This document shows, piece after piece, positions 1 through 28,941 of a stretch of 28,941 bases of DNA. The notes under the pieces are model-generated. The model did not search any database and was not told the origin of the DNA. It saw nothing but the letters and a program-made list of their open reading frames with translations. The DNA is from a virus (lineage: Duplodnaviria > Heunggongvirae > Uroviricota > Caudoviricetes). The position numbers and the translations under genes are program-made. The stretch's first letter is position 1, and each line of letters begins with the position of its first letter. The stretch covers positions 76,163 to 105,103 of IMG/VR virus record IMGVR_UViG_3300049595_003752; one strand, written 5' to 3'.

Positions 1-498
1 TACCGAAGATAAGGGTGTGATATAATCTATATCCCAACCGTAATTTAACTCACCGTTATATAAACCGTAATTATCCCAAGACATCCAATCTTCAAATTTA
101 GATTCTAAATGTCTTTTAAAATCTTCAAATGAACAACCTAAAATTTGATTTGCTTTTACTTGTGAAGTGTATTTTTTTCTTTTAAGACTTTGTTTAACCT
201 GATTTTTTATTTTAATGGATAATTTAAACAAGGGATTATTTTTTCTTTTTAGTTTTTGATACTCTACACTATTTTTTACTATTTTTTCTTTATTACTTGA
301 ATAATACTTTTCCCAGTAATTTGAATTATTGTCCTTCCATAACTTATTATATTCAGTCAACTTATCTTTATTTATTTTTTTATAAGTTTTTTGGTAATTT
401 TTTCTTTTTTCTTTATATTCAGGGTCATTTTTTTTACTAAGATAATGTTGTTTTCTTTTTTCTAAAATATCTTTTTTATTTCTTTCGTAGTAAGTCAT
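1..498 (-). CDS. HNH-type (homing) endonuclease family protein, 3'-truncated by the window edge; not in the supplied ORF track
   Basis: Manual translation: ATG at 498, open to position 1 (166 codons). MTYYERNKK...K/E-rich helix...LGCSFEDFKRHLESKFEDWMSWDNYG...GWDIDYITPLSS. Same family as 26561 (HLELRFQEGMSWDNYGRWHVDHIKP). Confidence 0.8.
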   Translation of the reverse strand, partial: MTYYERNKKDILEKRKQHYLSKKNDPEYKEKRKNYQKTYKKINKDKLTEYNKLWKDNNSNYWEKYYSSNKEKIVKNSVEYQKLKRKNNPLFKLSIKIKNQVKQSLKRKKYTSQVKANQILGCSFEDFKRHLESKFEDWMSWDNYGLYNGELNYGWDIDYITPLSSV

Positions 499-526
499 AA
501 AATAATCTTCTTTTTCATTCTTTTTA

Positions 527-547
527 ATAAATATCTCGAATATTTAT
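527..547. promoter_or_regulatory. Back-to-back ATATTTAT motifs (ATAAATAT-ctcga-ATATTTAT) serving divergent genes
   Basis: 8-nt inverted repeat at 527-534 and 540-547 between the divergent ORFs starting at 498(-) and 555(+). Confidence 0.6.
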
Positions 548-554
548 AATGTAG

Positions 555-1376
555 ATGAAAAAGGCTACACAAATAAAAGAAATTAGTAAAGTTACTAAAA
601 GTGATAGGTATGTAGATTTAACAGGTTTTAAAATGCAAGATGATTTAAATCCTAAAATTTGGGATAAAAATCAAAAATTACGTCCTGAAATTAGAAAAAA
701 CTTACTTAAAATTGCTGACGATTATATTGAAAGTTTAGAAATTGAAAATCTTGACATTGATGACGTTACTTTTACAGGTAGTTTAGCGAATTATAATTGG
801 TCACAATACTCTGATGTTGATTTACACATTCTTATTGATTATAAGGAAATCCCTGTCGATGAGACCTTAGTTCAAGATTTTTTAAAATCTAAAAGTACGG
901 CATGGAATCAAAATCATGATATAAAAATTTATGGTTATGATGTTGAACTTTACGTTCAGGATATATCAGAAGAACATGTTTCAACTGGTGTTTATTCCAT
1001 TTTAAAAAATGAATGGATAGTACAACCTGAAAAAAAAGTTATCACTGTTGATGATAAAAACGTAAGGCTAAAAGCTAATCGTATAATGGATTCAATTGAT
1101 GATTTATACGATGAAATGAAAAAATCAAAAAATTACGACGATGTTGTAATTAAATCAGATAAAATAAAAGATAAAATTAAAAAAATGCGTCAAGCTGGTT
1201 TAGATGAGGCAGGTGAATTTTCAGTAGAAAACATGGTCTTTAAAGTATTAAGACGTAATGGTATGTTGGAAAGACTTTCTGATATCAAAACTGTGGCTTA
1301 CGATAAATCTGTTACGTTAGAAAATAACAGATATTTATATAAAAAAATATTAAAAAATGGCATGTCGTTGTTATAA
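555..1376 (+). CDS. Pol-beta superfamily nucleotidyltransferase
   Basis: GSLANYNWSQYSDVDLH (GS...DxD signature), a likely third acidic residue in DVELYVQD, and a helical C-terminal region. Confidence 0.8.
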   Translation: MKKATQIKEISKVTKSDRYVDLTGFKMQDDLNPKIWDKNQKLRPEIRKNLLKIADDYIESLEIENLDIDDVTFTGSLANYNWSQYSDVDLHILIDYKEIPVDETLVQDFLKSKSTAWNQNHDIKIYGYDVELYVQDISEEHVSTGVYSILKNEWIVQPEKKVITVDDKNVRLKANRIMDSIDDLYDEMKKSKNYDDVVIKSDKIKDKIKKMRQAGLDEAGEFSVENMVFKVLRRNGMLERLSDIKTVAYDKSVTLENNRYLYKKILKNGMSLL

Positions 1377-1716
1377 AATAGTTCAAGGTGGCTCAGGAGC
1401 CTGTGACTTTGATTATATAGATTGTAATGGTGTTTCAGGTACAACTAGTTTTCTTGCTGAATCAACAAATTATATTTGTATTAGGTCGGTTACAAGTTCT
1501 ACTTGTGATTCTTATACAGATAACGCACCTTGTTATAATGGTGTTTGTTTAACTGGTACAACTGACCAATTATTATACGGTTTATTAAACACATTGGGAC
1601 CTTGTCCTGATATCTGTGACGGAACAACCCCTGTTGGTGGTCCTGCTGGCATTGGCCTTGTTGATATTAAAACAGGTCGAGCTTTAAAACCTAACGGTGA
1701 ATCTTACTTACCTTAA
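1357..1716 (+). CDS. Small Cys-rich protein (one repeat unit plus conserved C-terminal module), probable virion surface protein
   Basis: MACRCY...YIDCNG...C...PCYNGVC unit. C-terminus DQLLY..L.T.GPCPDIC...GGP.GI...DIK.G..L is shared with 1725..4031. ATATTTAT at 1331-1338. Confidence 0.7.
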   Translation: MACRCYKIVQGGSGACDFDYIDCNGVSGTTSFLAESTNYICIRSVTSSTCDSYTDNAPCYNGVCLTGTTDQLLYGLLNTLGPCPDICDGTTPVGGPAGIGLVDIKTGRALKPNGESYLP

Positions 1717-1724
1717 TTTAAAAT

Positions 1725-4031
1725 ATGGCCTGTAATCTCTATTCAGTTATACTACCACCCTCCAGTACTAATCAATACAACATTTTAGATTGTTCTGGTA
1801 ATACACAATCAAAATTATATTTACCATTCGGTGGTGGTGAAATTAAATTTTGTGCTAACGAAATTGTAGAATTTACAGGAGCCACACCTTCTGTAACTTC
1901 AGGGGCTTGTCAAAGTAATTGTACATGTTTTACAACTAATTTATTAACAAATGAAAGTAATTTAACTAATTTAACTTATGTAGATTGTAACAACAATTAT
2001 TATGTTGATAAGGGACCTGCGTTTGCTCCTGATAAACAAATCTTAAATGCTCAACCAGGTGAATTTTTTGATTTTTGTGCTTTATATGTTTCTGTAAACA
2101 CCAGAGGTTGGTCTGTTACTAATAATGGTGATTGTGAAACTGGTTGTACTTTTTGTCGATGTATAATTGTTAGTAATACAACCAGCGAACTGACCGAAAA
2201 TTTTACTTATACTGATTGTAACGGTAGCCCAAATTTAGTCACACTTAATCCTAAAGAAACAATCACTTTTTGTGGGTTAGATACAGATATTACTGTTGCA
2301 CAGTCTACCAACAATTTAGCGGTTAACTACGGTAATCAATGTGTTGATGATCCAGGTGCTGATTATCCTTTTAAATGCCCTTGTAAGTGTACAACATTTT
2401 CTAATGACACACAAGCGTATAATGATGATGTTTATTTACTTTATACTGACTGTGATAACAACACCAACACAATACAACCAAATATAAGTACAAAATTTGA
2501 AACTATTACTTGTGTTCAAAATTTTGTGTCCATAATTCCTGGAATTCCGAATGATAGACCAGAACCAAATGCTTGGTCTGCAACATATCAATCAGATTGT
2601 ACAGATGGTTCGTGCCCTTGTTATTGTTATAGTATTTTCAACGATGGACCTGAATTTTCACTTGGTTATGTAGATTGTGGTGCGACTGGAACAACAATTC
2701 ATACTATTTACAATTCCTTTTTCGGTATAAATACTTCTTTTTGTAGTCCTTCAATTATTACTCAACAAGACATAACTGAATTATCAACCAACAGCAAATT
2801 ATACACAGGTAATACTTGTTCTAGTGGTAGTTGTGTTTGTAATTGTTATAGTTTGACAAATAATAATGGTTTTAGAACACAACCTAAATATATCGATTGT
2901 AACGGTAATTTACAAACTATATCATTAGAAGATGGGGAAACACAAAAAGTTTGTAGCATTGGTTTAAGTTATAGTGATACTGAAAATATAGATATAATAA
3001 ATGAAGGTCCTTGTATTGATGGTGAATGTCCATCCACACCAATAACTGGTGATTGTACTTGTTATTATGTTATATCAACAAATGGTCTTGAAACTATAGA
3101 TGTTTCAATAGTAGATTGTGACAATATTCCCAATGTTTTAACTTTAACAGAAGGTAAAGGTTTTTGTGCGAAAAGTTATATTTCAGCTAGTGAAGTGGGT
3201 AGTTTAATAGGTAGGAGTAATGGTTTATGTACAGGGGGTGAATGCCCTCAAAATGTTAATTGTTACAATATAGATGCTGGTGGAAGTTCAGATGTTCAAA
3301 CATATTATATTGATCCCGAAGGAATTGTTAGTTTAATATCAGAACCTGGTCCCGTTAGTTTTTGTGCAAAAGTTGTTTTAACTGAATATGATAGTACGGG
3401 AAATCCTGTCGGTAATGAACTGGGTACTGTTACAAATACAGGTGATTGTATTTTTAACGAAACTGAAGGTCTTTATAACTGTCCGGCACCTTGTTATTGT
3501 CTTTATTCATTCAATTCTACGTTTGTTGATTACATTAACTGTAATTACGAATCTGTAACTTTATCTTTAAGTCCAGGATTTAATAAAATTTGTGCACAAT
3601 CCGTGATTAGTTCTGATGGTACTTTTTTTGATAGTGGGTTACTTTGTGATAATAATAGATGTCCTAATTACTGTTGTAATTGTTATACTATTACTAATTT
3701 AGGGTCAAGACCATTTATCGGTTTTACTTATTTAACATGTGATTTAACTATGTCAGAACCGTATGATATTCCGGCAAGTGAATCTTTAACAGTTTGTGCA
3801 TTAAACGTACCTCCTGATGCTAATGGAGGGGCAGCCAGATATAGCGTGACTTTAAACGGACCTTGTTACAATGGACAATGTGTAGATACAATGTCAATTC
3901 AAGATCAATTATTATATGACATTTTAACAACATACGGACCTTGTCCTGATATATGTTGTGGTAAAAACGAAGGTTTTGGTGGTCCAGTTGGTATCGATAT
4001 CAACGACATCAAATCTGGTAAAGTTCTATAA
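1725..4031 (+). CDS. Cys-rich tandem-repeat protein (about 10 units of roughly 60-80 aa), probable fibre/decoration protein
   Basis: Repeating C-x-CY...Y(V/I/T)DC...C...G-x-C-x-x-G-x-C pattern. Shares N- and C-terminal modules with 1357..1716. Structural role is inferred. Confidence 0.7.
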   Translation: MACNLYSVILPPSSTNQYNILDCSGNTQSKLYLPFGGGEIKFCANEIVEFTGATPSVTSGACQSNCTCFTTNLLTNESNLTNLTYVDCNNNYYVDKGPAFAPDKQILNAQPGEFFDFCALYVSVNTRGWSVTNNGDCETGCTFCRCIIVSNTTSELTENFTYTDCNGSPNLVTLNPKETITFCGLDTDITVAQSTNNLAVNYGNQCVDDPGADYPFKCPCKCTTFSNDTQAYNDDVYLLYTDCDNNTNTIQPNISTKFETITCVQNFVSIIPGIPNDRPEPNAWSATYQSDCTDGSCPCYCYSIFNDGPEFSLGYVDCGATGTTIHTIYNSFFGINTSFCSPSIITQQDITELSTNSKLYTGNTCSSGSCVCNCYSLTNNNGFRTQPKYIDCNGNLQTISLEDGETQKVCSIGLSYSDTENIDIINEGPCIDGECPSTPITGDCTCYYVISTNGLETIDVSIVDCDNIPNVLTLTEGKGFCAKSYISASEVGSLIGRSNGLCTGGECPQNVNCYNIDAGGSSDVQTYYIDPEGIVSLISEPGPVSFCAKVVLTEYDSTGNPVGNELGTVTNTGDCIFNETEGLYNCPAPCYCLYSFNSTFVDYINCNYESVTLSLSPGFNKICAQSVISSDGTFFDSGLLCDNNRCPNYCCNCYTITNLGSRPFIGFTYLTCDLTMSEPYDIPASESLTVCALNVPPDANGGAARYSVTLNGPCYNGQCVDTMSIQDQLLYDILTTYGPCPDICCGKNEGFGGPVGIDINDIKSGKVL

Positions 4032-4133
4032 TCCTATTTATCTTAACTATAATGGTATAATTACCGCATTTAGTGCATATTTATTAAGAAATAATGGAAA
4101 TATGCCAGTAACTCATTTTAATTATATAAAAAT

Positions 4134-6668
4134 ATGAAAAATATAACAAATAAAGATTTACAAAGAATGATAAGTTTAATGGGTAATAAAAAACCTATTA
4201 CTGAAAATAAAATTCATTCATCTCTTGAATTAATCAAAAAATCTCCAAACGGCAAATATTATGGTGTTGTTAGAGAAACAAAAAAATACTATATAAAAGA
4301 ATCTAATGATGGTTCTAATTTTGATTTTATCGGCGGTGTTGCTAATAAAATTAAAAATCAGTTTGAATCTTACGAACAAGCTGTTAGAAAACTTAATTTA
4401 ATGTTAGAAGATACTGATGTATTAACTCCAGACATTATTCAAGAAAAAAAGTTTGTTATTAAAACAAAAAAGAAAAAATCTGTTGAGCCTAAAGCTGAAG
4501 AAACACCTGAAGGTGGGGGTGATTTTAGTTTTGGTGGTGAGGAAACTGAAAGTGAAGAAGAAGGTGGTGATTTTGGCAGTGAAGAAGGTGGTGAAGATTT
4601 TAATTTTGGTGGTGAAGAAGAAACAGAAGAAAGTGATGAGTTTGGTGGTGAAGAAGAAACAGAAGGTGGAGAAGATTTTGAATTTGGTGGTGAAGAAGAA
4701 GAAAGTACTGAGGATACTGAAGAAGAAACCGACGAAGATTTAGATTTAGAAGACGAGGGTGAAGATTCTATTAAATACATTCAAAAAATGACTGGTAAAT
4801 TAGGTCAAAAACTTAGAGATACTGAAGATTTATCATCGGATACAATGAAATGGGTTGCTAAAAGTGTTCTTTCAGCATTAGACCTTGACCAAATGGATTC
4901 TGAAGATAAAAAAGATATTATTCGTACTGTTAAAAAGAAAAAAGAAGAAAGTTCTGACGAAGAATTTGATTTCATGAACGACAAACAAGTTATGTCAACA
5001 CCAATCATGACTTATATGTCTAATGACGATATGGTCGATTGGAATAAATTGTCTGACCAAGAAAAGGCTCAAATTGTTAATAACGGTGATGATGATTTAA
5101 TGGATATGGAAGAAACAAACACTTGTTCACACTGTAATGGTTTAGGTCTTGATGATATGACAGGTGAAGAATGTGAGTGGTGTATGGGAACTGGTGTTGA
5201 AGACATGGAAGATTATATGATGGATTCAAAAGAAGAAGATGATATGTACGGACCTGGTGAAGATAAAATTGAAAGTGGTGAAGAAATATTATCTGATGAT
5301 AATTGTTCTTATGGTAGTGACCGTAATCAACCTTACTATGGTGAAACTGAAATGGAAGGTTATCCAGGTATGGAAGAAGACTGGATGTCTGATAAAAAAG
5401 ACTACATGTCAAGATTCGCTAAAAACGTTAAACGTTCAGTCCAAGGTAAAAAAATGGATGAAGAAGAACTTGATTCTCATTTAAGAAAAATTAAAAATAA
5501 ATTAGGTGGTTCAGATATTAGTATAGATGACAATAAAGTTGTAGGTAGATTTGGTTACGTTGACGTAAAGTCTAATGGTTATACAGTTCATTTAGAAGGT
5601 CAAAAATTTGGTAAAACTTTTCAATTCAATGAATTAGGTAAATTACACGATTATGTTAGAGAAATGGGTGAAGATTATATGGATGACCCATATATGATGC
5701 CTCAACCAGCTCCAGCAAGACCTCAGACAAGACCTGATACACCTACAAAACCTGCTAAACCAGGTACCGATAAACCAAGTCCTTCAAAACGTCCTTTTAC
5801 ACCTCCGCCTCATATTACACCTGGTGAAGAACCAAATCCTAAAGCAGGGTATGATGAATATGGTATGGAAAGTTACGGACCAACTGAAGGTATGGATTAT
5901 ATGGAAGATGATACTATAGAAATGTGTTCAGCCTGTGAAGGTAGAGGACATGAATATGGTCGTATAGGTTTTAATCGTCAAACAAACTTTTGTATTACTT
6001 GTGCAGGTACTGGTATGGTTCCTAGAATGGAAATTAATGGTGAGGTTGATGAGCCTTATACGGACGATGCTAACCCTATGTACGGTAATCAAACAAATAC
6101 TTTACCAAAAGGTATGGGTACTAGATACCAATACAAAGAAAAATTTACTTTTCCATTTGGTATGGGTGAAAATAGTAAACGTAACAAAAAAACTATTAAA
6201 GAAGACCATTTAAACAATAAAATGGCTTCTTATGAACAGGATATGGCTTACGAAGATGTTGAAGATATGGCTAGACAACACGGTATGGATGTTGAATTTT
6301 GTCACAAAGATATGGCTAAAGACCCTGAAGAACAAACCATTTATTTGGATTTAATGAAAAAGGGTAAGGTTGTGGCTAAGATTAGAATTAACACGGCAGG
6401 TGATATTGAAATGGGTGGTATGAAAGGTAAAGTTTTTAAAGGTGAACCAGTTGACTCTCATTCAGATTTTGACGAAGTTTTAGATGAAAAAGGAATAAAA
6501 ATGATGCCTCAACCAGCTCCAGCAAGACCACAAACAAGACCTGAAACACCTGTTAAACCGGCAAAACCGGGAACAGATAAACCATCTCCATCTAAGAGAC
6601 CGTTTACACCTCCGCCTCATATTACACCTGGTGAAGAACCAAATCCTAAGGCAAGATATAGAAGATAA
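4134..6668 (+). CDS. Large acidic multidomain phage protein (probable head-core/internal protein) with two CxxCxGxG pairs and a duplicated Pro-rich module
   Basis: 844-aa ORF after ATATTTAT (4077-4084). GGEE/DFxFGG low-complexity tract, CSHCNGLG/CEWCMGTG and CSACEGRG/CITCAGTG motifs, and a 51-aa duplicated segment. Confidence 0.65.
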   Translation: MKNITNKDLQRMISLMGNKKPITENKIHSSLELIKKSPNGKYYGVVRETKKYYIKESNDGSNFDFIGGVANKIKNQFESYEQAVRKLNLMLEDTDVLTPDIIQEKKFVIKTKKKKSVEPKAEETPEGGGDFSFGGEETESEEEGGDFGSEEGGEDFNFGGEEETEESDEFGGEEETEGGEDFEFGGEEEESTEDTEEETDEDLDLEDEGEDSIKYIQKMTGKLGQKLRDTEDLSSDTMKWVAKSVLSALDLDQMDSEDKKDIIRTVKKKKEESSDEEFDFMNDKQVMSTPIMTYMSNDDMVDWNKLSDQEKAQIVNNGDDDLMDMEETNTCSHCNGLGLDDMTGEECEWCMGTGVEDMEDYMMDSKEEDDMYGPGEDKIESGEEILSDDNCSYGSDRNQPYYGETEMEGYPGMEEDWMSDKKDYMSRFAKNVKRSVQGKKMDEEELDSHLRKIKNKLGGSDISIDDNKVVGRFGYVDVKSNGYTVHLEGQKFGKTFQFNELGKLHDYVREMGEDYMDDPYMMPQPAPARPQTRPDTPTKPAKPGTDKPSPSKRPFTPPPHITPGEEPNPKAGYDEYGMESYGPTEGMDYMEDDTIEMCSACEGRGHEYGRIGFNRQTNFCITCAGTGMVPRMEINGEVDEPYTDDANPMYGNQTNTLPKGMGTRYQYKEKFTFPFGMGENSKRNKKTIKEDHLNNKMASYEQDMAYEDVEDMARQHGMDVEFCHKDMAKDPEEQTIYLDLMKKGKVVAKIRINTAGDIEMGGMKGKVFKGEPVDSHSDFDEVLDEKGIKMMPQPAPARPQTRPETPVKPAKPGTDKPSPSKRPFTPPPHITPGEEPNPKARYRR
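4513..4760 (+). repeat. Degenerate coding repeats (ggtggtgaagaagaa; GGEE/DFxFGG)
   Basis: Repeated GGEEE and DF(S/N/E)FGG units in the 844-aa ORF. Boundaries approximate. Confidence 0.7.
5694..5846 (+). repeat. Copy 1 of 153-nt/51-aa Pro-rich direct repeat
   Basis: MMPQPAPARPQTRPDTPTKPAKPGTDKPSPSKRPFTPPPHITPGEEPNPKA. Copy 2 is at 6501-6653. Confidence 0.95.
6501..6653 (+). repeat. Copy 2 of 153-nt/51-aa Pro-rich direct repeat
   Basis: 49/51 aa identical to copy 1 (D>E, T>V). Confidence 0.95.
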
Positions 6669-7084
6669 TGAAAGAATTGTATTTAATATACATAAATAAA
6701 ATCGGAACGAACTTTAGAGGGGAGCACATTTTTGAGTTCCTCTTTTCAGATCGAACTAATTACGATTGGGATGAAACTTGGTATGAATCTTCTGTTGTTA
6801 CCGATAAAAATGATTTGACTCCAGACCCAAGTTTTATTAAACTTGTTGGTGGTTTAAAAACTCCTGAATTAGATTTAGAATTAATTCAAAATTCGGGTGT
6901 ATTTCAAATTTATAATGCAGTAGAAGGTATTATTGCATTAGGTTGGGAAAAACTACAAGACGACCAAGACTACCCTGAAGAAAGGTTGGTTTTTAGATTT
7001 GGTGAAACCAAAGAATCAGTAGAAGAAAAGTTATATTCTCTTGATTTGGTTTTAAATTATGATGAAAGTAAAGTTAAAAATTAA
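6668..7084 (+). CDS. Hypothetical phage protein
   Basis: 138-aa ORF, coupled by TAATG overlaps on both sides. Confidence 0.8.
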   Translation: MKELYLIYINKIGTNFRGEHIFEFLFSDRTNYDWDETWYESSVVTDKNDLTPDPSFIKLVGGLKTPELDLELIQNSGVFQIYNAVEGIIALGWEKLQDDQDYPEERLVFRFGETKESVEEKLYSLDLVLNYDESKVKN

Positions 7085-8826
7085 TGTCTAAAAAATACAT
7101 AAAAGAGGCTGACGAAAATTTTGATAGTAAAGTTGCTGCCGTAGATGAAAAACTTAAAAACTTAAACGAAAAATTGATAGAACTTAATAAAAGAATATCT
7201 AACAGTAAAACAGAAGCGACGGCAGCAAATTCTCAAGCTAATAAAGCGGTAGGTGTTAATCCTGAGGCTCAAACACAGGATAAAAAAATGAAAATGGCAC
7301 AAGCAGCAAAGTCAATAGCTGATTCAAGGTATTATCAAGAAGAACTTAAAAAAATTAAAAATGAGATTAGTTTGGTAAACCAAGAAAAATCTGATTTATT
7401 AAAAAATAAAAATACTCAAACAGAAAATATAATGGCAAAATTAACAAAAAAAGATATTCTTAAAATGGTTGAATCCAGTGAACCCGCTAGAATGACAAAA
7501 AGAGAATTAGTAGAATCTGTTACTAACAGATTGTTACTATCTGAAGATATGAATGACGATTTAAGACGTAAAATTGAACGTGGTGAACACGATTATTCGG
7601 AACATATAGATCCTGAAACTGTTAAAAGAATGTCTGACGAAATTGTTAGAGCTGCCAAAGAAAATATTGAATCAAGAGGTGGTAGAGCTAACCTTGAGGG
7701 GGCTCAAGAATTAATGTCCCGTGGTTTAATGGGTGCGTTACAAAAAGAAGCACGTCACAAAAGAGAATTAGAACAATTAGCTATTAAATTAGTTAGTGAA
7801 GAATACGGTGTACCCCAAGACGCGGTTGATTTTGAGGCAAAAATTACTGGTCACCCACAGTTAGGTGGAGAAGAAATCCGTAAAACAGGTTTAAAAATGA
7901 GAAAAGGTGATAAGAGACCACCACAAGGTAAAACCGCTGAAGAATTAAAACCTAATGTTACAAAACGTAGATTAATGAATGCGATGATGCATGGTGCAGC
8001 ACGTAAAGGGCAAAATCTTTTCCATATGGCATCAGATGATTTACGTAGAATAGACCCAAGTTTAGCTCAAGATTATAGTAAACTTATGGCTGGTAATGAT
8101 TTTATGTATTGGGCATTAAGTGATGATACAATTGCACAAGAAAGTGAAAGTGGTGTACATGCTGGACAAGTAAAAGTTAGTCTTGCCGGACCAAAACCAA
8201 AAATTATTGCTCAAGGTATGACATTCCCTTTCTTACTTCATGAATTAACAAAAGGTGTGTTAGAATTAATTTCTTTACATGGCCTTGATGTTGATAAAGA
8301 AACAAGAGATTATGTTTTAGACAAAACCGATAATCTTGAATCTGAACCAATGGATATTCGTTTAGGTGTTAAAATTTGGGAAAAACTTTTAGAAACTATG
8401 GATGTTGACGCTTTACCTTATAAGGCTCAAATTTTTACTAGAATGTCTGAATTATCTCCTTCTGAATTTAATAACATTGTTAACGGATTGTTAAATGATT
8501 CTGAACAAGCAAAAGAAAAAGTTAGAGAGATTGTTTATGATGTTATTAGAGAAAATAATGAAGATGATGTTGAACAGGCTATGAAACAATTCCGTGAACC
8601 AGAAGGCCCAAGTCCTGATGATGAAGGCCCAGTAGCACCTGAAGGTCCAGATGATGAAGATGATGAATTAGCAAAACTTTTAGGTAAAAAAGGTGGTGAA
8701 GAAGAAGTTGACGACCCAAGAACTTGGTCTAAACGTGAACTTGAAAATGCTAGAGATGAGGCTTTAGATAATGAAGATTATAAAATGGTGGCTTTTTATC
8801 AAACTATTTTAGATGAAAAGTATTAA
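7084..8826 (+). CDS. Hypothetical phage protein (N-terminal coiled coil, acidic C-terminus), probably virion-associated
   Basis: 580-aa ORF with LxE/VES-type motifs (DILKMVES, RELVES, RLLLSE), followed by a terminator. Confidence 0.7.
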   Translation: MSKKYIKEADENFDSKVAAVDEKLKNLNEKLIELNKRISNSKTEATAANSQANKAVGVNPEAQTQDKKMKMAQAAKSIADSRYYQEELKKIKNEISLVNQEKSDLLKNKNTQTENIMAKLTKKDILKMVESSEPARMTKRELVESVTNRLLLSEDMNDDLRRKIERGEHDYSEHIDPETVKRMSDEIVRAAKENIESRGGRANLEGAQELMSRGLMGALQKEARHKRELEQLAIKLVSEEYGVPQDAVDFEAKITGHPQLGGEEIRKTGLKMRKGDKRPPQGKTAEELKPNVTKRRLMNAMMHGAARKGQNLFHMASDDLRRIDPSLAQDYSKLMAGNDFMYWALSDDTIAQESESGVHAGQVKVSLAGPKPKIIAQGMTFPFLLHELTKGVLELISLHGLDVDKETRDYVLDKTDNLESEPMDIRLGVKIWEKLLETMDVDALPYKAQIFTRMSELSPSEFNNIVNGLLNDSEQAKEKVREIVYDVIRENNEDDVEQAMKQFREPEGPSPDDEGPVAPEGPDDEDDELAKLLGKKGGEEEVDDPRTWSKRELENARDEALDNEDYKMVAFYQTILDEKY

Positions 8827-8876
8827 AAATCTTAGCGTTAGGACCGTTAAGTTATGAAGGTGAAAGCCCTCAAATT

Positions 8877-8908
8877 AAAACCCATCTTTCGCTCAGATGG
8901 GTTTTTTT
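8877..8908 (+). terminator. Intrinsic terminator
   Basis: aaaacccatct-ttcgctc-agatgggtttt followed by a T run. Confidence 0.85.
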
Positions 8909-8935
8909 ATGCTTTAGTTTCTAATTTAAATTCAG

Positions 8936-8943
8936 ATATTTAT
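8936..8943 (+). promoter_or_regulatory. Putative phage late promoter ATATTTAT (representative copy)
   Basis: Also at 540, 1331, 4077, 11740, 13640, 15613, 21003, 23022, 26548 and 27238 (+), and on the minus strand at 534, 22957 and 20989 (ATATTTAC), each upstream of a gene start. Confidence 0.7.
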
Positions 8944-8948
8944 TTGAT

Positions 8949-11720
8949 ATGAGAAATATATTTTTGTTAGAAGAATTACTTTTAGAAAATAGAATAGATG
9001 ATGTTAAAAAGAAATATCCTAACGTACCTTCTGAAGTTATAGAAGAGTTTGCTAGTAATGACCCTTCTGGTACCAACAAATATTTGGATTGGATGGTTTA
9101 TACCAAGTCTATAGGTTTTCCCGGTATTGGTACGTCAAATGTTATTAAAAATATAAATTTATTTCATAAAAACATTAACAAATTAACCAAAGAATTTTTT
9201 GATGAATTTATTAAAGAAAATAAATTTGAATGGTTACTTACTGATAACTCACCTGTAGCCAAAACTTTTCAAAATATTTATAAAAGTCCTAAAGATATTA
9301 ATACTTACAAAGATTACGGTATTGCTTCAGTAATTTTTAAATCTGTTGATAACGTGTTATCTAAATCTGAGGTTAAAAAATTAGAAGCAAATGTTTTATA
9401 CAACTCTGATGATTTATTAATCATGATTCCTAAATCACATAGAGCATCTTGTTACTACGGAGCTGGAACTAAATGGTGTACAACAAATAAAGAAAGTGAT
9501 AATTATTTTAAAAATTATACTAATAAAGGTACTTTAATTTATGTTATAAATAAAAAAGAACCTGAAACAAACCCTTGGTATAAAACTGCCTTTTTAATTG
9601 AAAAAGAAAATGGTAAAGTTCAAGCCTATGATGCTCCAGACCATCCGACCGATATAAATATTGCGGCAGAAAAATTAGGTGATAATTGGGGAATTATCAG
9701 AGACGTTATTGTAGAATATCTTTATAAAAATGAATTAAAAGGTATTGAAAACCTTTATTTTGGACAAGATTTGATTGCTTGGTTAGAATCCAAAGATATT
9801 GATCCACTTAAAACTTTAAATTCAAATCAATTAATTGAAAAATTGGGTCACAATACTTTAATATCTTATTTAAATAAAAGGGGTATTAATATATACGAAT
9901 ATCTACCGTATAGACAAATATTAGAAATTTATTCGATTCAAAAAATATGGGAAGGTTATAAAAATATCGGTATTAACCCGTTAACCAAAATGTTTATCAA
10001 ACGTAATGACGCAGACGATTTAATTCAGGCAATAAAAAATAAAACCATTTCTTTAGATGAGTTTTTACATTTAAGTTCTGACCCAAAATTTTTAGAATCT
10101 GTTTCAGGTGGTGAAGTACAAGGAACTAAAAACATTTTTACAATAATGAATTTGTTTTTTGGAAGTAGTAGACCGGACGATTGGATGAGTTCTAGAATAG
10201 CACCAGCCTTAATAGAATTATTTAACAATGATGTTGATTTGATATTTGGTTACGCTAAAAACATAGGAGTAAACTTATTCCAAGCTTTAGATGTTAGGGG
10301 TATGAACCATCTTTTAAATAAAAAATTTGATTTTGAAAATGCTTTAAAATATACCTTACAAAATAAAGATTATTTAAAAAGTACTTTAGTTAATTACGGT
10401 TTCCCTAAAAAAGAAGTTATTGAGTATCTTTCTAAACAACCCAACGGAATAGAGTTATTTAAAGAATTAGTTGACAAGGACTTAATAAAAGATTTAAGGA
10501 TAGAAGAAGTTTTACCGTTTTTTAAAGATGACAGAAAAGAAGTTTTTTTATTTTGGTTAAAATCTAAATTTAGAGGCAGGTTTGATGTTGAGGATGTTTT
10601 GGATGCTGCAGGTCCCGAAATAGGTAAAGTTTTTTCAAACATAGAATCTTTTGAAGCTTTTATAAGTGAAAATTATTTACACAAAGATTACGATATTTTA
10701 AAATCTGTTTCCATAAAATCTTTATGGAAAAGTTTTTTCAACAAAGATTTTTATCAATTATATAAAACGTTTTTAGAAAAAGGTAGAGCTAATGAACTAG
10801 ATACTTTGATGTTGATAAAGGCTTATGAAGATGCTCCTGTTGAAGAGGGTACTGGGTTAAAAAATATTGTTTTAGAAAGAGCTCATTATGAATTAAAAGG
10901 CGATAACAGATGTAAATTAGAAACTAGAGACGGTGTTGATTATATCATTTTTGAAGATTTGGACCGTGTTTTAGGGTTATTTGATGATAATGCTGATTAT
11001 TACAGTGTCCTATCAAGTAGTTTTAACCCTGATACTTATGAAAATTTTTCTGATATAAGTTATTTTTTAGACAATGAAATCACAATTAAAGTAATTAAAG
11101 ATTACCTAATGGATAATTTTAGAGAAAAAAAGGTGGGTTTAAATTTAGACTGGTTGGAAGATTTTGATGATTTAGGTGATAGAATTAAAATAGACGACAT
11201 CAACGATAAATTTTATTTTAAATTATATGATGAATTAATTCAGGGGATGTCTGGTTATAATATATTAGTATTAGTTGAAAACTCACCTGAATTAAAAAAA
11301 CTTAAAGAAGTAATTGAATCGTCTTACAGTATTGTTTATAAAGATTTACTTAGGAAAGAACTTAAAGATGAGTTGACATCGAAAATGGAAGGTATTTTTG
11401 GTGATGATTTTATGCGAACTAAAAAAATTCAAAATAAATATAAAGAACCGAAAACTGTTTATGAATTTAGGTATGATTATTTAATGGATGATATTATCAC
11501 TTTTGCTGATGATTTTGTTTTTTATGAAGAAGAACTACCCAATTCGGTTTATGATTTAATTGTATCGTTAATGGAGAATAATAAAGGTAGGTTTGACGGT
11601 ACTGTTAGTTTAGATTTAGAATATGTTATGGAAATTTGGTCCCCGTATGAAAATCAGGAATTGTTTTTAGAAACTTTTACCAATGAACTATATCAAACCC
11701 TAAGTAAATCCGAAGATTAG
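8949..11720 (+). CDS. Large hypothetical protein; N-terminal domain paralogous to 28155..28913
   Basis: DPSGTNKYLDWM...YYGAGTKWCTT...YFKNYTNKGTLIYVINK matches DPSSTNKYLPFM...VYGKSTKWCVS...YFNQYTENGVLVFVIDK. ATATTTAT lies 5 nt upstream of the ATG. Confidence 0.8.
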   Translation: MRNIFLLEELLLENRIDDVKKKYPNVPSEVIEEFASNDPSGTNKYLDWMVYTKSIGFPGIGTSNVIKNINLFHKNINKLTKEFFDEFIKENKFEWLLTDNSPVAKTFQNIYKSPKDINTYKDYGIASVIFKSVDNVLSKSEVKKLEANVLYNSDDLLIMIPKSHRASCYYGAGTKWCTTNKESDNYFKNYTNKGTLIYVINKKEPETNPWYKTAFLIEKENGKVQAYDAPDHPTDINIAAEKLGDNWGIIRDVIVEYLYKNELKGIENLYFGQDLIAWLESKDIDPLKTLNSNQLIEKLGHNTLISYLNKRGINIYEYLPYRQILEIYSIQKIWEGYKNIGINPLTKMFIKRNDADDLIQAIKNKTISLDEFLHLSSDPKFLESVSGGEVQGTKNIFTIMNLFFGSSRPDDWMSSRIAPALIELFNNDVDLIFGYAKNIGVNLFQALDVRGMNHLLNKKFDFENALKYTLQNKDYLKSTLVNYGFPKKEVIEYLSKQPNGIELFKELVDKDLIKDLRIEEVLPFFKDDRKEVFLFWLKSKFRGRFDVEDVLDAAGPEIGKVFSNIESFEAFISENYLHKDYDILKSVSIKSLWKSFFNKDFYQLYKTFLEKGRANELDTLMLIKAYEDAPVEEGTGLKNIVLERAHYELKGDNRCKLETRDGVDYIIFEDLDRVLGLFDDNADYYSVLSSSFNPDTYENFSDISYFLDNEITIKVIKDYLMDNFREKKVGLNLDWLEDFDDLGDRIKIDDINDKFYFKLYDELIQGMSGYNILVLVENSPELKKLKEVIESSYSIVYKDLLRKELKDELTSKMEGIFGDDFMRTKKIQNKYKEPKTVYEFRYDYLMDDIITFADDFVFYEEELPNSVYDLIVSLMENNKGRFDGTVSLDLEYVMEIWSPYENQELFLETFTNELYQTLSKSED

Positions 11721-11768
11721 GACTTAAATAATGTTCTTGATATTTATATATCAAAAGAACGTTATATT

Positions 11769-13598
11769 ATGTCAAATGTACCACAAAATAAGGCTCAAAA
11801 ATTAATGGAGATTGGAAAGTCCATGAAGGACCCAATTTATGCCATTGAGAACTATCTTGAGACTTTTGATCAAACACAAAAAAGTTTTGTCAGATTTAAA
11901 TTATTTCCCAAACAAAAAGAATTAATAACGGCGTATAAAAACAACCGTTTTAATATAGTGATGAAACCCCGTCAGGCTGGTGTTTCTACTACAACAGCAG
12001 CTTATATAGCTGTTATGACAGCATTAGCTGACCCAAACAATCCACAAAGGGTTCTTATTTTAGCCAATAAACAAGAAACAGCGATTGAGTTTCTTAAAAA
12101 AATTAAAGATTTTACTTCACAAATACCAACATGGATGAATGTTTGGACATCAGGAAATGATGATTCTTGGTACGATGCTGAAAAAAACTCTGCAAAACAT
12201 TATCGTTTAAAAAATGGTTCTGAAATTAAAGCAGTGGCAACTTCTTTAGATGCGTTACGTGGTTATACACCTACGTTACTTGTTATGGATGAGGCGGCTT
12301 ATATTGAGGGTGGTGAAGAAGTTTACGCGGCAGCTCAACCAGCTTTATCGACGGGTGGTGGAGCCATTCTTATTAGTACACCTAATGGTATGGACCCATT
12401 ATACTATAAAACTTACATGTCAGCTAAAACTAAAGATAAAACAAACAATCCTTTTAATATCGTTGAAATGAGATGGTTCCAAGACCCACGTTATAATAAG
12501 GGTATGGTTTGGCAGAAAAAAGATGAAGTGGGTGAAGTAATAGAAGAAAAGGTTGACATGGACTACGCAAATTTTGAACAGTTAGAGTCTGAAGGTTGGC
12601 AACCAACTGCCCCTTGGTTTGAGATGATGTGTGGTCAGTTAAATAATAACCCAAGAACTATTGCACAAGAGTTATTATGTGCATTTAACGGTTCGGGTGA
12701 TAATGTTATAAACTCAAAATACGTTGAGTATCAAAAGAAAAATAACGTCAAAGACCCTATTAGAACTGAATGGTTAGACGGTAACATGTGGATATGGGAA
12801 GACCCACAATTAGGTCACGAATATATTTTATCTGTCGATGCCGCTTCTGGTTCGGCTGATGACTTCGCATCTATTTGTGTTATGGATTTTACTACAGGTC
12901 ACCAAGTTGCTGAATATCACGGTAAAATTGCACCCGATACTTTGGGTGAAATCGCGGTAGAATATGGTAATCGATATGAGGCATTTGTGGTTGTTGATAT
13001 TACGGGTGGTTATGGTGTGTCTTCAGTTTTAAAAATGATTGAGATGGGTTATTCTTCTAAAAAAATGTATTATGACGTTGTTTTAGGTATTGATTCTGTT
13101 ACAAACAATAAAAATTTAGAAAGACATATGAGAGATGGTAAATTACCTGGTCTAAACTTTCAAAAAAATAGAAATACTATTATTACTAAATTAGAAGAGG
13201 CTGTTAGATTAGATTCTTTTAAAGTACGTTCTATTAGGTCTATTGCTGAAATGGATACATTTGTATTTAAAAACGGTCGTCCTGACCATATGAAAGGTTA
13301 CCACGATGATTTATTAATGGCAATAGCGATGTGTTGTTTTGTATCTCAAACTTCTTTTAAAGATTTTGAAAAAAGTAAGGGTCAAACTAAAGCGATGTTA
13401 GATTCTTGGGTTGTTTCAACCAACACTAGTGAAACAGTTGACGCATTAAATACTTCAGAATATAACGCAGTAGTTAATAGAGAAGCGACAGCAAAACAAG
13501 TACAACATGCTTTATCTGAACATAATTGGGTTTTTGCTGGTATGAAAGGTTTTAAGGACATGGATAAAAACAAAAAAATAATAAATAGAAGAAGTTAA
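11769..13598 (+). CDS. terL: Terminase large subunit (T4 gp17-like)
   Basis: KPRQAGVST (Walker A variant), LLVMDEAAY (Walker B), LISTPNG (coupling motif), RNase H-like nuclease residues ILSVDAASG and YHDDLLMA. Directly upstream of the portal gene. Confidence 0.95.
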   Translation: MSNVPQNKAQKLMEIGKSMKDPIYAIENYLETFDQTQKSFVRFKLFPKQKELITAYKNNRFNIVMKPRQAGVSTTTAAYIAVMTALADPNNPQRVLILANKQETAIEFLKKIKDFTSQIPTWMNVWTSGNDDSWYDAEKNSAKHYRLKNGSEIKAVATSLDALRGYTPTLLVMDEAAYIEGGEEVYAAAQPALSTGGGAILISTPNGMDPLYYKTYMSAKTKDKTNNPFNIVEMRWFQDPRYNKGMVWQKKDEVGEVIEEKVDMDYANFEQLESEGWQPTAPWFEMMCGQLNNNPRTIAQELLCAFNGSGDNVINSKYVEYQKKNNVKDPIRTEWLDGNMWIWEDPQLGHEYILSVDAASGSADDFASICVMDFTTGHQVAEYHGKIAPDTLGEIAVEYGNRYEAFVVVDITGGYGVSSVLKMIEMGYSSKKMYYDVVLGIDSVTNNKNLERHMRDGKLPGLNFQKNRNTIITKLEEAVRLDSFKVRSIRSIAEMDTFVFKNGRPDHMKGYHDDLLMAIAMCCFVSQTSFKDFEKSKGQTKAMLDSWVVSTNTSETVDALNTSEYNAVVNREATAKQVQHALSEHNWVFAGMKGFKDMDKNKKIINRRS

Positions 13599-13684
13599 TA
13601 CATTCACATTTAAAGATAGATGGTTTACTTTTAGTATGAATATTTATTTCTAAATATAATATAACAAGGTTTGAAAATTAATTA

Positions 13685-15610
13685 ATGGCCGACAATAAAG
13701 ATTTAACAGTATATCAGAAATTATTTTACCTTTTTGGTCAAAATAAAAAACCTGAAAGAACTACCCCAAAATATAGTTTTGGTGACGGTGATTTAATCAC
13801 CATGCAATCAAAACAAGATTACGATAAACAAAAATTAGAATTACAACAAAAAAGTTATCTTGAGTCGCAATGGCAAAGAGTAGATAATGAACTTTATCAA
13901 AAAGCTGTTTACTATGAGACCTCAAGAATTGCTTCATATATGGATTATGAGGCTATGGAATTTACACCTGAAATTTCTGCCGCTTTAGATATTATGGCAG
14001 AAGAATCTTGTACACCAAGTGAACAAGGTAAAGTACTTACCATACAATCAAACTCTAAAAGAGTTAAAAATGTTTTAGAAGATTTATTTTACAACGTAGT
14101 TGATATTCAAACTAATTTACCAATGTGGACTCGTAATACATGTAAGTATGGTGATAATTTTGTTTTCTTAAAAATTGATAATAAAAGAGGTATTATAGGT
14201 TCTTCACAATTAACTAATATTGAAATAGAACGTAAAGAAGAGGGTATGTTTCCTACACAAAAAGAAGGTAACACAACACCTATGCAAGAACAAAAGAAAA
14301 AACAAGTTATATTTCATTGGCGTGAAAAGGCCATGGATTTTAACCCATGGGAGATTGCACATTTTCGTTTATTAGGTGATGATAGACGTTTACCTTACGG
14401 TACTTCGGTGTTGGAAAAGGCTAGACGTATTTGGAAACAAATGTTATTATCTGAAGATGCGATGTTAGTTTATCGTGTTGTTAGAGCACCTGAAAGACGT
14501 GTATTTAAAATTTATGTCGGTAACATTGATGATAAAGATGTTGATGCTTATGTACAAAAAGTAGCTAATAAATTTAAAAGACAACAAATTGTTGACCAAA
14601 AAACAGGACAGGTTGATTTACGTTACAACACATTAGCTGTAGATCAAGATTATTTCGTTCCTGTTCGTGACCCTAACGCACCAAACCCAATAGATACTTT
14701 GGCGGGTGCTAGTAATTTAGATCAAATTGCTGACATTGAGTATATTCAAAAGAAATTATTAACAGCGCTTAGAGTACCTAAAGCATTTTTAGGTTTTGAT
14801 GAATCTCCTGGTGACGGTAAAAATTTAGCTTTATTAGATATTCGTTTCGCTAGAACAATTAATAGAATTCAACAATCTATGATTCAAGAATTGAATAAAT
14901 TAGCTATTATTCATTTATTTATTTTAGGGTTTACTGATGATTTAAATAATTTTACTTTAAATCTTACTAACCCATCTACTCAGGGTGAAATGTTAAAAGT
15001 TGAACAATGGAAAGAAAAAGTTCTTCTTTATAAAGATTTAGTGACTCAAGTTGATGGTGGTATAGCTCCTTCATCACATACTTGGGCTAAGAAAAATATT
15101 TTTAATTGGACCGATGAGGAAATTAAAACCGACCTTGAACAACAAATGATGGAGAGAGCTGCATCTAAAGAATTAGAAAACACACCTGAAGTTGTTAAGA
15201 AAACAGGTTTCTTTGATAGGGTTACTAAACTTTATGGTGAAATTGGTGGACCTACTCCTGCAGCTGGAGCTGAAGGTGGTGGGGTTGAAGAAGGTGGAGC
15301 TGAAGCTGGCGGTGGATTTGGTGGCGGAGGAGGATTTGGTGGTGGTGGCCTTGAACTAGGTGGTGGTGAAGAAATTGGTGGTGGAGCTGAAGTTGGTGAA
15401 GAAGGTGGTGAAGAAGGTGGTGGGGCTGAAACCGGATTTGGTGAAAGTTTTCGTTATAAAGACAAATCAATTATCGATAAGTTATTAATGGAGGGTAGAA
15501 GAAAAAATGAGGATATTATGATGATGACCGAAGGAATTAAAAATTTAATAGGTGAAGAAGAAGAAAATAGTGACAAAGATTTAGATGACTTTAATTTATT
15601 ACAAGATTAA
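13685..15610 (+). CDS. gp20: Portal protein (T4 gp20-like) with Gly/Glu-rich C-terminal extension
   Basis: LVYRVVRAPERRVFKIYVGN, QDYFVPVR, IDTLAG, DIEYIQKKLLTALRVP and DIRFARTI motifs typical of T4-type portals. Confidence 0.93.
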   Translation: MADNKDLTVYQKLFYLFGQNKKPERTTPKYSFGDGDLITMQSKQDYDKQKLELQQKSYLESQWQRVDNELYQKAVYYETSRIASYMDYEAMEFTPEISAALDIMAEESCTPSEQGKVLTIQSNSKRVKNVLEDLFYNVVDIQTNLPMWTRNTCKYGDNFVFLKIDNKRGIIGSSQLTNIEIERKEEGMFPTQKEGNTTPMQEQKKKQVIFHWREKAMDFNPWEIAHFRLLGDDRRLPYGTSVLEKARRIWKQMLLSEDAMLVYRVVRAPERRVFKIYVGNIDDKDVDAYVQKVANKFKRQQIVDQKTGQVDLRYNTLAVDQDYFVPVRDPNAPNPIDTLAGASNLDQIADIEYIQKKLLTALRVPKAFLGFDESPGDGKNLALLDIRFARTINRIQQSMIQELNKLAIIHLFILGFTDDLNNFTLNLTNPSTQGEMLKVEQWKEKVLLYKDLVTQVDGGIAPSSHTWAKKNIFNWTDEEIKTDLEQQMMERAASKELENTPEVVKKTGFFDRVTKLYGEIGGPTPAAGAEGGGVEEGGAEAGGGFGGGGGFGGGGLELGGGEEIGGGAEVGEEGGEEGGGAETGFGESFRYKDKSIIDKLLMEGRRKNEDIMMMTEGIKNLIGEEEENSDKDLDDFNLLQD

Positions 15611-15636
15611 TAATATTTATATATTAAAAGCTAAAA

Positions 15637-16407
15637 ATGAATTTCGGTATAATTAAAAACACATACGCAAAATCCCTAATAGATTCATACATAAACGAAT
15701 CAAAAGGAGGTAACAAAAAGAAATATAAAGAATTTATTAAAAGTATTTCTGAAAGTCCTATTCTAAGAACACAGTTTATTGTTTATAAAAACATTGAGAA
15801 CGGTTGTTTTGACTCAGAAGTTAATGCCACTGAATATTTAAAAGAAAATATTTCATTATTTAATGAGTTTGGTAAAAAAGATATCATTAAAGAAAATGAA
15901 AAGTTAGGTAATAAAATAAAAATTACTTCTTTTGGTTATGAATTAAAACAGTTACACGAATCTTTAAATGATTTAATTGTTTTAGAAAAAAAGGCTGAAA
16001 CTATTAATAAAATCCACAATTCTTTTGAGTACGTTAAAAAATGGTTACTTTCACCTAAAAAAATTAACGAATCGACAAGTAATGTAAAACCTGTTGATGC
16101 TAATAAATTTTTAGATATTGTAACTAAAAAATATAACGAAAAGTATTCTAATATTTCTGAAGAAGAAAAAAAAGTTTTAAAAACTATTCTTTCTACAAAT
16201 GATATAGAAAAAGAAAGTTTATTAAAAGACATGGTTAAAGAATCTATCACACTTATCAACAACTCTTTAAAACAATTTGGTGATAATTTAGAAATTAAAT
16301 CTAAATTATTAGAGGCTAAAGATGTTGTTTATAATTTAGAGTATAACAAGGACTCTTTTAAAGAAGATATTTTAAAAGTTTACGAACTTAAAACAAATTT
16401 AAGTTAA
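15637..16407 (+). CDS. Hypothetical head-module protein
   Basis: 256-aa helical ORF after the portal gene, with ATATTTAT at 15613-15620. Confidence 0.75.
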   Translation: MNFGIIKNTYAKSLIDSYINESKGGNKKKYKEFIKSISESPILRTQFIVYKNIENGCFDSEVNATEYLKENISLFNEFGKKDIIKENEKLGNKIKITSFGYELKQLHESLNDLIVLEKKAETINKIHNSFEYVKKWLLSPKKINESTSNVKPVDANKFLDIVTKKYNEKYSNISEEEKKVLKTILSTNDIEKESLLKDMVKESITLINNSLKQFGDNLEIKSKLLEAKDVVYNLEYNKDSFKEDILKVYELKTNLS

Positions 16408-16432
16408 TAACAAATTTTAAAACCCGTTTCTA

Positions 16433-16678
16433 ATGATTAAAACAGAATCAGAAAATTTAGTAAAGTTACGTCAAATAGTAAAAGAAATCGAATCTAAAGA
16501 ATTTGATTTTGGTGATGATAAAGATTATCAGAGACTTATTGAAAGTGTTGATAGTTTGATACATAATGAAATGGGTAAGATTAATTGTGAAACTAATAAA
16601 GATTGTAAAATAAAATCTTACGAAACTTTATTCACGTCTATTATAACAATTTTAGAAGGTAGTAAACATTTAATTTAA
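16433..16678 (+). CDS. Hypothetical protein
   Basis: 81-aa ORF filling the gap in the operon. Confidence 0.7.
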   Translation: MIKTESENLVKLRQIVKEIESKEFDFGDDKDYQRLIESVDSLIHNEMGKINCETNKDCKIKSYETLFTSIITILEGSKHLI

Positions 16679-16679
16679 A

Positions 16680-17015
16680 ATGTCACAACAAGAAGAAAAT
16701 TTCAAAACACTTTGGGCTGAATATTCTAAGTTGGTCCTTAAAGAACTTGATAGGATGAACAACAACTATGAAAATTTAAGAGAGAATATTGAAAATATTA
16801 ACTCTAAATTAAATGATGTTAAAAACACAGAAAAATCCTTACATGATTTAAAAATTTGGCAAGAAAAAATAAATGATGTGTGGTCACCTTCTCAAATGAA
16901 AGAAGCTAAAGATGAGGTTTATAAACAAAAAAATCGTTGGACAGCGACTATAGCAATTTTATTATTTATACAAATAATAGTCGGAATTATTGTCTCACTA
17001 AAAGTATTTTTTTAA
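16680..17015 (+). CDS. Coiled-coil protein with C-terminal transmembrane helix (possible holin-like/membrane protein)
   Basis: Heptad-rich N-terminus and hydrophobic TATIAILLFIQIIVGIIVSLKVFF C-terminus. Confidence 0.55.
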   Translation: MSQQEENFKTLWAEYSKLVLKELDRMNNNYENLRENIENINSKLNDVKNTEKSLHDLKIWQEKINDVWSPSQMKEAKDEVYKQKNRWTATIAILLFIQIIVGIIVSLKVFF

Positions 17016-17016
17016 T

Positions 17017-17041
17017 AAACCCTCCAATTGGAGGGTTTTTT
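17017..17041 (+). terminator. Intrinsic terminator
   Basis: aaaccctcc-aatt-ggagggttt plus T run. Confidence 0.85.
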
Positions 17042-17117
17042 GTTTATAGCGGTTTTCTAAATGGATTAAATTTAGTATAATTAAAACATATAACAAAAAA
17101 TAAATAATAACAAAATT

Positions 17118-18269
17118 ATGAGTAAAGTTTTTTTAGAATACATTTGGTTAGATGGTAATAGTCCCCAAAATCTAAGAAGTAAAACAAAAGTTGTTGACAG
17201 TACAGATATACTTGAAAGAGATGGTAATTCTAAACAAGGTTACCCTGAATCCTATCCACTTTGGAGTTTCGATGGCAGTTCAACAAAACAAGCCGGTGAG
17301 GAATTTGGTTTTGATGGTACTGATTGTGTTTTAAAACCTGTCTGTGTTGTTAGTGACCCTTTTAGAAGTAAAAGTTCATCTTACCTTCACAAATTAGTTT
17401 TTTGTGAGGTTTTTAACCCTGACGGTAAAACACCACATAAAACAAACACAAGAAGTAAGTTAAGGGATTTATTAGCCGACCTTAAATTCAAAGAGTATGA
17501 CGCAAATCATTCAGAAGTTCCTTGGTTTGGGTGGGAACAAGAATACGTTATAACACACGCTCCAGACCCGAATAACCATTTTAGGTATGGTGGAGGATTT
17601 CCTTTAGGTTTTTTAGCCGGTGATTCAGGTAAACCAAGACCACAAGGTGATTACTACTGTGGTGTCGGTGGACTTAACGTTATTGGTAGAGACATTGTAG
17701 AAGAACATCTTACAAAATGTGCAGAAATAGGGTTAGATATAGGTGGAATTAATGCCGAGGTATTGATAGGTCAATGGGAATATCAAATAGGCCCTGTGAC
17801 TGCTTTAAACGGTTCTGACCAATTATGGATTTCACGTTACATACTTGAAAGAGTTGCTGAGAAAAAAGGTTTAGGAATTTCTTATCACCCAAAACCTGTT
17901 AACGGTGATTGGAATGGTAGTGGTTGTCACGTAAACTTTTCAACCAAAGAAATGAGAGAAAAAGGTGGAATTAAAAAAATTCTTGAATCATGTGATAAAT
18001 TGTCTGAAAGACATAAAGAACATATTGAAGTTTACGGTGAGTTTAATGAAAAACGTTTAACTGGTAAACACGAAACATCTAGTATGGAAAAATTTAGTTT
18101 TGGTAATTCTGATAGAGGTTCAAGTATTAGAATACCTGTACATACATATACCAACGAAAGGGGTTATTTCGAAGATAGAAGGCCAGCGGCTAACTGTGAC
18201 CCATACAAAGTTTCTAACGTAATGATTGAAACAGTATTTGATAAGGCTGGAATAACAGTGGAACAATAA
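17118..18269 (+). CDS. glnII: Glutamine synthetase type II (GSII/GlnII)
   Basis: EYIWLDG, LRSKTK, WSFDGSST, FGWEQEY, PQGDYYCGVG, GINAEV..GQWEYQIGP, HPKPVNGDWNGSGCHVNFST, RLTGKHET, RGSSIRIP and GYFEDRRPAANCDPY. Confidence 0.95.
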   Translation: MSKVFLEYIWLDGNSPQNLRSKTKVVDSTDILERDGNSKQGYPESYPLWSFDGSSTKQAGEEFGFDGTDCVLKPVCVVSDPFRSKSSSYLHKLVFCEVFNPDGKTPHKTNTRSKLRDLLADLKFKEYDANHSEVPWFGWEQEYVITHAPDPNNHFRYGGGFPLGFLAGDSGKPRPQGDYYCGVGGLNVIGRDIVEEHLTKCAEIGLDIGGINAEVLIGQWEYQIGPVTALNGSDQLWISRYILERVAEKKGLGISYHPKPVNGDWNGSGCHVNFSTKEMREKGGIKKILESCDKLSERHKEHIEVYGEFNEKRLTGKHETSSMEKFSFGNSDRGSSIRIPVHTYTNERGYFEDRRPAANCDPYKVSNVMIETVFDKAGITVEQ

Positions 18270-18276
18270 CTGTTTT

Positions 18277-18708
18277 ATGAAAAGAGGAAAAGAAATTAAA
18301 CTGAATTTACCTTATGAATATAATGTAATTTCAGGAGCTGTGGACAATAGAAATCCAGAATCAATATACATTCAAATATCAGCTTGGGGTAAACCTAAAA
18401 ATAAAGAAGAAGAAGATTTTGATTCAATAATTAAACAAAAATCTAAAAGAGTTAAAAAGAAATTATTTGAGGTGTTAGATACTGAACAATTTTTACCAAA
18501 AGTGATTGTTGATTTTAACATGGCCTCTTCAGGTGTTTCTTATGAAAAAAGAAGTTACATGTCAGTAGAAATGACACTGTTTCAGAAAAACCCAATACCT
18601 GTAAACTCTGATAAACTATTACCTACTTTAAATAAAATATCGGAAAAAATAATAACCGATATTTTTGAAAAAGATGAGGACTTTAAATTCTTTAAAAGAA
18701 AAGGATAA
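18277..18708 (+). CDS. Hypothetical phage protein
   Basis: 143-aa ORF ending at a terminator. Confidence 0.75.
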   Translation: MKRGKEIKLNLPYEYNVISGAVDNRNPESIYIQISAWGKPKNKEEEDFDSIIKQKSKRVKKKLFEVLDTEQFLPKVIVDFNMASSGVSYEKRSYMSVEMTLFQKNPIPVNSDKLLPTLNKISEKIITDIFEKDEDFKFFKRKG

Positions 18709-18736
18709 AAAAAACCCCGAATAATCGGGGTTTTTT
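18709..18736. terminator. Bidirectional intrinsic terminator between convergent genes
   Basis: aaaaaaccccga-ataa-tcggggtttttt. Confidence 0.9.
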
Positions 18737-18739
18737 ATT

Positions 18740-19378
18740 TTAAGCCTTTGGGGACTTAAGTTGGAGTTGTGGTTCCACTTCGGCTAACAAAGTTGTAACG
18801 TTTACACCTTTATCTTTTGCCACCTTATAGATACTGTCAATCAAACCTTTTTTAACAGAGTACTTAGTTACACCTACAATAAGGGTTTCTTTATCCTTAT
18901 CAGATATTTTATCACAAGTTTCAATTAACTCAGAGATAACTTCTTGGTTACGTTCAAGAACTTCGTTGTTAAACTTAAACTCAGTAGCCTCGTCAACGAT
19001 ATCTTCACCGTAAGTTTCTTTAAGGTAATTGGCTCTTTCTTCGTTGATAGATTTGTACTTATCTTGAACAACCACCATTACTGATGCACCTTGTTCGGAA
19101 GCCATAATGAATGAAGACTCACGTTTACCTGTACGCTCAATTAAATTAGAAAATTCAGACATACCCAATTCACGAACATAACCATCAGCGTCTTTGATTT
19201 CAGCCTCAAGCTTGTCAATTTGTTCTTTAAGGGTTGCTAACTTCACCAATTTAGCGTGGAATTCTGCCATTTCAACAGGTGATTCAAACGCTGGTATAAC
19301 GTGTGATTTGTCTTTTGATTTTGCAGTCTTAGTGTCTGTAGATTTTGCTTTCGCCTTGTTGAAAAGATTTGATGCCAT
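18740..19378 (-). CDS. Hypothetical protein (coiled-coil), probably early/host-RNAP transcribed
   Basis: 212-aa ORF preceded by a Bacteroidota-type promoter. Confidence 0.75.
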   Translation of the reverse strand: MASNLFNKAKAKSTDTKTAKSKDKSHVIPAFESPVEMAEFHAKLVKLATLKEQIDKLEAEIKDADGYVRELGMSEFSNLIERTGKRESSFIMASEQGASVMVVVQDKYKSINEERANYLKETYGEDIVDEATEFKFNNEVLERNQEVISELIETCDKISDKDKETLIVGVTKYSVKKGLIDSIYKVAKDKGVNVTTLLAEVEPQLQLKSPKA

Positions 19379-19410
19379 ATGTATTGTTTTTTAGTGATTG
19401 ATTAACAATA

Positions 19411-19441
19411 CAAAGATATAAAGTTTTTTGACTTAGGCAAA
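19411..19441 (-). promoter_or_regulatory. Bacteroidota primary-sigma promoter (-33 TTTG, 19-nt spacer, -7 TATCTTTG)
   Basis: Minus strand reads TTTG (19441-19438), 19 nt, TATCTTTG (19418-19411), matching the TTTG-N19-21-TAnnTTTG consensus. Confidence 0.8.
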
Positions 19442-19443
19442 AA

Positions 19444-20976
19444 TTAAATAGAAATTTCTTCTACTTTTCCTTCAACTTCAAAAGGATATATTGGAGACCA
19501 TTCTGTAATATCGTTTGACATTACGGGTTTACCACCTTCCATTCTATTAACAGCAATTGTAATATGTGGGATTTTATTTTGTGTTTTAATTTCGGATTCC
19601 ACCTTAACAGCCACAACTTTGTCTGTTTGTCCTATATGAGTTACTAATAAATCAAAGGGTTGGTCTAAAAGAGGTTTAGACTCTTCTTTAAGTGGGCCCA
19701 TATTGATGGTCATGTGATGCCCAATAAATTCCCAATCTTTTGGGTGCGGAATATATTTTTTTAATAGTTTTCTTGATTCTTCATTAAGAATTACGCCTGA
19801 ATAACTTACCTTTTTTTTAGATTCATTCATAAGTTTTAAAAATTTTTCTTTTTCTATTCTTTCTTTTTCTTGGCCAATTTCACGACCTTTAAAACCTTTT
19901 TTTATTAGGTCATCACCTGAAGTTGTTATTTTATATTCTAAAAAAGTGTCTACAATTTTATTAGGTATTTTCATTAAGTTACTAAATGTTCTTAGTGTTT
20001 CTTCAGATATCCCGATAACTTCAAATCTTTCACGTAATTTATAAACATCTGTCCCGTATTGTAAAAACTTAATTAAGAAACTGATTTCTTTTACTTCATC
20101 AACTGTATACTTAAGCTTGTTAACTAATGTTTTTTCAACCAATGTAGGCTCGTTACTTTGTAGTAAAACAGCTATAAGTACGTTAGCCTCTTTAGTCTCA
20201 ATTAAAGGTTCTGTTGTAACTACAAGTCTACCAAATATCCAGTCCCAAAGATTGTACTTAGTTATTAATTGTGTAAAATACCCTACAGACTGTGCTTGTT
20301 TAATACCTTTAAGAAATTCATCTCTAATACGTTCTTGTGATATTGGAAGTCCGTTACCACTAATAGTGGTTTTATCTTTACTTATAGCACTTTCAATGTC
20401 TTTATCCACATCGGAACCAACACGGGCGGCAAATCTAAGTGCTCTAAGTACACGTAGTTTATCCTCATCGAAACGCTCTACTGCTGAACCAACTGTTCTA
20501 ACCACGTTTCTTTCAATGTCACCAATACCACCAACCAAGTCAACCACTTCACCTTTATCTATATCATAGAAAAGAGCGTTGATGGTTAAATCACGACGCT
20601 TAACATCTTGGTCAATTGTAGTAAACTCTACAGAGTCAGGTCGTCTACCTTTACCAATGTCTTTACGGAAAGTAGCTATTTCATATTGACCATCTTCCGT
20701 GACTACGTTAACAATCCCAAATTGTTCACCCAATTCAATTGTACGGTACATGTTTAGAATAGACTTAATTTCTTCGGGTTTAGCGTTAGTAGCTAAATCA
20801 AAATCTTTAGGTTCATTACCATAAAGTAAATCCCGCACAGCACCACCAACAACATATAACTCATAACCGTTTTCCTTGAAAATTTGGTTCATTTTCAATA
20901 CGGAATTAGGTAGGTCCATGTGTATTTTCTTTCTTACCACTTCTTCTTTTAAGATTTTTCGAATCAGGTTCTTCAT
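19444..20976 (-). CDS. cca: Class II tRNA nucleotidyltransferase (CCA-adding enzyme) fused to C-terminal 2H phosphoesterase
   Basis: VGGAVRDLL...KDFDLAT, GEQFG, EIATFRKD..GRRP loop, RRDLTINAL, EDKLRVLRALRF. The C-terminal region (about 19444-19830) has two HxT motifs (HHMTI, PHITI). Confidence 0.88.
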   Translation of the reverse strand: MKNLIRKILKEEVVRKKIHMDLPNSVLKMNQIFKENGYELYVVGGAVRDLLYGNEPKDFDLATNAKPEEIKSILNMYRTIELGEQFGIVNVVTEDGQYEIATFRKDIGKGRRPDSVEFTTIDQDVKRRDLTINALFYDIDKGEVVDLVGGIGDIERNVVRTVGSAVERFDEDKLRVLRALRFAARVGSDVDKDIESAISKDKTTISGNGLPISQERIRDEFLKGIKQAQSVGYFTQLITKYNLWDWIFGRLVVTTEPLIETKEANVLIAVLLQSNEPTLVEKTLVNKLKYTVDEVKEISFLIKFLQYGTDVYKLRERFEVIGISEETLRTFSNLMKIPNKIVDTFLEYKITTSGDDLIKKGFKGREIGQEKERIEKEKFLKLMNESKKKVSYSGVILNEESRKLLKKYIPHPKDWEFIGHHMTINMGPLKEESKPLLDQPFDLLVTHIGQTDKVVAVKVESEIKTQNKIPHITIAVNRMEGGKPVMSNDITEWSPIYPFEVEGKVEEISI

Positions 20977-21031
20977 ATAATGTAAATATATGAATTTATT
21001 GCATATTTATATAGAAAAACTTTTTATAAAA

Positions 21032-21817
21032 ATGAAAATTTTAAAATCTAACGAAACAGGTAAAGGTATCTTAGTCGAATATGACGCGGGTTATATTTCA
21101 CCTGATATATCGTATAAAGGTACAAAAAATGCTGATTTAATTCGTGAATTTAAATCAGGTACAAATATAGGAAAAGACGGTAGTCTACCAGACGTAGTTA
21201 TTGTTTACGCAGTACTTCAAAAATGGGGTATTGAAAATAAAAACGGAAGATTATACCCAAAAGAAATTCTTGAAAGAGAAAATACTAGATACCAAGAATA
21301 TATTAAAATGGGTACATCTCTTGGTGAGTTAAACCACCCTGAATCTTCCATCATTGATGCAGACAGAGTATCTCACAGAATTACTAAAACTTGGTGGGAT
21401 GGTAAAACACTTATGGGTGAGATGGAATTGGATACAACTCCAGGATATCACAAGTTAGGTGTTATTTCTTCGGTTGGTGATAAAGTTGTTAACATGATTA
21501 GAAAAGGTTGGACTGTTGGTATTTCATCTCGTGGTGTTGGATCACTTAAAGTTGAAAACGGTAAAAACGTAGTACAAGATGACTTTGAATTAATTTGTTG
21601 GGATATTGTAACATCTCCGTCAACCCCAGGTTCTTGGATTTCAACTGACGCTGGTGATTTAAAAACATTTACAGAATCAACCCAAGGTTGTAACGGTTAC
21701 TCTTGTCAATGGAACCTAATTGAAGAGGCCCCTAAAAAAGAAACTGTAAGTTTCAAAGATATCACTAACCATAATAGTGATAAATTATTAAACAGTTTAA
21801 ATAAATTTTTAAAATGA
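21032..21817 (+). CDS. gp21: Prohead core protease (T4 gp21-like); start revised from 20990 to 21032
   Basis: NKNGRLYP, GELNHP (His), GISSRGVGS (Ser), WDIVTSPS. ATATTTAT at 21003-21010 lies inside the longer ORF call, which favours the MKILK start. Confidence 0.92.
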   Translation: MKILKSNETGKGILVEYDAGYISPDISYKGTKNADLIREFKSGTNIGKDGSLPDVVIVYAVLQKWGIENKNGRLYPKEILERENTRYQEYIKMGTSLGELNHPESSIIDADRVSHRITKTWWDGKTLMGEMELDTTPGYHKLGVISSVGDKVVNMIRKGWTVGISSRGVGSLKVENGKNVVQDDFELICWDIVTSPSTPGSWISTDAGDLKTFTESTQGCNGYSCQWNLIEEAPKKETVSFKDITNHNSDKLLNSLNKFLK

Positions 21818-22098
21818 GTAAAGTAGTTAGATTAAACGAAAAAGATATTGAAAGATTGGTTAGAAAAATCATGTCCGAAGATAAACAATCGAAGACGGTT
21901 GATATGAAAGGTAAGAAGTGTACCAATTGTAAAAAAGGTAAATACGGTGAAACATCACAACTTGACGATTTAGAAGGTGTACTTCATTGTACAAATTGTG
22001 GAAAAAAAACCGATAGATATGTAGATAAAACCGTAAAAGAATCTTGGCCAAAAAGAGAATTAGAAAGAAAAGTAATTAATTTCCGTAGAGATATTTAA
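21814..22098 (+). CDS. Small zinc-ribbon protein with N-terminal VVRLNEKDIERLVRKIMSE tag
   Basis: CTNC...HCTNC pair. ATGA overlap with the protease gene. Confidence 0.7.
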   Translation: MSKVVRLNEKDIERLVRKIMSEDKQSKTVDMKGKKCTNCKKGKYGETSQLDDLEGVLHCTNCGKKTDRYVDKTVKESWPKRELERKVINFRRDI

Positions 22099-22168
22099 AT
22101 TGCGCAGCTGCGCTTTTGCAAAAGCAGCTTAGCAAGCAGCAAAAGATCTAAAAAATTAAAAATGGAAG

Positions 22169-22199
22169 GGGATATGTAGTTTACATATCCCTTTTTTTT
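22169..22199 (+). terminator. Intrinsic terminator
   Basis: gggatatgta-gtt-tacatatccc plus T8. Confidence 0.85.
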
Positions 22200-22237
22200 A
22201 TATAAAATTACCGTATAACAATTAAAATAATAAACAA

Positions 22238-22471
22238 ATGGATAATAATGTAGCAAAATACTTTTTAGTAAAGGTAGAATTTGAAACCATTAATGAAAGT
22301 AATGGTAAACAGAAAAAAATTAGAACACAATATCTTGTGGATGCAATGACTTGTACTGAGGCTGAAGCTCGTACTCGTACTTATTTAAAAGATTCTGTAA
22401 TGGATTATGAAATTGTAAGTACAACAAAAAGTCCTATTGAAGACGTTATTGAAGTACTTGTAAAGGCTTAA
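22238..22471 (+). CDS. DUF4494-like protein
   Basis: YFLVKVEFE...NGKQKK...YLVDAMTCTEAEAR pattern recalled for the Bacteroidota DUF4494 family. Confidence 0.7.
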   Translation: MDNNVAKYFLVKVEFETINESNGKQKKIRTQYLVDAMTCTEAEARTRTYLKDSVMDYEIVSTTKSPIEDVIEVLVKA

Positions 22472-22944
22472 TGACGATATTGTTTTGGTAAACCTACTTT
22501 GTTAGCAACCTTTTGGAAAACCCCACCATGGTTTCTAGCTTCAGTATCTTCCAATCCGTGAGCGGCATGAATTAATTCGTGTTTAATAATATCTTCAACG
22601 TATTCAGTATCATTAAGGGCCTTGGGATGAATCTTCATTATTCCAAGGTCTTTTTTATTTTCAGGATGTTTAAATGAACCTATCTTTCCGGCTTTAATTT
22701 TATCATCCACTTTAACAACAATGTTATCGTCACTAACAGGTTCTTCACCTGTAATTTCTTTATAAGCTTTTTCTACCTTTTTTTTAATACGGTCCTTCAT
22801 GTTGTCAACTTTTTTAGTTTCTTTTGGAAACTTGGAATTCTTTGTTGCCTTTTCCTGAGCATAGTCAACTTTTCTCATAAAATCATTCGATTCTAAATGA
22901 TCCTCAATAAATTCTCGTAATATTTTTCTGATATTATTTCTCAT
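22468..22944 (-). CDS. SprT-like zinc metallopeptidase domain protein; start revised to 22944 (MRNNIRKILRE)
   Basis: IIKHELIHAAHG...HGGVF (HExxH plus downstream His). TATTTAT (minus, 22956-22950) lies inside the longer 23019 ORF call, 5 nt before the 22944 ATG. Confidence 0.75.
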   Translation of the reverse strand: MRNNIRKILREFIEDHLESNDFMRKVDYAQEKATKNSKFPKETKKVDNMKDRIKKKVEKAYKEITGEEPVSDDNIVVKVDDKIKAGKIGSFKHPENKKDLGIMKIHPKALNDTEYVEDIIKHELIHAAHGLEDTEARNHGGVFQKVANKVGLPKQYRH

Positions 22945-23083
22945 CATAAATAAATATCCCAATTTTTTAATAAAAAAATTACTTTTTTCTCTTGACTTGT
23001 TGCACTTTACTGTAGGCAAACATATTTATTTAAAAATCTTGCATAAGTGTGCAAGATAAATTATAATTCGTTAAAAAATAAAA

Positions 23084-24634
23084 ATGAAAATGGCAAACGA
23101 AAAGAAATCAATTATTGAGGAAGCTCTTCTTGAAGCCGAGCAAATCGACGCCGCTTTCAAATCTAACGCAAAAGAAATACTGTCTCAGACAATGAGTTCA
23201 GAAATTGAAGAAATGGTAAAGGAATCATTAACTGGTTCGAAAAAAAGATTGAAGGAGGAAGATGAAGAGGAAGAAATGGATTTAGACCTTGAATTAGACA
23301 CCGAAGAAGGTGAAGAAGAAGGGGAAGAATTCGAAGAAATGGATTTAGATATGGACACCGAAGAAGGTGAAGAATCTGAAGACATGGATTTAGACATGGA
23401 CATGGATACTGAAGACATGGGTATGGACTTAGATTTAGGCGATGAGTCTGAAGAAGGTTCTGAAATGGATTTAGATATGGATATGGACATGGAAAATGAA
23501 CCGTCTGGTGAGGAAATGGAAACAGTAGACCTTACTAACGTTAGTGATGATTCTAAATTAATCTCCGTTTTTAAAAAAATGGGCCCAGAAGATGAAATAG
23601 AAGTTGTTAACGATAACGGAATGGTTACATTAAAAGATAACAAATCTGGTTCTGAGTACAGAATCGAACTTAATTCAACTGGAGGAGTTTCTAACGTTGA
23701 GACTTCTGAAATTGAATTGGGTGAAGGTACTGAAGAATCTGGTCAAATTATTTATGAAATCGTTGTGGATGATGAAGACGAAATGTCTGATTACATGATG
23801 GATTACGCATCTGATGAAGACGAAATGTCTGATTATATGATGGACTACGCATCTGATGAAGATAAAATGATGGACCATATGGATTACGCATCTGATGAAG
23901 ATGAAATGTCTTCTTACATGGATTATAAGAAAAGTGGTTTAAAGAACCCAGGTAAAGCTGATTTAAATAAAGACCATGACATTACCCCTTACGAAAAGAA
24001 AAGAGGAATGGCAATCGAAAAATCTATGGCCGGTAAAGATGATGAAGATGAAATGTCTTATATGTCTAGAAGAGTAACTACTAAAGGTAGATACGCTACT
24101 GGAAATAGAACAAACACTAATGCCATTAACAGAATGGGTGGTGCTGAATCTTATAAGTCTACTTACGGAATGTCTGAATCAAAAACTCCACAGATTACAA
24201 AACTCATCAAAGAAAATACAAATTTAAATACAAAATTAACATCTATTGAAAGTGAAAATACTGAATTAAAAGATACTCAAGAAAAAATGGTTGAGGCTCT
24301 TAAACAATTCAGAAAGAAACTTCAAGAGGTGGCTGTCTTTAACAGCAATCTTACTTACGCTGTAAGATTATTCACTGAAAACTCTACTACAAAAGAAGAA
24401 AAACAAGAAATTTTAAAAAGATTAGATTCGGCTAAAGATTTAAAAGAATCTCAATCAATTTATAAACAACTTGTTAAAGAATACACCAACGGTAAAGCTA
24501 CTATTAAGGAATCTATCGAAGAGAAAATTAACAAGACTGCTTCTAGTGGGGCACAAATTAGTGAATCAAGCGTATTTGTACACCCTGAGTTACAAAACAT
24601 GAAAAAACTTTGGGAGTACTCATATAAAAAATAA
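23084..24634 (+). CDS. Prohead scaffold/core protein (gp22-like position)
   Basis: Highly acidic, coiled-coil C-terminus, many LxE/IxE motifs, immediately upstream of the major capsid gene. Confidence 0.8.
   Translation: MKMANEKKSIIEEALLEAEQIDAAFKSNAKEILSQTMSSEIEEMVKESLTGSKKRLKEEDEEEEMDLDLELDTEEGEEEGEEFEEMDLDMDTEEGEESEDMDLDMDMDTEDMGMDLDLGDESEEGSEMDLDMDMDMENEPSGEEMETVDLTNVSDDSKLISVFKKMGPEDEIEVVNDNGMVTLKDNKSGSEYRIELNSTGGVSNVETSEIELGEGTEESGQIIYEIVVDDEDEMSDYMMDYASDEDEMSDYMMDYASDEDKMMDHMDYASDEDEMSSYMDYKKSGLKNPGKADLNKDHDITPYEKKRGMAIEKSMAGKDDEDEMSYMSRRVTTKGRYATGNRTNTNAINRMGGAESYKSTYGMSESKTPQITKLIKENTNLNTKLTSIESENTELKDTQEKMVEALKQFRKKLQEVAVFNSNLTYAVRLFTENSTTKEEKQEILKRLDSAKDLKESQSIYKQLVKEYTNGKATIKESIEEKINKTASSGAQISESSVFVHPELQNMKKLWEYSYKK
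23771..23926 (+). repeat. Tandem coding repeat of about 42 nt (DEDEMSDYMMDYAS), about 3.7 copies
   Basis: Units start at 23771, 23813, 23855 and 23894. Confidence 0.9.
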
Positions 24635-24668
24635 TAATAAAAAATAACAAAAACAAAAACCTATAAAA

Positions 24669-26465
24669 ATGGGATATTTATTAAAATCAGGTGAGGTTGG
24701 TAATATCGGATTAAAGCACCAAAAAGCTATCCGTGAGGCAACTGTAAACAAATGGGAATCTTTAGGATTCTTAGAAGGCTTAGAAGGCCATATCAGAGAA
24801 AACATCGCTTTGTTATATGAAAACCAAGCGTCAGTTCTTATCAATGAAACTACCACTGCTGGTGGTGTTGGTACACAAGGAAGTTCTTCTGGTTCTTTCG
24901 AAACAGTTGTATTTCCTATCGTAAGACGTGTGTTCTCTAAATTATTAGCTAACGACATCGTTTCTGTACAAGCATTAAACTTACCTATCGGTAAATTATT
25001 CTACTTCGTACCTAAACGTTCTGAGAGAATTGATGATTCAGCTTTCTTGGCAGGTACAAATGGTGGTACATCTAAACATGGTGAGCCTATCGTTACAACT
25101 TGTGTTGATGCAGCTAGTAACTGTGATTTAACATCATACAGTGCTTGTTTAAAGAATCTTTATGATGCTTTCTACAATGACGGTCTTTTTGATCAATCAA
25201 AAGGTATGATAACTTTAAAAGTTGTTACAGGTTCTACTTGTGTAGTATGGACAGCTTGTACTAATGGATTTGAATTTGGTGCAGGAAAAACTCCAGCAGC
25301 AACTGATGGTTCATTACGTCACCAAATTATTGAAGTTACAGGATTTAATTCAACCGGTGCTGGTCGTTTAATCACTCCAGACGGTAATGAAATGGATACT
25401 GAATCTTTCTTAGCATCTTTAACTGTTTCTGCAACTGCAAACATTCTTGACCCAGCTGGTCAAACAATTTACAGTAACGGTGATTCAATTCCTTTCCGTG
25501 TGGTAACACAAAAATATGGTAAAGGTATTGTTCAGTACGGTGATATCTGTACAGCTGATGGTAAACTTTATATTGAAGTTGACTTAACTCACCCAACTTG
25601 TGTAACTTGTGGTACTAACACATTTGATGGTTACATTGGAGCTGATTATACTGGAACTACTTGTTCTGAAATCGCTGGTTTCATTTCTTGGAGACAATAC
25701 TCTGACCTTGAAGCTGAATCAGAAATGGGAGAAGTTTCTTTCGAACTTCAATCTGTAACTGTATCTGTTACTGAAAGAAAATTAAGAGCTACTTGGACTC
25801 CTGAATTAGCACAAGACGTTAGTGCATTCCACAACATCGATGCTGAAGCTGAATTAACAGCATTATTATCTGAGCAAGTTGCAGCTGAAATTGACCGTGA
25901 AATCTTAATCGATTTACGTAAAGGTGCGGCATGGCAATTACGTTGGGATTACAACGGTTGGAAGCGTTTACCAAACAACAATGGTTACACTCAAAAAGAT
26001 TGGAACCAAACTTTGATGACAGCTATCAACCAAATCTCAGCTCAAATCCATAAATCTACATTAAGAGGTGGAGCTAACTTTATCGTTGTATCTTCTGAGG
26101 TATCAGCAGTATTCGATGATTTAGAATATTTCCACGTATCTAACGCAGCTCCTGAGCAAGATCAGTATAACATGGGTATTGAAAGAGTAGGTTCATTAAG
26201 TGGACGTTACACTGTATACCGTGACCCTTACGCTCCAGCATATTCAGTTATCATTGGACACAAAGGTAAGTCATTGTTAGACACTGGTTACATCTACGCT
26301 CCATACGTACCGATGCAGTTAACACCTACAATGTACAATCCGTTTAACTTCGTACCTGTTAAAGGTATCATGACTCGTTACGCTAAAAAAATGGTGAACA
26401 ACCGCTTTTACGGCCATATCAGAGTTGACGGTTTACGTACTTTTGATGTTAGAGAATTACGTTAA
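24669..26465 (+). CDS. gp23: Major capsid protein (T4 gp23-like)
   Basis: FPIVRRVF..L.A.DIVSVQ, RKLRATWTPELAQD..A.H.IDAEAEL..LLSEQVAAEIDREI, GYIYAPYVP and GIMTRYA motifs. Confidence 0.96.
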   Translation: MGYLLKSGEVGNIGLKHQKAIREATVNKWESLGFLEGLEGHIRENIALLYENQASVLINETTTAGGVGTQGSSSGSFETVVFPIVRRVFSKLLANDIVSVQALNLPIGKLFYFVPKRSERIDDSAFLAGTNGGTSKHGEPIVTTCVDAASNCDLTSYSACLKNLYDAFYNDGLFDQSKGMITLKVVTGSTCVVWTACTNGFEFGAGKTPAATDGSLRHQIIEVTGFNSTGAGRLITPDGNEMDTESFLASLTVSATANILDPAGQTIYSNGDSIPFRVVTQKYGKGIVQYGDICTADGKLYIEVDLTHPTCVTCGTNTFDGYIGADYTGTTCSEIAGFISWRQYSDLEAESEMGEVSFELQSVTVSVTERKLRATWTPELAQDVSAFHNIDAEAELTALLSEQVAAEIDREILIDLRKGAAWQLRWDYNGWKRLPNNNGYTQKDWNQTLMTAINQISAQIHKSTLRGGANFIVVSSEVSAVFDDLEYFHVSNAAPEQDQYNMGIERVGSLSGRYTVYRDPYAPAYSVIIGHKGKSLLDTGYIYAPYVPMQLTPTMYNPFNFVPVKGIMTRYAKKMVNNRFYGHIRVDGLRTFDVRELR

Positions 26466-26487
26466 TCGTATTATACTCTATAAATTT

Positions 26488-26515
26488 AAAAGGGTGGTTT
26501 TTACCACCCTTTTTT
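26488..26515 (+). terminator. Intrinsic terminator after the capsid gene
   Basis: aaaagggtggt-tttt-accaccctttt plus T run. Confidence 0.88.
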
Positions 26516-26547
26516 ATGATCTATTTATAATAAACGTTAATATGGGT

Positions 26548-26563
26548 ATATTTATATTATATG
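26548..26563 (+). repeat. 16-bp direct repeat, left copy (ATATTTATATTATATG)
   Basis: Identical to 27238-27253. Includes the promoter-like motif and the start codon. Confidence 0.9.
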
Positions 26564-27493
26564 GGAAAGAAAAGAATTGAAATACCTGAAGATGTTTTAT
26601 TAGAAATGGTAAGATTATATAATGAAGAATATGTTGGTACCCCATCATTGTCAGATAGATTTGGTTACCATAAATCTATTATATTAAGAAGTTTTAAAAA
26701 CAAAGGTGTTGTCTTAGGTCCATCTGGTCGTAAATGGACTGGTGGTAGAGAGATTGCTGATAAAAAATGGAGAGAAAAAAATAAAGAAAAATTATCCGAA
26801 TATCATAAAGAATGGTCAGAAAAAAACCGAGAATATTTACGTGAATATCATGCCAAATGGCGTGAAGTAAATCGTGAATCATTAAACGAATATAAAAGAC
26901 ATTACGAAAAAACCAAAAAAGATTCTGACCCAGCTTATAAATTGGCTTGTTACACCAGAACTGCCATCTATACTTGTTTAAAAGAAAGAAATGTTGATAA
27001 ATATAAAAATACTTTTGATTTATTACCTTATACGTTGGAAGAGCTGATTCAACATTTGGAACTTAGATTTCAAGAAGGTATGTCGTGGGATAATTATGGA
27101 AGATGGCATGTTGATCACATTAAACCAATGGTTTCTTTTAATATTAAAGAACCGACTGATAAAGAATTTCAAGATTGTTGGTCTTTAAGTAATTTACAAC
27201 CATTATGGGAACAAGATAATTTATCCAAAGGTGGTAGATATTTATATTATATGCCAAAGAACTATATACCATACGATCTAGCCTTAAAATTGAATGAAAA
27301 GGGTTATAATGTATCCACTCATGCTTATTATAACATCTATAATAAACATATATTTATTCACACACCTGTCAATCATAATGAAGCTATATGGGCACCAACT
27401 TTTGGTGAGACTATTGATTGGTTCAAAGAAAATTACGATATTGATGTACAACCAAATGTAGAATCTATTGAAGAGGCTTTGAATAAAATATGA
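26561..27493 (+). CDS. HNH-type homing endonuclease (26561-27250) fused in frame to a separate small gene (27251-27493)
   Basis: N-terminal HTH-like region, K/E-rich helix, MSWDNYGRWHVDHIKP...NLQPLWEQDNLSKG, then RYLYY-MPKNYIPYDLALKLNEKGY... with its own promoter-like motif and ATG. Confidence 0.8.
   Translation: MGKKRIEIPEDVLLEMVRLYNEEYVGTPSLSDRFGYHKSIILRSFKNKGVVLGPSGRKWTGGREIADKKWREKNKEKLSEYHKEWSEKNREYLREYHAKWREVNRESLNEYKRHYEKTKKDSDPAYKLACYTRTAIYTCLKERNVDKYKNTFDLLPYTLEELIQHLELRFQEGMSWDNYGRWHVDHIKPMVSFNIKEPTDKEFQDCWSLSNLQPLWEQDNLSKGGRYLYYMPKNYIPYDLALKLNEKGYNVSTHAYYNIYNKHIFIHTPVNHNEAIWAPTFGETIDWFKENYDIDVQPNVESIEEALNKI
27238..27253 (+). repeat. 16-bp direct repeat, right copy
   Basis: Identical to 26548-26563. 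Confidence 0.9.
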
Positions 27494-27807
27494 AAGATTT
27501 AATTCTTAAAATACTAAAAGAATCGGAAGATGAATTTGATTGGATTGAGTCACCTTTCGGTATTGACGATAATCTAATGAACTATCTAATCCAAAATTAC
27601 CGTGTTGGGGAATATAATGACGTGGCAAAAGAGTTCTTAGGCATTAAATACGTGATGGTTGATGATAAAATGTACCCACTTGAAGGCCATAAAAAACAAT
27701 TAACTAATAAAATCTATTGGGAGGTTGTTGATGAATTTCCTAACATGAACCAACCTGTTTTAAGAAGAACAATTAAAACTTTTTTAAACAATATCACTAG
27801 TAACTAA
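27490..27807 (+). CDS. Hypothetical protein with MKDLILKILKE N-terminal tag
   Basis: 105-aa ORF with ATGA overlap. Confidence 0.8.
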   Translation: MKDLILKILKESEDEFDWIESPFGIDDNLMNYLIQNYRVGEYNDVAKEFLGIKYVMVDDKMYPLEGHKKQLTNKIYWEVVDEFPNMNQPVLRRTIKTFLNNITSN

Positions 27808-28086
27808 ATGTTGCCACACATTACCGTCCCAAAATTCTAATCTGTTTAATTCTTGATTCCAAATTACAGTTCCGATAGAGTGTAATCTACCCGTAACCCA
27901 CATATCACCATCAGCATCTAAAACAAGTCTTTCTTGACCCCCTAAATTAACTTGCCACATGTTTGGGTATGTATCGTTTGTAAGTGGGCCTCCAATGGTT
28001 ATTACATCACCACCTAAATCAATATCATAATGTAATTCTTCCGAATGTAGTATAAGACGGTGTTTTTTAATTCTTTTTTTAATCAC
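27784..28086 (-). CDS. Hypothetical beta-rich protein; start uncertain (GTG 28086 preferred over ATG 28131)
   Basis: The ATG at 28131 falls inside the terminator hairpin 28101-28132. The remaining ORF reads (M)IKKRIKK...WNQELNRLEFWDGNVWQHL. Confidence 0.55.
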   Translation of the reverse strand: MIKKRIKKHRLILHSEELHYDIDLGGDVITIGGPLTNDTYPNMWQVNLGGQERLVLDADGDMWVTGRLHSIGTVIWNQELNRLEFWDGNVWQHLVTSDIV

Positions 28087-28090
28087 AAAA

Positions 28091-28132
28091 CAAAAATAAA
28101 AATGGGAAGTACTTTTGTAAATACTTCCCATT
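28091..28132 (-). terminator. Intrinsic terminator for 28155..28913
   Basis: aatgggaagta / tacttcccatt 11-bp stem, followed by a T-rich tract on the minus strand. Confidence 0.75.
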
Positions 28133-28154
28133 CTATTATATATGATTAAAAAAA

Positions 28155-28913
28155 TTAACCTTTATAAGTATCGTCTTTGATGCCTCTTTCTTTAGCTAAT
28201 TCCTTATTGGTCTTACCTTTAAGAGTTGTATTAACCACTTTCATAACATCTTGTGGTATAATCTCCATTAATTCCATCATACCTACAGCTGTAACTGGAA
28301 TATCTTTAGAATCCCAAATTGTGGTTGCTGAATGACCTGTTTTGGTTTTGTCATAGTGAAAAGCCACCTTAGAAAAGATGTTATCACGAGTTTGTTCTTC
28401 TTTGATTGATTTGTCAATCACAAACACAAGAACACCATTCTCAGTGTATTGGTTAAAATACTTTTTAAAGTCATTTTGGTCGGAAGAAACACACCACTTA
28501 GTTGACTTACCGTAAACATTAGAACTACGAGAAGTAAGTGGTTGGAGTACTACAAATCTGTCGTCTTCGTGTACAGTAATAGTTTCAAATTTCTTAACTT
28601 GACTCTTAGTCACTTTTTCACGTGCCAATTTAATTGTGTCAACAATTTCTTGGTTAGAACCATAAGAGTAGATATCTTTATTTTCTAAAAGATTTTTATC
28701 AGAAAGTTCTTCAAATTCTTTTACAATATCAAACATTTCTTTAAATGTATTTGACTTTAATTCTTCTTTAAGCCAATCCACCCAAGATTCTGCTTGTTTA
28801 ACCATAAACGGTAAGTATTTATTAGTACTTGAAGGATCATTTTTAGCCAAAATTTCAACTAAATCAATAACAAATTTTGGGTTCTGTTCTTTAAGGTCTT
28901 TCTTTTTTGCCAT
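28155..28913 (-). CDS. Hypothetical protein, paralogue of the N-terminal domain of 8949..11720
   Basis: DPSSTNKYLPFM, YGKSTKWCVS and YFNQYTENGVLVFVIDK motifs. Confidence 0.8.
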   Translation of the reverse strand: MAKKKDLKEQNPKFVIDLVEILAKNDPSSTNKYLPFMVKQAESWVDWLKEELKSNTFKEMFDIVKEFEELSDKNLLENKDIYSYGSNQEIVDTIKLAREKVTKSQVKKFETITVHEDDRFVVLQPLTSRSSNVYGKSTKWCVSSDQNDFKKYFNQYTENGVLVFVIDKSIKEEQTRDNIFSKVAFHYDKTKTGHSATTIWDSKDIPVTAVGMMELMEIIPQDVMKVVNTTLKGKTNKELAKERGIKDDTYKG

Positions 28914-28933
28914 ATCTTATTTGTATTACAGTA

Positions 28934-28941
28934 CAAAGATA
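28934..28941 (-). promoter_or_regulatory. Bacteroidota -7 promoter element TATCTTTG
   Basis: Minus strand TATCTTTG ends 20 nt upstream of the 28913 ATG. The -33 element would lie outside the window. Confidence 0.65.

Follow-up and report, generated by a model that had tools for sequence, protein, structure and literature searches.

Nine of the 161 proteins encoded on a 105-kb record, a fragment of an uncultured T4-like jumbo phage, begin with the same 11-residue amphipathic helix, M-(K/R)-x-(L)-I-x-(K/Q)-I-L-(K/R)-E. We judge the chances to be about even that this tag is a T4-style portable capsid-targeting propeptide, analogous to those of the T4 internal proteins, Alt and gp24. Three of the nine proteins are encoded in the window, the stretch of 28,941 nucleotides analysed here, and six elsewhere on the record. 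The three in the window, a CCA-adding/2H phosphoesterase, a SprT-like HExxH protein and a 105-aa protein, share near-identical first 11 residues (Table 1), and the original prediction of this likeness held at all three starts, 20976 (-), 22944 (-) and 27490 (+). The SprT-like start is the second ATG of its ORF. Beyond the tag, no similarity was found among the nine proteins, with no significant BLAST match past residue 20. None of ten proteins encoded in other parts of the genome, six of which are tagged, matched a Pfam family, and megablast of the region against cultured phages gave no match.

Table 1. Positions of tags, leaders, head genes and upstream motifs, counted from the first nucleotide of the window
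Feature	Coordinates	Strand	Remarks
Tag MKNLIRKILKE	20944..20976	-	First 11 codons of the CCA-adding/2H phosphoesterase gene (19444-20976)
Tag MRNNIRKILRE	22912..22944	-	First 11 codons of the SprT-like HExxH protein gene (22468-22944)
Tag MKDLILKILKE	27490..27522	+	First 11 codons of the 105-aa protein gene (27490-27807)
gp21-type (Peptidase_S77) prohead protease	21032..21817	+	Pfam PF03420, E=4e-28
94-aa protein directly after the protease	21814..22098	+	Second leader type, MSKVVRLNEKDIERLVRKIMSE
Acidic scaffold protein	23084..24634	+	Tag-like EIEEMVKESL at about residues 40-49; several hydrophobic-x-Glu sites
gp23-like major capsid protein	24669..26465	+	Pfam Gp23, E=3e-69
923-aa member of a multi-copy family with a DPSGTNKY motif	8949..11720	+	Leader MRNIFLLEELLLE
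ATATTTA	20983..20989	-	6 nt upstream of the CCA start
ATATTTA	22951..22957	-	6 nt upstream of the SprT-like start
ATATTTA	26548..26554	+	6 nt upstream of the HNH/EndoVII-like gene (26561-27493)

The genome-wide scan of N-termini for [IL]xx[IL][LI][KR]E, which the original prediction had called for, returned 7 matches among the 161 proteins, always starting at residue 5, compared to 0.05-0.08 expected from residue shuffles. Shuffling the first 30 residues likewise gave 0.08 matches, and internally the pattern occurred once in a total of ~32,000 residues. With a position matrix, nine proteins of the genome scored at least 23 and all others at most 17. In all nine, the tag spans residues 1-11, in agreement with the N-terminal position and 10-20-residue length of T4-type capsid-targeting sequences. 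A generic solubility or folding helix, gained independently and without a common partner, or a by-product of composition, might be expected in a genome of 30.5% G+C whose proteins are rich in Lys, Ile, Leu, Asn and Glu. A chance or compositional origin was rejected on the residue shuffles, and the ~100-fold excess over them, the register fixed at residue 5, the invariant residues, the conservation of the tag in homologues and its lineage-specific consensus make the generic helix very improbable.

Selection acts on the tag peptide, and the DNA is not its target. Residues I5, I8 and E11 are invariant among the nine tags, the DNA of which is only 70% identical. Leu4 is encoded by five different codons and Ser12 by five codons drawn from both serine families, and ATG, TTG and GTG are all used as start codons, with TTG or GTG in two of the nine proteins. 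Codon differences among the tags are almost evenly divided between synonymous (113) and non-synonymous (118) changes, and the DNA upstream of the tagged genes is conserved for a 7-mer only. A nucleotide-level element or recombination cassette was rejected on these grounds, the diverse codons and the non-conserved upstream DNA.

The motif ATATTTA lies 6 nt before the start in 5 of the 9 tagged genes versus 17 of the 152 others (Fisher p=0.003), and the remaining 4 tagged genes sit directly downstream of motif-led genes. One of these is the gene of the 105-aa protein, the start of which overlaps the stop of the HNH/EndoVII-like gene. ATATTTA also precedes the terminase, portal and other head-module genes. 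This distribution raises the alternative that the similarity of the tags reflects an expression constraint (5' coding sequence that is A/T-rich and unstructured being favoured on late mRNAs with almost no leader) or a promoter-plus-start module made mobile by recombination, the peptide itself being functionless. The tag codons are A/T-rich, just 5-9 nt separate motif and ATG in 22 genes (5 tagged, 17 untagged), and the T4 ipII/ipIII tag is shared even in DNA. We nevertheless consider this alternative improbable, given the DNA divergence and codon usage described above, the four tagged genes without a motif of their own and the 17 motif genes without a tag, the result of the first-30-residue shuffles, and the N-terminal position that the tag keeps despite inserted domains.

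As judged from alignments, the tag is a portable add-on to the enzymes. The original prediction had named a tag integral to cellular homologues as evidence against itself; solved CCA enzymes align from query residue 20-28 only, cultured-phage CCA genes from residue 18-40, and the Pfam PolyA_pol match starts at residue 40. For the SprT-like protein, family models match from residue 45 (PHROG) or 104 (Pfam) only. In neither family is the tag an integral element: it lies outside the family models, and solved cellular CCA enzymes lack it, so that the prediction was not refuted on this count. No tagged CCA enzyme was found in cultured phages in the collection searched. Among closer homologues, the CCA tag is retained to ~50% identity and is still N-terminal where whole domains have been inserted after it, and the SprT-like tag is retained in nearly all 66 database homologues, four short gene calls starting further downstream. 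Some relatives of the CCA enzyme have the tag, some another leader and some none; that of genome G002 begins directly at the catalytic domain. In the AlphaFold model of the 105-aa protein, helix 2-11 is detached and followed by a low-confidence linker and a folded domain (27-104); a Foldseek search of the PDB with this model returned nothing at E<=0.001. The residues directly after its tag are SEDEFDW.

Sequence comparison further indicates that the tag evolves in concert within genomes and that its consensus differs by lineage, since tags are more alike within a genome than between orthologues. The CCA and SprT-like tags of this genome are identical at 8 of 11 positions. The CCA tag of a 342-kb phage shares 12 of 17 residues with the tag of the neighbouring acetyltransferase, but only 4 of 11 with the CCA tag of this genome. 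De novo clustering detected no shared tag in the fragment G004 or in G001, a relative whose complete 345-kb genome has the capsid, protease and scaffold genes in common with this phage; in G002 and G005 it detected other leader types. The head therefore does not require the tag, as G001 has the same head genes without it, and the notion of dozens of tagged proteins in every relative was rejected.

In T4, propeptides of 10-20 aa serve as capsid-targeting sequences (PMC5694885, PMC9026906). The set includes IPI, IPII and IPIII (MKTYQEFIAE), gp24 (MAKINELLRE) and Alt (MELITE...), from which the sequences are removed by the gp21 prohead protease (PMC9026906, PMC5694885, PMC3012670). The tag described here is likewise a short N-terminal peptide on unrelated proteins, with an (L/I)-x-Glu end and helix-like hydrophobic spacing, and this phage also encodes a gp21-family protease, together with a capsid protein of the gp23 family whose maturation site aligns with that of T4. 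The gp24 propeptide, MAKINELLRE↓S, fits the expression used in our scan. The IPII/III tag is not similar in sequence: the common features are only Met-Lys, hydrophobic spacing and the terminal Glu, and the IPII/III tag is acidic whereas ours is basic. The two systems differ also in that nine copies with diverged DNA are present here in a third of a genome, whereas the T4 ipII/ipIII copies are identical in DNA. Unlike in T4, the candidate cargo includes sizeable enzymes: the CCA-adding/2H fusion, the HExxH protein and members of a large multi-copy family.

The adjacent gp21-like protease of the original prediction was confirmed as an S77 family member. It aligns with the structure of T4 gp21 (5JBL, E=9e-19), including the NHPES and SSRGVGS motifs that contain the catalytic His and Ser. 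Its ORF opens at 20990, and the conserved start is Met15 at 21032; relatives begin MKILK. The capsid protein is predicted to be cut at maturation after Glu60 (codon 24846-24848), VLINE↓TTT, this residue aligning with E65 of T4 gp23, FLTE↓A. The pattern L-[IL]-[NT]-E↓[STA] is conserved in the capsid genes of relatives, among the 45 listed of 81 aligned rows. This capsid site and the scaffold sites RLKE58, LIKE377 and TIKE476 are all present as originally predicted. The tags contain L9-x-E11 in eight of nine cases and I9 in the remaining one, in agreement with the gp21-type (L/I)-x-Glu motif, and the end of the tag, I-L-K-E↓S, is similar to V-L-I-N-E60↓T of the capsid protein, both being hydrophobic-hydrophobic-x-Glu. 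That pattern is 2.5-4 fold enriched at residues 3-21 in this genome and in G002, while its Asp-ending version is not enriched (1.0 fold), a control that is not decisive because helices in general prefer Glu to Asp. In proteomes rich in Lys, Glu, Ile and Leu, hydrophobic-x-Glu motifs occur often, which counts against the propeptide reading.

By analogy with T4, the tagged proteins would be produced alongside the head proteins, and the tag helix would dock the cargo on the scaffold core as the prohead assembles. The gp21-type serine protease encoded nearby would then cut after the terminal Glu, in the same context as at the capsid maturation site, freeing the mature enzyme within the head, from which it would exit with the DNA at the next infection. 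We infer docking, cleavage, packaging and ejection from this analogy; no virion proteome for this uncultured clade was found in the literature searched. The original proposal of a portable delivery tag is supported in part, at the level of sequence: in the position, length and hydrophobic-x-Glu end of the tag, its match to the capsid site, the S77 protease, its portability and its absence from cellular and cultured-phage homologues. The accompanying role in counter-defence or host takeover is speculation. A complex prediction of the scaffold, the protease and the tagged 105-aa protein, each with an alignment, returned no answer, with a score of 0.00 in a run without controls, and weighs neither way on binding.

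A less probable reading, though one that deserves weight, is that the helix is a docking or regulatory element for another hub (membrane, phage chaperone or unfoldase, replication or assembly factory) or a degradation signal, its Glu end merely reflecting the shape of an amphipathic helix. Consistent with this, the tag has a high helical hydrophobic moment (0.6-0.8) and is detached from the fold; concerted evolution within a genome is expected from any genome-specific receptor; the CCA, SprT-like and acetyltransferase carriers belong to enzyme types that usually work in the cytoplasm; the same head is built by G001 in the absence of the tag; and the N-terminus of the 838-aa product of a Clp-type ATPase gene (genome positions 69313-71829), a candidate hub for such docking, reads, in our own interpretation, like a Clp N-domain. 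That the CCA/2H and SprT-like enzymes would serve equally well in the cytoplasm also counts against the propeptide reading. What such docking leaves unexplained is the match of the tag end to the gp24 propeptide of T4 as well as to the site of capsid maturation, the L-x-E↓S in three leader types of the clade, and the start-proximal motif common to tagged and head genes. For membrane insertion or Sec export, the tag lacks the hydrophobic core: charged residues recur every 2-3 positions, leaving no stretch of at least 7 hydrophobic residues after the basic N-region as in a Sec or lipoprotein signal, and the true signal peptides of relatives form a separate cluster.

Other large phages offer further comparisons for a capsid-targeting propeptide. 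In phiKZ, 201phi2-1 and SPN3US, a gp21-related protease cuts after Glu in a three-residue motif (PMC5694885, PMC9026906). These large phages resemble ours in their gp21-related protease, many processed internal proteins and paralogue families, but their propeptides are mostly long (~60-130 aa) and have no single shared short sequence, and cleavage follows (S/A/G)-x-E, not hydrophobic-x-E. The cargo-loading peptides of encapsulins are also short and portable and take unrelated enzymes into an HK97-fold shell. As a rule they sit at the C-terminus, attach to the shell protein itself and stay uncleaved; no encapsulin-type motif was seen here. To our knowledge, neither a CCA/2H tRNA-repair enzyme nor a SprT-like protease has a precedent as a packaged protein, a further point against the propeptide reading. 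In at least three distant phage lineages, the leader of the CCA enzyme differs, matching the respective genome each time. We tentatively suggest, at somewhat longer odds than the propeptide itself, that the clade pre-loads its capsids with a changeable kit of enzymes (CCA/2H, SprT-like and about a dozen unknowns) via lineage-specific, co-evolving N-terminal tags. The CCA enzyme would be a recurrent cargo, and tRNA 3'-end repair, delivered with the DNA, would act in the first minute against host defences that target tRNA.

If the tag is a capsid-loading signal, the injected proteins of an uncultured jumbo phage could be read from sequence alone, and the T4 internal-protein principle would extend from small anti-restriction proteins to enzymes such as the CCA/2H tRNA-repair fusion. 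Phages of a non-model host group, probably Bacteroidota, could then also be made to package foreign proteins by means of a compact tag. If it is not such a signal, a peptide enriched 100-fold, confined to the N-terminus and present on unrelated late proteins still points to a sorting or regulatory system. The concerted evolution of the tag within genomes is a handle for finding the receptor.

Leaders of other types are also present in the window. Of three related tags in the original prediction, that at 21814 is real but belongs to a different, longer leader, and that at 8949 holds in part, as a family-level leader of loose likeness. The third, DILKMVES at 7084, was rejected as a tag, being internal at about residue 125. 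A paralogue of the 8949 protein, encoded at genome position 32884, bears the canonical tag. The leader of the 21814 protein occurs also on six proteins of G002 and eight of G005, in the latter again on the gene after the protease.

The record is 105,103 bp long with 30.5% G+C, and the window is its last 28.9 kb. CheckV puts completeness at 33%, and among relatives whose capsid proteins are 61-79% identical some genomes are complete, at 294 and 345 kb, indicating that the window is part of the genome of an uncultured jumbo phage whose head module is of the T4 type.

Features of the window and related sites (window positions unless marked as genome)
Feature	Position	Strand	Remark
Large terminase	11769-13598		
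Portal	13685-15610		
Three small proteins	between portal and CCA gene		
CCA-adding enzyme	19444-20976	-	C-terminal 2H-like domain
Prohead protease	20990/21032-21817		Peptidase_S77
94-aa protein	21814-22098		right after protease
DUF4494 protein	after 94-aa protein		
SprT-like protein	22468-22944	-	HExxH; tag at 22912-22944
Acidic scaffold	23084-24634		
gp23-like capsid protein	24669-26465		
HNH/EndoVII-like gene	26561-27493		between capsid gene and tagged 105-aa gene
105-aa protein	27490-27807		
ATATTTA(T) sites	20983-20989, 22951-22957, 26548-26554, 8936-8942		18 more in genome
SE(D/E)(D/E)F(D/G)W after tag	27523-27545		
SE(D/E)(D/E)F(D/G)W motif	genome 4592-6007	-	
SE(D/E)(D/E)F(D/G)W motif	genome 20580-21605	+	
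838-aa protein	genome 69313-71829	-	

The original prediction that three unrelated window proteins share an N-terminal tag was confirmed by their N-termini: MKNLIRKILKE (CCA-adding enzyme), MRNNIRKILRE (SprT-like protein) and MKDLILKILKE (105-aa protein). The genome-wide scan that it called for, using [IL]xx[IL][LI][KR]E, returned seven N-terminal matches in the whole record, every one from residue 5, against 0.05-0.08 in shuffled sequences, making chance an unlikely source of the tag. Internal matches numbered one in ~32,000 residues. A position matrix added two proteins with TTG and GTG starts, and the resulting nine tagged proteins score at least 23, all remaining start sites at most 17. 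De novo clustering of the record's N-termini recovered the tagged group and no comparable second group, and no similarity among the tagged proteins was detectable past residue 20.

The tag is an add-on rather than part of the enzymes. As predicted for cellular homologues, alignments to solved structures of CCA enzymes and poly(A) polymerases begin only at query residue 20-28, and those to cultured-phage CCA genes at residue 18-40; the Pfam matches begin at residue 40 (PolyA_pol) and 104 (SprT-like). Metagenomic CCA homologues retain the tag down to ~50% identity, and in those with an additional inserted module the tag precedes the insert, still at the very N-terminus. A hydrophobic-hydrophobic-x-Glu pattern lies within residues 3-22 in 67 of the 71 CCA homologues that are extended at the N-terminus. 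The tag is present in nearly all of 66 SprT-like homologues and in 11/11 aligned homologues of the 105-aa protein. In the AlphaFold model of the 105-aa protein, a linker of low confidence joins a helix (2-11) to a folded domain (27-104). Public gene calls for the CCA gene differ (510 aa with the tag, 491 aa from Met20); the 510-aa form is favoured because the tag is conserved in frame in diverged homologues.

An expression-level or DNA-cassette origin of the tag is unlikely. The nine tags share only 70% DNA identity, whereas those of T4 ipII and ipIII are identical even at the DNA level. I5, I8 and E11 are invariant, yet several codons serve Leu4 (CTT, CTA, CTC, CTG, TTA) and Ser12 (AGC, AGT, TCA, TCT, TCG), with 113 synonymous and 118 non-synonymous codon differences overall. 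Upstream DNA is unrelated save one 7-mer.

This 7-mer, ATATTTA, lies 3-10 nt 5' of the start in 22 genes, including 5/9 tagged genes (Fisher p=0.003); the other four sit directly behind motif-led genes with no gap. It also precedes the terminase, portal and further head-module genes and is nearly missing from the small-gene block at 34-51 kb, a distribution that fits co-expression of tagged and head genes, the timing of which we infer. Spacing to the start codon is nearly constant, mostly 5-9 nt, and suggests a putative phage promoter yielding almost leaderless mRNAs.

The protease matches the T4 gp21 structure 5JBL (E=9e-19) in an alignment that takes in both catalytic motifs, NHPES for His and SSRGVGS for Ser. 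In the N-terminal region of the capsid protein, VLINE60 aligns opposite FLTE65, the gp21 cut site of T4 gp23. Among the matches listed, capsid genes of relatives have L-[IL]-[NT]-E with S, A or T as the next residue; the tag ends in I-L-K-E, mostly followed by Ser. The propeptide of T4 gp24 (MAKINELLRE|S) itself matches the regular expression of the scan, and Alt starts MELITE. Within residues 3-21, hydrophobic-hydrophobic-x-Glu is enriched 2.7-3.7 fold in the record's proteins and 2.5-4.0 fold in the relative G002, compared with 0.9-1.0 fold for the Asp version. In T4, propeptides 10-20 residues long direct proteins to the capsid (PMC5694885, PMC9026906). The explanation that we favour, at about an even chance, is that accessory enzymes carry a putative T4-like propeptide for targeting and processing. 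The main rival reading, a docking helix for a different partner, is less likely.

The CCA tag of a 342-kb phage (MKDFIKQKIRENLLTES) is identical at 12/17 positions to the start of the neighbouring acetyltransferase (MRDFVKNKIRERLLNES); the CCA tags of that phage and this genome agree at 4/11. In the 642-kb phage LR756502.1, the CCA enzyme starts MIITKYAKFLES, and ~10/71 neighbours have a MKHLKRFNEE-like start. Since the CCA leaders match those of genome neighbours, the same enzyme family wears its own genome's leader; judged from these sequences, tags evolve in concert within genomes. G002 carries a MKYLITESQ leader on 13 proteins, and the 22-residue MKxIIRLTESDLxRIVKRVIxE is found on six proteins there, on eight in another relative, G005, on the window's 94-aa protein and at G000:47109-47435. 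Its bearers are unrelated small proteins, among them the gene right after the protease in both the window and G005. L-x-E|S is present in all leaders found in relatives. Clustering gave no leader common to the proteins of the complete relative G001, whose CCA enzyme is extended at the N-terminus, where hydrophobic residues keep the same spacing and Glu is missing; the G002 enzyme has no extension. G002 and G005 also have groups of Sec-type signal peptides ending ...SQ or ...AQ, a style presumably associated with Bacteroidota hosts.

In the SprT-like family, Phe or Tyr always follows the tag's Glu, and a cut there would leave a bulky hydrophobic N-terminus, a degradation signal in bacteria; a second site, (F/Y)-(V/I)-E, lies three residues further on. 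SE(D/E)(D/E)F(D/G)W, which follows three of the tags, recurs at module junctions within two multi-module proteins, each time after [LIM]-x-Glu. This could reflect polyprotein-like processing or else a conserved domain start.

The HNH/EndoVII-like gene keeps its place in 25 relatives. Tagged genes of several families group just 3' of the capsid gene in relatives. At 20990-21034, the protease ORF opens 14 codons 5' of the start kept in relatives (MKILK...), and the true start is probably 21032. The scaffold's middle is repetitive, very acidic and rich in Met/Asp/Glu; around residues 40-49 the scaffold also has a tag-like EIEEMVKESL, kept in relatives as EEIxELVKESL. The N-terminus of the 838-aa protein looks like a Clp-type ATPase N-domain, and this protein could conceivably be what recognises N-terminal tags instead.

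Follow-up and report, generated by a model that had tools for sequence, protein, structure and literature searches.

A CCA-type tRNA nucleotidyltransferase carrying a predicted miniature 2H phosphodiesterase domain in an uncultured jumbo phage

To our knowledge the bifunctional CCA enzymes described so far, which both heal and rebuild tRNA ends, all use an HD domain, E. coli Cca being the example. Cyclic phosphodiesterase domains (CPDs) of the CNPase/Trl1 type give a 2'-phosphate/3'-OH end. In phage T4 the enzymes Pnkp and Rnl1 counter the PrrC anticodon nuclease, and the T4 internal proteins and Alt carry a capsid targeting sequence which is removed by the gp21 prohead protease. The HD domain of the E. 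coli CCA enzyme removes 2',3'-cyclic phosphate in tRNA repair and is credited in the same source with 2'-nucleotidase/phosphatase activity (PMC6961547, citing Yakunin et al. 2004). Large phages with stand-alone CCA-adding enzymes carry tRNA arrays, and surveys of jumbo phages place both CCA enzymes and 2H phosphoesterases in the RNA-repair repertoire (PMC7824862). Iyer et al. 2017 interpret the 2H domains of phage polyvalent proteins and their stand-alone counterparts as RNases or destroyers of nucleotide signals and not as RNA-repair enzymes (PMC5512222). In the literature we found no paper on a CCA-2H fusion; an earlier mention in Burroughs & Aravind 2016 (NAR 44:8525) is possible.

The gene described here lies in a stretch of 28,941 nucleotides (the window) corresponding to positions 76,163 to 105,103 of the IMG/VR record IMGVR_UViG_3300049595_003752. 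The record of 105 kb is about 33% complete and its source is an uncultured T4-like jumbo phage of roughly 300 kb; the host of the phages that carry the fusion is probably a member of the Bacteroidota. The original prediction, made from the letters of the window, read the gene as a CCA-adding enzyme with a 2H phosphodiesterase in the place where E. coli Cca has its HD domain. We recovered an ORF of 510 residues at exactly the predicted position with every motif that had been named (DxD, RRD, EDxxR, the loop, LMNES, HHMT and PHIT), and profile searches together with structure prediction confirm the architecture of a class II CCA-type nucleotidyltransferase followed by a C-terminal 2H domain.

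Architecture of the fusion protein

The gene and its parts are arranged as follows (coordinates are those of the window):

19444..20976, minus strand: whole gene, 510 codons and a stop, encoding a tag, a CCA-type nucleotidyltransferase, a linker and a mini-2H domain
20497..20859, minus strand: PolyA_pol head domain, residues 40-160, comprising motif A (GGAVRD, DFD), the flexible loop and motifs B (RRD) and C
19825..20496, minus strand: neck, body and tail, residues 161-384; motif D (EDKLR) lies at 171-175 and motif E (ERIRDE) at 215-220
19819..19833, minus strand: LMNES junction, residues 382-386, where the last tail helix ends; a candidate (L/M)-x-E processing site with the cut before S
19447..19821, minus strand: predicted mini-2H phosphodiesterase domain of the CNPase/Trl1-CPD type, residues 386-510 (125 residues), identified from the AF2 model, fold matches and PF08302
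19708..19716, minus strand: first HxT motif, H421-M-T423 (within HHMT, 420-423), on a beta strand (model residues 37-41)
19558..19566, minus strand: second HxT motif, H471-I-T473 (within PHIT, 470-473), on a beta strand (model residues 87-92)

Residues 20-384 make up a complete class II tRNA nucleotidyltransferase in which motifs A-E and the flexible loop are all present. Motif A consists of GGAVRD at 44-49 and DFD at 58-60, the flexible loop FRKDIGKGRRPDSVEF occupies residues 103-118 and motif B (RRD) residues 127-129. Invariant residues are G44, G45, R48, D49, D58 and D60 of motif A and R127, R128, D129, D172 and R175 of motifs B and D; the templating motif EDxxR and the flexible loop, too, are intact and invariant. 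The head domain matches the PolyA_pol model PF01743 with an E value of 8.6e-37 and 126.7 bits (cutoff 23), and a match to the tRNA nucleotidyltransferase family PHROG 2244 spans residues 37-391. Among solved structures the CCA enzyme of B. stearothermophilus (1miv) is the closest by sequence (131 bits, with 117 for E. coli poly(A) polymerase, PAP), and its motifs B, D and E align with those of the phage protein. The full-length AF2 model (pLDDT 90.0; pTM 0.68, the orientation between domains being uncertain) has the head-neck-body-tail architecture able to hold a tRNA, and it aligns over 370-400 columns with the complete CCA enzymes 4x4w, 6qy6 and 1miv at TM-scores by target of 0.64-0.74, as against 0.56-0.62 for PAP. 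The best NCBIfam model is the Bacillus-type CCA tRNA nucleotidyltransferase NF009814 at 193.2 bits, covering residues 32-237 only and below its equivalog cutoff of 290, the E. coli-type multifunctional CCA addition/repair model NF008137 gives 86.2 bits against a cutoff of 451, and the protein reaches none of the NCBIfam equivalog cutoffs. Pfam gave no match to an HD domain in the 510 residues.

For the C-terminal domain structure prediction gives a 2H fold with high confidence. The AF2 model of the domain (pLDDT 95.8, pTM 0.88) superposes on the catalytic domain of CNPase (2xmi_A) with a Z score of 13.1 and an rmsd of 2.3 Å over 124 of 126 residues, and its structural matches down to Z 4 are mostly 2H enzymes, the exceptions being a handful of chains from type IA topoisomerases at Z 4.0-4.8. 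The top AFDB matches are the CPD domains of the tRNA ligases of S. pombe, Arabidopsis, Candida and yeast, and the list of viral structures is headed by Trl1-like ligases of giant viruses. The tRNA_lig_CPD model PF08302 scores 19.6 bits on the whole protein and 24.0 bits on the C-terminal 126 residues alone (cutoff 23), with a match that spans only profile positions 138-218 of 250. The same model matches 43 of 47 diverse mini-2H relatives at E <= 0.01, and both HxT motifs are invariant in 47 domains with different fusion partners. Searched against PDB sequences the single domain found nothing, and a profile of 47 mini-2H domains found no credible match and no Trl1 or CNPase chain, so that the 2H assignment rests on the fold, the motifs and the threshold-level Pfam match.

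Distribution of the mini-2H domain and RNA-repair genes in related phages

The mini-2H family comprises 2,570 representatives at 50% clustering and is a large mobile module that occurs alone, with P-loop RNA kinases and with CCA-type enzymes. Among the best 150 of these representatives the stand-alone form is the commonest, 42 join the domain to a CCA-type nucleotidyltransferase (in six the 2H comes first in the chain) and 10 join it to a P-loop kinase. The CCA fusions involve different nucleotidyltransferase lineages, some with a second 2H domain, and the two partners have been joined repeatedly and independently. None of 50,697 GenBank phage records covers 80% of the 510-residue protein and the 2H fusion is therefore in none of them; in cultured phages the mini-2H is always a protein of its own, annotated as 'hypothetical protein', and Bacteroides phages account for 17 of the 19 records.

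Aragorn found no tRNA genes in the record, a zero which says little given how incomplete the record is, and we used a relative of 318 kb that is 96% complete (G001). It has 22 tRNA genes of which 18 are without an encoded CCA, and mostly CCA-less tRNA arrays of this kind point to a routine role for CCA addition in tRNA maturation, a plainer job that the original prediction had missed. Metallophos genes of the same relative lie at about 25 and 29 kb, shortly past the tRNA array.

The source phage encodes an Rnl1-family ligase (PF09511, 70 bits) whose gene overlaps that of an AAA_33 kinase, the kinase having no phosphatase or CPD of its own. A search of the relatives with a protein query found neither Rnl1 nor the AAA_33 kinase in G001, which gave one weak sub-threshold match to the RNA_ligase family; since G001 keeps the fusion without these two genes, the 2H domain is independent of a phage ligase pathway. 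No genes for Tpt1, histidine phosphatase, HD or Metallophos proteins were found in the incomplete record, and searches of the record and its relatives for Tpt1, histidine phosphatase and HD yielded no candidate 2'-phosphatase in phages that carry the fusion. The protein had been called a self-contained repair enzyme. 'Self-contained' is an overstatement because the end produced by CPDs of the CNPase/Trl1 type still bears a 2'-phosphate and the fragment yielded no monoesterase.

N-terminal tag, linker and head-gene neighbourhood

Three further features lie at the 5' end of the gene:

20944..20976, minus strand: tag MKNLIRKILKE, residues 1-11, ending in L-K-E as in the T4-type L/I-x-E rule
20982..20989, minus strand: promoter-like motif ATATTTAC, 5 nt upstream of the ATG
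20990..21817, plus strand: divergent neighbouring gene for a T4 gp21-type prohead protease (Peptidase_S77; phrog_207, E 1.3e-40)

A cargo tag and a late-type promoter were part of the original prediction, and the tag, the promoter-like motif and the position in the head module all proved real. The tag is disordered in the full-length model (pLDDT <50), is kept at the protein level in diverged homologs and forms the exact N-terminus of at least 6 ORFs in the 105 kb record; 26 of 96 CCA-2H proteins and 9 of 66 kinase-2H proteins carry it. As in T4-type capsid targeting there is a short shared N-terminal peptide with an (L/I)-x-E end in a phage that has a gp21-type protease. Between ATATTTAC and the ATG of the CCA-2H gene there is no room for a Shine-Dalgarno sequence. 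The pattern ATATTTAY occurs 22 times in the window against 9.3 expected, a count reached by 0 of 100 shuffles, and copies also lie upstream of the genes for terminase, portal, protease and scaffold. The true start of the protease is likely the ATG at 21032, with ATATTTAT at 21003. In relatives PF03420 is recorded on the orthologous protease gene, which always adjoins the CCA-2H gene in divergent orientation. The CCA-2H gene sits in the head gene block, and the source phage also encodes a gp20-type portal and a gp23-type capsid protein. As a possible partner we considered the downstream ORF of 212 residues (18740-19378, minus strand) and rejected it; it is without a family match and absent from the relatives L005 and L007.

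The disordered shared tag, the adjacency to the protease gene and the promoter-like motif are circumstantial evidence for virion delivery. The CCA-2H protein may thus be made late and packaged, which we treat as a weaker addition to the explanation preferred below. A fuller sequence of events, in which the protein is expressed from a late promoter as head cargo, enters the prohead by way of its 11-residue tag, is trimmed by the gp21-type protease between LKE and E and perhaps split between MNE and S, and after injection acts ahead of phage gene expression, is a tentative and rather doubtful proposal.

The LMNES junction coincides with a fall in pLDDT to 72 in the 381-390 block of the full-length model. 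In the ORFs of the genome [LM]NES is found 10 times where 1.1 are expected, an enrichment of about 9-fold with the occurrences mostly at apparent module junctions, and the same junction reads LITES, LMTES or IMSES in relatives. The suggestion that LMNE could be a second protease site gains from this enrichment, the cleavage itself being a candidate event only.

Proposed function and comparison with known systems

Judged from sequence and models, the gene product is probably a bifunctional tRNA 3'-end enzyme combining a predicted CCA adder with a predicted cyclic phosphodiesterase. The N-terminal 380 residues would add CCA to phage tRNAs, which in close relatives mostly lack it, and could also rebuild the CCA of truncated tRNAs. 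The C-terminal 125 residues would act as a very small cyclic phosphodiesterase of the 2H type, belonging to the CNPase/Trl1-CPD clade, on RNA 3' ends where metal-independent nucleases or spontaneous transesterification have left a 2',3'-cyclic phosphate. Going by the rest of the clade, opening of this phosphate would give a 3'-OH/2'-phosphate end, and a separate phosphomonoesterase of phage or host would probably be needed before or after extension. The overall purpose would probably be to finish the tRNAs of the phage itself and to mend tRNA ends cut by host nucleases. The analysis establishes the domain identities and folds, the conservation of the catalytic motifs, the recurrent independent fusion of the two activities and the CCA-less tRNA arrays in a relative, and we infer the substrates, the order of the steps, the 2'-phosphate product and the coupling between the domains. 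Among the points that tell against this explanation are that the expected 2'-phosphate end might block extension by a class II enzyme and that LMNES may be a protease site which separates the two domains.

The nucleotidyltransferase might alternatively be a poly(A) polymerase, or an A-adding or CC-adding enzyme in need of a partner. Sequence separates CCA enzymes and PAPs poorly, the NCBIfam pcnB model at 185 bits comes near the 193 of the CCA model with both under cutoff, and E. coli PAP and the Aquifex A-adding enzyme match the structure well. The margin of the CCA models and structures over PAP is small, and sequence and fold do not strictly separate CCA-adding, A-adding and poly(A) activity. 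We nonetheless regard such an identity as quite improbable, as CCA enzymes lead the sequence matches and, across all four domains, the fold matches, the loop and the templating motif are conserved, and G001, which the profile of the fusion's 2H domain matches at a single place, carries its 18 CCA-less tRNA genes. The mini-2H could in turn be a counter-defence nuclease of second messengers (Acb1-like or an ns2/VP3-like 2'-5' phosphodiesterase) or a Usb1-like RNase whose fusion to a CCA enzyme is incidental. Such roles were proposed for phage 2H domains by Iyer et al. 2017 (PMC5512222), Acb1, ns2, VP3 and Usb1 are recovered as weaker structural matches at Z 5-7, and some giant proteins have a mini-2H beside an Acb1/LigT-like 2H domain. 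We hold this to be very improbable; Acb1 reaches Z 6.9 against the 13.1 of CNPase, the Pfam models for Acb1 (PF23474), LigT and 2_5_RNA_ligase2 are silent on residues 385-510 even at E 10, and the recurrent partners are RNA 5'-kinases and CCA enzymes, a pairing as in Trl1 and CNPase. The CNPase/Trl1-CPD structural neighbours, the RNA-kinase fusions and the independent CCA-enzyme fusions argue for RNA-end healing, in agreement with what had been predicted.

Cleavage at LMNES, if real, would favour a co-packaged polyprotein over a coupled enzyme. The fusion would then be mainly a delivery device in which the tag takes the precursor into the prohead and the protease cuts between LKE and E and between MNE and S, so that the CCA enzyme and the mini-CPD come apart and each works on its own, either after injection or inside the cell; the free CPD could serve Trl1-like healing and sealing with the Rnl1-family ligase and P-loop kinase of the phage. 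This would fit the recurrence of the L-K-E tag on at least 6 ORFs, the excess of [LM]NES at module junctions, the second KLKEE junction found before the enzyme core in relatives with extra N-terminal modules, the constant position of the gene beside a Peptidase_S77 gene within the head block, the presence of a ligase and of a kinase lacking its own phosphatase and CPD, and the predominance of stand-alone mini-2H domains among the best 150 representatives. However other lineages have CCA-mini-2H fusions with different linkers and also in reverse order, which speaks for a functional tie over and above packaging, M-N-E departs from the canonical L/I-x-E, the junction of the homolog P0087 has no Glu, and G001 keeps the fusion though it has neither ligase nor kinase. 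On balance we consider the polyprotein unlikely.

If the preferred reading of a bifunctional tRNA 3'-end enzyme holds, a widespread phage version built on a minimal 2H domain that needs no metal would mean that the healing and rebuilding steps have been coupled convergently, and would mark tRNA 3'-end cleavage, beyond anticodon cleavage, as a battleground between phages and their hosts (probably Bacteroidota). The mini-2H would give a very small CPD (about 125 residues) for enzymology and RNA-end tools, and naming a domain that is now a 'hypothetical protein' in GenBank phages would improve the annotation of many genomes, crAss-like ones included. Were the protein injected, it would be a pre-emptive virion-delivered countermeasure to defences that cut tRNA ends, and the presence of the same tag on the kinase-2H healing enzymes that related phages encode would imply that a whole RNA-repair kit is injected; if the tag loads repair enzymes into capsids, they would constitute a new class of injected phage proteins.

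Among described systems the stand-alone CCA enzymes of jumbo phages (Caulobacter CcrSC, Brevundimonas and Lak phages) share 28-32% identity with the protein over residues ~20-390, and the fusion to 2H, absent from the GenBank phage records searched, sets it apart from them. The T4 internal proteins and Alt resemble it in that a short N-terminal peptide ending in L-x-E recurs on proteins otherwise unrelated and the phage encodes a gp21-type protease, whereas the peptide sequence is unrelated to the T4 capsid targeting sequence and packaging and cleavage are putative in this phage group. With the tRNA repair of phage T4 it shares the character of a phage answer to tRNA cleavage, an Rnl1-family ligase and a P-loop kinase being present here too. 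In T4, where anticodon loops are repaired, the HAD-type phosphatase domain of Pnkp heals 3' ends; the kinase here has no phosphatase, and apart from the 2H domain joined to the CCA enzyme no 3'-end healer was seen. The CPD of the fungal and plant tRNA ligases Trl1 and AtRNL (PF08302) and the catalytic domain of vertebrate CNPase have the same fold, two HxT motifs and a pairing with P-loop RNA kinases. Unlike these domains of 210-250 residues the mini-2H has about 125, with its HxT motifs 50 residues apart, and its partner here is a CCA enzyme and not a kinase or ligase. E. coli Cca uses a metal-dependent HD domain that also removes the resulting monophosphate, which is not expected of a CNPase/Trl1-type 2H, whereas the phage protein has a metal-independent 2H fold of 125 residues. 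Both place in one chain a class II CCA-type nucleotidyltransferase and a C-terminal opener of cyclic phosphates, predicted as such in the phage protein, and so would follow the same logic of cleaning the tRNA end and then rebuilding it.

Domain composition of the CCA-2H protein

The ORF was confirmed at 19444..20976 on the minus strand (510 aa), and all of the motifs named in the original prediction were found in its product. The PolyA_pol HMM search proposed there returned a head domain at residues 40-160 (Pfam, E 8.6e-37), PHROG 2244 'tRNA nucleotidyltransferase' covers residues 37-391 and phrog_36523, a family without annotation, covers residues 391-492. The Bacillus-type CCA enzyme ranked best among NCBIfam models (193 bits) with pcnB a close second (185), and no NCBIfam equivalog cutoff was reached. 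The best solved homologue by sequence was the B. stearothermophilus CCA enzyme (131 bits), in the alignment to which motifs A to D and the flexible loop are visible, followed by the bacterial CCA-adding enzyme 6ibp (125 bits) and E. coli poly(A) polymerase (117). A full-length AF2 model built from a 31-sequence alignment (A2; pLDDT 90.0, pTM 0.68) matches complete CCA-adding enzymes across head, neck, body and tail (TM by target 0.64-0.74) and poly(A) polymerases less well (0.56-0.62). We therefore read the nucleotidyltransferase (NTase) part as being of the CCA-adding type, a specificity that is beyond proof from sequence.

The C-terminal domain (mini-2H) is a borderline member of Pfam PF08302 (tRNA_lig_CPD), the family search suggested earlier having just cleared the cutoff of 23 bits with residues 385-510 alone (24.0 bits) and fallen below it with the whole protein (19.6 bits). 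Across a set of 47 aligned, diverse homologues of the domain (A1), 43 of which individually match PF08302, both HxT motifs (H421-M-T423 and P470-H471-x-T473) are invariant, as are Y392, S401 and W493. The AF2 model of the domain is very confident (pLDDT 95.8, pTM 0.88), and in an exhaustive structural comparison the mouse CNPase catalytic domain was the top match by far (Z 13.1, rmsd 2.3 Å, 124/126 residues). The other matches down to Z 4 were mostly 2H proteins (Burkholderia phage PDE, CPDases, Acb1, LigT, Usb1, ns2, VP3, AKAP18 and ASCC1) along with a few type IA topoisomerase chains (Z 4.0-4.8). Foldseek was in accord, the top four AFDB/Swiss-Prot matches were the tRNA ligase cyclic phosphodiesterase (CPD) domains of S. 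pombe, Arabidopsis, Candida and yeast, and giant-virus Trl1-like ligases led a viral structure library in which Acb1 was much weaker. No solved structure was detectable by sequence, even with a profile. Just 50 residues separate the HxT motifs. On the basis of the structural neighbours, the invariant motifs and the threshold-level PF08302 match, the modelled domain belongs, in strongly reduced form, to the CNPase/Trl1-CPD branch of the 2H superfamily. Both the class II NTase core and the 2H fold originally claimed are thus upheld, and the protein belongs to the class II NTases and to the 2H superfamily.

Distribution and genomic setting

A word-indexed search with the mini-2H domain retrieved 222 proteins with two main architectures, a CCA-type NTase with mini-2H (426-767 aa) and an AAA_33 kinase with mini-2H (about 300 aa), the latter paralleling the way kinase and CPD are paired in Trl1 and CNPase. 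An exhaustive profile search gave 2,570 representatives at 50% clustering; among the best 150 of these, 72 are stand-alone (<=180 aa), 42 carry a CCA-type NTase (the 2H being N-terminal to it in 6), 10 carry a kinase and the remainder have unknown partners, some in proteins of >1,000 aa. Sampled long proteins joined a different NTase lineage (PF12627 + PF13735) to mini-2H, sometimes with a second LigT/Acb1-like 2H domain. As both domain orders and different NTase lineages are seen, these sequences indicate that the coupling is recurrent and arose more than once. The full fusion was not found among GenBank phages, where mini-2H occurs only as 'hypothetical protein' (17 of 19 records being Bacteroides phages, crAss-like and DAC19-22). 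On wholly computational grounds the fusion architecture is real and well supported.

This 105 kb IMG/VR record is a fragment with an estimated completeness of 33%, and its relatives reach 312-318 kb. By gene content the window corresponds to a T4-like phage head module, with large terminase, gp20-type portal, glutamine-synthetase-like, CCA-2H (inverted), gp21-type protease, SprT-like, acidic scaffold-like and gp23-type capsid genes. The CCA-2H gene is divergent from the Peptidase_S77 gene, a placement kept in relatives with C-terminal domain identities of 86%, 66% and 62%.

Neighbouring features in the window
17118-18269, plus strand: glutamine-synthetase-like gene between portal and protease genes (Gln-synt_C, E 7.6e-18)
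18740-19378, minus strand: 212-aa ORF directly downstream of the CCA-2H gene, same strand, 66-nt gap
20990-21817, plus strand: prohead protease ORF, start probably ATG 21032 and not 20990
22468-23019, minus strand: SprT-like metalloprotease-type protein (PF10263, 26 bits)
24669-26465, plus strand: gp23-type capsid gene, with ATATTTAT at 24674-24681 just inside the listed start

The glutamine-synthetase-like gene, unusual in a head block, is kept between portal and protease in all three relatives examined (loci L004, L005 and L007). The 212-aa ORF had no Pfam or PHROG match; the 312 kb relative (L004) has it, L005 and L007 do not.

Tag, promoter-like motif and junction motif

At least 6 ORFs scattered across the record begin exactly with the peptide M-[KR]-N-[LN]-I-[RK]-[KQ]-I-L-[KR]-E. 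It is kept as protein in diverged homologues with conservative changes, is disordered in the AF2 model and its L-K-E ending fits the T4 gp21 rule. In related phages the tag is carried by 26 of 96 CCA-2H and 9 of 66 kinase-2H proteins and by no stand-alone mini-2H. Upstream, ATATTTAC sits 5 nt before the CCA-2H ATG; the window has 22 copies of ATATTTAY where 9.3 are expected, and the motif stands upstream of the terminase, portal, protease and scaffold genes, so the CCA-2H and head genes have a signal in common. The SprT-like gene, conserved in the relatives' head module, probably starts at the internal ATG 22944 (MRNNIRKILRE, the same tag), with ATATTTAT at 22950-22957 exactly 5 nt upstream in the same arrangement as the CCA-2H gene. 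The later protease start is favoured because 20990 would place ATATTTAT (21003-21010) inside the coding sequence and leave just 13 nt between the divergent genes, and a later ATG may likewise be the true capsid start as ATATTTAT falls inside the listed one.

The motif [LM]NES occurs 10 times in the ORFs of the record against 1.1 expected (sd 1.1), mostly at apparent module junctions, and the LMNES of the CCA-2H protein ends the last tail helix at a dip in model confidence.

ORFs bearing [LM]NES outside the window (record coordinates, G000:C1)
49485-51209, plus strand
51757-52791
20580-21602
21855-22466
4595-5908

One 575-aa ORF has five ...(I/V)F(N/D)xLNES... copies between ~100-aa modules, like beads on a string. 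The orthologues P0034, P0037, P0044, P0046, P0047 and P0130 (e.g. L007:8001-9941) have one or two extra ~125-aa modules between tag and enzyme, which open with a 'DFDWV'-type start and are followed by a second KLKEE junction just before the enzyme core; the tag thus stays at the extreme N-terminus with cargo modules behind. From sequence, the [LM]NES copies would be either protease sites or module-shuffling joints. In view of the tag, the shared promoter-like motif and the junction motif, it is plausible that the protein is expressed late, packaged and proteolytically trimmed. Were the LMNES junction cut, the 'fusion' would be a polyprotein, co-packaged and split by the gp21-type protease.

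Proposed role in tRNA maturation and repair

The record also encodes a ligase and kinase pair outside the window.

G000:C1:25835-27270 (L001:470-1905): Rnl1-family RNA ligase and AAA_33 kinase

The 339-aa ligase has an EKVDGS motif and scores 70 bits with PF09511; its gene overlaps via ATGA that of the P-loop kinase (139 aa), in which no phosphatase or CPD domain was found. Ligase, kinase and the 2H on the CCA enzyme together make up the three Trl1-type activities, each on a separate gene. However a 96%-complete relative (G001) has no such ligase or kinase and keeps the fusion, so the 2H domain is not tied to this pathway. G001 has 22 tRNA genes by aragorn (26 Rfam matches; array at L031, G001:C1:2300-21900) and 18 of the 22 have no encoded CCA; a relative whose CCA enzyme is without mini-2H (G002) has about 50, about 60% of them with encoded CCA (L032, L033). 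Among the G002 tRNAs, one is predicted to be of suppressor type (anticodon TTA) and one has a 4-base anticodon call. Given the CCA-less genes, phage tRNAs need CCA addition to mature, a role absent from the original prediction.

Most likely the NTase would complete phage tRNAs and rebuild truncated CCA ends and the 2H domain would open 2',3'-cyclic phosphate ends, which result from metal-independent nucleases and spontaneous transesterification. The chemistry is the weak side of this reading, since CNPase and the Trl1 CPD yield a 2'-phosphate. Searches of the 33%-complete record for Tpt1, histidine phosphatase, HD and Metallophos genes found none, and the only genes of these kinds to turn up were Metallophos genes of G001, which lie close behind its tRNA array (about 25 and 29 kb). 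With such a product expected and no monoesterase found in the record, the claim of 'self-contained' repair is unsupported, and a helper phosphatase or tolerance of the 2'-phosphate by the NTase must be assumed.

HEPN-type defence RNases cutting tRNA acceptor stems have been reported (bioRxiv 10.64898/2025.12.03.690598). In jumbo-phage surveys the CCA enzyme and the 2H phosphoesterase are separate entries among the repair components (PMC7824862). For 2H domains that form part of phage polyvalent proteins, and for their stand-alone equivalents, an earlier paper favoured RNase or anti-signal roles (PMC5512222). We found no published description of a CCA-2H fusion in the literature searched, which did not take in the most relevant survey (Burroughs & Aravind 2016). 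The E. coli enzyme handles 2',3'-cyclic phosphate ends via its HD domain (PMC6961547), to which the title of Yakunin et al. 2004, as given in the references of that paper, also credits 2'-nucleotidase and phosphatase activities. Having no HD domain, the phage protein fails the defining feature of the E. coli Cca-HD family, but by analogy it may work in the manner of that repair enzyme.
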